Assembly (NCBI GenBank): GCA_963675755.2
Contig: CAXXMD010000003.1
Location: 3,577,765 to 3,641,764, forward strand
Direction of reading: 5' to 3'
Length of the DNA: 64,000 nucleotides
Origin: a bacterium
GTDB lineage: Bacteria > Zhuqueibacterota > Zhuqueibacteria > Residuimicrobiales > Krinioviventaceae
The translations under genes were made by a program, and so were the position numbers. The notes beneath the pieces are model-generated. The model saw only the letters and a list, made by a program, of their open reading frames with translations, was not told the DNA's origin and did not search any database. Shown piece by piece: positions 1 through 64,000 of the stretch (the first letter of the stretch is position 1; each line of letters starts with the position of its first letter).

Positions 1-966
1 TGCCTGTGCCCACAAGGGTGCAATGCGAATAAACCGTTTTGATATGATGTTTTCTGCAACGGTCAGATGTACCAGTGAAGCCGGCAGAGCATTCGACAGG
101 GGAGTAACTTTTAGCGGTGCATGACCGGGTGACGTAACCGTGATCAGCACCAGCTTGTCCTTAACATCCAGCGAGTCAGGATTTTCCTGATACTGCTGCA
201 ATAGATCCACAAAGCTGATGGCGTTAAGGTTTTCAATACTGCCAAAATGATCGGGACGAAATTCTCCCGATGGCCCGATTGGAATGCGGATTACTTTTCC
301 CGAATCCGATTTGAATTCAATGTATTTCTGTTTCAGTAAAAAGTTGTTTGTGGAAACATTCAAATACAAACGCGCCATTTCGAGTCCAAAGGAATAAACC
401 GGTTTTTTGTTCTGGTATGCAACTAATGGCACTTGACGTGTTTCTGCATCACTGCCCATGTTACTGAATCCTGTGGCCTTGCAATTCTCTTTAAAAATAT
501 CAATGGGATAGCGTGGTTCCTGACCTGTATATGGATGTGAAAAGGGTGCGTTTACAAAGGTGTTTTGTTCAAGATCAGTAAACGCCATGGGCAGGCAAAC
601 CCGGTCGGCGGACTGGATAAAATCCGCAAAGGCCTCGTCAAATTCGGGATAGCGGGTATCATGAGTATCAAAAAGCAGATCAAAGGCAATGACTTTAGCG
701 CCGGCATTCTGCAGGATATGTGTCAGGTAACCGTAATAGTCACGGGTAATGGGCCAACCGTGCAGGGATTCGATATCATTCTGATCTATAAAAACCACCA
801 GCAGATCTTCACTGACCTGGCGATCTCCCCGCAGTTTCATCCATTGAGTAATAGCGGTATCCGTTGAATATTCAGCAAGAGGAGTAAATAACAGAACCAA
901 TCCCATAATAGAAATAGCAATGATAGCTGTTTGAATAAAGTTGTTATTAAGCGATATGATTTTCAT
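1..966 (-). CDS. CHASE2-domain transmembrane sensor protein (N-terminal part; runs off the window)
   Basis: Not in the ORF track; hand translation from ATG at 966 gives MKIISLNNNFIQTAIIAISIMGLVLLF...LLVVFIDQNDIESLHGWPITRDYYG...GAKVIAFDLLFD...DKLVLITVT..., i.e. an N-terminal TM helix plus CHASE2-type motifs (ID..., GWP.R, AKVIAFD.LF). Confidence 0.8.
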   Translation of the reverse strand, partial: MKIISLNNNFIQTAIIAISIMGLVLLFTPLAEYSTDTAITQWMKLRGDRQVSEDLLVVFIDQNDIESLHGWPITRDYYGYLTHILQNAGAKVIAFDLLFDTHDTRYPEFDEAFADFIQSADRVCLPMAFTDLEQNTFVNAPFSHPYTGQEPRYPIDIFKENCKATGFSNMGSDAETRQVPLVAYQNKKPVYSFGLEMARLYLNVSTNNFLLKQKYIEFKSDSGKVIRIPIGPSGEFRPDHFGSIENLNAISFVDLLQQYQENPDSLDVKDKLVLITVTSPGHAPLKVTPLSNALPASLVHLTVAENIISKRFIRIAPLWAQA

Positions 967-1181
967 GAATTGGCCCTGTTTATATATTGAAAAGGGTATA
1001 CGTTACCAATAAATAAACGTTTCAACTAAAAAAGTACGTATAATTGATGATGAAATCAAATATTTTTGATGTTCGCTTTTGCTACGTTATTAATAGTACG
1101 GCAAGAGACTTTTATTGCATCTGGCGTCAGGATTTTCTACATTTGTTAAATCATTTTAATCATTACGAGTTTTATAAAAAT

Positions 1182-2240
1182 ATGGAAAAACGGATGCAGT
1201 CCTTTTGGGACAAACTGGATGTGGGTATTGGAAAAGAAGTAGCAATAAGCAGAGTTTTACGGACATTAACCTGGAAGCGGTTGTGGAACGCACTCAAGAT
1301 AGTAACCTCGTTTTTGCTCTCTGCTATACTGAAAAAGAACATTGTTTGGGGTGTACCGCCAATTGTCAATATTGAACCGACCAATATATGTAATTTAAAG
1401 TGCCCCTTGTGCGTTACCGGATGTGGAGACATGGAGCGTCCCCGCGGTATGATGGATTTTGAAACGTTTCGCAAGGTTGTGGATGAGGTGGCGGACAAGA
1501 TCATGTATATAACCCTCTATTCACAGGGTGAACCGTATTTGAACAAAGAGTTTAACCGGTTTGTGCGATATGCAAAAGACCGGGGGGTATATGTCAATAC
1601 CAGTACCAACGCACATTATTTTGATAAACAAATGGCTGTTTCGACTGTGATGAGCGGACTGGACAGTATGATTATCTCGCTTGACGGTGCAACACAAGAG
1701 AGTTACGCGCATTACCGTCGTAATGGAGACCTGGAGACAGTCAAACAGGGAATCCGCAATTTGGTTGATGCAAAAAAGCGGTTAAAGAGCAAAACGCCGT
1801 ACCTGTTTGCACAGTTTTTGGTGATGAAACATAACGAACATGAAATTGACGAGATGAAAAAACTGGCAAAAGAGTTGGAGGTGGACCGGCTCCTCATTAA
1901 AACCACGCAGGTGATGACACTGGAAGAAGCGCGTGAATGGTTGCCGGAAAATGATAAATATCGTCGTTACGATGTTACCGAAGAGGGATTCAGCGTCAAG
2001 AAGGGCAAAGGCGCTTGTCCCAGACCGTGGCTGACCACGCTGGTGGACTGGGATGGCCTGGTGGTGCCGTGCTGTTTTGACAAGAACGGTGACCACGCTA
2101 CCGGTATGATTGGGGAACAGGGGATAGTAGAGATCTGGGGTAATGGCAAGTACCGGGGATTCCGCACACGGCTGCTGCGCAATCGTGACTCGATCGAGAT
2201 GTGCCGCAACTGTAATTTTGGTATCGGGATTTTTAAATAA
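1182..2240 (+). CDS. Radical SAM protein with C-terminal SPASM/twitch domain
   Basis: CxxxCxxC (CNLKCPLC), QGEP, STNA, ISLDG; C-terminal CPRPW...DGLVVPCC...CRNC. Start moved from 1044 to the in-frame ATG at 1182 (1194 also possible). Confidence 0.9.
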   Translation: MEKRMQSFWDKLDVGIGKEVAISRVLRTLTWKRLWNALKIVTSFLLSAILKKNIVWGVPPIVNIEPTNICNLKCPLCVTGCGDMERPRGMMDFETFRKVVDEVADKIMYITLYSQGEPYLNKEFNRFVRYAKDRGVYVNTSTNAHYFDKQMAVSTVMSGLDSMIISLDGATQESYAHYRRNGDLETVKQGIRNLVDAKKRLKSKTPYLFAQFLVMKHNEHEIDEMKKLAKELEVDRLLIKTTQVMTLEEAREWLPENDKYRRYDVTEEGFSVKKGKGACPRPWLTTLVDWDGLVVPCCFDKNGDHATGMIGEQGIVEIWGNGKYRGFRTRLLRNRDSIEMCRNCNFGIGIFK

Positions 2241-2248
2241 TATAATAG

Positions 2249-2362
2249 AACACGGATAACACGGATTTACACTTTTAGATATTGTTAATTATTGTAGGGA
2301 ACGGTCTCTGACCGTTCCCTACATATTTAATTAACCACAGATTCACACGGATAAACACAGAT
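2249..2362. repeat. Short-period CAC(A/G)GAT repeats (AACACGGATAACACGGATTTACAC 2249-2272; AACCACAGATTCACACGGATAAACACAGAT 2333-2362)
   Basis: Tandem 9-10-nt units read directly; a related copy lies at 45038-45055. Confidence 0.75.
2293..2323. repeat. GTAG-type REP palindrome TGTAGGGAACGGTC-TCT-GACCGTTCCCTACA
   Basis: Perfect 14-bp inverted repeat starting with GTAG; a second copy is at 8372-8402. Confidence 0.85.
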
Positions 2363-2447
2363 AAAAAAATACACTGCTATGAAATATTTGCATAGCCCGT
2401 TTATTGATTTACTGTACAAGTTCAATAATAACAATGTATTGTCATGC

Positions 2448-2463
2448 TGGCACGTAATTTGAA
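2448..2463 (+). promoter_or_regulatory. Putative sigma54 (-24/-12) promoter of the paralog array
   Basis: TGGCACG-TAAT-TTGAA versus consensus TGGCACG-N4-TTGCW (one mismatch at -12), 43 nt upstream of ATG 2507. Confidence 0.5.
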
Positions 2464-2506
2464 TGAAAGTTACCATACCTAAGGGATAAATTAATTAGAG
2501 GAAAAA

Positions 2507-4510
2507 ATGAAAACACGTATGCTCGTTCTTGTTGTACTGATTTTAGCAGTTACACTTTTTAGCCAGGGAATACCTTACAATCAGGAATTTCAGGTGAATA
2601 CTAGCACCTATGGTTCACAAAAAAATCCAAAAATAGCAGTTCTTTCAAACGGGAATTTTGTTATTTGTTGGGAACAGAACGGCTCTGAATATGGTGTCTA
2701 TGCACAAATGTTTAATTCAAGCGGTAACAAGGTAGGTGATGAATTTCAAGTATACACAAATACAAATGGTAATTATCTTAATCCTGATATCGTACCACTT
2801 TCTAATGGGGGATTTGTGATATGTAGTGAATGTGAAAGTCAGGACGGTTCAGGTTATGATATTTATGTGCAATTATTTAAATTTGATGGTAGTAAAACCG
2901 GTGATGAATTTCAAGTTAATACCAATACAAATTATTCCCGGGGTACAAAAAACATTGAGCAACTATCAGACAAAATCTTTGTGATATGCTGGGAATGTGA
3001 AAGTCAAGACGGATCACGTTTTAGTGTTTATGCAAAATTAATAAATATAGATGGTAATAAAACCGGAGATGAATTTCGAGTCACCAACTATGCAAATAGT
3101 TACAAAGGTGGATGTGATATTGCTGCTCTTTCAGACAGCAGTTTTGTGATATGCTGTGAAAGTTACGAAGAAGATATATCAGATTATAGTATTTATGTAC
3201 AAATATATAATACAGACGGTAGTAATGTCGATGATGAATTTCAAGTTAATGCCTATACAACAGGTAATCAACTTTATCCAGAAATATTATTACTGTCTAA
3301 TGGTAGCTTTGTGATATGCTGGTCAAGCAATGATTGGTATGGGGCAGGTTCAGAGATTTATGCACAATTATTTACTTCAAATGGTAATAAGGTTGGTACT
3401 GAATTTCAGGTGAATACTTGTACAGATAATAATAAATTAGGTCCAGATTTAGTATCATTATCAAACGGAGGTTTTGTTATATGTTGGTCAAGTATCGGAC
3501 AGGATGGTTCAGGTCATGGGATTTATGCACAATTATTCTCTTCAAACGGAAGTAAGGTCGGTGATGAATTTCAGGTCAACACCACTACATATGGTAATCA
3601 AATTAACACTGATATAGTATCACTGTCTGATGGTGGCTTTGTGATATGCTGGGTAAGTTACACACCGCATGCATCAAATGAAGATGTTTATGCACAATTA
3701 TTTACTTCAAATGGTAATAAGGTTGGTACTGAATTTAGAGTAAACACCTATACAGATGGTAGACAATATCGGCCTGATATTGTAGCACTTGAAGATAGAA
3801 AATTTGCAATTTGCTGGAATAGTTGGGGAAAAGGGCAAGATGGCTCATTGGAAGGGATATATGCCAAATATTATTTAACTGAACCTATTATTCATTATTT
3901 ATGTGAATATGAAACGCTTAATCCCGAAAACGCTGAAACCTTGCAATCTATTTATACAACCTTTGTTTGGCAACAACCAAGCGATATTCGCATCTGCTAC
4001 CCCTGGGAGATTGAGTACGATCTGTATCTGTCAACGGATCAGGAATTTTCTAATCCGCTAATATACAATGGTATTCAGGATACCACGTACATCCTCCCCA
4101 CAACCGATTCTCTGCAAGCTGGACAAACTTACTTTTGGAAAGTGCTGGCGAAAAATATAGCGGGGGACAGCCTGTGGAGCTCGAACACCAATGCCTTTTT
4201 CGTCAGTCATACTGCGACTGAAGTGGAGGAAGAAGCGCAGCTTCCTACGGGATTTGCATTGGAGCAGAATTATCCCAATCCCTTTAATCCCGAAACCACG
4301 GTGCGGTACAGCCTGCCGAAAGCGGGAGTTGTGGAACTGAAATTGTACGACATCACGGGCCGTGAGGTGATGTCGCTGGTGAATAATTGGCAATCCGCGG
4401 GGACGCATTCGATTAAAGTCGATGGACGCAATCTGGCGAGCGGGGTGTATGTGTATACGCTGACTGCGGGGGGGTATCGCGAGAGTAAAAAGATGGCGCT
4501 GGTACGATAA
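2507..4510 (+). CDS. Secreted repeat (beta-propeller-like) protein with Fn3-like and T9SS/FlgD-type C-terminal sorting domain, paralog 1
   Basis: Signal peptide; 8 repeats of about 55 aa (EFQVNT...GGFVICW...DGS..IYAQLF); GQTYFWKVLA Fn3-like motif; QNYPNPFNPETT...LASGVYVY...KKMALVR. RBS GAGG. Confidence 0.9.
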   Translation: MKTRMLVLVVLILAVTLFSQGIPYNQEFQVNTSTYGSQKNPKIAVLSNGNFVICWEQNGSEYGVYAQMFNSSGNKVGDEFQVYTNTNGNYLNPDIVPLSNGGFVICSECESQDGSGYDIYVQLFKFDGSKTGDEFQVNTNTNYSRGTKNIEQLSDKIFVICWECESQDGSRFSVYAKLINIDGNKTGDEFRVTNYANSYKGGCDIAALSDSSFVICCESYEEDISDYSIYVQIYNTDGSNVDDEFQVNAYTTGNQLYPEILLLSNGSFVICWSSNDWYGAGSEIYAQLFTSNGNKVGTEFQVNTCTDNNKLGPDLVSLSNGGFVICWSSIGQDGSGHGIYAQLFSSNGSKVGDEFQVNTTTYGNQINTDIVSLSDGGFVICWVSYTPHASNEDVYAQLFTSNGNKVGTEFRVNTYTDGRQYRPDIVALEDRKFAICWNSWGKGQDGSLEGIYAKYYLTEPIIHYLCEYETLNPENAETLQSIYTTFVWQQPSDIRICYPWEIEYDLYLSTDQEFSNPLIYNGIQDTTYILPTTDSLQAGQTYFWKVLAKNIAGDSLWSSNTNAFFVSHTATEVEEEAQLPTGFALEQNYPNPFNPETTVRYSLPKAGVVELKLYDITGREVMSLVNNWQSAGTHSIKVDGRNLASGVYVYTLTAGGYRESKKMALVR

Positions 4511-4530
4511 CGATTAATTTGGAGTGAACA

Positions 4531-6369
4531 TTGAAAATATATTTGACCATTCTCGCTATATTGATTTCAACTGCTATGCTTACCGGGCAGGGAATTCCTT
4601 ACAATCAGGAATTTCAGGTGAATACTTATTCAAATAGTACCCAGGAACATCCCGTTATCGCAGCGCTATCTGATGGTGGGTTTGTAATTTGCTGGGATAG
4701 TAGGATGCAAGATGGTTCAAAAGATGGCGTATTTGCCCAACTTTATGATGCGGAATGTAATAAAGTTGATCAGGAATTTCAGGTAAATACCTATACAATT
4801 GACTATCAGGGCGTTCCAAGTATTGCTACACTTTCGAATGGTGGTTTTGCTATTAGCTGGGCAAGTCATGAACAGGATGGTTGGGGAAATGGTGTTTACG
4901 CACAATTGTTTAATCCGGCAGGACATAAAGTTGGAAAAGAATTTCAAGTAAATACATACACATATGATAACCAGGGGAATCCTTCTATTTCATCCCTTTC
5001 AGACGGGCAATTTGCGGTTTGCTGGGAAAGTAAAGACCAAGATGCATGGGGGTATGGTATTTTCGCACAATTGTTTCAACCAGACGGCAGCAAAATAGGT
5101 GAAGAATTTCAAGTTAATACCAATTATGATGGTATCCAGTGGCGTCCAGCTATAGATGGATTTTCAGACGGTAATTTTGTAGTTTGCTGGGAAAGTCCTG
5201 ATGAAGTTGGAAGGAGTGATATACAGGCACAATTGTTTAATGTAGACGGCAGTAAAAATGGTGCTGAATTTAAGGTGAACAGTTATACAAATGATTCCCA
5301 ACATAACCCAACTATAAAGACACTCTCTGATTGTGGCTTTGTGATATGTTGGAATAGTTTAGAACAGGACGGATCAATGTTAGGTGTTTACGCACAAATA
5401 TTTAATCCGGACGGTAGTAAAGCAGGTGACGAATTTCAGGTAAACAGCTATACGATTCATCACCAGTTTAAACCCTGTATTACACAACTAACAAATGGGA
5501 GTTTTGTAATTTGTTGGAATAGTTTTAATCAGGATGGATCAGCTTATGGTGTTTACGGACAATTATTTAATCCAGATGGTAGCAAGATAGGTGAAGAGTT
5601 TCAGATAAACAATTATACAAATAATGACCAGATGAATCCAAATATAACCACACTTTCAGGTGGGGGATTTGTAATTTGCTGGGAAAGTCAGGGACAGGAT
5701 GGTTCAGGAGCTGGAGTTTACGCAACATATTTTCTATCAGAACCTATCATTCATGAATTACATATATACGAAATTCTTAATCCTGCAAATGATAATACTT
5801 TTGACAGTAAACGCCCCACCTTTACATGGCAATCCCCCAGCGACGTCCGCATTTGCTACCCATGGGAAATCGAATATAATCTATATCTGTCAACGGATCA
5901 GGAATTTTCCAATCCGCTAATATACAATGGTATTCAGGATACCACCTACACCTTCCCCAAATCCGATTCACTGGATGCGGGGCAAACGTATTTCTGGAAA
6001 GTTCTTGCGAAAAATATAGCGGGTGACAGCCTGTGGAGCTCGAATACCAATGCCTTTTTCGTCAGTCATACTGCGACTGAAGTGGAGGAGGAAGCACAGC
6101 TTCCAACGGGATTTGAATTGGAGCAGAACTATCCCAACCCTTTTAATCCCGAGACCACGGTGCGGTACAGCCTGCCGCAGGCGGGAGTAGTGGAGCTGAA
6201 ACTGTACGATATTACCGGGCGCGAGGTGATGTCTCTGGTGAATGAGTGGCAATCCGCGGGAGCTCACTCGGTTAAAGTGGACGGCCGCAACCTGGCAAGC
6301 GGGGTGTATGTGTATACGCTGACTGCGGGTGATTATCGGGTGAGTAAAAAGATGGCGTTGGTACGTTAA
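4531..6369 (+). CDS. Secreted beta-propeller-like repeat protein with T9SS/FlgD-type CTD, paralog 2
   Basis: TTG start after GGAG RBS; 7 repeats; C-terminal ~150 aa nearly identical to paralog 1. Confidence 0.9.
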   Translation: MKIYLTILAILISTAMLTGQGIPYNQEFQVNTYSNSTQEHPVIAALSDGGFVICWDSRMQDGSKDGVFAQLYDAECNKVDQEFQVNTYTIDYQGVPSIATLSNGGFAISWASHEQDGWGNGVYAQLFNPAGHKVGKEFQVNTYTYDNQGNPSISSLSDGQFAVCWESKDQDAWGYGIFAQLFQPDGSKIGEEFQVNTNYDGIQWRPAIDGFSDGNFVVCWESPDEVGRSDIQAQLFNVDGSKNGAEFKVNSYTNDSQHNPTIKTLSDCGFVICWNSLEQDGSMLGVYAQIFNPDGSKAGDEFQVNSYTIHHQFKPCITQLTNGSFVICWNSFNQDGSAYGVYGQLFNPDGSKIGEEFQINNYTNNDQMNPNITTLSGGGFVICWESQGQDGSGAGVYATYFLSEPIIHELHIYEILNPANDNTFDSKRPTFTWQSPSDVRICYPWEIEYNLYLSTDQEFSNPLIYNGIQDTTYTFPKSDSLDAGQTYFWKVLAKNIAGDSLWSSNTNAFFVSHTATEVEEEAQLPTGFELEQNYPNPFNPETTVRYSLPQAGVVELKLYDITGREVMSLVNEWQSAGAHSVKVDGRNLASGVYVYTLTAGDYRVSKKMALVR

Positions 6370-6389
6370 CGATTAATTTGGAGTGAACA

Positions 6390-8240
6390 CTGAAAACACG
6401 TTTGACCATTCTCGCTATATTAATTTCAACTGCTATGCTAACCGGGCAGGGAATTCCTTACAATCAGGAATTTCAGGTGAACACTTTGGAAAGTTCATTT
6501 GGTAGAATACCTAAACCCAAAATCATCCCTCTTTCAAATGGAGATTTTATTATATGTTGGGATATCAAAAATGAAATATATGCTCAGTATTTTAACATTC
6601 AAAGCGGTAGCGTTGGTGATGAATTTAAATTAATTGAATTTTCTGAGCGAGTTTATTTTTCAATTGATTCTAACAAAAGTGATGAATTGTTTTTATGCTG
6701 GTGGATTGAAGGTGGAGGAATTTATTATCAAAGATTTAAAACCAATGGACAAAAACTGAGTGAAAAAATTCAAATTAATTCGGGAAACAGTATTTCAACG
6801 GATAGATTTAATGATGGAAAGATTACTTTTCTAACAAATAATCGAGTGTTTATAAATTGGGGGCGTGAAGATAGTTTATATATCAATAAGGGATATCAAT
6901 TGGTTGGGAAAATAATAGATATTCAAGGTAATAATATTAGTAGTGAAATCCTGATCAATGAAAGTGATTTTGAATTTCAGTATTATGGGGATGTTGTTTC
7001 ATTGAATGATAGTTTATTCATTACATGTTGGCAAAGTTATGATTATGAAAATCAAAATTGGAATGTTTTTGCTCAAATATTCGATAATGACGGGAATAAA
7101 ATAGGGAGTAAAATTCAAATTAATTCAAGTATAAATTCCCATCATGTCAATGGTCATATTGCAAAAATTACTAATGATACTTTTATTGTTGTTTGGATGA
7201 ATTACGAGAATAAAAATGGTGATAATATTACTGTTTTGGGGAGACGGTTTGATTTTAACGGTGAACCTTTAGGAGATGAATTTAAAATAAATACTTTGGA
7301 TATCAATGGAGATTCTTTCTATTCACGAATAGCTTCAAATAGTAATGGTAATAATATTGTATTCTGGTATAGTGATGTTGACACTTATCATTTTGGTGAA
7401 GAGACTATATTTGCACAGTACTTTAATAAAAATGCAGAAAAAATTGGACCTGAATTTATTGTACATTATGGTGGTGAATATAATAATTTAGAACCTAATT
7501 ACGGATGTCGAAATCCTGAAATGGCTTCACTTGATGATTTTGGATTTGTTTTTAGTTATTCAACTTTTAAACCTAGAGTCGGATTAGCTGTTTATGCAAA
7601 ATACTATTTAGCTGATCCCATCTTGCATGATTTGCAGGAATTTGAAATTCATTCACCTGTTAACGATAGAACCCTGATATGCACTCGCCCTACATTCACC
7701 TGGCAAAAGCCTAGCGATATACGAGTCAACTTCCCATATGAGATCGAGTATTATCTGTATCTTGACACAAGTAATGAATTTGATAATCCGCTCATATATC
7801 CGGGGATTCAGGATACCACTTTTTTCCTGGAAAATGATTCCTTGCAATCGGGACAAACTTACTTTTGGAAAGTCCTTGCGAAAAATATCGCGGGTGACAG
7901 CCTGTGGAGCTCGAGCACCAACGCTTTTTTCGTCAGTCATACTGCAACTGAAGTGGAGGTGGAAGCACAGCTCCCAACAGGATTTGCACTGGAGCAGAAT
8001 TATCCCAATCCCTTTAATCCCGAAACCACCGTGCGGTACAACCTGCCGAAAACGGGAGCCGTAGAGCTGAAACTGTACGACATCACGGGCCGTGAGGTGA
8101 TGTCGCTGGTAAATGAGTGGCAATCCGCGGGATCGCACTCGATTAAAGTCGATGGACGCAACCTGGCGAGCGGAGTGTATGTGTATACGCTGACTGCGGG
8201 GGATTATCGCGAGAGTAAAAAGATGGCGCTGGTGAGGTAG
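6390..8240 (+). CDS. Secreted beta-propeller-like repeat protein with T9SS/FlgD-type CTD, paralog 3 (probable CTG start)
   Basis: Upstream region is a near copy of that of paralog 2 (GGAGTGAACA-CTG AAA ACA CGT TTG ACC); CTG 6390 aligns with TTG 4531 and is in frame with ORF 6402..8240; 7 diverged repeats; conserved CTD. Confidence 0.85.
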   Translation: MKTRLTILAILISTAMLTGQGIPYNQEFQVNTLESSFGRIPKPKIIPLSNGDFIICWDIKNEIYAQYFNIQSGSVGDEFKLIEFSERVYFSIDSNKSDELFLCWWIEGGGIYYQRFKTNGQKLSEKIQINSGNSISTDRFNDGKITFLTNNRVFINWGREDSLYINKGYQLVGKIIDIQGNNISSEILINESDFEFQYYGDVVSLNDSLFITCWQSYDYENQNWNVFAQIFDNDGNKIGSKIQINSSINSHHVNGHIAKITNDTFIVVWMNYENKNGDNITVLGRRFDFNGEPLGDEFKINTLDINGDSFYSRIASNSNGNNIVFWYSDVDTYHFGEETIFAQYFNKNAEKIGPEFIVHYGGEYNNLEPNYGCRNPEMASLDDFGFVFSYSTFKPRVGLAVYAKYYLADPILHDLQEFEIHSPVNDRTLICTRPTFTWQKPSDIRVNFPYEIEYYLYLDTSNEFDNPLIYPGIQDTTFFLENDSLQSGQTYFWKVLAKNIAGDSLWSSSTNAFFVSHTATEVEVEAQLPTGFALEQNYPNPFNPETTVRYNLPKTGAVELKLYDITGREVMSLVNEWQSAGSHSIKVDGRNLASGVYVYTLTAGDYRESKKMALVR

Positions 8241-8261
8241 GTTTTTGTAGAAAAGCAGGAG

Positions 8262-8442
8262 CCGGTTGCAGAGTGCGAGTCCGTAAAACGGACGAGCGTA
8301 TCGAAGCACCGGTATTTTAAAATTAAAGAATGGATTAATTCAAAAAAATAAATTTTTGTGTTTAATAGAGTTGTAGAGAACGGTCTCAGACCGATCCCTA
8401 CATTGTAATTTTTGCGTTCCCAAACAGGAGTTTGGGAACGAG
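8262..8442. repeat. Cluster of three REP-like palindromes
   Basis: CCGGTTGCAGAG..GTCCGTAAAACGGAC..GTATCGAAGCACCGG (8262-8312); GTAG REP (8372-8402); CGTTCCCAAAC-AGGA-GTTTGGGAACG (8415-8440). Lies between convergent genes. Confidence 0.8.
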
Positions 8443-8472
8443 TAAGGGTGTAATATCCATTGACCGGAAATG

Positions 8473-10947
8473 TTATTCAACCGGAAATCCATCTTTTAAC
8501 GTCATGTTTCCCAGCAGTTTCCCGTTCATGTCCCAGTATCGGGCTTTGCCCTGGCAGACAAAATGGATCCAGGTGGATTCGGCTTTTTTCTGTCCGTTGG
8601 GCCAGTAGTGCGTCCATACACTTTCGCCATTGGATTTGTGGTCCCAGCTCCAGATTTTCTTGCCCTTGATGTCCCACAAGGTTTCGGATCCCTGTTTTTG
8701 TCCCAGATTATATTCTGCCTGGTACTGTTTACTACCATCGGGATGATACCAGGTTTCCGTTCCTTGCAGCAGGTAGCGGCCGTCATCTGCGAGTCCGGCG
8801 GACCAGGTGCAGCGCAGGTTCTTGTTCTGATCATATTCCTTATATTTCTGAACATTGCTGATGGATGCCGCTTTGGAACGCATCAATTGGGTGTCATTGT
8901 TAACGGTATCGGTGTTATTGAGAATCCATGCTTCATTCAACTCAAAATGAAGACATGGCTGGTTCATGGTGGTGATCAGATGAATAATACCGTTGGGCGA
9001 CTGCCGTGCTACCGAGTAGCCCAGGGTGGTGCCGCCAAGCTCTTTTGCCCGCTTTGGAGATTCATGCTCCTGTGTGCCTACCAGATGTTTGATATGCCAG
9101 GTCTCACCTTCGTCTTCTGACAACGCTACATAGGTACCTTTTTCATGATATCCCTCGGGCTGACTGCCGTCCCGATGTTGCAGATCGCCGGCGAAAAACA
9201 GGCGTCCGCTTGCCAGGCGTATGAGGGTTGGACGCTGATTGCTCCCCAGGGAGGGGAACGGTGTTTTGCTGATGGTCCAGGTCTTGCCGCCATCACTGGA
9301 AATGGATTTGGGCATAAAACCGTCAATGTCACTGCTTTTACCGCCCATGGCAAGAATTCGACCGTCTTTGAGTAATACACAGGTAGAATGTCTGCCTCCT
9401 GTACGGCCGCCCGGATCGCTCCAGGTTTTTCCGTTGTTGCTGCTTTTCCAGAGAACGGAGGAAGGTCCAATGGCGTCGCTGGTTACATAAATATTTCCAT
9501 CAAAATCCCGTAACGCCGAATTGACCGGTTGTGCCGAGTGTCCGCCAACAGATGTCTCGAAAACAGGGAATTGTATTTCACTCCAGCTTTGGCCATTGTC
9601 AGTTGTTGTGGTCCATTGGAAGGGAAAACCGGATTCCATTTGATTGGCACCCCAGAAAAACCAGACTTGAGGGCCGTCTTTCCAGAGCATGGGGGCATGA
9701 TCATCAACATCGGGCAGGTCAATAAAATATTCGGGCATATCCCACTGATCGTGACCGAATCGTAATCTGGAAACAAGTAGTGACACATCCGCTCCACGCT
9801 CGGTTACGGATGTATAAAATACGGCAAACACATCGCCGTTGGGGAAGACCTCAAGCGCGGGACTGTGCTGATGCGTGAGAAATGATGGATGAAATCCCAA
9901 CCGCTTGTTCGTCTTGATGTCCTTGACGGGGATGTTATCCAGGGGTGTTGGCAGCAGGTAACGTTTTCGATAATAAGGTTTATTCATGTCGGGGCCCTGT
10001 TCCACATTGAACTGATTCTGCCTGACACACTGGAAGAAAAACGATGGCGTAAAAGATTCTTTTTTTGTCTCGGGCATGGGGGCTTGTACTATGCGAAATC
10101 CGATGTTATGGTTGCCCTGGTTGTCTGTTGATTCCCGGATAAAGTTTTTATAATTGAATACAGAACTGAAAGATTCCGGAGCTGTAAAGCGGTCTTCCGG
10201 ATGAATATCTGTGGTTGAGGTGTCCTTAACCATTGCTTTCATCTCCTCCAATGGCAAGGGAGGAAAGGCGGGGGGCATGCCCGCGCGATTTGCCGAACGC
10301 GCAAAATAGGGCGCTTCATAATCGAGACCGCCTCCACGGACGACGCGGGCGAATCCCCAATCGGGACCTACCGGGTCTGTAACCGGATCGGCTGAATACA
10401 TATCATGCCAGTCCAGGCACCATTCTGCAACCTGACTGTGCATATTTATCAATCCCCACGCATTGATCGAATTTGAATCGGGCGGGGTATTGCCGGTATT
10501 AAACAGAGTTGTGGTACCAGCCCGACACGCGTATTCCCATTCAGCTTCGGTTGGCAGGCGATACGGTTTGCCTTCTTTATTGCTCAACCACTCGCAAAAG
10601 GCTGTTGCTTCATTCCAGCTTATGGCAGAGGCAAAAGGCGCGTAATTTGAATTGCCTTTGTATGAATTGCGAAATTGTTTAAATTGTTCTATGGTTACCT
10701 CGGTCTCGCTTATATAAAAAGCTTGTGATATGGTAACCTGATGGACCGGTTGTTCATCCCAATCTCCCTGATCCAGATAATCCATGTTTTCACCACCCAG
10801 TTCGGATGGTGTAACTAGATTAGATTCGCCCATAGTAAAGGTACCCGGCTCAATACGGACCATGTTCATGTTCAGGCTGTTGGTATAATTTTGAGAAAAA
10901 GTAAAACTGGTCATGAGCAGCAAGAGATACAACGAGAGTTTTTTCAT
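8473..10947 (-). CDS. Secreted SUMF1/FGE-like domain + BNR/Asp-box (sialidase-like) propeller + MORN-like repeat protein
   Basis: Signal peptide; FTMG...PVHQV...RLPTEAEWEYACRAG...GFR (SUMF1 fold); Asp boxes TTDNGQSW, SSNNGKTW, SSDGGKTW, SEDEGETW; C-terminal WYHPDG/YWPNGQK/YWDMNG repeats. Confidence 0.85.
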   Translation of the reverse strand: MKKLSLYLLLLMTSFTFSQNYTNSLNMNMVRIEPGTFTMGESNLVTPSELGGENMDYLDQGDWDEQPVHQVTISQAFYISETEVTIEQFKQFRNSYKGNSNYAPFASAISWNEATAFCEWLSNKEGKPYRLPTEAEWEYACRAGTTTLFNTGNTPPDSNSINAWGLINMHSQVAEWCLDWHDMYSADPVTDPVGPDWGFARVVRGGGLDYEAPYFARSANRAGMPPAFPPLPLEEMKAMVKDTSTTDIHPEDRFTAPESFSSVFNYKNFIRESTDNQGNHNIGFRIVQAPMPETKKESFTPSFFFQCVRQNQFNVEQGPDMNKPYYRKRYLLPTPLDNIPVKDIKTNKRLGFHPSFLTHQHSPALEVFPNGDVFAVFYTSVTERGADVSLLVSRLRFGHDQWDMPEYFIDLPDVDDHAPMLWKDGPQVWFFWGANQMESGFPFQWTTTTDNGQSWSEIQFPVFETSVGGHSAQPVNSALRDFDGNIYVTSDAIGPSSVLWKSSNNGKTWSDPGGRTGGRHSTCVLLKDGRILAMGGKSSDIDGFMPKSISSDGGKTWTISKTPFPSLGSNQRPTLIRLASGRLFFAGDLQHRDGSQPEGYHEKGTYVALSEDEGETWHIKHLVGTQEHESPKRAKELGGTTLGYSVARQSPNGIIHLITTMNQPCLHFELNEAWILNNTDTVNNDTQLMRSKAASISNVQKYKEYDQNKNLRCTWSAGLADDGRYLLQGTETWYHPDGSKQYQAEYNLGQKQGSETLWDIKGKKIWSWDHKSNGESVWTHYWPNGQKKAESTWIHFVCQGKARYWDMNGKLLGNMTLKDGFPVE

Positions 10948-11144
10948 AATTGCACCTGTTTGAATGATTTGATTGAATGTTTGAGGACTGGTGATGCAAA
11001 AAACGAATGTATCATATTTTTAATATATAGAATAGTCAAAACAGTGTCAATATATTCTTTGGTCTGCAAGGCAAGGGTTGTTTTTATTAAAAAACCTTGT
11101 TATATTTTATACTCTATTTTTAATACTGAACTCCTGAGGATACA

Positions 11145-13544
11145 ATGCCAAGAGAAAATTTTCGTAAAAGATTACTAGATGAAATATTGATATTAGATGG
11201 TTCCATGGGGACCATGCTTCAGCCGCATCTGCCCGCGGGTGCGTGTCCGGATTATGCGTGCCTTACCCATCCCGAAATTGTTCGTAATGTGCACAAGGCA
11301 TATGTTGAGGCAGGAGCAGATATTGTAATAACCAATACATTTGGCGCTACACGAATTAAATTGAATGAATATGGATTAGGCGACAAGGTCCATGATATAA
11401 ACGTACGTGCCTGCGAACTGGTACAGGAAGCATCTGCAGCGCATACCATTGTTGGCGGCTCTATTGGTCCCACCGGAAAGCTGGTTGAACCCCTGGGCGA
11501 TGTGAGTTTTGATGAGGTTTATAAGATATATAAGGAACAAGTGGTATCTCTGCTTGAAGGCGGTGTGGATGTATTTGTAATGGAGACCTTTGGTGATCTC
11601 AAAGAAGCCAAAGCCGCATTACTTGCCGTAAGAGAGAACACTCATCTGCCGGTAATGATTGCCATGACTTTTGCGGAAGACCATAAAACCTTTACCGGTA
11701 CGGATCCGTTAACAGCGGCAACCGTACTTGCCGCATTGGGTGCGGATGCCATTGGGGTGAATTGTTCTCTGGGACCCCAACAAATGCTGCCGTTGGTAAA
11801 TCAGCTTGTAGAGGCAACCCATCTGCCCGTATTTGTGGAACCCAATGCAGGTATACCCAAACTTGTGAATGGAAATCAAACCACGCATACGGTTACCGCG
11901 GATGAAATGGCCGAGTATGCGGAGAAATACATTCAAGCCGGCGCCAATATTGTGGGCACATGCTGCGGAAGTACCCCTGAACATACACGCAAAGTCCATG
12001 ACAGTATAAAACATTTCAAACCGGTGCAGCGATCTGTACAATCCCGGTTGAGTTTGTCAAGCCGGTTCAATACCGTTCATTTGGGTCCTGAACAACCCTT
12101 TGGCATTATTGGTGAACGGATCAATACTACCAATCGTAAAAAACTGGCGCAGGATATCAAAGACCGTCAGTATATTCTGTTGCAAAAAGATGTTGAAGCC
12201 CAGGTCAGGGCCGGTGCGACCATTATGGATTTAAATGTAAGCATGCCCGGTATTGACGAGTCCCAGACCATGAGCGAGATCGTTCGCAAGCTGGATAATA
12301 CCCTGGCAACGCCTTTGTGTATCGATTCCAAAGACAGTGCCGCAATAGAAACGGCCTTGCGTGAAACTGCCGGTAAAGCGCTGATCAATTCCGTAACGGG
12401 TGAAGAGGAAAATATGCAGGAGATTTTTCCTCTGGCTGCCAGATATGGTGCAGGGCTGATTTGTCTTGCCATAGATGAAGCGGGAATTCCGGATAATGCC
12501 AAAGATCGTATCCGGATTATTGAAAAACTGCTGCAACGCGCGGATGATTTTGGTGTGGACCGACGTAATTTGATTATCGACTGTCTTGCCATGACGGTAT
12601 CTACCCAGCAGGCCGGGGCTTTGGAGTCTTTGGATGCTATTCGGGCAATGAATCGAGATTTTCATTTACCGACGGTTTTGGGTCTTTCCAATATCAGTTT
12701 TGGATTGCCGGGGCGCAGTTTGCTCAACGCTACGTATGTGAGCATGGCAATGGCAGCGGGACTCGATGCAGCGATCATGAATCCCGGTGATGAACGTATG
12801 ATGGATGCGGTCAAGGCCGCGTCGGTTTTTAGCATGAGAGATAAAGACGCCAAACTCTATACCCAGATTGATTTTACACAAGAGACCTTGTCCGTCAAGG
12901 GTGCTACAGAAGAACAAAATAAAGAGTTGGGCGAGATCTATAACGCGGTACTGAGCGGCAACAAGGCCAGTATTGAGCATTTGGTCAAACACGCACTGGA
13001 AAAGGGATTGACAGCGGAGCAGATCAATGATGACGCGCTCATCGCGGGGATCAATGAAGTGGGACTCCGTTACGAGCGTAAAGAATATTTCTTACCGCAG
13101 ATGATGCTGTCCGCCGAGACATTTCAAGCGGCATTTAAACATTTACAGCCCCATTTTAAAACGCAGGATATCAAATCCAAAGGCACCATTGTACTGTGCA
13201 CGGTAAAGGGCGACCTGCACAGCATTGGCAAGAATATTGTCCGTTTGCTGTTAACCAATGCGGGGTATACCGTGGAAGATATGGGCATAGACGTCTCTGC
13301 CGAAGCCTTGTATGAACGGGCCATGGAGATAAACGCGGATGTTGTGGGACTTTCGGCACTCATGACCACCACCATGCTGGAGATGGGCAAGGTTGTCAAG
13401 CTTTTCCGTGAAAAAGGCGCAAAGACCAAGATCATCATCGGCGGGGCGGCCGTAACACAGGACTTTTGTGATGATATTGGTGCGGACGGATTCTCCTTCG
13501 ATGGCGTTGGCGCAGTCAAGTTGGTGGATCGGTTGATGGAGTAG
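11145..13544 (+). CDS. metH: Cobalamin-dependent methionine synthase lacking the C-terminal AdoMet reactivation domain
   Basis: ILDGSMGT, GVNC, GTCCG (Hcy/Zn domain); IIGERIN, IDS, INS, GLSNISFG (pterin domain); DLHSIGKNIV and SALMTTT (B12 domain); ends at 799 aa. Confidence 0.9.
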   Translation: MPRENFRKRLLDEILILDGSMGTMLQPHLPAGACPDYACLTHPEIVRNVHKAYVEAGADIVITNTFGATRIKLNEYGLGDKVHDINVRACELVQEASAAHTIVGGSIGPTGKLVEPLGDVSFDEVYKIYKEQVVSLLEGGVDVFVMETFGDLKEAKAALLAVRENTHLPVMIAMTFAEDHKTFTGTDPLTAATVLAALGADAIGVNCSLGPQQMLPLVNQLVEATHLPVFVEPNAGIPKLVNGNQTTHTVTADEMAEYAEKYIQAGANIVGTCCGSTPEHTRKVHDSIKHFKPVQRSVQSRLSLSSRFNTVHLGPEQPFGIIGERINTTNRKKLAQDIKDRQYILLQKDVEAQVRAGATIMDLNVSMPGIDESQTMSEIVRKLDNTLATPLCIDSKDSAAIETALRETAGKALINSVTGEEENMQEIFPLAARYGAGLICLAIDEAGIPDNAKDRIRIIEKLLQRADDFGVDRRNLIIDCLAMTVSTQQAGALESLDAIRAMNRDFHLPTVLGLSNISFGLPGRSLLNATYVSMAMAAGLDAAIMNPGDERMMDAVKAASVFSMRDKDAKLYTQIDFTQETLSVKGATEEQNKELGEIYNAVLSGNKASIEHLVKHALEKGLTAEQINDDALIAGINEVGLRYERKEYFLPQMMLSAETFQAAFKHLQPHFKTQDIKSKGTIVLCTVKGDLHSIGKNIVRLLLTNAGYTVEDMGIDVSAEALYERAMEINADVVGLSALMTTTMLEMGKVVKLFREKGAKTKIIIGGAAVTQDFCDDIGADGFSFDGVGAVKLVDRLME

Positions 13545-13604
13545 ATTTAATATAATAGTATGAGAATTTATTTCTGGAATTAATTATATTTTTTTGAGGG
13601 GATA

Positions 13605-15428
13605 ATGAAAAAAATACTGATAATCCTTACTGTTTTCTTGTTATGTAGTCATGTAAAAAGTCAAATCAATCCATGTGAACCGGAATTTCAGGTAAACACA
13701 GCTGAAACTAAAAATTTTGCCTCATCTTGCATTACTGGCTTGAAAGATGGCGGATATGTTATTTGTTGGTCAAGTTACAGCTATAAAGTGGGCGGCTTGG
13801 GTATCTGGGGACAACTGTTTGATTCTAATGGTAATAAAAAGGGGGAAGAATTTCTAATAAATACAAATTCAAAAGTTGACAAGGGATTTATTTCTGCATC
13901 TTCATTGGTTAATGGCGGATTTGTTGTGTGTTGGACAGGTCAAGAAATAAATGGAGTTCACTTGGATGTTTATGCTAAATGTTATAATTGTAATGGGGAT
14001 AAAGTGAGTGAAGAATTTTGTGTGAATTCCTATACTGTTGATAACCAGCAAACACCTTGCGTAACAAGCTTACCATATAGTGGCTTTATTGTCTGTTGGA
14101 CAAGTTCAAAAAGCAATACAGGTGTTAGGATTTGCGCTCAAAGATTTGATGATTTTGGTGGTAAAATTGGATCCGAGTTTGAGGTTACAAATTATAATGT
14201 AGGTTTAGAAGAGCAAATTTGCGTTACAACACTTATGAATGGAAATATAGTAATTTGTTGGGAAAAGGATGGACAAGATTTTTCATCTGGAGTAATATAT
14301 GGAAAAATAATTAATCCTTATGGAAAAGAAATAAAAGAAGAATTTGAAATTATTACATTAAAGAATCCAGATTTAGTGTGGCCACAAATAGCATCTCTTA
14401 AGGATGGCGGTTTTGTAGTTTGTTGGAATAGTGAAGATTATCTTGAGGGGATTTTTGCTCAACGATATGATAGAATCGGAAATAAAGTGAATAGAGAATT
14501 TCAAGTAAATGAAATTCCTTGTTTTCATCCATTATATCCTTGTATTACAGGACTTGATGATGGTGGATTTGTTATAAGCTGGACAGTTTTTTATTGTAAT
14601 CAATTTGGCACTGGAATATTTGCTAAACAATATAATCAAGAAGGTAATGTTGTTGGTAATAGATTTCGAGTAAATGTATATGATGGACATTTACAACTTT
14701 TTCCAAATGTGACTGAGCTTAATAATTCAAGTTATGTCATATGTTGGTATAAATATGATTCAGATACTAATAACAAGATTGTAGCAAGATATGTTGATAA
14801 CAAACAACTGGTAAATCAGTTAAACGAATTTGAGTTGATTTCACCCCCCAATAATATTATCATTAAAAATGACCGTGTAAATTTTGAATGGCAGGCAACA
14901 AGTATATTTAATGCTTGTAATGCTGATTTTTATAAATATGATTTGTTTTTATCAAGCTCGAAGGACTTTGAAGATCCAAAGATTTTTGATAATATCAATA
15001 AATGTAATTGTAAATTGATTTTAAAAAGTATGAATAAGGGTAATACCTATTATTGGAAAGTATTGGCCAGGAATCAAGTCGGTGACAGTTTATGGAGTTC
15101 TGGTATCAATTCATTCCATTACGGATATCCTTTAAGAAAGGCTGACTCGAATACAACTGATATAATAGATTATAATATTGAACAGAACCATCCCAATCCT
15201 TTTAATCCTGAAACAACGATTCGGTACGAGCTGCCGGAACAGGAATGGGTAGAAATTACGGTCTTTGATATCACCGGTAGAAGAATCAGCACACTTGTAA
15301 AAGAACAGCAGGCAGCGGGTGCGCATTCGGTACGGTTTGACGGCAGAGACTTGGCAAGTGGAGTGTATATCTATACGATTCATGCTGGGGATTACCGTGA
15401 GAGTAAAAAGATGGTTCTGGTGAGATAA
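13605..15428 (+). CDS. Secreted beta-propeller-like repeat protein with T9SS/FlgD-type CTD, paralog 4
   Basis: Signal peptide, PEFQVNT, 7 repeats with GGFVVCW, TYYWKVLARNQVGDSLWSS, QNHPNPFNPETT...KKMVLVR. Confidence 0.88.
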   Translation: MKKILIILTVFLLCSHVKSQINPCEPEFQVNTAETKNFASSCITGLKDGGYVICWSSYSYKVGGLGIWGQLFDSNGNKKGEEFLINTNSKVDKGFISASSLVNGGFVVCWTGQEINGVHLDVYAKCYNCNGDKVSEEFCVNSYTVDNQQTPCVTSLPYSGFIVCWTSSKSNTGVRICAQRFDDFGGKIGSEFEVTNYNVGLEEQICVTTLMNGNIVICWEKDGQDFSSGVIYGKIINPYGKEIKEEFEIITLKNPDLVWPQIASLKDGGFVVCWNSEDYLEGIFAQRYDRIGNKVNREFQVNEIPCFHPLYPCITGLDDGGFVISWTVFYCNQFGTGIFAKQYNQEGNVVGNRFRVNVYDGHLQLFPNVTELNNSSYVICWYKYDSDTNNKIVARYVDNKQLVNQLNEFELISPPNNIIIKNDRVNFEWQATSIFNACNADFYKYDLFLSSSKDFEDPKIFDNINKCNCKLILKSMNKGNTYYWKVLARNQVGDSLWSSGINSFHYGYPLRKADSNTTDIIDYNIEQNHPNPFNPETTIRYELPEQEWVEITVFDITGRRISTLVKEQQAAGAHSVRFDGRDLASGVYIYTIHAGDYRESKKMVLVR

Positions 15429-15436
15429 GTTTTTAC

Positions 15437-15464
15437 TGGTACCACGACTCGAGTCGTGACACCA
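15437..15464. repeat. REP-like palindrome TGGT-AC-CACGACTCGAGTCGTG-AC-ACCA
   Basis: Perfect 16-bp palindrome (15443-15458) directly after paralog 4. Confidence 0.7.
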
Positions 15465-15472
15465 ATGCAATG

Positions 15473-15626
15473 AATATTTCCTCCCGCCCAAGTTTCACTT
15501 GGGTGGGAAATTTGATGAGAAGCTTTGCTTCTTGGTGATATAGAATGGAAACGTTACACTGGTATCAATCGTTTTATTATATTTGATAAAAAGAGTTTAT
15601 CATTGTCATTTGTGTCTAAAACCGGA
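15473..15626 (+). repeat. 154-bp direct repeat, copy 1 (starts with REP-like hairpin CCCGCCCAAG-TTTCA-CTTGGGTGGG)
   Basis: Aligns without gaps to 17885-18038 with about 13 mismatches counted by eye. Confidence 0.9.
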
Positions 15627-15829
15627 ATCTTGGATGCATTGAATTATTCTTTGGTAAGTTCTAAGAAAAATATAATTTTAAGGGGTTTTTACAAATTTGT
15701 TCTTGATCTTTATTTATGAATAAGATATTTTATTAAATCAACTGGTAATTTTGTTTGTTGATTTGATAATTAAAAGGGGAAAACAATCCGTTAAACAAAC
15801 AACTTTTTTCTATAAAAATAGCTTGTAAA

Positions 15830-17866
15830 ATGAAAGAGCTTTTAAAAAAACTGTATCACAGATTTATTAAATCCTTACAACCCAAAAACCAACAAATATT
15901 AATTCAGGAAGATTTGGTATTTTGTGAAAATGCAAGCAAAGTGGCTCCTGATAATTATCATGTTTGGTATAATTGGGGAAGAGCTTTGGGGGAACTTGCT
16001 AAAATTGTTAATGAGGAAGAGGCTGAATTGTTATATACTAAATCATTTGATAAATTAGCAAAGTGTATAGCGCTCGACCAGGAAAATTATATTGCTTGGC
16101 ACTGTTGGGGATCCTTTTTGGGTGATTTGGCAGATTTAAAAGCAGGTGTTGAAGTAGAAAAACTATATGTTGAAGCAATGGAGAAATATAAACGAGCCAT
16201 TGAAATCAAGCCGGATAATTATGATTCATGGTATAACTGGGGACTTGAATTGGTTAAAGCAGCAAGAAAAAAATCAGGTGACGATGCTAAAAATATGTTT
16301 GAACAGGCATTTGAAAAATACAAAACAGCAGTTGAAATAAATCCTGATAAAGAAAAATCATGGATTAATTGGGGGAATGCTTTAAAAGATTATGCGAAAT
16401 TACATCTCGATAGCGAAGCTAAAAATCTTTACACTCAGGCAATTGCAAAGTATGAAAAAGCATTAGAAGTAAATGCTCATAGCAGTTATGCATTATATAA
16501 TATGGGAAATACTTTTGATGATATAGCAGAATTGAGCTCGGGAGATGACGCTGAACATTTGTATGAGAGAGCTGTGGAGAATTATGAAAAAGCTCTTAAA
16601 ATTGATCCGAATTATTTGAATGCTTTGTACAATTGTGCAAATTTAGTAGGTAGGCTGGCAGATAAGAAACAAGGAAAAGAAGCTGAACAATTATATATTC
16701 AATCCATTGATAAATTCGCCAAAGTTGTAAGCATTCAACCGGACGATTATATGGCTTTGAATTTGTGGGGTTTGAATTTGAGTGATCTGGCTTTTTTGAA
16801 AACAGGGGATAAAGCTGAAGCATTGTATATGTCTGCAATTGAGAAATACAAACAGGTTGTTGAATTGAAACCAGACAATCATGATACTTGGAATAATTGG
16901 GGTATAGCTTTGGAAAGTATTGCAGAATTAAAACAAAAAGATAAAGCAGAATATTTTTATTATGAAGCATTTGAAAAATATGAAAGAGCAGTGAAAATAA
17001 AACCAGATAAAACTGAATCATGGTACAATTGGGGCAATTCATTATGTTATTTTGCTGCGATAAAGAAGGGAAAAGAAGGCGAATTATTATATTCTAAAGG
17101 ATTTAATAAATTTAGAAAAGCAACCGAGATAAAACCAAATTATTCTGATGCATGGTTTAAATGGGGATATCATCTGGGAGAGTATGTTTACAATTTCCCG
17201 GATAATAATATGGAAGGAATTTATTCGGAGATATTTGAAAAATATAAAAATACTACAGACCTTGAGCCAGAAAATTCAAGAGCTTGGTTAAATTGGGGAC
17301 TGGATCTTTTAAATCTGGCAGACCTAAAATCAACAAGTAATAAAGTAGAACTTTACCAGGAAGCATCTGAAAAGTTTAAAAAAGCAATTGAAATTGAACC
17401 GGATAAACTTGATGCATGGAGCGGATGGGGGTTGTCTTTGGTGAAAATGGCTGAACAAGGTCAGGTTTCTGACAAAAGAAAATTGTTAATAGAATCCTTA
17501 GAAAAATTCAATAAAGCCCTTTCTATAAATCCGGATGACTGCAATGTGATAGACAATTTGGCTGTTGGCCTTGGGGATTTGGCTGAAATTTCAAATCAAA
17601 ATGATGCAATCATGTATTACAAACAGGCAATTGAGATTTTATTAAAAGGAGAAGAGATCGAAAAAGGAAGTGGTTCTTACAATCTTACCTGTTATTACAA
17701 TGTACTTGGTGATTTTGACAATGCCCTGAAATACTTGGATTTATGCTTTGAAACTGATAATGTACCTGATATGGATTATTTAATAAACGATCCTGATTTA
17801 AAGGGACTTGTTGATACACCTGAATTTCAAAAGTTAATAGAAAAATATATAACTAATAAAGAGTAA
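15830..17866 (+). CDS. Tetratricopeptide-repeat protein with TPR end-of-group motif
   Basis: Many ~42-aa repeats W.NWG..L..LA....A..LY..A.EKY.KA..I.PD; C-terminal YNLTCYY..LG....AL.YL; AT-rich. Confidence 0.9.
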   Translation: MKELLKKLYHRFIKSLQPKNQQILIQEDLVFCENASKVAPDNYHVWYNWGRALGELAKIVNEEEAELLYTKSFDKLAKCIALDQENYIAWHCWGSFLGDLADLKAGVEVEKLYVEAMEKYKRAIEIKPDNYDSWYNWGLELVKAARKKSGDDAKNMFEQAFEKYKTAVEINPDKEKSWINWGNALKDYAKLHLDSEAKNLYTQAIAKYEKALEVNAHSSYALYNMGNTFDDIAELSSGDDAEHLYERAVENYEKALKIDPNYLNALYNCANLVGRLADKKQGKEAEQLYIQSIDKFAKVVSIQPDDYMALNLWGLNLSDLAFLKTGDKAEALYMSAIEKYKQVVELKPDNHDTWNNWGIALESIAELKQKDKAEYFYYEAFEKYERAVKIKPDKTESWYNWGNSLCYFAAIKKGKEGELLYSKGFNKFRKATEIKPNYSDAWFKWGYHLGEYVYNFPDNNMEGIYSEIFEKYKNTTDLEPENSRAWLNWGLDLLNLADLKSTSNKVELYQEASEKFKKAIEIEPDKLDAWSGWGLSLVKMAEQGQVSDKRKLLIESLEKFNKALSINPDDCNVIDNLAVGLGDLAEISNQNDAIMYYKQAIEILLKGEEIEKGSGSYNLTCYYNVLGDFDNALKYLDLCFETDNVPDMDYLINDPDLKGLVDTPEFQKLIEKYITNKE

Positions 17867-17884
17867 ATATTTGTTGTGGAATAA

Positions 17885-18038
17885 AATATTTCCTCCCGCC
17901 CAAGTTTCACTTGGGTGGGAAATTTGATGAGAAGCTTTGCTTCCGGGTGATACAGAATGGAAACGTTACACTGGTATAAATCGTTGTAATATATTTGATA
18001 AACAGAGTTTATTATTGTTATTTGCGTCCAAATCAGGA
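17885..18038 (+). repeat. 154-bp direct repeat, copy 2
   Basis: See copy 1 at 15473-15626. Confidence 0.9.
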
Positions 18039-18506
18039 CAGACTGTGTGAAAATAAATAAATGCTAAAAAAATGGAAATATAATTAATCCATAGAAAAAT
18101 GACAAAGACATGGAGTGCTGTACCTTTATGTACAGCGGGCCGTCAAAGACGGCCTCTACTTAACTATATTTGAATAAAAATATTGAACTATATCATAATA
18201 ATAAATCAATAATATTTGAAAAGCAGTCGAATTTAAATCGGACCTTCGATCCGACGCATACCGCCGGTAGGCGGTCACGCGCATAAAGGCGATGCACTCC
18301 ACACCATTTTGACTTATCCCAAACTCAACAAGATTTTTATTGTTTAATTTTATTCATATTCACACAGGCAGTCCAATTGAGACAGAACTGTGGCGCGAAG
18401 CTCTGCTTCGCTAATATTTTTAAATGAATAGTTTGCATTTTGTTTAATGTACTCCAAGCACAGCTTGGAGCAAACTTTCCTTACCAAATGAAATTTGGTA
18501 AGGAGA
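18039..18506. mobile_element. Non-coding nested MITE/REPIN-like element
   Basis: Inverted ends CTGTGTGAA (18043) / TTCACACAG (18359); inner inverted pair TGGAGTGC..CCTTTATG (about 18111) / CATAAAGG..GCACTCCA (about 18282-18301); distal REP half CTCCAAGCACAGCTTGGAG..TTCCTTACCAAATGAAATTTGGTAAGGA (18452-18506). No ORF. Confidence 0.55.
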
Positions 18507-18562
18507 TTGTATGGATTTTTCAATAGTCACCCGAGGGTACGGGAGGGAATGGTACTTGAATA

Positions 18563-19888
18563 TTACTCCGGTTTTACCCGGATTGCTTTTTCAGCCGGCA
18601 TTTCCCGGTTGATCCTGTTTTTAAAATCACCCAGCCAGGGCCAGTAATAATGTGCATTCAGGTCCACTTGTTGAACAATAACAGGATTATCGTCATCTGC
18701 TTGCTGTAATATATCTCCCTTGTGATCAAATACTGCTGTGATCATATTGTATCCTGATGTTACCAGATAAACCTGGTTCTCGATTGCACGAGCTTTGGCC
18801 AGCGTGATATTACCGCCCCAAATGGGCATAAAAATAGCCTCAGCACCTTGTAAGCTCAATGATCTTACCGCTTCCGGGAAACTGACATCCCAGCAGATCA
18901 GCAGACCTATTCGTCCAAAATCGGTATCAAATACCAGATAGCTGTCTCCGGGAGTAACACCACCTTCAATCTCTTCTCTAGGCAAGCTGACCTTGCGGTA
19001 TTTACCGACAAGGTTACCTGACCTGTCCAGAAGGATTGCTGTATTGTAAACCACTTCTTTATCCCGTTCCAACAGTCCCGCAACAATATAGAGATTGTTC
19101 TTTTTCGCGACTTTAGCGAGGTATTCTGTAGTTGGTCCCGGGATCGGTTCTGCCGCAGTAACATAGTCAATACCGAGTCCTGCCATATTCACTGCTTCGG
19201 GCAGACAGACTATATCCGCTTTTTGGTCCGCTGCTTTTGCTATGAGATTGGCAAAATCCTGCAGATTTTTTTCCAGAGAGACACTGCCCCTTGGCAATCG
19301 TCGAACACTGGCAAGATTTACATAGCGGGGGGAAGGTTGGTCGACCGGGACTAGTGACGTGTCTCCAAAATATACTGTTCCATCTGCATCCCAACGGTAA
19401 ACGAGTTCTATACGGGCTCGCACGGCGTCTTTTGGTGTTTTGTAGATTTGTTGTAAGGTTTTCCAGTTGTCAGAATGGTTTAATACAATCGCAGGATATT
19501 CAGCAGTACCGATTTGTTCATCTTTATTGTTCTTCCAGAGTATTCTCGCAACAACGGAGCGATGCGGTTCCTCAACATTGATTGCAAGATACTTTGTTGT
19601 GAACTGAAAAAACATATTTGGAGTGACTGGAATAGTACTGGTCCATTGTCCATTCGCATATGCTTTGCCATTGCCCCCAATATAGAGTGTTGGATGTGTT
19701 TTGTAACAGGTTGTTGAATCAATTCCGGCAACAGGCGCGATTTCATCCCTTTGATATTCAAAAGTCCAGTTATTAACAGCAATGATATTGTCGGAAACGG
19801 ATGCATCCAGTATTACAGGTATAATGAAAAGCATGAGTGAAATAGATTTTATGCTATTGTAAATTCTAAATAAAGAACACATTCGCAT
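18563..19888 (-). CDS. Carbon-nitrogen hydrolase (nitrilase superfamily) with N-terminal beta-sandwich/CBM-like domain, probably exported
   Basis: Catalytic triad motifs CLPE, YRK, ICWDVSFPE; hydrophobic N-terminus. Confidence 0.88.
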   Translation of the reverse strand: MRMCSLFRIYNSIKSISLMLFIIPVILDASVSDNIIAVNNWTFEYQRDEIAPVAGIDSTTCYKTHPTLYIGGNGKAYANGQWTSTIPVTPNMFFQFTTKYLAINVEEPHRSVVARILWKNNKDEQIGTAEYPAIVLNHSDNWKTLQQIYKTPKDAVRARIELVYRWDADGTVYFGDTSLVPVDQPSPRYVNLASVRRLPRGSVSLEKNLQDFANLIAKAADQKADIVCLPEAVNMAGLGIDYVTAAEPIPGPTTEYLAKVAKKNNLYIVAGLLERDKEVVYNTAILLDRSGNLVGKYRKVSLPREEIEGGVTPGDSYLVFDTDFGRIGLLICWDVSFPEAVRSLSLQGAEAIFMPIWGGNITLAKARAIENQVYLVTSGYNMITAVFDHKGDILQQADDDNPVIVQQVDLNAHYYWPWLGDFKNRINREMPAEKAIRVKPE

Positions 19889-19959
19889 TTTAGCTCCCGG
19901 TTATTAATAAAAAAAAGCCCAGCCACTTGAATAGAGGTTTGGATGGGCTCTTTATTATT

Positions 19960-20934
19960 TTATCCCTGGTACCAAAAAGCACGATACCAATAATGTTTAC
20001 GTAATTTGTCCATCAATGCTTCCGGCATATCCGCCAGATCAGACATGGCGGTATTCATTTCAGCCTGGTGCACGTTGCGCACACCAGTGATGACTGTACT
20101 GACAGCCGGATGCTGGAGCGCGAATTTTACAGCGGCTTCTGGCAAGGAATAACCACTGCCTTCCAGATCGGCTTTGATCTTATCCAATCTGTTTAGCGTA
20201 TCATCAAGACGGTCGCCTTTGAAATATTTGTTGCGAAAATCACCATCCGGGAATTTGTGTCCACGATTATATTTACCGGTCAAAATGCCTTCGTCAAAGA
20301 CAACCCGGACTATAATTCCCACATTGTGTTTCTGTGCAAGGGGTAACAGTTCTGCTGCGGGTTCCTGTTCAAACAGGTTATAGATGACCTGTACCGTATC
20401 CAGATAGCCCTGCCGCATAAGATCGTTGACCGCGTTTTGGTCCGGTTCCGGTGTTGAAATTCCTATATGTTTGATCTTGCCTTCTTGCTGGAGTTTTTTC
20501 AGAATATCGAATGGTCGTGGATCGTGGTTCCATGCGCGGGTCCAGGTATGGAGCTGAAGGATATCCAGACACTCGGTATCCAGATTACGCAGTCGCTGTT
20601 CTACATTCTGTCGCACATATTTTTCAGAATATCGTTCATCCATATTGCAATAGGGAGAAGGAGGCCATGGTCCGGCATCGGGGGGTGTTTTGGTGGCGAC
20701 AATCAACTCTTCTTTTCTTTCTTTCAGGATTTTAGCAATGAGTTTTTCGCTCCTGCCATCTCCATACCCTGCTGCGGTGTCGATAAAATTCACACCATTA
20801 TCAATTGCTTTGTGCAGGGCTTTGAGCGATTCATTATCATCCTGAGTGCCCCACATGGATTCTCCAATGGCCCATGCGCCAAATCCGATTTCAGAGATTT
20901 CAAGGTTTGTACGTCCGAGTGTACGATATTTCAT
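19960..20934 (-). CDS. Aldo/keto reductase
   Basis: YRTLGRT..ISEIGFGAWAIG, IDTAAGYGDGRSE, VATK, LQLH, QVIYN. Confidence 0.93.
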   Translation of the reverse strand: MKYRTLGRTNLEISEIGFGAWAIGESMWGTQDDNESLKALHKAIDNGVNFIDTAAGYGDGRSEKLIAKILKERKEELIVATKTPPDAGPWPPSPYCNMDERYSEKYVRQNVEQRLRNLDTECLDILQLHTWTRAWNHDPRPFDILKKLQQEGKIKHIGISTPEPDQNAVNDLMRQGYLDTVQVIYNLFEQEPAAELLPLAQKHNVGIIVRVVFDEGILTGKYNRGHKFPDGDFRNKYFKGDRLDDTLNRLDKIKADLEGSGYSLPEAAVKFALQHPAVSTVITGVRNVHQAEMNTAMSDLADMPEALMDKLRKHYWYRAFWYQG

Positions 20935-20986
20935 AGTTGCTCCTTTTTATCAGTACTAACAGGATTGGGGAGGAAATAAATTCCAA

Positions 20987-21790
20987 TTATTCTTTGATTG
21001 CAATTCCTTTGAACCAGGTATAGAAAAAAGTGCCTTCAGGTGGAGTGCCAGAGCTGCCGAGTTCAGAGATTCCCCGGTCCCAGGTTTCAATATCTACAAT
21101 CTTTTCATCCAGAATTTGCTTTTTAGAGGATTGAACCATAGGAACAATGATCTTGTGGACCATTCCCTCCAGTGCGTTTTTCTTTCCCAGATCTCCATAA
21201 ATATAACGTGGTGATACGTCCTGAACTTTTAATCCGGATGCATGCAATAGCGGATATAACCGTCTGCCAATATTGGGATCGTGTCCCAGTTTTCGTTGTG
21301 CAGTGATAAGCGCGTTCCAGACTTTTAATGATGCATCCGTTTCCGGATTCCAGAAACAGGACCCGTGATCTCCTTCAATTGCTGTTAGTGTGCCGCAGGG
21401 TTTTAATACACGTTTACATTCCTGCAATGCCAGGCCGGGGTTATCCAGATGTTCCAAAACAAAACAGACAAATACATGATCAAATGTATTGTCATTATAT
21501 GGTAGTTCAAGAATACTGCACTGTTGAAATTTTACATTATTGTATTCTTTGGACTGTACAGCTTTTTCCGCTTTTGCAAGTGATTCCTCTGATATATCCA
21601 AAGATGTAAATTGTGCATTGGGACTGTTTTTTGCGAGGATAACTGTTTGTGCGCCCACACCACAACCGGCTTCAAGGACAGATGAGCCTGATGGATAGGT
21701 TATACCCTTGTGCAGTATCTGTTCAAGAATTCCGGACTGGTCCTGCAATCGTTCAGATTCACGTTCCGAATAACCATGTACGTAGCTCAT
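20987..21790 (-). CDS. Class I SAM-dependent methyltransferase
   Basis: VLEAGCGVG motif I; FDHVFVCFVLEH; LKPCG. Confidence 0.9.
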   Translation of the reverse strand: MSYVHGYSERESERLQDQSGILEQILHKGITYPSGSSVLEAGCGVGAQTVILAKNSPNAQFTSLDISEESLAKAEKAVQSKEYNNVKFQQCSILELPYNDNTFDHVFVCFVLEHLDNPGLALQECKRVLKPCGTLTAIEGDHGSCFWNPETDASLKVWNALITAQRKLGHDPNIGRRLYPLLHASGLKVQDVSPRYIYGDLGKKNALEGMVHKIIVPMVQSSKKQILDEKIVDIETWDRGISELGSSGTPPEGTFFYTWFKGIAIKE

Positions 21791-21935
21791 ATAAGCCTCT
21801 ATTTATATGATAAACCATTGTATGTTCTTTTATAATGTTTTATAAAGAAAAGGTTCCACCATCCGGGTAAAAAAGATGTAGGATAAAAGCCGGTACGCTC
21901 AATTGAGAAGCACATTTGTAAAATTAGAAAGTTGA

Positions 21936-22337
21936 TTATATTTTTCTTGAATAGAAATAACTGAATGAAAATTTTGTAACAAGAGCTAATCTAAGCAGTA
22001 TAGCCGTTGTAAATCCATTGCCATTCAAGAGATTTGGAAAAATTAAAAGTTCGGTAATGACAGAAAAGAGTAAGAGCAGAGCAGTTATGATCAACAAGTC
22101 TCTGCGTTCAAGAGGATTCCGATATCCCCATGCCAGTATGATGGTCCAACCGGTCATAAACAAGGCTGCAATATACATGGCGAGTTGATAATCCGCTCCT
22201 GATCCGGTATAACCATTTAAATAATTGGGTATATTGATACCAAATGCGATAAAATACCAGTTTAATGCTACCAATGCATCTGCAATTGTGCCGATAAGAA
22301 AACTCAGTTTTAACCAGAATATGGCTTTGGTTTTCAT
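21936..22337 (-). CDS. Hypothetical membrane protein (about 4 TM)
   Basis: Hydrophobic segments; RBS AAGGA. Confidence 0.7.
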   Translation of the reverse strand: MKTKAIFWLKLSFLIGTIADALVALNWYFIAFGINIPNYLNGYTGSGADYQLAMYIAALFMTGWTIILAWGYRNPLERRDLLIITALLLLFSVITELLIFPNLLNGNGFTTAILLRLALVTKFSFSYFYSRKI

Positions 22338-22356
22338 TATTCATCCTTGATTCATT

Positions 22357-22392
22357 AAAAAACGGGCGATGCAAGTTGCACATCGCCCGTTT
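22357..22392 (-). terminator. Rho-independent terminator
   Basis: AAACGGGCGATG/CATCGCCCGTTT stem with an A-run on + (U-tract on -), just after the DUF4870 stop. Confidence 0.75.
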
Positions 22393-22395
22393 AGG

Positions 22396-22791
22396 TCAGG
22401 GGATAAAACGTATAATAAGGGGATAGCGATAACGTTCGCCGTCTCTGGCACGCAAGGCTGCAATGATAGATACTACCAATGCAAAAATTGCTACTGCAAC
22501 TACCAGAGGTATACCCACCGCTACAAATACCAGAATAATGGAAACAATCAAATAAATCATAATGCTGAGTTGAAAATTCACAGCTTCTTTACCCTGATCC
22601 GCAACCAGCTCATATTTGTCCCGGTAGATGAGGTATAGCACCAGAGGAATAATAACATTGCCTGGTGGAAATAGCATACCTATTAATCCTCCCAGGTGGC
22701 AAAAAGATGCCAGCATGCGTTCATCACCGAGGGGAGATGGATTTGTTGGGGGTGTTTCGGTTGTTTCCGGAGCTTTTTGCTCTTCACTCAT
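22396..22791 (-). CDS. DUF4870-family membrane protein
   Basis: ERMLASFCHL...PLVLYL...QGKEAVNFQLS...G..YRYPLIIR signature; GGAGG RBS. Confidence 0.88.
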   Translation of the reverse strand: MSEEQKAPETTETPPTNPSPLGDERMLASFCHLGGLIGMLFPPGNVIIPLVLYLIYRDKYELVADQGKEAVNFQLSIMIYLIVSIILVFVAVGIPLVVAVAIFALVVSIIAALRARDGERYRYPLIIRFIP

Positions 22792-22904
22792 GATGCCTCC
22801 TTTATGTTTATTTTAATATACGATCAGTTTATAAAATTGTTACTAATATTCCTACATGTTATACACTTTTCCCTTGTGGAATATTCAATAAACTTAATTA
22901 TTGA

Positions 22905-23816
22905 TTATTTTTGTGATATTCCCATTACATCCATCCAGTCGATGAGGCGTGTGGGCCATGAGGTCACAGGACCGCCTTTAACACCAAGACCGAAACCATG
23001 GCCACCTTTTAAATATACGTGCATTTCTGCCGGTGTGTTTTGTTCCAGGAGTAAGCGGTATAAATGCGTTGATTTCAGCGCAGGGGTGGTCTTGTCATCT
23101 GCTGCCTGAATGAGAAATGTAGGTGGAAAAGGATTGGGTATCATGTTGTCAGTTATATTGATTAACCAGGGGTAAACCAGTACCGCATAATCAGGTTTAC
23201 TGCTGACGCGCGCAACAGGGTCTGCTGCTGCGGGATCTCCGGCATTTCCTAAAATTGATACATTACAGGCAAGGTTTCCTCCAGCAGAGAAACCCATTAC
23301 ACCGATCTTTTCAGGATCAATATTCCATTTTTTTGCATGATAACGTGTGATCTGTACCGCTCGTAATCCGTCAGCAAATATTGCATCCAGTTTGGTCTTG
23401 TCGGTGTTGTCACCTTTCATGGGATCGTGAACCGGCCAGGTACGATATTTAACCACAATTGCTGCTATTCCATGTGAATTTAATACTTTGGCTACATCAT
23501 AACCTTCTTTGTCGATAGTGACTTTGACGTATCCACCACCGGGATAAATGACAATAGCCGCACCGGTCGCTTTATCTTTATCAGGAAGGTATACGGTCAT
23601 ATTGGGTTGTGAAACATGCCAGTACGCGCGATTGAATCCCAATTCGTTACGGTCCGTATCGCGGTTTTCAAGTTCTTCCGCTTTTTCATGTTGAATTGTA
23701 TTGATTGGAGGCGTTCCCGGCCAAAGGGGCAGTGTTTCTGGTGTTTGGGCATAGATGTTAAATTGAAAAAAAGTTAAGCAGATTACTGTTAAAATTTGGA
23801 TATTGAGCTTGTTCAT
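22905..23816 (-). CDS. Secreted alpha/beta hydrolase (carbohydrate esterase-like)
   Basis: Signal peptide; PGGGY oxyanion motif, GFSAGG nucleophile elbow, DD, GGHGFG. Confidence 0.9.
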   Translation of the reverse strand: MNKLNIQILTVICLTFFQFNIYAQTPETLPLWPGTPPINTIQHEKAEELENRDTDRNELGFNRAYWHVSQPNMTVYLPDKDKATGAAIVIYPGGGYVKVTIDKEGYDVAKVLNSHGIAAIVVKYRTWPVHDPMKGDNTDKTKLDAIFADGLRAVQITRYHAKKWNIDPEKIGVMGFSAGGNLACNVSILGNAGDPAAADPVARVSSKPDYAVLVYPWLINITDNMIPNPFPPTFLIQAADDKTTPALKSTHLYRLLLEQNTPAEMHVYLKGGHGFGLGVKGGPVTSWPTRLIDWMDVMGISQK

Positions 23817-23844
23817 TTTATACCTCTGGGTTTGCCTTTATTTT

Positions 23845-23916
23845 ACCACGGAGGCACAGAGAACACAGAGAAAAAAATGAGTAATTTTCCCTCTGTGAAC
23901 TCGGTGCCTCTGTGGT
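23845..23916. repeat. Inverted pair of CACAGAG 9-nt-period repeats downstream of the GxxExxY gene
   Basis: ACCACGGAGGCACAGAGAACACAGAG (23845-23870) and CTCTGTGAACTCGGTGCCTCTGTGGT (23891-23916); 22/26 complementary. Confidence 0.85.
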
Positions 23917-23958
23917 TATTTAATAGTTTCAATTTTGCTATTATTGTTGAATGAAAAT

Positions 23959-24342
23959 TTAATCTAAAATCATTCTTTTTATTCCATCTTTTAGAATACA
24001 CTCGTTAAAGTTCAAAATCAAACCTAATTTTATACCCGTTAATTTCAAATAGGTTAACAATTGAGCCATATGTATTGGCTCAATCCTCTGTACAGTTTTT
24101 AGTTCTAGTAGTACTTTGTTTTCAACGATTATATCTGCTTTATATGCACAATCAAGTTTATTGCTTTTGTAGATTATTGGAACCGGGCTTTGTCTAATAT
24201 ATTGTAATTTTTGTTCTTCGAGTTCGATGCATAAACAGCGTTCATATGCTGATTCCAACAATCCAGGCCCTAAATGTTTGTGTACCTCGATAGCACATTT
24301 GATTATTTTACCTGTTAATTGATTAATTTCATTATTAATCAT
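23959..24342 (-). CDS. GxxExxY protein (PD-(D/E)XK nuclease-like fold)
   Basis: GPGLLESAY; ADIIVENKVLLELK; AQLLTYLKLT; GLILNF; 127 aa. Confidence 0.95.
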   Translation of the reverse strand: MINNEINQLTGKIIKCAIEVHKHLGPGLLESAYERCLCIELEEQKLQYIRQSPVPIIYKSNKLDCAYKADIIVENKVLLELKTVQRIEPIHMAQLLTYLKLTGIKLGLILNFNECILKDGIKRMILD

Positions 24343-24359
24343 ATTACCCCCTTGTAATT

Positions 24360-24386
24360 CTTTGTGGCTTTGTGCCTCCGTGTGAG
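24360..24386 (-). repeat. CAC(G/A)(G/A)AG repeat arm upstream of the GxxExxY gene
   Basis: Minus strand reads CTCACACGGAGGCACAAAGCCACAAAG; shares CACGGAGGCACA with the 23845-23870 arm in inverted orientation. Confidence 0.8.
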
Positions 24387-24408
24387 TTAAATGCTTTTTA
24401 TTTTAATC

Positions 24409-25182
24409 CTATCTATTTTTAAAAACCGGTTCGCGTTTTTCTACAAAGGCGTTGAGGGCCTCGGTTTGGTCTTCAGAGTTGACACAGGCGTAAAGTGCAA
24501 GGCTTTCCTGGGTACAGAGATCATTAATGTCGTACGGATAGCGGTTCAGCATCCGCTTGGATAACCGGTTGCCAATGGGGGATAGCTTTGCAATCTGTTT
24601 CGCAATTTCAATAACTTTATCCATAAGTACATCCCCGGAAAATATATCATGCACTAATCCCCAGTCTTTGGCTGTTGCTGCATCCAGGATTTTTGCTGTA
24701 AATATCATCTCTTTTGTACGGGCAACGCCTATATAGCGGGGTACTCTAAAAGTACCACCCCAGCCGGTAATCATACCCACACGGGATTCCGGCAGACCAA
24801 ACTTGGCAGTGTCAACTGCATAACGCAAATCACATGCTGACGCGAATTCGAGACCGCCACCCATACAAAAACCATTTATTGCCGCAATCACCGGGCAGGG
24901 GAATTGTTCAACCTTGTTCAATACCCGGTGCCCTGCAAGTGCAAACTGGCGTCCCGTTTCTGCATCAAACTCTTTTAATTTTTTCAAATCCGCACCGGCG
25001 CAAAAGGCTTTTCCTGTTCCGGTAAAGATAACTGCGCGGGTGTTTTCTTTATCCAGCTCATCCAGTGCGGCTTCTATATCATCCAACAGATCAAATGAAA
25101 ATGCATTGAGTACGTCGGGACGGTTGATGCGAAAGCTGACTATATGTTCATCTATTTGTTCTTTTACAAGTTGGTCATTCAT
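24409..25182 (-). CDS. Enoyl-CoA hydratase/crotonase-family protein
   Basis: INRPDVLNA, AFCAGADL, GFCMGGGLE, FGLPE, GWGGT. Confidence 0.93.
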   Translation of the reverse strand: MNDQLVKEQIDEHIVSFRINRPDVLNAFSFDLLDDIEAALDELDKENTRAVIFTGTGKAFCAGADLKKLKEFDAETGRQFALAGHRVLNKVEQFPCPVIAAINGFCMGGGLEFASACDLRYAVDTAKFGLPESRVGMITGWGGTFRVPRYIGVARTKEMIFTAKILDAATAKDWGLVHDIFSGDVLMDKVIEIAKQIAKLSPIGNRLSKRMLNRYPYDINDLCTQESLALYACVNSEDQTEALNAFVEKREPVFKNR

Positions 25183-25205
25183 TGTGTTGATCCTTTCATT
25201 GGGTA

Positions 25206-26771
25206 TTAAAAACCTTTGAAAATATCGGGTTTCATTTCATTCATGCGTTGAGGATAAAAAATCTCTTGCGGCATGGTTTTTAGAGGGCTTGCTATCTCGG
25301 GAGTAAATTCCATTTGTGCGAGTATATCTTTTTCGAGATCAATACCGGGAGCGATTTCTATGAGCCTGAGACCCGATGCAACCCGCTCGAATACGGCGCG
25401 TTCTGTTACATAAAGTACACGTTGATCTTTTTCAAGTGCATACTTGCCGCTGAAAGTGATTTGCTCTACTTGAGGGATGAATTTTTTGACTTTACCTTCC
25501 TGCAGGATATTCAGTTTGCCGTCAACAATTTCTACTTTTAATCCACCCGCGGTAAAGGTAGCACAGAATACAACCTGTTTTGCGTTTTGAGAGATATCAA
25601 TAAAGCCGCCGCAGCCGGCAATATTTTTGCCAAATTTGCTGACATTGATGTTACCATCCTGGTCCGCCTGGGCCATACCCAGGAATGTCATATCGAGTCC
25701 GCCTCCGTGATAAAAATCAAACAGGGCGGGGGCATCTACAATCATATCCGGATTATAGCCTGCACCAAAGATGGCACCTTTGGCGGGCACACCACCAACA
25801 ATCCCTTGTTCTACGCTAAAAGTAATTTTTTGAGAAAGGCCTTCTTCCGCGGCTATATTGGCAACTCCATCAGATATTCCAAAACCCAGATTGACGACGG
25901 TATCTGGTGCCAGTTCCAATGCGGCACGCCGTGCTACGATTTTGCGAACATCGAAATTCAGAGGTTTGATGTTGTCCATAGGGATTTTCAGTTCACCACT
26001 GAAAGAGGGCTCGTATTCGGATTCGCAGGTTTGCCATTGTTCGGGAACAACAACAATAGCATCTACCATGCAAGCAGGTACTTTGACCATACGTGGATGC
26101 AGTGTGTTGGCCTTGGCTTTACGTTTAACCTGAGCGATGACCAAGCCGCCACTATTATGAGCAGCCTGAGATGCTGCCAGAATGTCAAGATCTACTGCTT
26201 CGCGTTCAACAGAGATGTTGCCCGCTTCATCAGCACTGGTGCCTCTGATGAGGGTTACATTTATGGGAAATGTTGGGAAAAACAGCTGTTCTTTACCTGC
26301 TAATGTAACACGCTGAACAATATCATCTTTAGATTTTTTATTGAGTTTACCACCTTCTAAATTCGGATCAACAAAGGTATGCATTCCAATGGTAGTTAAA
26401 AGCCCTGAACGTTTAGCTGCTATTTCACGTGCCAGTAAGGAGATGACTCCCTGAGGCAGGTTATATGCTTCTATTTCTTCATCGAGCGCGAGTTTTCCCA
26501 TTTCAGGTGACCAGCCCCAATGGCCTCCAATTACCCGTTTTACCATCCCCTTGTGCGCAAAATGAGCAACACCAGTCCCATTTCCGCTTCCCACACCAGT
26601 AACATGAACCAATGTGAGATTATAAGGCCCCTTGTTTTCCAGGAAACGTTTTTCAATACCAATGTAGAGGTGTTCTGCATCTAAAAGTCCACCACCGGAA
26701 CCGCAAAGCAGAACCGTATCATTGTCTTTGATCAAATTCGCAGCCTGGTCAATTGTGAGGAATTGAGGCAT
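25206..26771 (-). CDS. Acyl-CoA:acetate/propionate CoA transferase (YdiF/Pct-type, fused alpha-beta)
   Basis: YNLPQG, VNLGFG, VEQG (catalytic Glu), GNINVSKF, GCGGFIDISQ, YVTERAVF. Confidence 0.92.
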   Translation of the reverse strand: MPQFLTIDQAANLIKDNDTVLLCGSGGGLLDAEHLYIGIEKRFLENKGPYNLTLVHVTGVGSGNGTGVAHFAHKGMVKRVIGGHWGWSPEMGKLALDEEIEAYNLPQGVISLLAREIAAKRSGLLTTIGMHTFVDPNLEGGKLNKKSKDDIVQRVTLAGKEQLFFPTFPINVTLIRGTSADEAGNISVEREAVDLDILAASQAAHNSGGLVIAQVKRKAKANTLHPRMVKVPACMVDAIVVVPEQWQTCESEYEPSFSGELKIPMDNIKPLNFDVRKIVARRAALELAPDTVVNLGFGISDGVANIAAEEGLSQKITFSVEQGIVGGVPAKGAIFGAGYNPDMIVDAPALFDFYHGGGLDMTFLGMAQADQDGNINVSKFGKNIAGCGGFIDISQNAKQVVFCATFTAGGLKVEIVDGKLNILQEGKVKKFIPQVEQITFSGKYALEKDQRVLYVTERAVFERVASGLRLIEIAPGIDLEKDILAQMEFTPEIASPLKTMPQEIFYPQRMNEMKPDIFKGF

Positions 26772-26792
26772 TTATACTACTCCTTGTACTGA

Positions 26793-28181
26793 TTATAAAA
26801 GACTCTTTGTATATTGGTTACATTTATTTTGTAATTGTGATTTTTCACTCGAGTATTTGGGATTATTTGCAAGATTGTTTTTTTCATGCGGATCATTTTC
26901 CAGATCATACAATTCTTCATATACCGGATTTTGTTCCATATATCTCAGGTATTTGAATTTATGAGTAACCACGCCCTCGGATTTTGGAATACGTTCATGA
27001 TTAAATAAATGTTCATAAAAGAATTCAGTTCTCCATTCGGGATTTTTATGAGAGACAACCGGTTTAAGGCTTTTTCCCTGCATTTCTTCAGGTATAGTTA
27101 GACCCGCATAATCGAGAATGGTTGGTGCAATATCAATATTTAGTGTCATTTGAGAATGTTTTTTACCGCGTTGAGATTTTGGCAGGCGGGGATCGTGAAT
27201 AATCATGGGAACCCGTATAGATTCCTCATGTCCGTACCATTTACCGGCAAGACCATGTTCTCCCAGATAGAATCCATTATCTCCGGTATATAAAATGATG
27301 GTATTTTGATCAAGATTGTTTTGTTTCAGAGTATTCATAATCCGTTCAACAACTTTGTCTACTCCTGTTATAAGGCGGTAATAACCTTTGACTGAATTTT
27401 GGTATTTTTCGGGAGTAGAAAAGCGAATGTCCCAGCGGCGCCGGGCTTCATTGTCTTTTTTGAAAAACTCGGGAAAGCTGTCATAGTATTTGGGATCGGC
27501 TGTTTCAGGTTCGGGTATGGTAACGTCTTTGTACAGGTCTTTGTATTGTGGATCATAGATGAACTGACGGGGGTCACCATCCTGTACATGCGGTGCTTTA
27601 AAGCTGATAGATAAGCAAAACGGGGCCTGATTGTTCTGCATATTCAGAAATTCTTCTGCCTGGTCTCCCATAATACTGGTTAAATGTTTGGGATTACCTT
27701 GCGAATCAGTCTGTTCGTATTTGGGTTGTCCGGGAATGCCTTTCCAGTAATCAAAAGAGGATTCTGGCATTGTATTACCCACACCCCACTTGCCGATAAA
27801 ACCGGTTTGATATCCTGCCTGCTTTAATAACAGGGGATAGGTATTGTTTAATGCTTGCGTGGAAAAGGGAGAAGAAAAACCATGTATACCATGTCTGCGG
27901 GCATATTGTCCACTGAATATGCTGGCGCGGCTTGTACAACAAATGGATGTTGTTACAAATGCATTGCTAAACATTGCACCATCATCTGCAAGGGCATCAA
28001 TGTTTGGTGTTTGAATAATAGAATTTCCGGCACATCCTAGTGCATCCCATCTTTGGTCATCAGTCAGCAAAAAAATGATGTTAGGTGGTTTTTGCTGACC
28101 TTTTGAACAAGATATAAAAGGAGTAGTAGCTGCCAGGCCTGCCATGTTTTTGATAAACTGTCTGCGCGATGATTTTTTCAT
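26793..28181 (-). CDS. Sulfatase, Tat-exported lipoprotein
   Basis: SRRQFIK Tat motif and lipobox-like ISC; PNIIFLLTDDQR; CCTSRASIFSG; GKW; KAPH; GDNG; YEELYDL.DP.E. Confidence 0.92.
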   Translation of the reverse strand: MKKSSRRQFIKNMAGLAATTPFISCSKGQQKPPNIIFLLTDDQRWDALGCAGNSIIQTPNIDALADDGAMFSNAFVTTSICCTSRASIFSGQYARRHGIHGFSSPFSTQALNNTYPLLLKQAGYQTGFIGKWGVGNTMPESSFDYWKGIPGQPKYEQTDSQGNPKHLTSIMGDQAEEFLNMQNNQAPFCLSISFKAPHVQDGDPRQFIYDPQYKDLYKDVTIPEPETADPKYYDSFPEFFKKDNEARRRWDIRFSTPEKYQNSVKGYYRLITGVDKVVERIMNTLKQNNLDQNTIILYTGDNGFYLGEHGLAGKWYGHEESIRVPMIIHDPRLPKSQRGKKHSQMTLNIDIAPTILDYAGLTIPEEMQGKSLKPVVSHKNPEWRTEFFYEHLFNHERIPKSEGVVTHKFKYLRYMEQNPVYEELYDLENDPHEKNNLANNPKYSSEKSQLQNKCNQYTKSLL

Positions 28182-28184
28182 ACC

Positions 28185-28835
28185 TTATCCTTGTATTAAT
28201 CGTTTTTCCTGAACGGTTCCACCACAAATATTGGTAACGCGTTCTAGAAATATATTATTATAGGTTTCCAGTTGCGAGTCTGGTAGAGATGTTGGGGCGA
28301 AAATTAATAATACTGCATTATGGGTTTTTACATCAACTGCGGTGCGTTTGGAATCTGTTATGGGAGAGCCAAAGGGACCGAGGTTATCTGCAACACAAAA
28401 CCGATCATACAAGTGGACCTCGTTGTTGTTGTGCCCAAAATATGATTCTCCTTCCAACCCCATTCGAAAGGTGATATTTCCCTCAATCTTGTCTGCATCG
28501 TAAACGCAAATAGGTAACAGGAAATCCAGTGAACACCAGTTACCTGTATCAACCAGAGTGTTTATAGAATAAAGCTCTTTATTTTTAATTGCGCGATTTA
28601 ATAATGCTTCTGACGATGGTCTGCGTTTGGTGGGATCTAGCTTGATTGCTCTGAAAAATTCTCTGGCATATTGTACGCCATTAATTTGACTAATGGGAGT
28701 GTTTTCATATTGATCATTATAGTGCTTTGCAGTAGAAATTAATTGTGAATATGCAGTATTCTCTATAGTGATCTGCAGGGAATTGACCGTGATCACACCG
28801 AGTTTGACCGGGAGATTTGATTCAATTTGCCACAT
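28185..28835 (-). CDS. B3/B4 tRNA-editing domain protein (PheT-related, free-standing)
   Basis: DPTKRRPSSEALLNR, INTLVD..N, YDAD, GPFGSPITDS.RT. Confidence 0.85.
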   Translation of the reverse strand: MWQIESNLPVKLGVITVNSLQITIENTAYSQLISTAKHYNDQYENTPISQINGVQYAREFFRAIKLDPTKRRPSSEALLNRAIKNKELYSINTLVDTGNWCSLDFLLPICVYDADKIEGNITFRMGLEGESYFGHNNNEVHLYDRFCVADNLGPFGSPITDSKRTAVDVKTHNAVLLIFAPTSLPDSQLETYNNIFLERVTNICGGTVQEKRLIQG

Positions 28836-28915
28836 AATTGTATCCAGTTTTATTTATAAATATAAATTTTTATATGTGAAAACCAATATAAAACTAGGTG
28901 TAATAGGGGGCGGGT

Positions 28916-28945
28916 AAAAAAAAAGACCGCCAATGGGTGGCGGTC
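28916..28945 (-). terminator. Rho-independent terminator after alkaline phosphatase
   Basis: GACCGCCA-ATGGG-TGGCGGTC preceded by A9 on +. Confidence 0.85.
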
Positions 28946-28951
28946 CTGTTT

Positions 28952-30061
28952 CTAAAGTTGAATGAATTGGATTATAGTCTTGCCGATGTGGGTATTATCC
29001 TGAATGCCTGCAAGGGCATCACTACCCGGTCCATAAGCAAACAATGGAACCATGGTACCGGAATGTCCGCCAGAAGTAAACAGGGTTTTGGTAACAGTTT
29101 TTTCTTCAATTGAACCATCTTGTAATGAAAATCCACCGGTTTCGTGATCTGCGGTAACGATAACAAGTGTGTTCTCGTCCTGTTCCGCAAAATCCATTCC
29201 TGCACCAATAGCATCATCAAAATCAACCATTTCACCTATAATGTATTCCGGTTCGTTATCATGACCACCCCAGTCAATTTGTGAGCCTTCAACCATGAGA
29301 ATAAAACCATCTTTATTCTTTGACAGAATGCGGATTGCCTTTGCTGTCAATTCAGCCAATGAAATTTGACGTTCATTGGCTTGTGGGGGGTGGTTGGGAT
29401 ATAACAGGGCAGCGGCAGGTTTTTCTTCATCCAGTTGATTATATTCTTCAGGTGTGAGGGCAAGCTGCATTCTCTGTTTCATTAATGATAACAGGTCTTT
29501 GTCATCCTCACGTTTGCTGTCTTGAGCAGATTGGGGGATGAAATATGCCCAGCCGCTATTAAAAAGAACAGTCAGTGGGAAATTTGCAACCTGTTCTGCT
29601 ATTTCATTTTGCATTCCGCGTTTTGCAACGTGAGAAACAAATCCGGCAGGGGTTGCATGAGTTACTGAGCATGTACTAACCAAGCCGGTAGACATGTTTT
29701 TTTCAATTGCGTATTCGAAAGCATTTTTTATAGGTTCACCATCTGGTGTTTGGCCGATTGTGCCATTTGAGGTTTTTACACCTGTAGACATTGCTGTTGC
29801 ACCTGCAGCAGAATCGGTAACATATTTGTTTTGAGAATGTGTAGTTACCAGTCCCAATGTTTTAAAACGTTCCAGGTTTAATGTACCTTTAACAGTTTTG
29901 CCCGCTGTAACCTGGCTTGTGCCCATCCCATCACCAATAAAAATAATAACGTTTTTTGGAATATTATTAGATTGAATTTCATCCTGACTTTTTGAAAAGT
30001 TGAGAAATGTAATAATGGTGAGTGCAATAAAAGTAAATATTATTACGATTTTTTTTGGCAT
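28952..30061 (-). CDS. phoA: Alkaline phosphatase
   Basis: FIGDGMG, TDSAAGATA, THATPA, VEGSQIDWGGH, TADHETGG. Start reassigned to ATG 30061 (MPKK..., RBS AAGGA). Confidence 0.92.
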   Translation of the reverse strand: MPKKIVIIFTFIALTIITFLNFSKSQDEIQSNNIPKNVIIFIGDGMGTSQVTAGKTVKGTLNLERFKTLGLVTTHSQNKYVTDSAAGATAMSTGVKTSNGTIGQTPDGEPIKNAFEYAIEKNMSTGLVSTCSVTHATPAGFVSHVAKRGMQNEIAEQVANFPLTVLFNSGWAYFIPQSAQDSKREDDKDLLSLMKQRMQLALTPEEYNQLDEEKPAAALLYPNHPPQANERQISLAELTAKAIRILSKNKDGFILMVEGSQIDWGGHDNEPEYIIGEMVDFDDAIGAGMDFAEQDENTLVIVTADHETGGFSLQDGSIEEKTVTKTLFTSGGHSGTMVPLFAYGPGSDALAGIQDNTHIGKTIIQFIQL

Positions 30062-30290
30062 TTCGAGTCCTTTTCTGGTTCCATTTATTAATCTATACCC
30101 GCAGAATTCTAAAATTGAAGAGAAATATAATGAAATGATTGTTATATAACAAATCAAATCAAGACAAATAAAATATATTTGAATTTTATGATCAGAATTA
30201 AATTTATTGTAATAATAATTTTTAAAAAAATATTCCGGGCTAAAGAAAAAATCCGGTGAAAGGTTGTTTGTTTTTCACCGGATTAAATAA

Positions 30291-33191
30291 TTACTCTATT
30301 AACATCATTTTTATTTGTTCTACATAATCACCTGCTTCAAGTACAAGATAGTAAATACCTGTTGCATAATGTTGCGCGTTCCAATTTTGAATATAACTGC
30401 CTGGAGATCTTGGCGCTGAATATAGAGTTTCAAGTAATTGTCCGTTAATATTATATATTTTTATTGTAACATGACACTTTATCGGAATGTTGTATTGAAT
30501 CATAGTCGATGAGTTAAAGGGATTTGGATGATTTTGATATAATTTAAACGTTTCCGGCAAATGTCCTGTATCAGTCTCATTCTTTACAAAGGTAGTATTT
30601 GAATTTGTTGAGATGAAAATATCGTCCAGAAAGAATTCGGATTGATTATCTATATATGCCATTGAATCCATTTCTACAACCCAACTCAGTGTATGATTGC
30701 CCTGCGATATGGGAAATGTTTTTAACGTCCAATTATCCGTATCATTATCACTAACCAGAATAGCTCTGAATATATTATCTATATAAAACAAGGTATACAT
30801 GGATAATCCTTTTGATTTAAAGAAAAAAGAAAGATAATCATTTTGAGAGTAGTTTATATTCAGATCCAATTTTGCTTTATCACCAGGTTGTAACTGGCCC
30901 AGATATGCCGAGTAATTTCCGGTATTGGATTGCATGTTTGTAACTGTCCAGTCATATGTTCCGTTATTCTGCCAGGGAATGTCGGAAGATTCTAAGCTGC
31001 CAGATTCGAACGTTTCAGTATTTTCATTATATACTACCATATATGTTATTGTACTGGTTATTACATTGTCTGAATATTCTGTTGTAGGCAGGGAGCCGGT
31101 AGATTGATTATCGTTGATATCTAAAGAAAACTCTGATTTGAACGAATATACTCCACTTTTATCCGGCATGAAATTGATTTGGTTTTCATTGGGATTTGAA
31201 ATGGAAAACGAACTGTTTTGTGGTTTTAGATCGAGTGTCCATTGAACTGTTTCATTTGATATATTAATTTCAGGAAGGGTGGGCGTGAGAAGCGAACTTT
31301 TGAGGGTTGCCGTTGTTCCCGGAACGACAAGCCGGGTTTCTGTATCGATTTCAGAAACAAACATTTGATGAGGAATGATATATTCTGTTTTGTCACTTTC
31401 CGGGATTGTATTGGGATTTTCAATGGTAGGAAAATCCATATATTCATTACCAATATAAATATCAGCATTATTTAATAGCGTTTCTGTGTTTCCAAATGAA
31501 AAATTGTCTGTAATTCTCCAAATTCCCATTTGGTTTTCAAAATTACTCTCACAATAGAGTTGCTGGTCATCCAGATACAGGGCAAATTTTTCCAGTTTCT
31601 CTGCCCCATCATTTGCTGTCCAGCTATCGAGTGCCGGTGCTACATCATAGACCAAACCGGAAACAGGTGTGTCTTCTGAGCCATCAATACAAGCGACAAA
31701 TAATCCGTTTAATGTTTTACTATTATTCTTTTCCACAAAAATATCCCGGGCACGGATTGTTATAAAATTTTGATAATCAGGATTACGACAGATCATAACC
31801 TCTCCAGATCGTACAAGCACAACTAATCCGATATCCTTGGTTATATCATCAAGGTGAGAGGCATTTGTGTTGCCATTGAGTGTAGCCATGAGATCATTTT
31901 CATGACCGGTATCTGGAAAAGTAATTCTTCCCCCGGCATGATTATCTAACCATGCTTTTATATTGGCCTGGTTCGAACTTGGATATTGGGGGATTAACGT
32001 TGTTGCCAGGTCATTACTTGAAAAATTTTGACTGTCACTATAACGCGTCCATGAACCGTCAGGATTTTTTCTGTAATCAGAATAATTATCGTCCAATCCC
32101 AAAAGATGACCTGCCTCATGCGCGTAAACTGCATCCAGCGATTCTCCGTTAGTGTCCCATTTGCCGCCGCCATAACATTCGTTAGGCGTAGTAATGGCAT
32201 TTACGTAACTGATGTCTGTATCCGTTAGCTGGATCTGGTGATATCCGCGGGTTCCGGTTGGTGTTGTAGTAGAGTTGCTGTTTCTAGTTTTAACGGTAAC
32301 GTTTACTTTTTTACCATCAGTGGTTGTCTTGCCAGACCATTTACTTTCTATTGCATTTTTAACTTTTTGAATATTTTCGGAAGTTGCTCCATCGCCCCAA
32401 AATTCAAGATACATCCGGATTTCAATTTCATCCTGTTCTTCCGGATTTGTATTGTCAATTGTAATCGACATACAATCCCCAAACATGCCACCTTTACTGA
32501 TTAAGGAAATCATGCCTTTGGCTGCTGCTTGTCCCAGTGTTAATTTATAGGCTGCAACAGATCCGGGGTGCACCGGCGAACAAGGATCCTCCAGAATTGT
32601 TTCAGGAATATCATATAAAGATTCAATATGGGATTTTAATTTTTTCGGGTATTCTTTAGGTTCAATTTGTTGCATACCTGGGCCTTCGCAAGGCTCTGAC
32701 GGGATTATATCAAGCAATTCTGAAGTATCGTATATTAAATTTATTTCTTCAGGAGTATTATCATTAATTACACTCACGATTCCATCAAACTGTTCATTTG
32801 CAAGATTCTCTGTGTTTACCTCATGGATTTGCTCGTTTGCTCGTATTAAAAGACGTGCAAATGTTCTGTCATGGAATGCCTCAGACTTGAATTTGGATGT
32901 TAAATTAAAAAAGTCATTATTTTGTATGGCATCCCATATGTTTTGCAACTGTGATGTGTCAAGTGTTACAGTCAATTTGGAGATGGGAGCCTGATCGATT
33001 TGTTCCGGATAAAAGATAGTATAAGTACATTCTCCATTTGCCAGAATACGTAGTGAATAGTTTTGGGTCCCGGGCATAGAACCACCGGAATTGGCTAATA
33101 TTAATAAATCATCCGGTATTTGTGCTAAAATTTGAGATAACGGTAACAAGAATAGAAATAAAAGTTTTGAAATTTGGCGGGAAATTATCAT
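30291..33191 (-). CDS. Multidomain secreted protein: zinc metallopeptidase (HEXXH) + Ig/PKD-like + beta-sandwich + T9SS/FlgD-type CTD
   Basis: Signal peptide; AHEAGHLLGLDD and downstream NDLM Met-turn; QNHPNPFNSST CTD. Confidence 0.82.
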   Translation of the reverse strand: MIISRQISKLLFLFLLPLSQILAQIPDDLLILANSGGSMPGTQNYSLRILANGECTYTIFYPEQIDQAPISKLTVTLDTSQLQNIWDAIQNNDFFNLTSKFKSEAFHDRTFARLLIRANEQIHEVNTENLANEQFDGIVSVINDNTPEEINLIYDTSELLDIIPSEPCEGPGMQQIEPKEYPKKLKSHIESLYDIPETILEDPCSPVHPGSVAAYKLTLGQAAAKGMISLISKGGMFGDCMSITIDNTNPEEQDEIEIRMYLEFWGDGATSENIQKVKNAIESKWSGKTTTDGKKVNVTVKTRNSNSTTTPTGTRGYHQIQLTDTDISYVNAITTPNECYGGGKWDTNGESLDAVYAHEAGHLLGLDDNYSDYRKNPDGSWTRYSDSQNFSSNDLATTLIPQYPSSNQANIKAWLDNHAGGRITFPDTGHENDLMATLNGNTNASHLDDITKDIGLVVLVRSGEVMICRNPDYQNFITIRARDIFVEKNNSKTLNGLFVACIDGSEDTPVSGLVYDVAPALDSWTANDGAEKLEKFALYLDDQQLYCESNFENQMGIWRITDNFSFGNTETLLNNADIYIGNEYMDFPTIENPNTIPESDKTEYIIPHQMFVSEIDTETRLVVPGTTATLKSSLLTPTLPEINISNETVQWTLDLKPQNSSFSISNPNENQINFMPDKSGVYSFKSEFSLDINDNQSTGSLPTTEYSDNVITSTITYMVVYNENTETFESGSLESSDIPWQNNGTYDWTVTNMQSNTGNYSAYLGQLQPGDKAKLDLNINYSQNDYLSFFFKSKGLSMYTLFYIDNIFRAILVSDNDTDNWTLKTFPISQGNHTLSWVVEMDSMAYIDNQSEFFLDDIFISTNSNTTFVKNETDTGHLPETFKLYQNHPNPFNSSTMIQYNIPIKCHVTIKIYNINGQLLETLYSAPRSPGSYIQNWNAQHYATGIYYLVLEAGDYVEQIKMMLIE

Positions 33192-33349
33192 AATTACACC
33201 TCAATGATAATTAATATTTTTGGAAGGAATTAACCAAGAACAATGAAGCCTATATTATTGAATTTAATTCAATTAAAGTGTTTCACAAGAAAGAATTTGG
33301 AAAATTAGATCAGAAACTGATTTTTACGGTATGCCAGAGTGGAGAGAAT

Positions 33350-33369
33350 AAGGGGGCTTTTGCCCCCTT
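33350..33369 (-). terminator. GC-rich hairpin, likely terminator after the peroxiredoxin gene
   Basis: AAGGGGGC-TTTT-GCCCCCTT; weak U-tract. Confidence 0.55.
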
Positions 33370-33374
33370 GGTTT

Positions 33375-33944
33375 TTACATGTTTTTAATAAACTCTAATA
33401 CCTCTTCACTATCCATTGCAGCTTTAACCTCGGTATTTTTATAGACCAGTTTGTTATTTTTATCAATGATAAATGTCCAACGTGATGTTGTAAGATTTCG
33501 TTTCAGTGTTACCTTTTTACCATCAATTTCCCGTTCAATAGAACCACCATCTCGTGTTGGTACGCCAAAAGTCTCTGCAATTTTACCTTCTGAATCTGAA
33601 AGCAGGGTGAAATTTAAATTATTAGCCTCTTTAAAGTATTCCAAATTTTTTACATCATCACCACTAATCCCTACTACAGATGCTCCTGCTTCTTCCAGGT
33701 CTGATTTGTGATCTCGATAAGCACAGGCTTGTTTAGTACAACCACCGGTCATTGCTACGGGATAAAAATAAACAACCAGAGCTTTTTCACCCGTGTGTTC
33801 CTGAGATTTCCATAAATTACCGCTATCATCCATTGCCTGAAAATCAGGTATTGTATCTCCAATTGATCGATCCGTGCTGGTTTCTTTGCTGAATGAAAAA
33901 TTAACAGCAATAAAAAGGAAAAGTATCATTAATTTTATTTTCAT
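33375..33944 (-). CDS. Peroxiredoxin (Bcp/PrxQ), exported
   Basis: YFYP.AMTGGCTKQACAYRD; signal peptide. Confidence 0.9.
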   Translation of the reverse strand: MKIKLMILFLFIAVNFSFSKETSTDRSIGDTIPDFQAMDDSGNLWKSQEHTGEKALVVYFYPVAMTGGCTKQACAYRDHKSDLEEAGASVVGISGDDVKNLEYFKEANNLNFTLLSDSEGKIAETFGVPTRDGGSIEREIDGKKVTLKRNLTTSRWTFIIDKNNKLVYKNTEVKAAMDSEEVLEFIKNM

Positions 33945-34223
33945 TTTTTTCTCCGAACAGATTGTTTAGTTTCGTTCATTTTTTGATATTGCATAACATG
34001 AAACATTAACATTTATATTCTTATTTCCATCAAATAAAATCTTGTGGATTATTGCTTGTTTTTTATTACCTTGAAAACTTGTTTGTAAAAAAAATATTTA
34101 AATGGGAATATTTTTATCATTACAGGCATCTAATTTGTGTAACTTGTTTATAGTGTGTTTAACTGAGAACAAAATATATAGTTATACGTTATTAATAAAG
34201 AATTAACTATAGAGGAAAAAGGA

Positions 34224-35342
34224 ATGATTAACAAAAAGTTGGCTTTTTTAATTGTATTCATTATTTTAGTATTGGGACTGGTTTTACAAAATGTCTTGAG
34301 TAATCAAAAGCAGCCTATGCGACGTAATAATGCATCGGCAATCCCTCCTGTAAAAGTTTTAACAGTTGAAAATACAGATATTGTATCACAATTTGAAATT
34401 GGCGGTCATTTGACTGCATTTAATAATGTAGATATTTATGCTGAAGTATCTGGTATTTTAATAGAAACCCCAAAACGCTTTAAACCGGGAACCCGATTTA
34501 AAAAAGGCGATGTATTAATAAAAATTGATGATAGTGTTTATAAAAATCAGGTCCTTGCTCAAAAGAGCAGTTTGTTAAATCAATTAACATTGCTGTTGCC
34601 CGATCTCTCGATTGATTATCCTGGAAATATAGGCGAGTGGGAAAAATACCTGCATGACTTTAAACTTGATAAACCTTTAGCTCCGCTCCCTGAGCCTTCA
34701 TCTGATCAGGAACGTTATTATATTGCTTCAAATAATATTTATAATCTGTATTATACAGTGAAAAGCCAGGAAGCAACCTTGGAGAAATATACAATTTCTG
34801 CTCCATATGATGGAATTGTTACCGAATCGAATATTAATCCGGGAACATTGGTACGTACCGGACAAAATCTGGGTGAATTTACAAATACTGAAATGTATGA
34901 AATGGAAGCTTTTGCCAGTATTTATGAGGTTGAACAACTGCATATTGGTGATGTTGTGACACTTGCTACCGACGATGTTGAAGGTGAGTTCAAGGGAACG
35001 ATACAGAGGATTAACCAGGTTATTGACCCGAATTCACAGACACTCAAAGTATATATTGTGACTACTGACAATCGTTTAAGAGAGGGTATGTATTGTACAG
35101 CAACTATTAATACCCGGGAAATTAAAAATGCCTGTCGTGTCAGCCGTAATTTGTTGGTCGGCGAAGCCAATTTATACAAGATCCAACAGGATTCAACATT
35201 AAAACTTGTTGATATAAATGTTGTTACCGGTGATGATGACGATGTTATTATACAGGACCTTGCGGACGGAACAATGTTGTTGGGTCAGCCTATGACAAAT
35301 GCGTATAATGGTATGAAAATTGGTAAAATGATCACAAATTAA
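34224..35342 (+). CDS. RND efflux periplasmic adaptor (membrane fusion protein)
   Basis: N-terminal TM; AEVSG...FKKGDVL; ISAPYDG...PGTLVRTGQ; directly upstream of the RND permease. Confidence 0.9.
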   Translation: MINKKLAFLIVFIILVLGLVLQNVLSNQKQPMRRNNASAIPPVKVLTVENTDIVSQFEIGGHLTAFNNVDIYAEVSGILIETPKRFKPGTRFKKGDVLIKIDDSVYKNQVLAQKSSLLNQLTLLLPDLSIDYPGNIGEWEKYLHDFKLDKPLAPLPEPSSDQERYYIASNNIYNLYYTVKSQEATLEKYTISAPYDGIVTESNINPGTLVRTGQNLGEFTNTEMYEMEAFASIYEVEQLHIGDVVTLATDDVEGEFKGTIQRINQVIDPNSQTLKVYIVTTDNRLREGMYCTATINTREIKNACRVSRNLLVGEANLYKIQQDSTLKLVDINVVTGDDDDVIIQDLADGTMLLGQPMTNAYNGMKIGKMITN

Positions 35343-35359
35343 GCTGAAAGTTTCTTCTT

Positions 35360-38300
35360 ATGAAAAATTTGATTCGCTATTTTATAAAGTTTCCTATTCT
35401 TGGGAATACGATCCTCTTTACTATGGTCTTGTTTGGAATTTTTGGGTTCACAAGTACACGTACCACATTTTTTCCACCTGTACCCAGTAAATATATTATG
35501 ATATCTGCCAGTTATCCTGGTGCGGCACCGGATGAAATTGAAGAGGCTATTGTTCTTAAAATTGAAGATAATTTAAAGGGCGTAACAGGTGTAGAGCGTG
35601 TAACCTCGGTTTCCCGGGAAAATGCGTGTTCAATTAATGTGGAAATGACAACCGGATATGATATTGATGTTGTTTTACAAGATGTAAAAAACGCTGTTGA
35701 ACAGGTTAGCACTTTTCCCGATGGTATGGAACAGCTCAAAGTCTTTAAGCAGGAAATGATCAGTTTTGCGGCGGATTTTGTTATTAGCGGTGATGTTGAT
35801 CTCAAGGTGTTGAAACAATACTCGCGTAAAGCGGAACGCGACTTACTTTCCATGGATGGAATCTCCAAAGTTTCCCTGAGTGGTTTTCCTAATGAGGAAA
35901 TTGAGATCAGTATGCGCGAAAATGATCTGCGTGCATTGGGTTTAACATTCACCGAAGTTGTAAATTCTATTAAAAAAGCCAATATCAAAGTTACCGGTGG
36001 TACAATCAAGGGGAAAAAAGAAGAGTTACAGATTCGTGCAGATTTAAAAGGTTATTATGCCAAAGATCTGGCAAATCATGTTCTTCGTACCACTGATGAT
36101 GGAAATGTTATTTATTTAAAAGATGTAGCTGATGTTATAGATAGATGGTCAGAAAGTCCAAACCGTGTATATTTTAACGGACAACGTTGTGTTCGTGTTA
36201 CAATACAAAATTTGAATGAAGAAGATCTGTTCCATATTGCAGGTCAGGTTAAAGAATATGTAGCTGATTTCAACAATACACATAGCGATGCCAAGGCTTT
36301 TATACTTCGGGATGGCTCTGAAATTATCAAAGAACGTATTGATATTTTAACTTCAAACGGTTTGCTGGGAATGTTTCTGGTATTGTTACTTTTGACACTT
36401 TCTCTTAATATCCGAATGGCATTCTGGGTTGCTATTGCAATCCCCATCTCATTTGCAGGTATGTTTATGTTGTCTCCATTTTATGATCTGACCATTAATG
36501 TTATGTCCTTAATGGCGATGATTCTGGTGTTGGGTATTCTGGTGGATGATGGTATTGTGATAGCTGAAAATATTTACCAGCACCACGAGCGCGGTAAAAA
36601 ACCGATACAGGCTGCGGTTGATGGTACTATTGAAGTTTTACCCTCGGTTACAGCTTCAATTTTAACAACGGTTGTTGTTTTTTCTACTTTTTTCTTTCTG
36701 GAAGGTGGCTTGGGAGATCGTGCAAGGGATATTGCATTTGTTGTAATTGCAACTTTGATGATCTCGCTTGTTGAAGGAATGCTTATTTTGCCCGCTCATA
36801 TTGCCCATTCACGTGCTTTGCGTGTTTCAAAAGATCAGGTAAGCAAGTTTGAAAAATGGACCGATACGGGATTAAAGAAAATTCGTGATAAAGTTTATTC
36901 ACCTGTGCTGAAATTTGCAATTCATCATCCCGTTGTTGTATTGTCTATACCGATTGCAGTTATGTTGATAACGGTTGGCGCGTTAAAAGGTGGTATCCTT
37001 AAAACAACGTTTTTCCCGTTTATTGAAAGACGATCTGTTAATATTACTCTAGAAATGCCTGCAGGTACACCGGTAGCAATCACTGACAGTATCCTGGCCG
37101 GTATTGAAACGCATGTTTGGGAAGTCAACGACATGTATAAAGAAAGCCATAATGGTCAGGAATTGGTTACCGAGTTGTCGAGAAATGTTGGCGGCGGTAC
37201 TCACCAGGGAGGTCTGCGTGTTGAATTGATCAGTGGCGAGCATAGAGACTGGTCCAGTATGGATGTTCAAAACCATCTCCGTAGTCAGATTGGTATTGTA
37301 CCCGGTGCCCAGACATTCCAGGTGGGTGGCGGCGGCAATTTTGGTATGCCGGTTTCCATCGCAATGCATGGTGATGATTTGGATGAGCTGCGCGAAGCAA
37401 AAGAAATTCTTAAAGGCGAATTGCGTCAGCTTGAAAAGCTCAAAGATGTTATTGATGACGATCCTCCGGGATTAAGAGAAGTTCATATTCAACTCAAAGA
37501 CAAAGCTTTTGCCCTCGGTTTAAATACAGCGGATGTGGTTGCCCAGGTTAGAAGTGGATTCTTTGGTAGTGAAGCCCAACGAATTTTACGCGGCATTGAC
37601 GAAGTCAAGATCTGGGCAAGGTATGCTGAGCAGGACCGTTCATCCATTAAAGATCTTGAAGATATGCGGATACGCCTGTCTGATGGAAGAGAGTTCCCTC
37701 TTAAAGAAATTGCGGAATTTACCATTCAACGTGGTGTTATGGCCATTAACCATATCGATGCCCAGCGTGTGATCTCGGTTGAAGCTGATGTTGCAAATCA
37801 AAAAGATTCTGTACCCGAGATTATATCTCAGATCAAAGCAGAAATTTTGCCGGATATTGCTAAACAGTTTCCCGATATTCATTTTGATTTTGAAGGCCAA
37901 AGCCGTGAAAATGCCAAGACGGTCAGGGCAATGAAACGTGTATTACCACCAGTATTGATCATGATGTTTTTTATTGTGGTTGTAACATTTAGGTCTTTTT
38001 CACAGGCTTCTATTGTGTTCTCACTAATACCCTTTAGTTTAATTGGTGTGCTTTGGGGACATTATATTCAGGGCCACATTGTGAGTATGTTGTCCTTGTT
38101 TGGTACGATAGCGCTTGCAGGTATTGTTGTTAATGACTCGCTTGTTTTTATAAGTGCGTTCAATCAAAAATTGAAAAAAGGTGTTGAATTCAATGAAGCA
38201 TTATTGGATGCAGGACTTTCCAGGTTTAGACCGGTAATGCTGACCTCTTTGACCACCATTGGTGGTTTGGGACCCTTGATTTTTGAAAAAAGTCATCAGG

Positions 38301-38503
38301 CCCAGTTCTTATCTCCTATGGCAATTTCGGTTGCTTATGGTTTGATTTTCGGTACATTGATTACTCTGATTGTTCTGCCATCTTTTCTTTCTGTTGCGAG
38401 CACCATTCGGGTTTTCGGTTTTAAACTGGCTACCGGTAAATCTACAGAACCTGCAGCCCTTGAACCGGCAGTACGTGAAGACGTTTTTGCTTCAAAATAT
38501 TAA
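35360..38503 (+). CDS. RND efflux permease (AcrB/AcrD/AcrF family)
   Basis: 1047 aa; GILVDDGIVIAEN; GIVVNDS; RFRPVMLTSLTT. Confidence 0.95.
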   Translation: MKNLIRYFIKFPILGNTILFTMVLFGIFGFTSTRTTFFPPVPSKYIMISASYPGAAPDEIEEAIVLKIEDNLKGVTGVERVTSVSRENACSINVEMTTGYDIDVVLQDVKNAVEQVSTFPDGMEQLKVFKQEMISFAADFVISGDVDLKVLKQYSRKAERDLLSMDGISKVSLSGFPNEEIEISMRENDLRALGLTFTEVVNSIKKANIKVTGGTIKGKKEELQIRADLKGYYAKDLANHVLRTTDDGNVIYLKDVADVIDRWSESPNRVYFNGQRCVRVTIQNLNEEDLFHIAGQVKEYVADFNNTHSDAKAFILRDGSEIIKERIDILTSNGLLGMFLVLLLLTLSLNIRMAFWVAIAIPISFAGMFMLSPFYDLTINVMSLMAMILVLGILVDDGIVIAENIYQHHERGKKPIQAAVDGTIEVLPSVTASILTTVVVFSTFFFLEGGLGDRARDIAFVVIATLMISLVEGMLILPAHIAHSRALRVSKDQVSKFEKWTDTGLKKIRDKVYSPVLKFAIHHPVVVLSIPIAVMLITVGALKGGILKTTFFPFIERRSVNITLEMPAGTPVAITDSILAGIETHVWEVNDMYKESHNGQELVTELSRNVGGGTHQGGLRVELISGEHRDWSSMDVQNHLRSQIGIVPGAQTFQVGGGGNFGMPVSIAMHGDDLDELREAKEILKGELRQLEKLKDVIDDDPPGLREVHIQLKDKAFALGLNTADVVAQVRSGFFGSEAQRILRGIDEVKIWARYAEQDRSSIKDLEDMRIRLSDGREFPLKEIAEFTIQRGVMAINHIDAQRVISVEADVANQKDSVPEIISQIKAEILPDIAKQFPDIHFDFEGQSRENAKTVRAMKRVLPPVLIMMFFIVVVTFRSFSQASIVFSLIPFSLIGVLWGHYIQGHIVSMLSLFGTIALAGIVVNDSLVFISAFNQKLKKGVEFNEALLDAGLSRFRPVMLTSLTTIGGLGPLIFEKSHQAQFLSPMAISVAYGLIFGTLITLIVLPSFLSVASTIRVFGFKLATGKSTEPAALEPAVREDVFASKY

Positions 38504-38541
38504 GCATTGATATAGATTTGGTTAATCACAGGATTGTTGAC

Positions 38542-39822
38542 ATGAATTATAGATTTTTTATTTTTTTAATTCTCTTTTCAGTTTCATTACAGGCACAAAG
38601 TGTTTTGACTTTTCAAGATGCAGTCAAAATTGCAATGGAACAGAATCACCAGATTCAAATTGCAGAAAATACAAATAAAATTGCACAAAATAACGTAAAT
38701 ATTGGTAATGCTGGTATGCTGCCCAAATTGAGCTTGACGTCTTCAGGATCATATCAGGACTCTGAATATGACGGAAATGCCTCCAATTCTACAACTACAT
38801 CTGCGGCAGCAGAGCTGAGTTATACTTTGTTTGATGGCTTTGGCAATATTTATCGTTTCAAGAAATTGCAGGCTGCGGGCATGGCGGGTGAACTTGCATC
38901 CCGTTATCAGATTGAATCTACATTGTACAATGTGAGCAGCGGCTATTATAGCGCTGCGCTGGCATCTGAAAACCTGCAGATTGCTTTAGACCAATTGGGT
39001 ATTTCGCAGGAGCGACTGGACCGGGCCGAAAAGAAAGCCCAGTATGGTCAGGCAAACACTATTGAAGTTTTATCCGCACAGGTGGATTTTAACGCGGACA
39101 GTGTTGCCGTATTAAATGCGGAATTAGAGTTGAATAAAGCCCGCAGGTTGTTGAACCAGTTGCTGAATCGGGATATTCATGATAAATATGATGTGGAATC
39201 TGTTGTGAATTTTATACCCGCATTGAATTTTGATGAATTAAATGACAGGGCATTGAATAACAATGCCGCGTATTTACTGGAAGCAAATCAGCTTGAACAG
39301 GAAAAACTGAATGTCAAGATTGCACGATCAGCCAGTTTACCTTCTGTGGGATTGACCAGTTCATACGGTTACAGTCAAACAGAGGCTGGCAAGCATATTG
39401 GTTTGGATGATCCTACCAAAACACTTCGAGTAGGTGCATCTGTCAGTTTGAATCTGTTTAATGGATTTCAGACCCGTATCAATCAGCAGAATGCCAAGCT
39501 GACCTATCAGAACCAGCAGTTGTACGAGCAGGAAGCCAAGCTTGCGTTAGAGACCGAAATCTCGAATGCCTGGGAAGCATATACAAACAGCCGCAGTGTA
39601 CTGGACTTGCAGCAGAAAAACCTTGAGGCTGCAGATCTTAATTTTAAACGCACACAGGAGCTATTTAATCTGGGACAAGCAACAACCACCCAGTTCAGAG
39701 AGGCCCAGTTGAATCTTATTGAGGCCAAGTACAGCATCTCTACCGCAAAGTACTCGGCAAAATTGCAAGAGATTGAGTTGTTGCGCATCTCGGGCAACCT
39801 TGTTGGGAATGAAAAGTTGTAA
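38542..39822 (+). CDS. TolC-family outer membrane efflux protein
   Basis: Signal peptide from ATG 38542; LTFQDAVKIA..N; LP.L; LFDGF/LFNGF; third gene of the efflux operon. Confidence 0.92.
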   Translation: MNYRFFIFLILFSVSLQAQSVLTFQDAVKIAMEQNHQIQIAENTNKIAQNNVNIGNAGMLPKLSLTSSGSYQDSEYDGNASNSTTTSAAAELSYTLFDGFGNIYRFKKLQAAGMAGELASRYQIESTLYNVSSGYYSAALASENLQIALDQLGISQERLDRAEKKAQYGQANTIEVLSAQVDFNADSVAVLNAELELNKARRLLNQLLNRDIHDKYDVESVVNFIPALNFDELNDRALNNNAAYLLEANQLEQEKLNVKIARSASLPSVGLTSSYGYSQTEAGKHIGLDDPTKTLRVGASVSLNLFNGFQTRINQQNAKLTYQNQQLYEQEAKLALETEISNAWEAYTNSRSVLDLQQKNLEAADLNFKRTQELFNLGQATTTQFREAQLNLIEAKYSISTAKYSAKLQEIELLRISGNLVGNEKL

Positions 39823-39842
39823 GTTTTTATGAAATTCTTACA

Positions 39843-39858
39843 TGGCATAATAATTGCT
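39843..39858 (+). promoter_or_regulatory. Putative sigma54 promoter with no downstream + strand protein gene
   Basis: TGGCATAATAATTGCT: exact GG-N10-GC spacing with TGGCA and TTGCT boxes. Confidence 0.55.
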
Positions 39859-39862
39859 TATT

Positions 39863-40033
39863 TTAGCTTGAAAACTTAATTAGTATTGTTAAGATAACAA
39901 TATTAGTTAGGCATAAGTAAAAGATAAAAAATAGAATTATTATACTGACAAGTATTACCCAATTAATTTTTTTATCATAAGTTAATGATAATTTTATTAT
40001 TTGGTTAATTAAATTTATAACAGATTTTACCAT
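39863..40033 (-). CDS. Unannotated 56-aa hydrophobic small protein (type I toxin-like candidate)
   Basis: Hand translation MVKSVINLINQIIKLSLTYDKKINWVILVSIIILFFIFYLCLTNIVILTILIKFSS*; AAGGAGGT directly upstream (short spacing); below the ORF-track cutoff. Confidence 0.45.
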   Translation of the reverse strand: MVKSVINLINQIIKLSLTYDKKINWVILVSIIILFFIFYLCLTNIVILTILIKFSS

Positions 40034-40036
40034 ACT

Positions 40037-40116
40037 ACCTCCTTTTGGGATTCAACTGTAATATTTTTTTTAGACAATTAAGTATTGGCAATGACTATAC
40101 CAAAAGGAGGTTTTTT
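40037..40116. promoter_or_regulatory. 12-bp inverted repeat pairing SD with anti-SD (minus strand); hairpin + U-tract (plus strand)
   Basis: ACCTCCTTTTGG (40037-40048) and CCAAAAGGAGGT (40100-40111), followed by TTTTT. Confidence 0.6.
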
Positions 40117-40467
40117 CATTTTTGTATTTCAGATTACAAAGATGTATGTCATTTGTCCATATTTGTATACACAGTAAGTATTTGTAAATATTCAGGTTGG
40201 GCTGGAGTGATTTTTTTTTAGTTTTTTTTGTTTACTTTTTGTCTTAAGTTCCTAACCCTATATTTTATATGTAGTTTTGAAAGAAAATGTCCCACTCTAT
40301 TTCAAAATTGTTGCATATTTGGGTCAAAATTGTAATTACTATATCATTTTTGGTAATATAATTGATGAAATTTTATTTTTCCAGACACAGGCACCTTTAA
40401 AAATTACTATTTAAACTTTCATAGTACATAATACTTCCCAGAATAATAAATAACTTCATATAATGAA

Positions 40468-42555
40468 TTAACTTCCTCTGATGTTAAAGAATTTTGATTT
40501 GTCTAATTCATTTAGATAAGGACTTATTTTTACTGATTTCCCAAGAATACTTTTAACAGATAAAAAATACAATTCTTTTTTGGTACGAGTAATTGCAACA
40601 TAGAATATTCTTCTTTCTTGTTCAATTTCTTGTTCTGTTTCCGCATACATTATAGGCCAAATTCCATCATTAACATCTAGTAATATAACTATATCATATT
40701 CTTTACCTTTAGCTCTCAATGCTGTCATTATGTGTATTGGAAGATTTAGGTCATCATCATATCCTTCTTTTTCTTTTTCAGGGTTATAATCCATTTTACT
40801 AATAGCTTTTTCAATATGTTCTATAAATTCAAAATAATCATTGTCATATGTTTGTGCATATTCAGAAAGATATAAAAAAGGTGGTTCTTTATAAAAAATA
40901 TCATCATCAGATTTAGCAAAATGTTTTTGAAGCCCTTTAAAATTATTTCCTATCGCTTCGATAGATTCCGAAACAGTTTTTGTTTCAAAAACATTGAGAA
41001 TAGCTATAAGAAAATTTGTTTTGCTTTTTTCTTCTTTTGTTCCTTTTATTGGTCCATTATATGTTTGAAAATATTGAATTGCATCATAAAATGATTTTGG
41101 CTGTTTTGATAACAAATATCTATATAAGCTATTTTTTTCATTTCTTTTTAAGGGGTATGTGTCAATTTTATCACAACATGAAATAAATGAATCAATAGTA
41201 TCTTTTGATAATCGTCTGTCATTTTTTGTTGCAATTGCATAAAGAATGTTTTTTAATGTTTCAAAGGTCTTGCTTAATAAAATATTTAAATCTTCTTTTG
41301 CAAAGTAAGGAATATCCTTTGAGGTTAATAATATTTGTAAAGGAATAATCTGACTTTTTTTTCTGCCAATTACTGCAATTTTTTTTGGGATATTTTGATT
41401 TGCATATTTTTCAGCTAAGTTCATAACAAAATTTAAACTTTCCATATGAGTATTAAAGTTATAGTGCTCTATTTTTGCAGAATCCTTATTGTGTGAGTAT
41501 ATTTGCTTATTTACCCTATAGTTATTATTCTTGATTAATGTCTCTGATATTTCAACAATATTGTATGGCGATCTATAATTATTTTTTAATAAATAATTTT
41601 TAAATTCATTTTCAAAAAAAGTATCTGGATTAAGAATGAAATGGGGTGTAGACCCTCTCCATTCATAGATTGCTTGATCCTCATCTCCAATGAGATCAAG
41701 AGAACTATTGTTTACTGAAACTAGTGTTTTAACAAAATGAAGATCTAAAGGATTAATGTCTTGGAATTCATCAACTAATATGTGATGATAACGATTTGGT
41801 TCTGGGAATGTGTTATTACCGTATTTTTCTTGTAACTTTAACATAGCCCAATATTTTTGATCATCTAATGAAATTATAGCTGTATTCCAAAGATGTTCGC
41901 AGGATTTTTGCCAAAACTGTAAAAACGATTGCAATTGTTTTGGTAAGTAAGAATGGTTATTATCAGCGAGTTCAAGATCAAATATTGGTTGAATAATATT
42001 ATTAACTAAATACCTTTCCAAAAAGTTGTTTTTTAACCATATTAAATGTTCATAAAAATGTTCTTCAATATTATTTGTATCATGTCTAAATCCAGCACTT
42101 TTTAATGAATCGAATATTTCAATTATTTTGTCATATTTGTTCTGTCTTTTTTGTAAAGTTGAGTTTATTAAGGGTATTTCTTTCCAAATTGGTCTCAATA
42201 TATTTTTTATTAAAAAATATTTATCATATTTTGATACTTTAACTTCTATACTTGATTCAACATTTCTTTTTAAATAATTAAAGCCCCACTGATTTAATGT
42301 GTCGATTTTCACATGATTTTTTATATCATTAAATTCAGTGTTCTTGTTTAATCTTTCTTTTAGTTCTTCTTTTGCTACCCTAGTAAAAGTAAAAATTAAG
42401 AATTTATTTGTTTTGCCACTTTTTTGTGCTTTATTAAATTTATAAAGACATCTCCAAAGAAGTGATTGTGTTTTTCCGCTCCCAGCAGGTGCTAATAACC
42501 GTGTGAATTGACCGTTTGAATTACAATATTCGAGTTGATAGTTATCAAGTGTCAT
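40468..42555 (-). CDS. Stand-alone UvrD/Rep (SF1A) helicase, very AT-rich
   Basis: LLAPAGSGKT, FTFTRVAKEEL, LVDEFQD, IGDEDQAIYEWRG, NNYRS, AKGKEYD, ERRIFYVAITR. Start ATG 42555 or GTG 42567. Confidence 0.9.
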   Translation of the reverse strand: MTLDNYQLEYCNSNGQFTRLLAPAGSGKTQSLLWRCLYKFNKAQKSGKTNKFLIFTFTRVAKEELKERLNKNTEFNDIKNHVKIDTLNQWGFNYLKRNVESSIEVKVSKYDKYFLIKNILRPIWKEIPLINSTLQKRQNKYDKIIEIFDSLKSAGFRHDTNNIEEHFYEHLIWLKNNFLERYLVNNIIQPIFDLELADNNHSYLPKQLQSFLQFWQKSCEHLWNTAIISLDDQKYWAMLKLQEKYGNNTFPEPNRYHHILVDEFQDINPLDLHFVKTLVSVNNSSLDLIGDEDQAIYEWRGSTPHFILNPDTFFENEFKNYLLKNNYRSPYNIVEISETLIKNNNYRVNKQIYSHNKDSAKIEHYNFNTHMESLNFVMNLAEKYANQNIPKKIAVIGRKKSQIIPLQILLTSKDIPYFAKEDLNILLSKTFETLKNILYAIATKNDRRLSKDTIDSFISCCDKIDTYPLKRNEKNSLYRYLLSKQPKSFYDAIQYFQTYNGPIKGTKEEKSKTNFLIAILNVFETKTVSESIEAIGNNFKGLQKHFAKSDDDIFYKEPPFLYLSEYAQTYDNDYFEFIEHIEKAISKMDYNPEKEKEGYDDDLNLPIHIMTALRAKGKEYDIVILLDVNDGIWPIMYAETEQEIEQERRIFYVAITRTKKELYFLSVKSILGKSVKISPYLNELDKSKFFNIRGS

Positions 42556-42838
42556 AGAGTACCCCACTCTTAGATTGTATATTTTTAGGAAAGTGGAATT
42601 TATTTGTAAAAATTATCCCCACTTAATTCCCTCTATATTATAAGTAAAAAGAAAAAATTTTTTTTGCAAGTTTTTTTATTAATAATTCTTTTGTTGATAC
42701 TATTTAAATTTAAAGTCTGAGACTTTATTGCTTTTTTCTGCAAAACCCATAAAACCCCCGTTTTTTCTCTCGCTTACTTTTTGAAAAATGATATATTACT
42801 GCAATCAATATTTCACAATTTTTATAGGAGATAGAAAC

Positions 42839-43015
42839 ATGGAAGCAACGGATAAGGTAATTGCAACAATGAAAGAAGCGGGAGAACCGTTGAATGCCGG
42901 CAAAATTGCCGAATTGTCCGGATTGGATCGCAAAGATGTGGATAAAGCAATGAAGACACTCAAAGCAGAAGAGCGGATTGTTTCTCCCAAACGGTGTTAC
43001 TGGGAACCGAAATAA
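42839..43015 (+). CDS. Small winged-helix DNA-binding protein (58 aa)
   Basis: AGGAG RBS then ATG 42839; [39 protein letters not shown]. Confidence 0.85.
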
Positions 43016-43159
43016 GTTTCATTGTTGAGATAATACAACCTGGTTCCGGGGCTCTGCCCTGGAACCGAAAACGTCCCAAGGCGGAGCCTTGGAACGAGAA
43101 CAAACTGGGAACCGAAATAAGTTTATTCCACCTCCGGGAGGTCAGGACCTCCCGGAGGT
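42999..43159. repeat. REP doublet bounded by a 21-bp direct repeat, followed by a 14-bp perfect palindrome
   Basis: ACTGGGAACCGAAATAAGTTT at 42999-43019 and 43104-43124; REPs at 43040-43067 and 43072-43098; ACCTCCGGGAGGTC-AG-GACCTCCCGGAGGT at 43130-43159. Confidence 0.88.
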
Positions 43160-43168
43160 AAGCTGTTG

Positions 43169-43582
43169 TTACAATTCACCCCGATTGATTTTTTCGAGAC
43201 CTGCGCGCAATTTATCCGGCAGGGGGATTTTGGTAAACTTTTTCTTGTCTACAGATACACTGACTGTTCTAACAGTTGCGGATTTGGTGCCGTCATGTTT
43301 GAGGATAGTATAGAGCAGGGTATAGGCTGTGCTGCCAATGCGTTCGGCAGTGACTTGAACTGTGAGCTTGTCCCCACCGCGGATGGGGGAGAGATAATCT
43401 GCTTCTGAATGGACAAAGGGCAAAATAAAATCACAATCCGATATAATGGTATTGACCGGCAGACCTATTTTTTCCATCATTTCTTCATAGGCATCGTGAG
43501 TAATTTCATAGATTTTGGCGTAAAATAATATTCCGGCTGCGTCTGTGTGATAGAGTCGCGCTTGAGTGTGGTGTGTATACAT
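43169..43582 (-). CDS. Hotdog-fold acyl-CoA thioesterase (4HBT family)
   Basis: HTDAAGILFYA; P.VHSEADYLSP...GD.L; IG.TAY. Confidence 0.88.
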   Translation of the reverse strand: MYTHHTQARLYHTDAAGILFYAKIYEITHDAYEEMMEKIGLPVNTIISDCDFILPFVHSEADYLSPIRGGDKLTVQVTAERIGSTAYTLLYTILKHDGTKSATVRTVSVSVDKKKFTKIPLPDKLRAGLEKINRGEL

Positions 43583-43626
43583 CTGTTTGTTTCCTGTCTA
43601 ATAATATACAATGGGTATAATTGAAA

Positions 43627-43707
43627 CGGGTCCCCAGGCAGAGCCCGGGAACCAGAATTGAAATTTGTTACTCTGAATCCTCCCGAGAAAAATTTTCACT
43701 CGGGAGG
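43627..43707. repeat. REP-like palindromes
   Basis: CGGGTCCCCAGGCAGAGCCCGGGAACCAG (43627-43655) is an inverted relative of 43040-43067; CCTCCCGAG..CTCGGGAGG (43679-43707). Confidence 0.75.
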
Positions 43708-43733
43708 GTATATCTCATCGAAATGAATCTGGT

Positions 43734-44951
43734 TTATTTAAACGCCGTTTTTATATCTTCTATTCCGACGCCCAATACAGCTTTGGAGATAGAATTCAGC
43801 TTTGCTTCATCTCCCTGAATGTGCATGGTGGTACTGGTATGCAGCAGGCTTGAACCTGGGGCCAGTGCCGCGGCGGGAGAAGATGTTTCCAGTTCGTAAA
43901 AGGGGCCAAGCAGAGATCCATCAGGATCAGCGGGGCCGTCGTTATAGCTGTTCACAACATCTCCTGAAAAAGGCTGTTCCTGAATTTCCCAAAGCGAGTT
44001 TACATAATCGGTGTTTGATGGATCAAAAGAGTAGGTAACCAGCGTGAGAACTTTGCTTTCCGAATCATAACTGCCTGCCCAGGGTGTACAACGCAGAGGC
44101 GATAAACCGATTTTACTGCGATGTTTACCATCGCCGCTGAAGTAGAGAATGCCGTCATCAATTTTGAGCCGGTCTGCTGGTACTTTGCCAAAGTAAACGT
44201 CGTTTACAATGGGGCCCAGTTCAGATTCGGGACCGGTTTTGTAGGGGATGGCAATGGTTGTGGTTGGGGAGGGAGTAAACATGCCCAAAATCCAGATAGA
44301 GAGGAGGCCGCCTTCTTTAGTCCATGCGTTACTGCCGGTGTTTTTCAGTACATTGTCAGTTTGATAGGCAACTATGTTTAAATCCTGCGCCAGTTTGGTT
44401 TCCAGAATGGTACTCACCGTTGAATTGTCCAGCAGTTTGACGGTACGATCGATTTCCAGATCAAAGGGAGTACCCGAGTAATTGGTAATGGACATGGGTT
44501 TAACAAAGCGTACCATGGAATCGGATGACTCGGCAATGTCCCATTTCTCTTCGTTCAGGCCTTTGGGCGTATACCAGTGGTCCAGGTCAAAGGGATCTCC
44601 TTTTTTGAAAAAGACGGAAAATTGTCCGCCTTCGGGGCCCAGCCAAATGCGCTCTTCACCACCGTATGCGTTAAAATGGGGATTGTTTTCGTTGGCGCGG
44701 AACAGATCGTAATTAATCCAGCCGAACCCGGGAACATCAGGACCGGCGGCGGTGCTGGTCATGACGCGCCCCTGCAAGTCGGGACATACGAGCACCTGTG
44801 CATTGCTATTGTTACCGGAGAGGATATGAGCGCCGGTATATTGCTTTAAAAATTGAACATCATCCTGAAAAGACATTTCAACTCCTGTTTTCGGGTTTGT
44901 TGTACAGCCCATCATAATGGGGATGAGCAAGAGGGACCAAAACCGTTTCAT
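43734..44951 (-). CDS. Conserved lipoprotein, DUF6786-like (beta-sandwich/mutarotase-like)
   Basis: Lipobox MMGC; QGRVMTS, GGEERIWLGPEGGQFS, GPFYELETSSPAA; family name from memory. Confidence 0.7.
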   Translation of the reverse strand: MKRFWSLLLIPIMMGCTTNPKTGVEMSFQDDVQFLKQYTGAHILSGNNSNAQVLVCPDLQGRVMTSTAAGPDVPGFGWINYDLFRANENNPHFNAYGGEERIWLGPEGGQFSVFFKKGDPFDLDHWYTPKGLNEEKWDIAESSDSMVRFVKPMSITNYSGTPFDLEIDRTVKLLDNSTVSTILETKLAQDLNIVAYQTDNVLKNTGSNAWTKEGGLLSIWILGMFTPSPTTTIAIPYKTGPESELGPIVNDVYFGKVPADRLKIDDGILYFSGDGKHRSKIGLSPLRCTPWAGSYDSESKVLTLVTYSFDPSNTDYVNSLWEIQEQPFSGDVVNSYNDGPADPDGSLLGPFYELETSSPAAALAPGSSLLHTSTTMHIQGDEAKLNSISKAVLGVGIEDIKTAFK

Positions 44952-45037
44952 TTTGTGACTCCCATGTTGTTAAATTCAGTGTTCTTATAATACAAAAGCG
45001 CGGGTAAAAGTACAATGATTTTTTGAGGGGATTTTTG

Positions 45038-45350
45038 CTACGGATAACACGGATTGCAGCCTTGACCTTTTGTTATGGGAGTATGGTTAAATCCCGCATC
45101 ATCTGCTACGATTACAAATGCAGGACAAATGTCCTGTTAAATATTACACCCGGCATGAATATGCCGGGCGATCAGGATAGCACGCAGCAACCGGTCTTTT
45201 TATCGTGAAAAAGAGGGCCGATTCCTGAGTCGCCACCGCAGGTGGACGTATCGAAGGATGAGGCCCAGTCTGGGAGGAAGGGCTTTCCACCTTCTGGAAA
45301 ATAGAAAGGGTGAGATAGTGGTTCAGCCTATGAACTACTAGAATAGGTTC
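45038..45350. repeat. Mosaic of REP-like hairpins in a GC-richer intergenic segment
   Basis: CGGATAACACGGAT; CAGGACAAATGTCCTG; CCCGGCATGAATATGCCGGG; ATTCCTGAG..CCACCGCAGGTGG..GTATCGAAGGAT (45221-45259, same family as 8262-8312). Confidence 0.6.
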
Positions 45351-45375
45351 CGAACTGCTTTGTAAATTTGATAAA

Positions 45376-45999
45376 TTAATAACCTTCTGTATAATAAAAC
45401 CATCTTTCACCAATCTGTTGAAGTTTATAACTATATTCTTCTGCGGGATTAATATATTTTTTAATATAATATTCTAATGTATCATTTCTATTAATTGGAA
45501 CATATATTATGCCACTAGATTCACCAACAAAACCTCTATCCATGACCAATCGAATTGAATTTGAATATGGATCAATATTTATCCCTTTTATTTTATACAT
45601 TTTTAAAAAATCAATCAGATCAATAAATTCTTTTTTCTTTAAATTTAAACTCGTAAAAAACCAATTAACATCAATTTTTTGATAATTATCTAAATTTGCA
45701 TCAATTGCATGTAACAATTCTATTTCTTTGTCATTTTTTTCAATTTCATTATAATCGCAATTAGCAAAAAGTATTTTTTGTTTATTAATTGTAAATTTAT
45801 TATTACTCCAATACTGTATACCAAATATTTTATTTTGTTCTAACATATATTCTAAACCAGTTTCTAATTCAACACGACTTTCATTTAATAGACTTTTATA
45901 TCTTTCAATCGCTGGTGTCATATTACAATTAATAAAGACCAAATTAACACTTAAAACTAGTATGCAAATTTTTACAAAATGATTAAATGAATGATACAT
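45376..45999 (-). CDS. Hypothetical lipoprotein, AT-rich
   Basis: Signal with Cys (FINC); AAGGA RBS; C-terminal QQIGERWFYY. Confidence 0.7.
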   Translation of the reverse strand: MYHSFNHFVKICILVLSVNLVFINCNMTPAIERYKSLLNESRVELETGLEYMLEQNKIFGIQYWSNNKFTINKQKILFANCDYNEIEKNDKEIELLHAIDANLDNYQKIDVNWFFTSLNLKKKEFIDLIDFLKMYKIKGINIDPYSNSIRLVMDRGFVGESSGIIYVPINRNDTLEYYIKKYINPAEEYSYKLQQIGERWFYYTEGY

Positions 46000-46067
46000 A
46001 ATATTTCCTTATTAGTGTATAATTTGTAAATTAAATACCAATGAACTCGAACAGCAAAAAAGTAAAG

Positions 46068-46637
46068 TTATTTAGATTTTGTAACTTTTATAATTCTTGG
46101 AACCAATATAAAGATTTCGATTAACAATACCAGAATCAAATCAATTAACATAGCAAGCCTTAAAAATGCAAGATCTTTTGGATCGTTAAACGATAATAAA
46201 AAGTATACAAAAATATTGAATGTATATAATGATATTAAAGTAATATTTGAAAATAGACCCGAGTAATACTGATCTTTATAGTTTTTATAAAACATGATAA
46301 AAATCCAAAAAAATAGAATTGGTATTATCAAGTATTCAAATATAAAATATAAAAACCTGAGTGGAGTAGTTATAAGGAAAATTATTGGTAAAATGCAAAT
46401 GAGAAAAATTAGCAAAAATAATCTAATTAATATTTTCCTGTTTTTATTTTTAATTACCAAACTTGTTACAAAGTCAATTGTTGCAAAAGTATAAATAATA
46501 AACGAAAATAAGATTTCCCTGTCTTGACTATTAATTAAATTGATAGTTAATAACATCAACAACGGAAGCAATATCCGAAATAATATCGACACAAAATTCA
46601 AGTTATAAATGCAATGTTTTCTATTTCTGTTTTCCAT
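46068..46637 (-). CDS. Hypothetical polytopic membrane protein, AT-rich
   Basis: About 6 hydrophobic segments; co-oriented with neighbours. Confidence 0.6.
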   Translation of the reverse strand: MENRNRKHCIYNLNFVSILFRILLPLLMLLTINLINSQDREILFSFIIYTFATIDFVTSLVIKNKNRKILIRLFLLIFLICILPIIFLITTPLRFLYFIFEYLIIPILFFWIFIMFYKNYKDQYYSGLFSNITLISLYTFNIFVYFLLSFNDPKDLAFLRLAMLIDLILVLLIEIFILVPRIIKVTKSK

Positions 46638-46703
46638 ATCGTTTATTTTCTTTTTCCTTTGGGAATAAGTCTTGAATCAAAGGTCTTTGCTACGAGTTTG
46701 TTA

Positions 46704-47663
46704 TTAGTGGATGAATTCGGCTACATTAAGATTTTCTATAATATTATTTCCCTGGTCAATTTGTATTTCAATATATGCGATTTTTCTTGAATCCGGTGAC
46801 CAAACACCATACACACTATTGCTGGAAATTATGCAAATATTTTGATGGTTTATGTCCTGGCAGTATAGAATGCTGTTTCTGTCTATAGTTTTTGTTGCGC
46901 TGTACCATTTCAGATTTGGTGCCATCTGGAAACCATTGTTGAATATATTCTTCTCATCCGTTAAAAGTGTCTTTGCTAGTAAAATTTTTGTGTGAAGGTG
47001 ATATACATAATTAGTGGGGGACATGTTCTCATACTTGCATCCGATATAGACACAATCATCCGTCAGCCATTTAATAGTTTGTAATTCATTACCCGATGGT
47101 ATGTTAAATGTGTCCAAAAGTGTCATAGATGCAAGGTCGAATATTTTCAAGTTATTTTTTCCCTGTTGCAGGATTTTGTCAAAATCCGGAGAGATAATGC
47201 CTTTTGGCAAGTCAATTTCTTTAACAGATAAATCTTTAACATCAAGTAAAGAGTATATCTTTTTAACAGAATATATCTCTCTAATTTGCAAGTCGACAAC
47301 GGATTTTTCTTTGTGTTTTTCTAAAACTTTGAACAAAATTGTATTGTTGTTGAAACAGTTGATGATTTCATCAACTGTTCCCGAATGTGTTATCTGTTTT
47401 TCTTTTCCGGTTTGAATGTCGAGTATGAAAATATCAGTTGGATTTAATGTGAATGGTGTATGATCCCAATTTACTCCGGTAGATCTTGTGTAAACCACTG
47501 AATCATTGTCAAGCCAATGAATATTGCCAAATTCATCACTTTTACCTTCAAGTTGCAAGACCGTTGAAAAAGAGGAACCATTCTCAAACGCCAGCAGAAA
47601 TTGGTCATTCAGTAAAGTTATGATTATAAAAAAAAGTACAAATAATATTTTTAATCTGATCAC
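46704..47663 (-). CDS. Exported TolB/PD40-like beta-propeller protein
   Basis: Signal peptide; IFILDIQTGKEKQITHSG; VWSPDSRKIAY. Confidence 0.7.
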   Translation of the reverse strand: MIRLKILFVLFFIIITLLNDQFLLAFENGSSFSTVLQLEGKSDEFGNIHWLDNDSVVYTRSTGVNWDHTPFTLNPTDIFILDIQTGKEKQITHSGTVDEIINCFNNNTILFKVLEKHKEKSVVDLQIREIYSVKKIYSLLDVKDLSVKEIDLPKGIISPDFDKILQQGKNNLKIFDLASMTLLDTFNIPSGNELQTIKWLTDDCVYIGCKYENMSPTNYVYHLHTKILLAKTLLTDEKNIFNNGFQMAPNLKWYSATKTIDRNSILYCQDINHQNICIISSNSVYGVWSPDSRKIAYIEIQIDQGNNIIENLNVAEFIH

Positions 47664-47843
47664 CCGAGTTCACCCCAATTCAACTATTATCAATGAATTT
47701 TATGATTTACTAAAAAAATGATTAAAATTCAAGCTTCAATTTTATTTTGTTGAACAACGTTTTTTTATATAGAGGGTGATTTGATATTAGATGTTAAATA
47801 CAAGGTTTGCACAGGTCCCTTTTTTCCTGTTTCCTGGGATAAC

Positions 47844-47872
47844 AAAAAAAGGGAGCCAACAGCTCCCTTTTT
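47844..47872 (-). terminator. Bidirectional rho-independent terminator after rpsU
   Basis: A7-GGGAGC-CAACA-GCTCCC-T5. Confidence 0.85.
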
Positions 47873-47879
47873 ATATTAA

Positions 47880-48065
47880 TTATTGACGGGAATTGGTGAT
47901 TCTCGTCATGCGTTTCCTTGATTCCTGGACTTTGCGTTTCCGCTTGGCAGAAGGTTTTTCGTAAAAGCTACGCTTTTTCAACTCTTTCAAAGTGCCTTGC
48001 TGCTGTACCTGTTTTTTGAATGCTCGTAATGCGGATTCCAGGTCATTTTTATATACTCTGATCAT
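47880..48065 (-). CDS. rpsU: 30S ribosomal protein S21
   Basis: [37 protein letters not shown]; GGAGGTGA RBS. Confidence 0.93.
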
Positions 48066-48188
48066 ACTTTCTCACCTCCTCAAGGTTTGGTTTCATGACC
48101 AGGGCAGCGGTAATCCCGCTAGAGGATTACGTGAATTAGTATGTTATATATAACACACTCTTGGCACCCGAATAGTTCCATTATTTTT

Positions 48189-48986
48189 TCAAAAAGCAGG
48201 TACAATGCTTGTTTTTTCTGCTATATAGCTCTCAATATTCTGATATATTTCATTTACCGCAGTTATATCGGGCAAGAGAGATTTGAGCAGGGTTAAATAG
48301 CCTCTTTCATAAAGTAAACGCACAGAACTGTCAAAATTGAGATCAAACACCCACGAAGCCAGCGTGAGTTTGAGATCATTGAGATTGTTTAAATGTTTGA
48401 AATTGACTGTTTTTCTTTCCATTATCAAATTGTATACGGTTTCCGTAACACCTTTGGTGTCCGGCAAGTCAAATTCAATTGCATTGTTCTTTTCCGCATG
48501 GGGATCCGTAAAATAATCGGTAACTACTTTCCAGATATCTAGCTTGTCAGCATCTCGTATCAGTTTTGAGAATTGCAAGGTTTTGCCGGATTCTTCTGCG
48601 GGTATCTCTGCGCGATTATGATAACGTATACTTTTTATGATCCATTGTTTTTCATCACTCTGCAGGGACTGTAATATGTTGTAGTGCTCAATAATTTCGA
48701 GTCCCAGTTCTGCATGATTTGCAGATTTGGCATCCAAAAAGGTTTTATATTTTTGAAATTGTTCAAATCTTCCTACATCGTGAATTATGGCAATGGTCTC
48801 TGCAATATTTCGATCGTTTTCCGTATCCAATTCGTATTCGGCTAAATATTGCATGTTTTCTACAACACGTTGACTGTGTTCTCGTTTTATGTCAAAATTT
48901 TGTTGAATTTCCCGGTCTTTGGATTCAAAGCCGTTTACATACGTGTTGAACCATTCTTTAATCGTGTTCCGTTGTTCTCTTGTCAT
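48189..48986 (-). CDS. HD-domain phosphohydrolase
   Basis: K.EHS.RV, IIHDVGRFEQ, NHAELG, YHN, RDADKLD. Confidence 0.9.
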   Translation of the reverse strand: MTREQRNTIKEWFNTYVNGFESKDREIQQNFDIKREHSQRVVENMQYLAEYELDTENDRNIAETIAIIHDVGRFEQFQKYKTFLDAKSANHAELGLEIIEHYNILQSLQSDEKQWIIKSIRYHNRAEIPAEESGKTLQFSKLIRDADKLDIWKVVTDYFTDPHAEKNNAIEFDLPDTKGVTETVYNLIMERKTVNFKHLNNLNDLKLTLASWVFDLNFDSSVRLLYERGYLTLLKSLLPDITAVNEIYQNIESYIAEKTSIVPAF

Positions 48987-49007
48987 TTTATGTGTATTGT
49001 ATCCTGT

Positions 49008-49916
49008 TTATGCTGATAATTTTTCTCTGACCTCTTTTAACAGTTTCAGAGTGGCGTGAATTCCCGCTGTTTCATCCAGTTCACTGCCTTCGTATTCGAT
49101 ACCAACATAGCCGTTATAACCTGCATCCAATACAATTTTCATCATTTTCATAAAGTCTGTATGGATCTCATTGCCGTTTGCATCAAAATCGTTTGATTTG
49201 GCACTGACTGCTTTGGCAAAAGGCATCAGTTCAGAAACGCCCAGATAGCGGTCATACATTTCGCCCTCTTTGATGCGAAAATTACCAAAATCGGGAAGCG
49301 TACCACAATTGGGATGGTTAACCATTTTCATTACACCAGAGAGCCATTTGCCATTACTGGAAACACCGCCATGATTTTCTACAATTACGTTTAAACCATG
49401 TTCCGCGCCAAATTGTGTAAGTTTTAAAAGACCGTCTGCAGCCAGTTTCATTTGTTCGTCATATTCACCTTCACTGGCGGCATTGACTCGGATTGAATGG
49501 CAGCCAAGAAATTTGGCAGCTTCTACCCATTTATAATGATTTTCAACTGCTGTCTGACGTGCGGCATCATCGGGATCGCCCAGTCTACCTTCTCCATCAC
49601 ACATAATCAGCAGGCTTTTAACACCTTCACCCTCGGCGCGGGTTTTCATTTCCTGTAAATATGCAGTATCTTTGGCTTTATCTTTAAAGAACTGGTTTAC
49701 GTATTCAATACCATCAATACCAAATTCCTGTTTTGCTTTTGCGGCAAAATCCAGATGGTTCATTTCACCAGCAAATATTGCCTTGTGATATGACCACTCT
49801 GCAAGAGAAATGTTGAACAGCAGCGGTTTTTCAGATGGGGACGCACAACCGGTTCCCAGAATTCCTGCGGAGGCTGAAGCCATGGCAACACCTTTAATAA
49901 AATCTCTTCTTTTCAT
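49008..49916 (-). CDS. Tat-exported xylose isomerase-like TIM-barrel (sugar phosphate isomerase/epimerase)
   Basis: MKRRDFIK start at 49916; [31 protein letters not shown]. Confidence 0.9.
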
Positions 49917-50099
49917 GTAACCTTTCTCCCAATTATTTTGTAATCTTTTCAACATAATAATACTAAAAAAAATTCAGATTTCCTTATGAAAATAATGGCA
50001 AAATTTGTATGTTATTTTACATTTTTTGAAAATTGTATGTAACTTGATTAAATCTGATTCGTATTGGTGTGTGAAAATGATAAAAAAGAGGAGCGACAC

Positions 50100-50801
50100 A
50101 TGAAATTCAGAACAATATCTATTTTTATATTTGTAATATTTTTGTCCGTAACTGCAATGGCCCAAAACCATATGCAGGCCGGATTGAACATTACTCTGGG
50201 AATGCCACAGACAGAGTTTAAAAACAATGTGGACAATGCAGGTATTGGTTTAACCGGTCATTTTGGTTATAATTTTCCCAATACTCCATTTATACTTGGC
50301 GCCAACCTGGGATTTTTAATTTACGGAAGTGAATCCCGTAAAGAACCCTTTAGCACAACCATTCCGGATGTTACTGTAGATGTTACCACAACAAACAGTA
50401 TTGTGAACGGCCATATTTTGTTACGTGTTCAGCCACAGCAGGGAAAATTCCGTCCCTATCTGGATGGATTGATTGGTTTTAATTACCTTTTTACCTCAAC
50501 TGAAATTCAGAGCGAATGGGATTTTGATGATGACGTTGCAACATCTACCAATCAGGATGATTTTACTTCCAGTTTAGGTGGAGGTGCCGGTATCATGTAT
50601 CGGGTACATGAGGGAGTAAATGCAAGTGATGAGCCTTATGAAGTATTTATTGATTTTGGAGTACGCTATTTGAATGGCGGAAATGCTAAATACCTGAAAG
50701 AAGGTTCAATTACCCGTGAAGATGGTAAAGTTCATTATTATCTGAATGAATCTACTACTGATTTGGTTACATACCGATTGGGTGTGAGTGTGAATTTCTA
50801 A
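50100..50801 (+). CDS. Outer-membrane beta-barrel protein
   Basis: Signal peptide from ATG 50100; FRPYLDGLIG; C-terminal YRLGVSVNF beta signal. Confidence 0.82.
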   Translation: MKFRTISIFIFVIFLSVTAMAQNHMQAGLNITLGMPQTEFKNNVDNAGIGLTGHFGYNFPNTPFILGANLGFLIYGSESRKEPFSTTIPDVTVDVTTTNSIVNGHILLRVQPQQGKFRPYLDGLIGFNYLFTSTEIQSEWDFDDDVATSTNQDDFTSSLGGGAGIMYRVHEGVNASDEPYEVFIDFGVRYLNGGNAKYLKEGSITREDGKVHYYLNESTTDLVTYRLGVSVNF

Positions 50802-50822
50802 TATTCAATACGGCCTGGTTAT

Positions 50823-51470
50823 TTACCGGGCCGTTTTTATATGTACCACAAGGGCAATACCATTTTCTATACTTACCGTAACATTTACTTCTGTAAACGT
50901 ATTACTCAATGTAAGCGTTGATCCCCGTTCCACATCTTTGTTTTGTAAAGGCCATTCAACCCCTGAAATTGTTAAGGATTGCACTGTATCGCTAATGGGT
51001 ATGAGTGAAAAAATATCACCGATATTACCTGTGAATTCCATAGAGCCTTTACCCCGCATGATCCAGGCTATCTGATTACTGTCTGCAAATCCAATCTGTT
51101 CAAAAGGATAATTTCGGGTAATAAGCATTATATTTGCCAGGAGCTGATCAATACGTCCGCCAAATGCGGTCAAAATGAGAATTTTTTTCTGTGGAAATTC
51201 ACTGGCTGCATCGAGTGCGAGTTCAAGATCTGTCTTGTCTTTTTTTACCGGGAATTGTTGAATGCGTGTTCCCTTGGAGCGTAAATGTTCTATTATAACC
51301 GTATCAATGGAATCAAAATCGCCAATCAGTAATTCAGGTACAATGTTCATTTCCATGGCATACCAGGCACCGCCATCCGCGCATATAATTACATCATTAT
51401 TTTCTATGTACTGCATATTTTCAAAAGGGGCGGTAGACTCGCCATTTGCAAAAATAATAATTTTAGACAT
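50823..51470 (-). CDS. thiN: Thiamine diphosphokinase
   Basis: IFANG, CADGGA, IGDFDS, KDKTDLELA, GGRIDQ, TLSN. Confidence 0.92.
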   Translation of the reverse strand: MSKIIIFANGESTAPFENMQYIENNDVIICADGGAWYAMEMNIVPELLIGDFDSIDTVIIEHLRSKGTRIQQFPVKKDKTDLELALDAASEFPQKKILILTAFGGRIDQLLANIMLITRNYPFEQIGFADSNQIAWIMRGKGSMEFTGNIGDIFSLIPISDTVQSLTISGVEWPLQNKDVERGSTLTLSNTFTEVNVTVSIENGIALVVHIKTAR

Positions 51471-51482
51471 ACATGTACCGGA

Positions 51483-53120
51483 TTATTTGATGTGCAATAA
51501 TGATCGGGAAGCTGTAAACTCTTCTCCTTCGAGGAAAACCCGGTATTGACCGGATGCAAGATCGCTGCCATCCACTTGCAGCGTGTAGGTTTGTTTACCG
51601 TTAACCATTCCGTAAAACAGTTCGTTGATCAATTGTCCGCTAGCATTATAAAGGGTAATACGTACAGATTGCGGATTGTCGACTGAAAACTGGATGATTG
51701 AACTTGCATTAAAGGGGTTAGGATAGGGTTGAGACAAGTTGTAATTTTCGGGGATTTCCTGTTCGTCTGATTTATCAAAAACAGAAGTGGAAAAAGTAGT
51801 AAAATTTAATAGCAAGAGTTCATAAGGTCCTAATTCCAAACCGTCTAAATTGTCTGAATAGATTTTTCTGTCAACGTACAGATCTTCTTTGTTGATGGTG
51901 TAACATAAATAACTGCTGTTTGAAGGCTGCCAGTTTTGAAAATCTAAATTTACAGTTTGGTCCTGGTCGGTCAGATTCATCAGCAGAACATTCTTGCTGT
52001 ACCCTGCGTCTATGGCAAAGATATTTACCAGGCTGCTTCTTTTGGAAACCGATTTGACAGGGGTGCCCTCAAGGTATTTATTTTTCAGATATAACAGCAT
52101 AGCAGAAGGGCGGAGATAAAATGTGTCGTCCATAATGCCGTAAGATTGGTCGCAATCGTTCCAAACCAGACTGTTTTGTACGCTGCCCTGCTCGGATAAA
52201 TATTTCAAAGATAGCGCGTTGAACACTGCACCTTTGCTGCTGTTTTGAAATTCACGGTAAAGTTCAAAATCTTTATTGTTTGAAATATTGTACTTGCTTA
52301 TCCATAACGGAGTTGTGGCAAGACCCAATGAATCCATAGTGGTACGAATACGTGTACTGTAATCTGCCATTGCATGTGCACCGTTGAAAATATCATTATC
52401 GGAACTGTTAATATTGTCGGTGACACTATAGGTCAAAGTTAAAAAGTCGAGGTTGCGGGCTGTTTCTCTGAGAAATGTTTTAATGTCTTCACGGTTTTTG
52501 TATCGATCAAATCCACCACCGCCAATCAGGATTTCAGGATCAACTGCCTTCATTGAACTTGCACATAAATTGAACAGATTTGCATATTGGGCCGCGGATG
52601 TGAATGTTTCCGTCTCTGTTTCCTGAATATTTAGTGGTGACCAGTATTTCACATTCCAGTTTTGATCAATATTGATTATTTTAACCAGTTGAGCGCACCA
52701 ATCCGCATATTGTTCATATTGTGAGGATAACAATTCATTGTTGTCATCAAGCATCCATGCGGGAAAGTGGTTCATGTTTATTATCAGCGTATCGGGATTG
52801 TCTGATGTAAATGCTTCAAATACCTGTTGAATATTCTCAGCATCCCAGGATTTTTGTTTATCATTAATCCAGCTGGACCGTGGTGTTGAATTGGATGAAA
52901 ATACATTCAATTGTATAATCACCGGTCCAATATAACGTATATTGTCCTGATATTTCTCATTGATTGCGGTTTGAGGTTCTGTTCCTTTGCAGATGTTTAG
53001 ACCCAACAGACCGGTATTGGATCCACTGGTTGGTGCATGCCAATATACCGTGGTTTCGACCTGTGCGAAACACATACTTGAAGCAATGAGGATGTATATA
53101 AAAAGTCTTTTCAGTATCAA
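51483..53120 (-). CDS. GH39/clan GH-A-like TIM-barrel protein with T9SS/FlgD-type CTD; catalytic glutamates apparently lost
   Basis: Signal peptide; YEQYADWCAQLVK, VKYWSPLNI, MKAVDPEILIGG, LDFLT, PLWISKYN; QPYPNPFNASS CTD. Confidence 0.7.
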   Translation of the reverse strand: MILKRLFIYILIASSMCFAQVETTVYWHAPTSGSNTGLLGLNICKGTEPQTAINEKYQDNIRYIGPVIIQLNVFSSNSTPRSSWINDKQKSWDAENIQQVFEAFTSDNPDTLIINMNHFPAWMLDDNNELLSSQYEQYADWCAQLVKIINIDQNWNVKYWSPLNIQETETETFTSAAQYANLFNLCASSMKAVDPEILIGGGGFDRYKNREDIKTFLRETARNLDFLTLTYSVTDNINSSDNDIFNGAHAMADYSTRIRTTMDSLGLATTPLWISKYNISNNKDFELYREFQNSSKGAVFNALSLKYLSEQGSVQNSLVWNDCDQSYGIMDDTFYLRPSAMLLYLKNKYLEGTPVKSVSKRSSLVNIFAIDAGYSKNVLLMNLTDQDQTVNLDFQNWQPSNSSYLCYTINKEDLYVDRKIYSDNLDGLELGPYELLLLNFTTFSTSVFDKSDEQEIPENYNLSQPYPNPFNASSIIQFSVDNPQSVRITLYNASGQLINELFYGMVNGKQTYTLQVDGSDLASGQYRVFLEGEEFTASRSLLHIK

Positions 53121-53148
53121 ATTTCTCGTTCTGTACTCCTGTTGTTTA

Positions 53149-54921
53149 TTAGATAGCCTGTGTTTTATTTTTTAGCCACATGGTTTCCGTTTCCGTTAGC
53201 AGTGGTGATAATGCTTTGTAGACTTGAAGATGGTAATTGTTTAACCATTCAATTTCATCTTTTGTCATCATTTCTTTAACAATCAGACTTTTATCTATAG
53301 GACACAAGGTAACAGTTTCAAATCCATAAAAAGTCCCAAATTCATTTTTTTTCAGCATTTTGGTGACAACCAGGTTCTCAATACGTATCCCGAATTCTCC
53401 TTCGAAATATAATCCCGGTTCATTTGATGTCAACATTCCGATCTCAAGAGGTACCGAGTTTTCGGGGCGGATACGTTGCGGGCCTTCATGAACGTTTAGA
53501 AAATGTCCGACACCATGGCCTGTACCATGACCGTAATTCATAAAGTCTGCCCAGATTGCAGCGCGTGAAAATGTGTCAACCTGTGAACCATTATATCCTT
53601 TGGGAAAAACCGCTTTTGCAAGATCTATATGTCCTTTCAATACCAGGGTATAGCAATGTTTTTGCTTTTCAGTAGGATTACCCAGAGATAGAGTGCGGGT
53701 TATATCGGTAGTTCCATCCAGATACTGGCCGCCTGAATCCAGCAAGAGCATGCCCTCGGGTTTTACTGTTGCCGCGGTTTCAGCTTCTGCTTCATAATGA
53801 ACAATAGCGCCATTACCATTGTATCCTGCAATGGTGCTGAAAGAAGGTCCCTGATAATACTCGCCGGTTTTCCGGAACTCTTCCAGTTTTTCTGCCAATG
53901 TGATTTCGGTATGCGGACCATTGTCGATGTTTTGTTCCAGCCAGTACAGCCATTTGACCATAGCAGCACCATCCCGGATATGTGCATCGCGGATGCCTTT
54001 GAGCTCTGTTTCATTTTTAATGGCTTTGAGATCAAAGGGAATGCTAGGCTTTTCAATGATTGTACATGCAGAATTAATTGCATCTCTTATCTTTTGGCTG
54101 GTTTTATCGGGGTCAATCAAAACTCTTGCTTCTTTCAGACCTGCCAGAAATAGAAAAAAATCAGCATAATCATGTATCGATATATTATCCTGAATGAGTT
54201 TGTTTTTGATTTCATCAGAGAGTTTATTGCTGTCAATAAATAAATGTGTTGAACCGTCAGAAATGACTACCCAGGAATAAGTCACGGGATTATATTCTAC
54301 ATCTTTGCCACGAATGTTCAAGGTCCATGCAATATCATCAAGCCCTGTTAAAATGCAATGTTTTGCTTTGGATGCTGTCATTATATCCCGTATACGATTG
54401 ATTTTGGATGTGCGGGATTCTCCGGCTATTTCATCTCCAAGCAGGATAATGGGATTGACCGGCATTTCAGGACGTTCTTTCCAGATAACATCTAGCAAAT
54501 CTGTATTTGACTGAATCTCGATATGTTTACTTGATAATTTTTCTTCCAACGCTTTAACCTGAGAAACAGACATTACAGCACCATCAAAACCAATCGCAGC
54601 ACCTTCAGGCAATTCCTGTTTCAGCCAGTCTTCAATAGAAAGGGTTTCGGGTAATCCCTCTTTCATAAGGGTAATACCGCTGTCTTTTAATTCGGCAGCC
54701 GCCTGTACAAAGTAACGTGAATCTGTCCATAATCCAGCTTTGTCTTTGGTGATTATAACAGTACCTGCTGATCCTGTAAATCCGCTGATCCAGGTGCGGC
54801 CTTTCCAGCGGTCAGCTACGTATTCACTTTGATGGGGGTCTGCGCTGGGGACGATCCAGGCATCCAGATTTGACTTTAATAATTGTTCACGCAGAGACAC
54901 TAATTTTTCCGGTACGGTCAT
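53149..54921 (-). CDS. Xaa-Pro aminopeptidase (aminopeptidase P, M24B)
   Basis: DPHQSEY, SGFTGSAG, DSGGQYLDGTTD, HGTGHGVG, HEGP, NEPG, GIRIEN. Confidence 0.95.
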   Translation of the reverse strand: MTVPEKLVSLREQLLKSNLDAWIVPSADPHQSEYVADRWKGRTWISGFTGSAGTVIITKDKAGLWTDSRYFVQAAAELKDSGITLMKEGLPETLSIEDWLKQELPEGAAIGFDGAVMSVSQVKALEEKLSSKHIEIQSNTDLLDVIWKERPEMPVNPIILLGDEIAGESRTSKINRIRDIMTASKAKHCILTGLDDIAWTLNIRGKDVEYNPVTYSWVVISDGSTHLFIDSNKLSDEIKNKLIQDNISIHDYADFFLFLAGLKEARVLIDPDKTSQKIRDAINSACTIIEKPSIPFDLKAIKNETELKGIRDAHIRDGAAMVKWLYWLEQNIDNGPHTEITLAEKLEEFRKTGEYYQGPSFSTIAGYNGNGAIVHYEAEAETAATVKPEGMLLLDSGGQYLDGTTDITRTLSLGNPTEKQKHCYTLVLKGHIDLAKAVFPKGYNGSQVDTFSRAAIWADFMNYGHGTGHGVGHFLNVHEGPQRIRPENSVPLEIGMLTSNEPGLYFEGEFGIRIENLVVTKMLKKNEFGTFYGFETVTLCPIDKSLIVKEMMTKDEIEWLNNYHLQVYKALSPLLTETETMWLKNKTQAI

Positions 54922-55352
54922 ATCACATTCCTTTTCAGGGTCTATTGAAATCGTATATCAGTCGTAAGATTATTAAATAAAAGATTATTCAGGCAATATT
55001 GCTTGAATTGAACGGGGATTTTTGAATTGTATTTTACATTGGTCAACATAGCACCTGAAATATATACATTTACCTTATACACGTCAAGTATAAAAATGCA
55101 TGTATTGCATTTTTTACATTTAATCGATTGCAACTAACTCGAATAGAAACAATGACTGTGAAATTGAAAGGGAATTTTTATATTTTGGATTTAAAACATT
55201 TTTTGATAAATTGGTCACCATGATAGTTTGAATAGTAACAAGTCTTGTTGTTAAAATCTAATTCCAGGGAACTGGATTATATTCAATACGTTTAATTTTG
55301 TGCCAAGGGGCAATTAAAATTCAAAAAATATTTTTAACAGGGAGAAAGTACT

Positions 55353-55928
55353 GTGCATCTAATCCGTAAAGTAGTACTGGTATTGTTGTTTGTGGTTTCT
55401 ATTAGTATAGCACAAGATGTAGGCGGGATTTTTCTGGGGACAAACCATTATTTACCCAGGAACGAGCATAATTTTTATAATGTTTCTAAAACAGGTACAG
55501 CTTTTGGATTCATTTTACCTGTCAATATATCAAAGGCTACAATTTATTTTAAACTGAGAGGTACTTATCATTCCGTCGATTTTAAAGGATATTGGGGACA
55601 TTATTATCAGAGTTTGGATATGTATGAACCACAATATATGATCAGTGCCAGCAATGAAATATTGGTGGGAAAGACATTCAAAAAAAGTCCGGTAATTTCA
55701 TTTGTACCTCAGTTTGGTATAGGAATTATTGAAGAAGCTTTGATCAGCGAGTGGCCTGATGGTTATAATGTTGCAATGGTATATATGGACTTGTCATTAC
55801 TCACTATTTACAATTATTCTCCTTTCGATCTGGGTCTGATGTTAAATGTTGAACACGATTTCCTGGGGGATGGTGATGGATTTGTATCGGATATGCGAAT
55901 GAATGTTGCGTTAGTTATTCTAAAATAA
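55353..55928 (+). CDS. Small exported beta-rich (OM barrel-like) protein, tandem paralog 1
   Basis: GGGAG RBS, GTG start, signal peptide, alternating beta pattern. Confidence 0.7.
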   Translation: MHLIRKVVLVLLFVVSISIAQDVGGIFLGTNHYLPRNEHNFYNVSKTGTAFGFILPVNISKATIYFKLRGTYHSVDFKGYWGHYYQSLDMYEPQYMISASNEILVGKTFKKSPVISFVPQFGIGIIEEALISEWPDGYNVAMVYMDLSLLTIYNYSPFDLGLMLNVEHDFLGDGDGFVSDMRMNVALVILK

Positions 55929-55944
55929 ATGTTTGGAGGGAAAC

Positions 55945-56520
55945 ATGCGCAATTTATTGGCGGGTTGTTTGGTATTGTGTTTATCTGTATCTGTGTTTGG
56001 GCAGGCATTCGTTCCTTTTGTGGGTGTTGAAAAATTAATTCCTGAAAATGAGGGATACAGGACCAGGTGGCAGGAATATGGTCCAACTTGCGGGCTGTTT
56101 GTCAAGATGCCGCAGCGAAAGGGTATGTTAACCATGTTCAAGTTTAACGCTTCTTATTTTGCTTTCAAGGAGAATGAGATGCATCGCACAGATGATTTAA
56201 GATATTATACTGTTGCTCCAGTGTCTCCCATACCTGAAACATTTCAATTAAATATTTCTGGTAATTTTATGATTGGACCAGAAATCAAAATGAATCAAAA
56301 ATTGATGTTTAGTCCCATGCTTTGTGCGGGAGTAATACGTAAGGGACAGTATGAAAAGATAACAAAATGTTACGAATCGGAAATTATTCCTCAGTTCGGA
56401 TTATCGGCAATGTGTATGTATGAGGTGATGAATTTCAAAGTTGGAATTATGGGGCATTATACAAGGCCGCTTGAAACCACAACCGGAACAGGGCGTTTGG
56501 AATTGCTCTTATTACTATAG
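55945..56520 (+). CDS. Small exported beta-rich protein, tandem paralog 2
   Basis: GGAGG RBS then ATG 55945; signal peptide; LNISGNFMIGP. Confidence 0.72.
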   Translation: MRNLLAGCLVLCLSVSVFGQAFVPFVGVEKLIPENEGYRTRWQEYGPTCGLFVKMPQRKGMLTMFKFNASYFAFKENEMHRTDDLRYYTVAPVSPIPETFQLNISGNFMIGPEIKMNQKLMFSPMLCAGVIRKGQYEKITKCYESEIIPQFGLSAMCMYEVMNFKVGIMGHYTRPLETTTGTGRLELLLLL

Positions 56521-56556
56521 GTCTATCAATATTAAATATATTAAGAGGAGATTGTT

Positions 56557-57144
56557 ATGCGCTTTTTACAAATAATTTGTCTGATTGTATTGCTGAATGT
56601 ACCTCTTTTTGCTCAAAGAATAGGTGTGTTTTCCGGTGTCGAAACACGAATGGATACATATACATTTGATCAACACAAAGATATCGGAAATAGTGCGGGA
56701 ATATTGATACCCTTAAAATTAAGACATGCAAATATGTTTATAAAGCTCAAAGTTTCTCATTTTGGAAATAATCCTGATGCGCTTGATATAACGGGATGGG
56801 TAGATATTATGACACCTGATATTTCAGCTTATAACGCTATAAAACAGAAAGATACATTTCGTTTAAATTATTCCGGACAGTTTTTAATAGGGCCACAGGT
56901 GAATTTGACAAAAAAAATGACCCTTTGGCCGTTGCTGGGTGCCGGTTTTACAAAAAAGGGTGCATATGAACAGATAGGAAAAGAAAATTATTTTGGTTCT
57001 ATGAATTGTCTTTTTGGAGATGCCTCTTTAATGGTCGCCAGGGATTTTAATATGTTCGATGTTGCAATTATGTCAAGCTTTAACCTTGATTTTAATTCTG
57101 GTAATCACAAACGCGCCAGTCTTGAATTGATCATTATGCTTTAA
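56557..57144 (+). CDS. Small exported beta-rich protein, tandem paralog 3
   Basis: GAGGAG RBS; signal peptide; LNYSGQFLIGP; ends LELIIML like paralog 2 (LELLLLL). Confidence 0.72.
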   Translation: MRFLQIICLIVLLNVPLFAQRIGVFSGVETRMDTYTFDQHKDIGNSAGILIPLKLRHANMFIKLKVSHFGNNPDALDITGWVDIMTPDISAYNAIKQKDTFRLNYSGQFLIGPQVNLTKKMTLWPLLGAGFTKKGAYEQIGKENYFGSMNCLFGDASLMVARDFNMFDVAIMSSFNLDFNSGNHKRASLELIIML

Positions 57145-58316
57145 GGCAGGTTTACGCCTGCCTGATATCTTTTTTCTTTATCAGGATCTTGCTTTGTTGT
57201 TTGTAGTGCTGTCGCGGCTTCTGTAGTTCCGATCTTGTGTAAGGCCCATGAAGCTGACCGACGTTCTATCAGGTTACCGAATTTCAGCATTTCTGACAAT
57301 GGCCTTACGGCCTCTCCGGATTTCAATTTGCCCAGTGCCATAGCGGCAGCCCAACCGCTCTCCGGTTTCTCCAGAGCTTTGATGAGTTCTGATTGTGCAG
57401 AAATTTGTCCGGTTTCACCCAACAGCCAGGCTGCATTAATACGGACCTCGGGAGAGGTAGATTCCAGCATTTTTGTCAAGGTTTGCTCATGTGTCGATAT
57501 ATCCTTTTTACAAAGGGCAACCATGGCCCGGTTCTGCACCATCCAGTCCGGATCCTGCAGACATGTTATCAGCAGGGGGATTGTTTTTGTATTTTCTATA
57601 TGTGTTATTATTGCGGCAAGTTTTCTGCGCATATGGACATCCTGGGATGCCATTTCAGATATTAATGAATCTAAAAGTGTATCTCCCAAGTTTATCAATA
57701 TCTCTTGTACCTGATTTTGAACAATAATAGAGCTGTCGTTCAATGCGTTTTTGTATATGGAGAATCCTTTATTCTGATCTATACTGCTCAAAACGGAAAG
57801 GGCAGTGGCCCGTATATAAGGATTGTTATCATGAATTACTGCCAGACTTAATTCACGTGTTTGCGGTGCACCGACAGCGTTTAGTGCATTCAGTACCGCA
57901 TTTCGCATGCGTATATCTTTTGATTTGGCGAGTTCGAGTAAGGAAGGGATTGCTTTTTTTGCCTGCATCTGTCCCAGGGCTTCAACCAGTGCCAGTTTGA
58001 CAGTATAGCTTGATTTTTTATCATTTAGTATTTTAATCATTTGAGAGGCTGGTTTGGCTGAACCTATTTTACCCAGAGTCCATGCGGCTTTGCGTTTGTT
58101 CCAGTCCGACTGTTCCGGATCTGTCAGGATTGACAGTACCGACGGGATTGCTGCTTCACCGAATGCTGCAAGCGAGTCCGCTGCCTGGTCCCAGTTGTGT
58201 CTTGCGGACAATAAATCAGCTGTTTTACTGTCAAGTTGTCTTTGGTCAGTTCGAGGTGGACAGGTAAGGAAAATAATAAAAAATCCAACAAGGACGCAGT
58301 TGATCAACTTATTCAT
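57141..58316 (-). CDS. HEAT/PBS-lyase repeat protein, probably exported
   Basis: Repeats of RKAAWTLGKIG, ALGQM..KAIPSLL, AAWLLGETG, AAMALGKL. Confidence 0.88.
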   Translation of the reverse strand: MNKLINCVLVGFFIIFLTCPPRTDQRQLDSKTADLLSARHNWDQAADSLAAFGEAAIPSVLSILTDPEQSDWNKRKAAWTLGKIGSAKPASQMIKILNDKKSSYTVKLALVEALGQMQAKKAIPSLLELAKSKDIRMRNAVLNALNAVGAPQTRELSLAVIHDNNPYIRATALSVLSSIDQNKGFSIYKNALNDSSIIVQNQVQEILINLGDTLLDSLISEMASQDVHMRRKLAAIITHIENTKTIPLLITCLQDPDWMVQNRAMVALCKKDISTHEQTLTKMLESTSPEVRINAAWLLGETGQISAQSELIKALEKPESGWAAAMALGKLKSGEAVRPLSEMLKFGNLIERRSASWALHKIGTTEAATALQTTKQDPDKEKRYQAGVNLP

Positions 58317-59283
58317 ATTTCCCCCATGTGTTTTGGCGGGTAAAATGCGTTGTCAGAATAGTATATAAATCATTTTTGAACAGAGAGTCCAGTTCTTTCA
58401 GGCTTTTTAGTCCAAACAAGAACGCAATGGTAACAGGATCGGTACGCCAGTTGATATGCCCTTCGTAAAATCCATAGCGCATAATATATTCCGGTTCCAT
58501 CTCACCGGTGAGGATATGGGTGAGCAGTTGTTTTAACGTATCATATTGGACTGATGAGAGATGAGAATACTCTTTTTTTAGATATTCAGATTCTGTTAAA
58601 GTGAGATCGCGTTCAATTTCCAGCCAGAACGCGCCTTCTATTCCATCATCAAATATGGAAAGCTGTCCGCCTTTGGTATCATGGGCACTTACTTGAATAG
58701 CATGACCATTATATTGAAAATACTTTACATGCTGCCATTCATGCGCTGCCATGTTCCAGCGTTCCAGTTCAAGGTCCTTGAACATGGATTTGAGAATATG
58801 ATAAAGTGGCACTGCAAGATCAGGATGCGTCAATCCCATTTCTGAGACGAGGCGGTTATCGCCCAGCAACACAGAGCGGATGTCTTCATCTGCAGCCATA
58901 AATCCGTCTTCGGAGAGGCCACCAGGCCGTCCCAATTCGGTAATCTCTGCCAGCGAGCGGTTGGTGATGCTTTGCCTGTCCAGCAGTTCCGGTTCGGAAT
59001 GCAGGCCTCTTGCTTTCAAAGTGGGAAAATCTTTACTATTTATCAATCCATAGTGGTCCACACCCAGAGTGATCGGAACAATACCGTATTTAGAGTCGCG
59101 GGTTTCAATAATTACCAGTTGGGTACTGTCGTTTAGGGGATAGGGAGAAGGTATATCTGGTTTGGAATCCAGTAATTCGGGATACAGTTTATAGTTTTTG
59201 TCTTTGATGGTTATAGTTTGAGAAAAACAGGTTGAAATAATAACCAGCGTGAACAATAAATATTTTGCAAACACAGATTTCAT
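58309..59283 (-). CDS. Conserved hypothetical exported protein
   Basis: Signal peptide; GFM..DED...VL..D..LV..MGLTH; YGFYEG...WRTDP; overlaps the HEAT gene start. Confidence 0.75.
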   Translation of the reverse strand: MKSVFAKYLLFTLVIISTCFSQTITIKDKNYKLYPELLDSKPDIPSPYPLNDSTQLVIIETRDSKYGIVPITLGVDHYGLINSKDFPTLKARGLHSEPELLDRQSITNRSLAEITELGRPGGLSEDGFMAADEDIRSVLLGDNRLVSEMGLTHPDLAVPLYHILKSMFKDLELERWNMAAHEWQHVKYFQYNGHAIQVSAHDTKGGQLSIFDDGIEGAFWLEIERDLTLTESEYLKKEYSHLSSVQYDTLKQLLTHILTGEMEPEYIMRYGFYEGHINWRTDPVTIAFLFGLKSLKELDSLFKNDLYTILTTHFTRQNTWGKYE

Positions 59284-59377
59284 TATAACCCCACTCTTTA
59301 TAATATCCTATTGTTGTGCATAGCAATTTTTAAGTTCAGACGCAGTCCTGTCAGAAACGGACTGCTATTTCAATTAA

Positions 59378-60278
59378 TTAAATTTCCTCTAACGTCTCCC
59401 GAATCTGTTTGATAAAGTTTGCCACTTTAATTTTGGGATCACCAGCTCCAAGTGTCTCGATGGGCAGATAACCACGGTATCCAGCGTCTTTGATGATTGT
59501 AAATACTTTTTTCAAATCTGTTGGGACCTTTTTCCCACCGATTTCTATTTCTTTCCTTGATCTGCCAGTTGACTGCGTAGGGGGTGATTTCGGCTATATC
59601 ACGGTAAGGATCCTCTGTTCTGAAGCTGCCAATATCATGCATGATGCCGAACCATTCCGAATCCACCTGCTTGATAATGGATTTGACTTGATCCGCGGTT
59701 TTGATAAAGTTGGCGTGGTTCTGCAAAGCGATGATTACTCCATATTCTTTGCCGGTTTCCACACAGGCTTGCAGGTTCTCTATGACCCATTTCTCCACGG
59801 TTTCCCGATTATAACCATCAGGCGTATCTTGTCCCGCAAAGACACGTATTGCCGGAGCACCCAGCTTTGCTGCAACCGGTATCCATTTCTGTACGAGTTG
59901 TAGCGATGCTTTGCGTTTTGCTGGGTCAGGGTCCGCAAAATCATTGCGTACACCGGTTCCGCTGATATCGAGACCCAGAAGGTACGCATGTTTTTTCATC
60001 CGATTCAAATACGCATCATCCGGGATTTCCGGATAGTTTTGTAAATAATAACCGGTAATATCTGCCGCCTCAAAATTGTGTTCTGCGCAGAAATCCAATA
60101 CCTGTTCAACAGAGATCTCACCATTTCTTAACGGCTGATTAAAAGAATAGAAATTCAGTGCAAGTTTGAAAAAATGCCCGCCGGTACGTTTTATGGGTGT
60201 TTGAGCGTGTAATGGGCTGGCTGCTAAACTGGCTAAAGTAATAGGCAAAGATGATTTGATAAAATCTCTACGTTCCAT
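59378..60278 (-). pseudogene. Tat-exported xylose isomerase-like TIM barrel with a single-base frameshift near 59553 (possible sequencing error)
   Basis: ERRDFIK; QNH, HDIG, WQIKE; removing one A from AAGGAAAGAA restores EEIEIGGKKVPTDLKKVF...GYRGYLPIETLG...EEI* ending at 59378. Confidence 0.8.
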
Positions 60279-60311
60279 TTAACTACTCTCCATGATTAAT
60301 TTAGGTAAAGC

Positions 60312-61010
60312 TTAACGTACCCCACCAATTTTAGCAAACACATACAGCATCTCAGTCGCTATCTGAGCGCATCGTTCATCATATTTGGCTTTTTCCATGG
60401 GGGTATTGTCAAATTGTTTTGGGTCTTGATAGGTTACTGCAAACCTTGCTTCTGCACCAGGAACAATGGGACATGCCTGGTCAGCATCTGAACAGGTCAT
60501 GATTGCCGCAAAGTTTTCCTGGGGATTGCTGCTGTCATCAAAAGTTTTTGACCAGGCTTTGATTGTATCTGCCTGTGATGAAAAAATTACATGATAAACC
60601 GGATTATCATCATCCGTTATTTTTTCTACCTCAAAACCTGCATTCAGCATGGCTTTAACAGAACGGGGATTAAAAGCAGTGGCTTCAGTCCCCCCGGAGT
60701 AGCATTGAACACCCGGTACCCGAAAATAGTGAGCGGCGGTTTGTGCCCAGATCTGTGCCATATGGCTGCGACGTGAATTGTGTGTGCAGATAAAAACAAG
60801 ATTTGCTGTTGAATCTGCCATTACTTTTTGGTTAATCCATGATGAAAGTGTGTCAAGAATTTCCTGACGACTTTTTGGTATTTCTACTGTTTTTTCAAGT
60901 CGTTCAACAATATAGCTGTTCAATGTGTCGGGCATATCATTCTCCATTGCTATAATAACGGGAGCATTGAGCATAACGATTAATATCCAAATAATATTCA
61001 TTTTTTGCAT
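60312..61010 (-). CDS. Low-molecular-weight PTP / ArsC-like arsenate reductase-fold protein
   Basis: FICTHNSRRSH P-loop; SGGTE; MTCSDADQACP; DPK. Confidence 0.88.
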   Translation of the reverse strand: MQKMNIIWILIVMLNAPVIIAMENDMPDTLNSYIVERLEKTVEIPKSRQEILDTLSSWINQKVMADSTANLVFICTHNSRRSHMAQIWAQTAAHYFRVPGVQCYSGGTEATAFNPRSVKAMLNAGFEVEKITDDDNPVYHVIFSSQADTIKAWSKTFDDSSNPQENFAAIMTCSDADQACPIVPGAEARFAVTYQDPKQFDNTPMEKAKYDERCAQIATEMLYVFAKIGGVR

Positions 61011-61224
61011 TGGGCATATCCATATTTAAGTGAAATATTGTAACACGTTACTTGAAAATAGCATTTCAAATGATAAAATACAATAAAATGATCATAGATC
61101 GTAATTTAATGTTATCATTTGCTTTACAATGTTTTACAATCAATTTGCATCAATCCGTTGCATATATTCCTGAACTTTATTATTATAATTTTTCTATTGG
61201 AGGTTGACCGATCAGGGAATATAA

Positions 61225-63868
61225 ATGAAAAAGAAAATCCTTTTGATTCTGATTTTGCCAATTGTATTATATTCTGCAACATTCGAAACACTGCCTGTTG
61301 AAAAGCCCGCGTTACATGCTCAACGTGTGAATGAACAGGTCATTGTAGATGGCATTTTGGATGAAGACGTTTGGCAGCAGGCCAGCGAATATAGCTACTT
61401 TACCCAACGAGATCCATTTGAAGGGAAAAAACCTTCTGAAGAAACAATCGTACAACTTATATATGATGATGAAGCCCTATATATTGGTGCAAGAATGTAC
61501 GATTCCGCACCTGACTCTATTGTAAAACGGTTGGGCCGACGAGATCAACCCTTACAGGCAGACAGATTTTATTTTTATCTTGATCCCTATCATGACAAAC
61601 GAAGTGGCTATTACTTTGGTATGAACGCTGCGGGTACCTTTTATGATGGTACTATATATAATGATGCAATTTTTGATGCAACCTGGGACGGGGTTTGGGA
61701 AGGCAATACCAATATTGATGAAAAGGGGTGGAGTGTTGAAATGCGCATTCCATTTTCTCAATTACGATTCAGGCCTCAGGAACAAGCCATTTGGGCCGGC
61801 AACTGTGCCCGTATTATTGATCGTAAAAACGAAGCCAGTTATGTGACCTTTACAACCCAAAGATGAGAGTGGATTTGTTTCACGATTTGTTGATCTCACG
61901 GGTATTGAATCTATTCGTCCTCAGAATACACTTGAGGTTATGCCTTTTGTCCGTTCAAAGGCCGCGTTTACACATCCGGAAGCAGCAAATCCTTTCAATG
62001 ACGGATCCAAGATTTCACCCGGTAGTGGAGTTGATCTGAAATATCGTATGGGTAGCAATCTGGTTCTGGATATGACTATGAATCCTGACTTTGGTCAGGT
62101 TGAAGTTGATCCGGCAGTTGTGAATTTAAGCGCATTTGAAACGTATTTCCCTGAAAAACGTCCCTTTTTCATTGAAGGTGCTTCTATTTTTGGCTTTGGT
62201 AACGGTGGAACAAACGCGCACTGGGGATTCAGCTTTAGTCAACCAACATTTTTTTATAGCAGACGCATAGGCCGTACACCTCAACGTGATTTACCCGATA
62301 ATGATTATGCAGATGTACCGGACAATACAAACATTATTGGCGCAGCCAAGTTGACCGGCAAACTGGCAAAAAACCTGGAATGTGGGTTCTATTCATGCAG
62401 TAACTGCCAGAGAATATGCTGATCTGGACATGAATGGCGTTCGTTCACATGTTGAAGCTGAGCCACAAACTTATTATGGAATATTCCGTGCACAAAAAGA
62501 GATTGATGAAGCCAAATACGGGATTGGATTTTTGGGGACTGTTGTAAACCGACAGTTCAAAGATCCTGCTTTATTGAATGACGTAAACAAAGAAGCTTAT
62601 GTTTTTGGTGCTGACGGATGGAGCTTTTTGGATGATGAGCGGGAATGGGTCGTTTCAAGCTGGTTTGGCGCCTCTCATATTAAAGGTTCTCGCGAAAGAA
62701 TGCTGGATGTACAGCAAAGTGTAAGACATTATTTTCAACGACCTGATGCAAGATCCTATTCAATTGACAGTTCTAGAACCACAATGAGCGGTACCGCGGG
62801 AAGAATATTGCTCAACAAGGAAAAAGGTAACGTGATCTTTAATACGGCAATTGGATATGTTGGGCCTTCATTTGATGTGAATGATTTGGGTTACATGAAC
62901 CGGACTGATGAAGTCAATGGACATGTATTGGGTGGATACCGTTGGACGGAACCCAATGCCTTTTCCCGTACAGTTTATCTTAGAGGATCAGCTTATTATG
63001 CCAAAGATGCTGATGGAAATGTAACTGACAAGGGCCTATGCATAATGGATATTTTTTGTTCAATAATTATTATACACTGAGTTATACATTCTATTTGGAA
63101 GATGATACCTTTGATCCTGCATTGACTCGTGGTGGTCCATTAATGATTAACCCAAAATATTGGAGTAATTATATATATCTTTCATCTGATTCCAGAAAGT
63201 CTTTAATCTTTGGAGCAAGTACTGCATATATAAACAGTGCTCACGATGCCTGGTATTTCAGTTTAGGGACATTTGCCGAATGGAAAGCCAGACCCAATTT
63301 ATTATTACGTTTTGAACCCAGTATGTTATGGCACAGTACCTATAGCCAATGGGTTGATGATTTTGAAGATCCACTGGCCACTGTAACATATGGTAATAGA
63401 TATGTTTATGCATCAATTTGGCGAAAACAATTTTCCGCAGGATTGAGAATGAACTGGACATTTACACCAAAACTGAGTTTACAGTTTTTTGCACAGCCGT
63501 TAGTATCTATTGCGGATTATTCAAATTTTAAGGAATTTGCTAAACCAAGTTCCTACGAGTTTAACGATTTGACAGATGTGGAATATGATGAAACCGATAA
63601 TACTTATGAGATAGATCCTGATGGTGAAGGGCCTGCTGAATCCTTTAGCTTTGATAATCCCGATTTTGATCTGAAATCCCTGCGGGGGAATGCGGTTTTG
63701 CGCTGGGAATACCTGCCAGGTTCTACCATGTACCTGGTTTGGACACAGCAAAGATCGGATGATGAGTATTTGGGAAGTCTAGATTTTAAACGATCATTTG
63801 AAAGAATATTATCGCCCGAAGCAGATAATATCTTTATGTTAAAACTCAGTTATTGGTTAAATATTTAA
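61225..63868 (+). pseudogene. CBM9-like/DUF5916 outer-membrane protein split by three single-base frameshifts (possible sequencing errors)
   Basis: Four consecutive ORFs join into one protein: VDGILDE..W, YDDEALY, DPYHD, WDGVW, E.RIPFSQLR, NPDFGQVEVD, EKRPFF.EG, FYSRRIG, LRWEY.PGS..YLVW, KLSYW. Confidence 0.85.
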
Positions 63869-63877
63869 GTATATTTC

Positions 63878-63908
63878 AAGCCGGATCTGCCAGGGTCCGG
63901 CTTTTTTT
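63878..63908 (+). terminator. Rho-independent terminator
   Basis: AAGCCGGATC..GGTCCGGCTT followed by a T-run. Confidence 0.8.
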
Positions 63909-64000
63909 CTTGTAAACATTCCTTTATGATTTTCTTGCATTAAACCATCAAGATGCATATTTTATTTAATATTAATCTCGGGAGATATCAATGAAGCGGT

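Follow-up and report, generated by a model that had tools for sequence, protein, structure and literature searches.

The locus described here lies within a window of 64,000 nucleotides, the whole stretch of bacterial DNA that was analysed, and belongs to a strain-specific, low-GC insertion (39824..42712) defined by homology and base composition. Homology to a genome of the same genus (G001) stops at 39823 and restarts at 42713, and the insertion has taken the place of 168 bp of the sister species, including a terminator hairpin that directly follows the 3' end of the efflux gene there and is absent from this genome. The GC content of the inserted DNA is 0.26-0.29 versus ~0.40 in the surroundings. 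The insertion consists of a gene for a UvrD/GajB-like superfamily-1 helicase of 699 amino acids (40468..42567, minus strand), which is located upstream of the module discussed below and on the same strand, and of a 645-nt tail. The closest relative of the helicase is 61% identical to it, and its relatives are spread over many phyla. The initial annotation of this DNA had called the helicase foreign-looking; it resides in a segment that G001 lacks.

The genomic context of related helicases was compared in 16 loci, namely L011 and 15 loci chosen from 80 found by an alignment scan (full-length matches with at least 34% identity). A small hydrophobic open reading frame (ORF) occurs 3' of the helicase gene in only one of the 16 (L011), so a conserved two-gene system of a helicase and a small membrane protein was rejected. 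No family is common to the three upstream neighbours in the related loci, and a single-protein scan of metagenome contigs with the helicase gave no match.

The tail of the insertion contains ORF56, an orphan peptide of 56 amino acids encoded on the minus strand (39863..40033, start at 40033). Its N-terminal 24 residues are basic and amphipathic, and are followed by a hydrophobic stretch of ~30 residues with a Kyte-Doolittle maximum of 2.81 (19-residue window, residues 25-43); lysines are found at positions 3, 14, 21, 22 and 53. The Shine-Dalgarno (SD) sequence AAGGAGGT (40037..40044, minus strand, read from 40044 to 40037) places GGAGG 4 nt from the ATG, as had been noticed at the outset together with the ORF itself. 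This spacing is the mode of the genome, where spacers of 4, 5, 6 and 7 nt between GGAGG and ATG are the commonest, with 99, 91, 59 and 75 cases among ORFs of at least 150 amino acids. GGAG precedes 24% of crudely called gene starts in this genome versus 2.6% in the background, and the chance of finding GGAGG followed 3-9 nt later by an ATG that opens at least 56 codons is ~0.001 in simulated DNA of the same composition. Length and hydrophobicity of ORF56 are at chance level for DNA of 24% GC: of 2000 shuffled versions of the 645-nt gap, 374 contained an ORF of at least 56 amino acids, and the antisense strand of the neighbouring helicase gene has five hydrophobic ORFs of 45-57 amino acids. The initial annotation had itself cautioned that A-rich DNA yields such reverse-strand ORFs by chance. 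Codon usage is uninformative, as the score of ORF56 falls within the range of non-genic frames in the same DNA. The coding status of ORF56 is argued from its SD, spacing and promoter only, and the SD itself could exist merely as the arm of a terminator.

On the opposite strand, a sigma-54-type -24/-12 motif, TGGCAT-N5-TTGCT, is found at 39843..39858 (plus strand; GG at 39844-45, GC at 39856-57), where the initial annotation had placed it. The start predicted from it, ~39869, lies four bases beyond the stop codon of ORF56. Among 28 intergenic matches of the TTGCW form, this is the sole one without an ORF of at least 60 amino acids on the same strand within 400 nt, which agrees with the earlier impression that no convincing protein gene follows it; no activator site was found for this motif. 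Promoter motif, fold and terminator together suggest a non-coding RNA of ~250 nt (39869..40124, plus strand), which would be antisense to codons 1-55 of ORF56, its SD, its leader and the minus-strand promoter. Signals for a promoter and a candidate terminator bracket the antisense unit of ~245 nt envisaged earlier, the transcript of which is itself predicted. The segment 39868-40125 folds with -56.4 kcal/mol as plus-strand RNA (z -4.70, 0 of 200 shuffles as good), and its reverse complement with -43.8 kcal/mol (z -2.83). No plausible ORF is contained in the predicted RNA, and Rfam covariance models gave no relevant match over 39000-41000 up to E = 10. A 5' stem-loop of 17 bp (39875..39911, plus strand), the core of which had been noted at about 39881-39905, begins 6 nt after the predicted start. 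On the plus strand it reaches -15.2 kcal/mol, a value that none of 200 shuffles matched (z -6.09); on the minus strand, where its G-U pairs turn into A-C mismatches, it reaches -4.9 kcal/mol (z -1.81). It is stable only as plus-strand RNA.

The predicted RNA would end at an inverted repeat whose arms (40037-40048 and 40100-40111) are 12/12 complementary, 51 nt apart, and extend to 15 nt at 93%. Directly after the repeat the plus strand has a T-run at 40111-40123, so that both the perfect 12-nt pairing and the following T-run reported earlier were recovered. The resulting long hairpin, closed by the 12-bp stem and followed by the T-run (40037..40124, plus strand; -23.8 kcal/mol, z -3.58), is a candidate for terminating both the plus-strand RNA and transcripts that read through from the efflux operon. 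A simple terminator scan found no canonical terminator at the locus; it missed this hairpin because the loop exceeds 8 nt. On the minus strand, the upstream arm (40100..40111) had been interpreted as an anti-SD that occludes the SD of ORF56. A stem with the SD paired is predicted in a 106-nt piece of minus-strand read-through RNA (-20.1 kcal/mol, z -2.20, 5 of 200 shuffles as good). However, the arm lies upstream of the sigma-54 start predicted on this strand, and its last GG is the -24 GG of the promoter described next. The main predicted mRNA would therefore be free of the sequestering arm, which leaves the arm mainly as part of the plus-strand terminator, with masking of the SD confined to read-through transcripts. 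The role that best suits the 12-bp stem and its T-run is that of a terminator of the plus-strand RNA.

This second promoter, which is new here and had been missed by the initial annotation, is a sigma-54-type -24/-12 motif on the strand of ORF56 itself, TGGTAT-N5-TTGCC (40087..40102, minus strand, read from 40102 to 40087; GG at 40101-00, GC at 40089-88). It predicts a start at ~40076 and stands 53 nt before the ATG of ORF56, a distance inside the range of 23-278 nt observed for other intergenic sites; the leader from ~40076 is largely unstructured (z 0.10). Local alignment of the core promoter with the promoter at G000:C3:3003305, in the polysaccharide-biosynthesis locus of this genome, shows 14 identical bases out of 15, with the N5 spacer the same throughout (z 7.45, 0 of 300 shuffles). 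A 62-nt element at 40276..40337 (minus strand; 82% identity, E 3e-10) is likewise shared and is a candidate activator-binding site. A-tracts separate it from the minus-strand promoter, which it precedes by 175-235 nt, and its counterpart lies ~150-210 nt upstream of the sigma-54 promoter of the polysaccharide locus. Two copies exist in this genome and one in G001, and the 17 further genomes of the family lack it; none of the three copies has a significant RNA fold on either strand. Paralogy with the polysaccharide locus beyond these two blocks was considered and rejected, since the DNA between them and downstream is no more alike than shuffled sequence; a gene remnant of that locus in the insertion was also rejected, as tblastn with the polysaccharide-locus proteins found none. 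Retention of just two blocks is the pattern expected if only functional pieces were kept. Judged by these alignments, the minus-strand promoter and the 62-nt element are a copy of the internal promoter region of the host polysaccharide-biosynthesis locus.

The significance of both promoter motifs was assessed against their distribution in the genome. The pattern TGGYAY-N5-TTGC has 99 matches, 39 of which fall within the 7% of the DNA outside long open frames. With the wrong spacers N2, N3, N4, N6, N7 and N8, the intergenic matches number 0, 0, 7, 5, 5 and 10 (mean 4.5), which gives the correct spacing a ~9-fold enrichment in intergenic DNA, with about 88% of its intergenic matches exceeding chance. 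The signal resides in where the matches fall and not in their number: the total genome motif count (24 versus ~30 expected under an order-3 Markov model) is not above expectation. Both motifs are close to the sigma-54 consensus TGGCAC-N5-TTGCW, from which a start ~12 nt after the GC is expected, and the TTGCT form of the plus-strand motif and the TTGCC form of the minus-strand motif both occur among the 39 intergenic sites. The sites at 39843 and 40102 are the only intergenic pair in the genome less than 3 kb apart, separated by 245 nt and convergent; with only ~4.5 intergenic matches per genome expected by chance, coincidence is very unlikely to have placed two in a single gap of 645 nt. The machinery is at hand, with one rpoN gene (206 bits), on which the earlier interpretation depended, and 34 matches to the sigma-54 activator domain, of which 28 have E <1e-39. 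Convergent pairs at 200-260 nt are not a recurrent feature: of 124 further genomes in the class, 2 have one, with 0 for a reversed-pattern control; we estimate that this is about the number expected by chance. By eye, both stretches concerned look like coding sequence.

ORF56 and its surroundings are confined to this genome. Searches of 5.8 billion clustered proteins, of 1.84 billion representatives, of the Atlas and of proteins of near or greater length recovered no relatives of the peptide, and the failure to find a longer protein that resembles it is weak evidence against a truncated gene. A tblastn search of its own genome gave three weak matches (E 0.002-3.7). The locus has no second copy and is absent from the sister species; it is a singleton. 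When the DNA of 39700-40600 was compared with 60 related genomes, only the end of the efflux gene and the 62-nt element in G001 matched; phages and plasmids gave no match, and contigs of three runs from one study matched only the own contig of the locus and the second copy of the 62-nt element. A search for RNA runs covering 39500-42800 returned none, and a search for a SusD-family gene, made as a guide to the phylum, gave no match. The conserved copies of peptide or locus that the initial annotation had proposed to look for were thus not recovered from any of these collections. Searches of Pfam, NCBIfam and PADLOC revealed no similarity of ORF56 to a toxin family, the known type I families (Hok, Ldr, Fst, TisB, Ibs, TxpA and others) included.

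From the motifs observed here and their distribution in the genome, the shared promoter region and the strand-specific folds, we propose, tentatively and at less than even probability, that the locus is a sigma-54-gated sense/antisense pair, in which a small peptide gene is held between two convergent promoters. The 645-nt tail of the helicase insertion would thus carry a small gene between two face-to-face enhancer-dependent promoters. Transcription from the minus-strand promoter would begin at ~40076 and give an mRNA in which a 43-nt A-rich leader and an exposed AAGGAGGT precede the frame of the hydrophobic membrane peptide ORF56. The plus-strand promoter would produce the non-coding RNA of ~250 nt that has the 17-bp hairpin near its 5' end and stops at the 12-bp stem and U-run; as the complementarity of this RNA to the mRNA reaches from codon 55 back across SD, leader and promoter, it would silence the peptide gene, by RNA pairing and by collision or occlusion of the polymerases. 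The 12-nt anti-SD would serve primarily as the terminator arm of the antisense RNA, and with the SD masked only in read-through from the helicase gene, only the promoter-initiated mRNA would be translatable. Both transcripts, the translation of ORF56, its repression and the identity of the activators are what we infer from these features.

A more specific form of this proposal, to which we assign a low probability, is a toxin-antitoxin-like switch built wholly from enhancer-dependent promoters, a two-signal, collision-based toggle recruited from the polysaccharide regulon into the acquired helicase segment. Translatable mRNA would then be made only when an activator fires the internal sigma-54 promoter, and the opposing sigma-54 promoter would make the antisense RNA that shuts ORF56 off. 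Because the internal promoter lies inside the SD-masking stem, promoter choice would replace RNA processing as the activation step.

Several other explanations account for part of these data. It is doubtful, at a probability that is still appreciable, that the locus is a vestige of decaying, horizontally acquired DNA with nothing regulated today, the sigma-54 motifs being remnants or non-productive sites from the regulatory DNA of the polysaccharide locus and ORF56 a spurious frame or the remnant of the 5' part of a truncated gene. Its singleton status and absence from the sister species agree with this, as do the AT-rich tail, in which inverted repeats abound (33 pairs in 901 nt) and the scan detected no canonical terminator, and non-productive sigma-54 sites are known: a passage of PMC4591121 describes sigma-54 holoenzyme at many sites that possibly give no functional RNAs. 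A bounded unit, with the 17-bp hairpin 6 nt past the plus-strand start and a stem and U-run at the end, argues against decay, and so does the improbability of two chance sites in one gap; that tblastn found no polysaccharide gene remnant is to the same effect, and the lack of matches to a longer ORF56-like protein adds weak evidence. We regard it as fairly unlikely that the plus strand alone matters, as a structured non-coding RNA that is either a sigma-54-dependent small RNA or a new 3' untranslated region and terminator of the efflux operon, whose native terminator the insertion removed. ORF56 would be a chance frame, its apparent SD a mere terminator stem and the minus-strand motif a decaying copy. 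The much better fold of the plus strand, its strand-specific 5' hairpin and the loss of the hairpin that follows the efflux gene in the sister species all fit, as does the orphan status of a peptide whose like is common in the local DNA. Less easily reconciled with it are the GGAGG and ATG at the preferred spacing, with their chance of ~0.001, and the minus-strand promoter and upstream element, which kept their similarity to the polysaccharide locus when the DNA between them lost it.

The type I toxin-antitoxin system put forward by the initial annotation, with ORF56 as a membrane-damaging toxin that the plus-strand RNA keeps untranslated, is improbable in our view, although its layout stands: a hydrophobic ORF of fewer than 60 codons lies under a fully overlapping, structured antisense unit, the SD can be masked in one class of transcript, and the module resides in an acquired segment, where it may stabilise the helicase insertion. 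What did not hold up is the affiliation, as ORF56 resembles no toxin family and is single-copy and without relatives. The predicted mRNA also starts downstream of the anti-SD, and, arguing from the sigma-54 mechanism, an antitoxin whose synthesis has to wait for an enhancer-binding activator would be a poor safeguard. Equally hard to credit is a peptide gene that is real on its own, encoding a small membrane protein under sigma-54 control that is induced along with the polysaccharide genes, next to a plus-strand motif that is silent or irrelevant. The classical sigma-54 layout of upstream element, A-tracts, -24/-12 motif, SD and ATG is just what such a gene would have, but the plus-strand motif is a full intergenic match, of the class in which about 88% exceed chance, and has a strand-specific hairpin and a terminator behind it.

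If both promoters of the proposed sense/antisense pair fire, the locus would be a compact natural case of antisense control gated by signals. Since a sigma-54 promoter stays silent without the action of an activator, a tiny gene between two such promoters that point towards each other would form a two-input switch. The start of an mRNA within the stem that masks its SD would also make translation dependent on the promoter used, and a promoter and upstream element of the host polysaccharide locus would have been re-used in newly acquired DNA. If the locus is instead a vestige, it would illustrate how cheaply small hydrophobic ORFs and inverted repeats arise in AT-rich acquired DNA, where only genome-wide controls, such as those for motif spacers and SD spacing, separate signal from noise.

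Among known systems, the closest layout is that of cis-encoded type I pairs such as aapA1/IsoA1 of Helicobacter pylori (PMC5416894) and tisB/istR-1 of E. coli, in which the antisense RNA covers the 5' region of the toxin gene and the full-length mRNA is translationally inert. The locus studied here would share with such pairs a small hydrophobic ORF with an overlapping antisense RNA, and an SD-paired mRNA form beside a shorter one with a free SD. It differs in that an internal promoter, in place of processing, would yield the short translatable form, that both RNAs would need sigma-54 and activators, and that ORF56 is single-copy and resembles no toxin family in sequence. A search of titles and abstracts returned no sigma-54-driven type I pair, which is not proof of absence. 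A table of E. coli ChIP-seq data lists a weak sigma-54 site, IA27, inside istR and facing tisB (PMC4591121).

The predicted plus-strand RNA can also be compared with small RNAs that depend on sigma-54. These include GlmY (PMC4152352) and Pxr (PMC10217877), as well as Qrr, CrcZ and NrsZ. As in these cases, an orphan -24/-12 motif is followed here by a predicted structured, ORF-less RNA and a candidate terminator; those RNAs, however, act in trans or sequester proteins and are conserved in their groups, whereas the RNA predicted here has no Rfam family or relatives and is fully antisense to a small ORF.

In E. coli, sigma-54 sites occur within genes and antisense to them, and a passage of PMC4591121 suggests that their transcripts, or the act of transcription, may regulate the overlapping gene. 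There, as here, sites point against neighbouring genes. In our case two sites face each other across one small gene, and one of them is a copy of a promoter in the same genome. Finally, phage 186 pR/pL and pCF10 prgQ/prgX are switches in which convergent promoters act through transcriptional interference and antisense RNA. Like them, the present locus has promoters that face each other over a distance of a few hundred bases, and its predicted transcripts overlap. Their promoters are sigma-70-type and have conserved, characterised partners, in contrast to the sigma-54 closed complexes expected here, which await an activator and would make each side of the switch signal-gated.

The genome under study (G000; 6.48 Mb in three contigs, GC 0.395) has, in the window C3:3577765-3641764, a 645-nt gap between the stop codon (39820-39822) of a plus-strand TolC-like outer-membrane gene and the stop codon (40468) of a minus-strand UvrD/GajB-like helicase of 699 aa, identified by domain searches (40468-42567). 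The TolC-like gene (OEP, E 8e-51) is the last gene of a plus-strand RND efflux operon with an AcrB family match (E 1e-159). Relative to the only other species of the genus (G001), 39824-42712 is an insertion with a GC of 0.26-0.29 (0.237 in the gap): the ~89% homology ends at 39823 and picks up again at 42713. The 168 bp found at this site in the sister species include, directly after its TolC-like gene, a GC-rich hairpin plus T-run (1625-1791 of L005, the stretch compared). By this comparison the insertion replaced that terminator, leaving the efflux operon without its native one.

The gap contains two sigma-54-type motifs. The plus-strand motif pointed out in the initial annotation is TGGCAT-N5-TTGCT at 39843-39858, and a second motif, TGGTAT-N5-TTGCC, lies on the minus strand at 40087-40102. 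The genome-wide count of such words is uninformative (24 matches to TGGCAY-N5-TTGCW versus ~30 expected), but their placement is informative: 39 of 99 matches to TGGYAY-N5-TTGC fall outside long open frames, in DNA totalling 461,463 bases (7% of the genome), whereas controls with wrong spacers of 2, 3, 4, 6, 7 and 8 give 0, 0, 7, 5, 5 and 10 intergenic matches and 2 are obtained with the reversed word. This puts roughly 34 of the 39 above the chance level. This excess fits the regulatory complement of the genome, namely ~28 strong activator-domain genes and one rpoN gene, whose absence the initial annotation had named as grounds for refutation. In 27 of 28 intergenic TTGCW matches a same-strand ORF of at least 60 aa begins 23-278 nt downstream, the plus-strand site in the gap being the sole exception. 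In this sigma-54-rich genome many of the 39 intergenic -24/-12 matches are TGGTAT or TGGCAT, not TGGCAC, and several TTGCC/G sites adjoin activator genes.

The minus-strand motif can be aligned with a promoter region of a polysaccharide locus. A 62-nt element of the gap (40276-40337) is 82% identical to C3:3003096-3003157, its sole other match in the genome, where it overlaps the last 9 codons of an LPG_synthase_TM-family gene. This gene lies within a polysaccharide-biosynthesis cluster of epimerases, glycosyltransferases, a deacetylase and acetyltransferases. One of the 39 intergenic sigma-54 sites (C3:3003305), internal to the cluster, lies ~150 nt further on, which places the element ~150-210 nt upstream of it; a 537-aa gene whose product starts like a signal peptide begins 71 nt after this site. 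The core of the site shares 14 of 15 bases with the minus-strand promoter, including the whole N5 spacer (z 7.45, 0/300 shuffles), and similarity in the DNA between element and promoter and downstream of the promoter is no better than in shuffled sequence (z -1.2 and -1.8). With two copies in G000, one in the orthologous polysaccharide locus of G001 (G001:C1:942236-942286) and no copy in the 17 remaining genomes of the family, the element is genus-specific as judged from these assemblies; the copy in the insertion is a diverged one. Neither strand of the element folds significantly as RNA, and the imperfect dyad that it contains suits a protein-binding site better than an RNA. We regard it as a candidate activator-binding site. 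The order of element, A-tracts (40210-40236, plus strand), -24/-12 motif and, 53 nt after the motif, an ATG is the usual build of an enhancer-dependent sigma-54 promoter. The 3' end of the TolC-like gene (39778-39803) resembles part of the element (40308-40333) over 26 nt in direct orientation (73%), probably by chance, since several of these bases are different in the sister species.

The two sites are convergent, 245 nt apart, and form the only intergenic motif pair within 3 kb in the genome; by arithmetic from ~4.5 chance intergenic matches per genome, two chance sites in one 645-nt gap are expected ~2e-5 times. Across 124 other genomes of the class, the same word pair at 200-260 nt turns up in only 2, about three being estimated by chance, and both matched stretches look like coding sequence by eye. 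The convergent arrangement is not a recurrent type.

The ATG downstream of the minus-strand promoter opens ORF56 (40033..39863, minus strand), the 56-aa ORF with a long hydrophobic stretch described previously. Its first 24 residues carry five of the six charged residues and precede a hydrophobic stretch of ~30 residues. For the ORF as such, the earlier caveat about AT-rich DNA was right: ORFs of at least 56 aa occur in 374/2000 dinucleotide shuffles of the gap (166/2000 with ATG starts only), a 58-aa TTG frame lies on the other strand of the same gap, and on the antisense strand of the helicase gene there are five ORFs of 45-57 aa, rich in F/L/I, with codon scores on either side of the ORF56 value. 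The Shine-Dalgarno (SD) sequence noted earlier, AAGGAGGT, places GGAGG 4 nt before the ATG. The genome uses such sequences, GGAG being found in the 17 bases preceding 24% of 3884 crude gene starts versus 2.6% of random 17-mers, and the spacer is native-looking because 4-7 nt is the commonest GGAGG-to-ATG distance before long ORFs. GGAGG followed after 3-9 nt by an ATG and 56 open codons has a frequency of ~0.001 in simulated DNA of the gap's composition (0.002 with GTG/TTG), so the combination is unlikely by chance.

No relatives of ORF56 were found among near-length or longer proteins, in the Atlas (where the highest feature score, 0.76, is below any useful level) or by a full HMMER search of 1.84 billion representatives. 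Beyond the flanking gene and the 62-nt element, the insertion-tail DNA is not matched in 60 related genomes, nor was a match found among 50,697 phage and 72,556 plasmid records. ORF56 would thus be an orphan peptide, if translated, in a singleton locus. A tie to the helicase was rejected: among 16 related loci (L011 plus 15 picked from 80, all full-length matches of at least 34% identity), a small hydrophobic ORF follows the helicase in one. This 37-aa, strongly hydrophobic ORF (3149-3262 of L011, a low-GC, AT-rich contig with a 49% identical helicase) overlaps the helicase stop codon (ATGA) and, being absent from the 15 other loci, is probably a chance ORF. Three upstream neighbours of the related helicases have no family in common.

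The helicase itself had been called foreign-looking, which is borne out by the low-GC insertion, a closest relative of 61% identity among 5.8 billion proteins, and relatives scattered across many phyla; those at 40-61% identity are sporadic, often on short contigs. Its best PADLOC match is GajB (E 7.5e-45), a GajA-like partner is absent from the 2.9-kb insertion, and the solitary helicase may be a mobile or defence-related gene. A sub-threshold Rfam match inside its coding sequence (RF03531, 40552-40650, minus strand; 46.1 bits versus a gathering score of 65.2, E 6e-6), to a Clostridioides difficile sRNA located within a helicase gene, is probably due to a helicase motif conserved at the DNA level.

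On the plus strand, transcription is predicted to start near 39869, four bases beyond the ORF56 stop codon, and, as noted earlier, no credible ORF follows the motif. The corresponding RNA (39868-40125) has no Rfam match and folds at -56.4 kcal/mol (z -4.70, 0/200 shuffles), compared with -43.8 (z -2.83) for its reverse complement. The difference is concentrated in the previously reported 5' hairpin (39875-39911), which as plus-strand RNA forms one uninterrupted stem of 17 bp (-15.2 kcal/mol, z -6.09) and as minus-strand RNA loses four pairs (-4.9, z -1.81), the strand bias expected if it is the plus-strand RNA whose structure matters. The 3' end is a long hairpin closed by a 12-bp stem (-23.8 kcal/mol, z -3.58), followed by the T-run seen before (six T, CA, four T). 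Since the terminator of the TolC-like gene is lost, this would also be the first terminator-like structure met by efflux-operon read-through, so that sigma-54 may not be the only source of transcription antisense to ORF56.

The same perfect 12-nt inverted repeat (40037-40048/40100-40111, 51 nt between arms) had been read as an anti-SD occluding the SD, a proposal that would hold for one class of transcript. The GC at 40089-40088 predicts a minus-strand start near 40076, downstream of the anti-SD arm (40111->40100), whose last two G also belong to the -24 box. The sigma-54-initiated mRNA is accordingly predicted to have a 43-nt A-rich leader without significant structure (z 0.10) and an essentially free SD. 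A transcript with both arms would pair the SD (-20.1 kcal/mol, z -2.20, 5/200 shuffles as good); read-through from the helicase gene, after which no canonical terminator was found, would produce it.

The most economical account of all these signals, which we put forward tentatively and at less than even confidence, is a sigma-54-gated sense/antisense pair. ORF56 would owe its expression to a promoter taken over from the polysaccharide regulon, and the opposing promoter would make a structured RNA covering the whole translation-initiation region of ORF56 and running over its promoter as well; both transcripts and the translation of ORF56 are predictions from DNA sequence. The type I toxin-antitoxin proposed initially is a special case of this account, in which the peptide would in addition be toxic and the RNA protective. 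Every listed element of its layout is present, but ORF56 matched no known toxin family in Pfam, NCBIfam or PADLOC, the testable feature of membership, and a safeguard role is difficult to square with an antitoxin whose synthesis requires an activator; we consider this special case improbable. The remaining weight is shared by function of one strand only and by the whole insertion tail being a vestige. The observation is confirmed and sharpened and its first interpretation partly supported; the promoter evidence is good, but the locus is a singleton.

Qrr, CrcZ and NrsZ are sigma-54-dependent small RNAs. GlmY (PMC4152352) and Pxr (PMC10217877) are reported as further examples. A limited literature search returned no description of a type I pair driven by sigma-54 or of a pair of convergent sigma-54 promoters. 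Type I pairs are described as a toxin mRNA together with an antisense RNA that base-pairs with it (T1TAdb, PMC8594479; Microcystis study, PMC12390103) and, according to the latter, were previously known only from Proteobacteria, Firmicutes and Tenericutes. No SusD-family gene was found in the present genome. In E. coli, many sigma-54 sites are reported to be antisense or intragenic, and a weak one inside istR faces the type I toxin gene tisB (PMC4591121). Among known systems, the present locus is best filed under antisense-controlled small genes, as a variant thereof.
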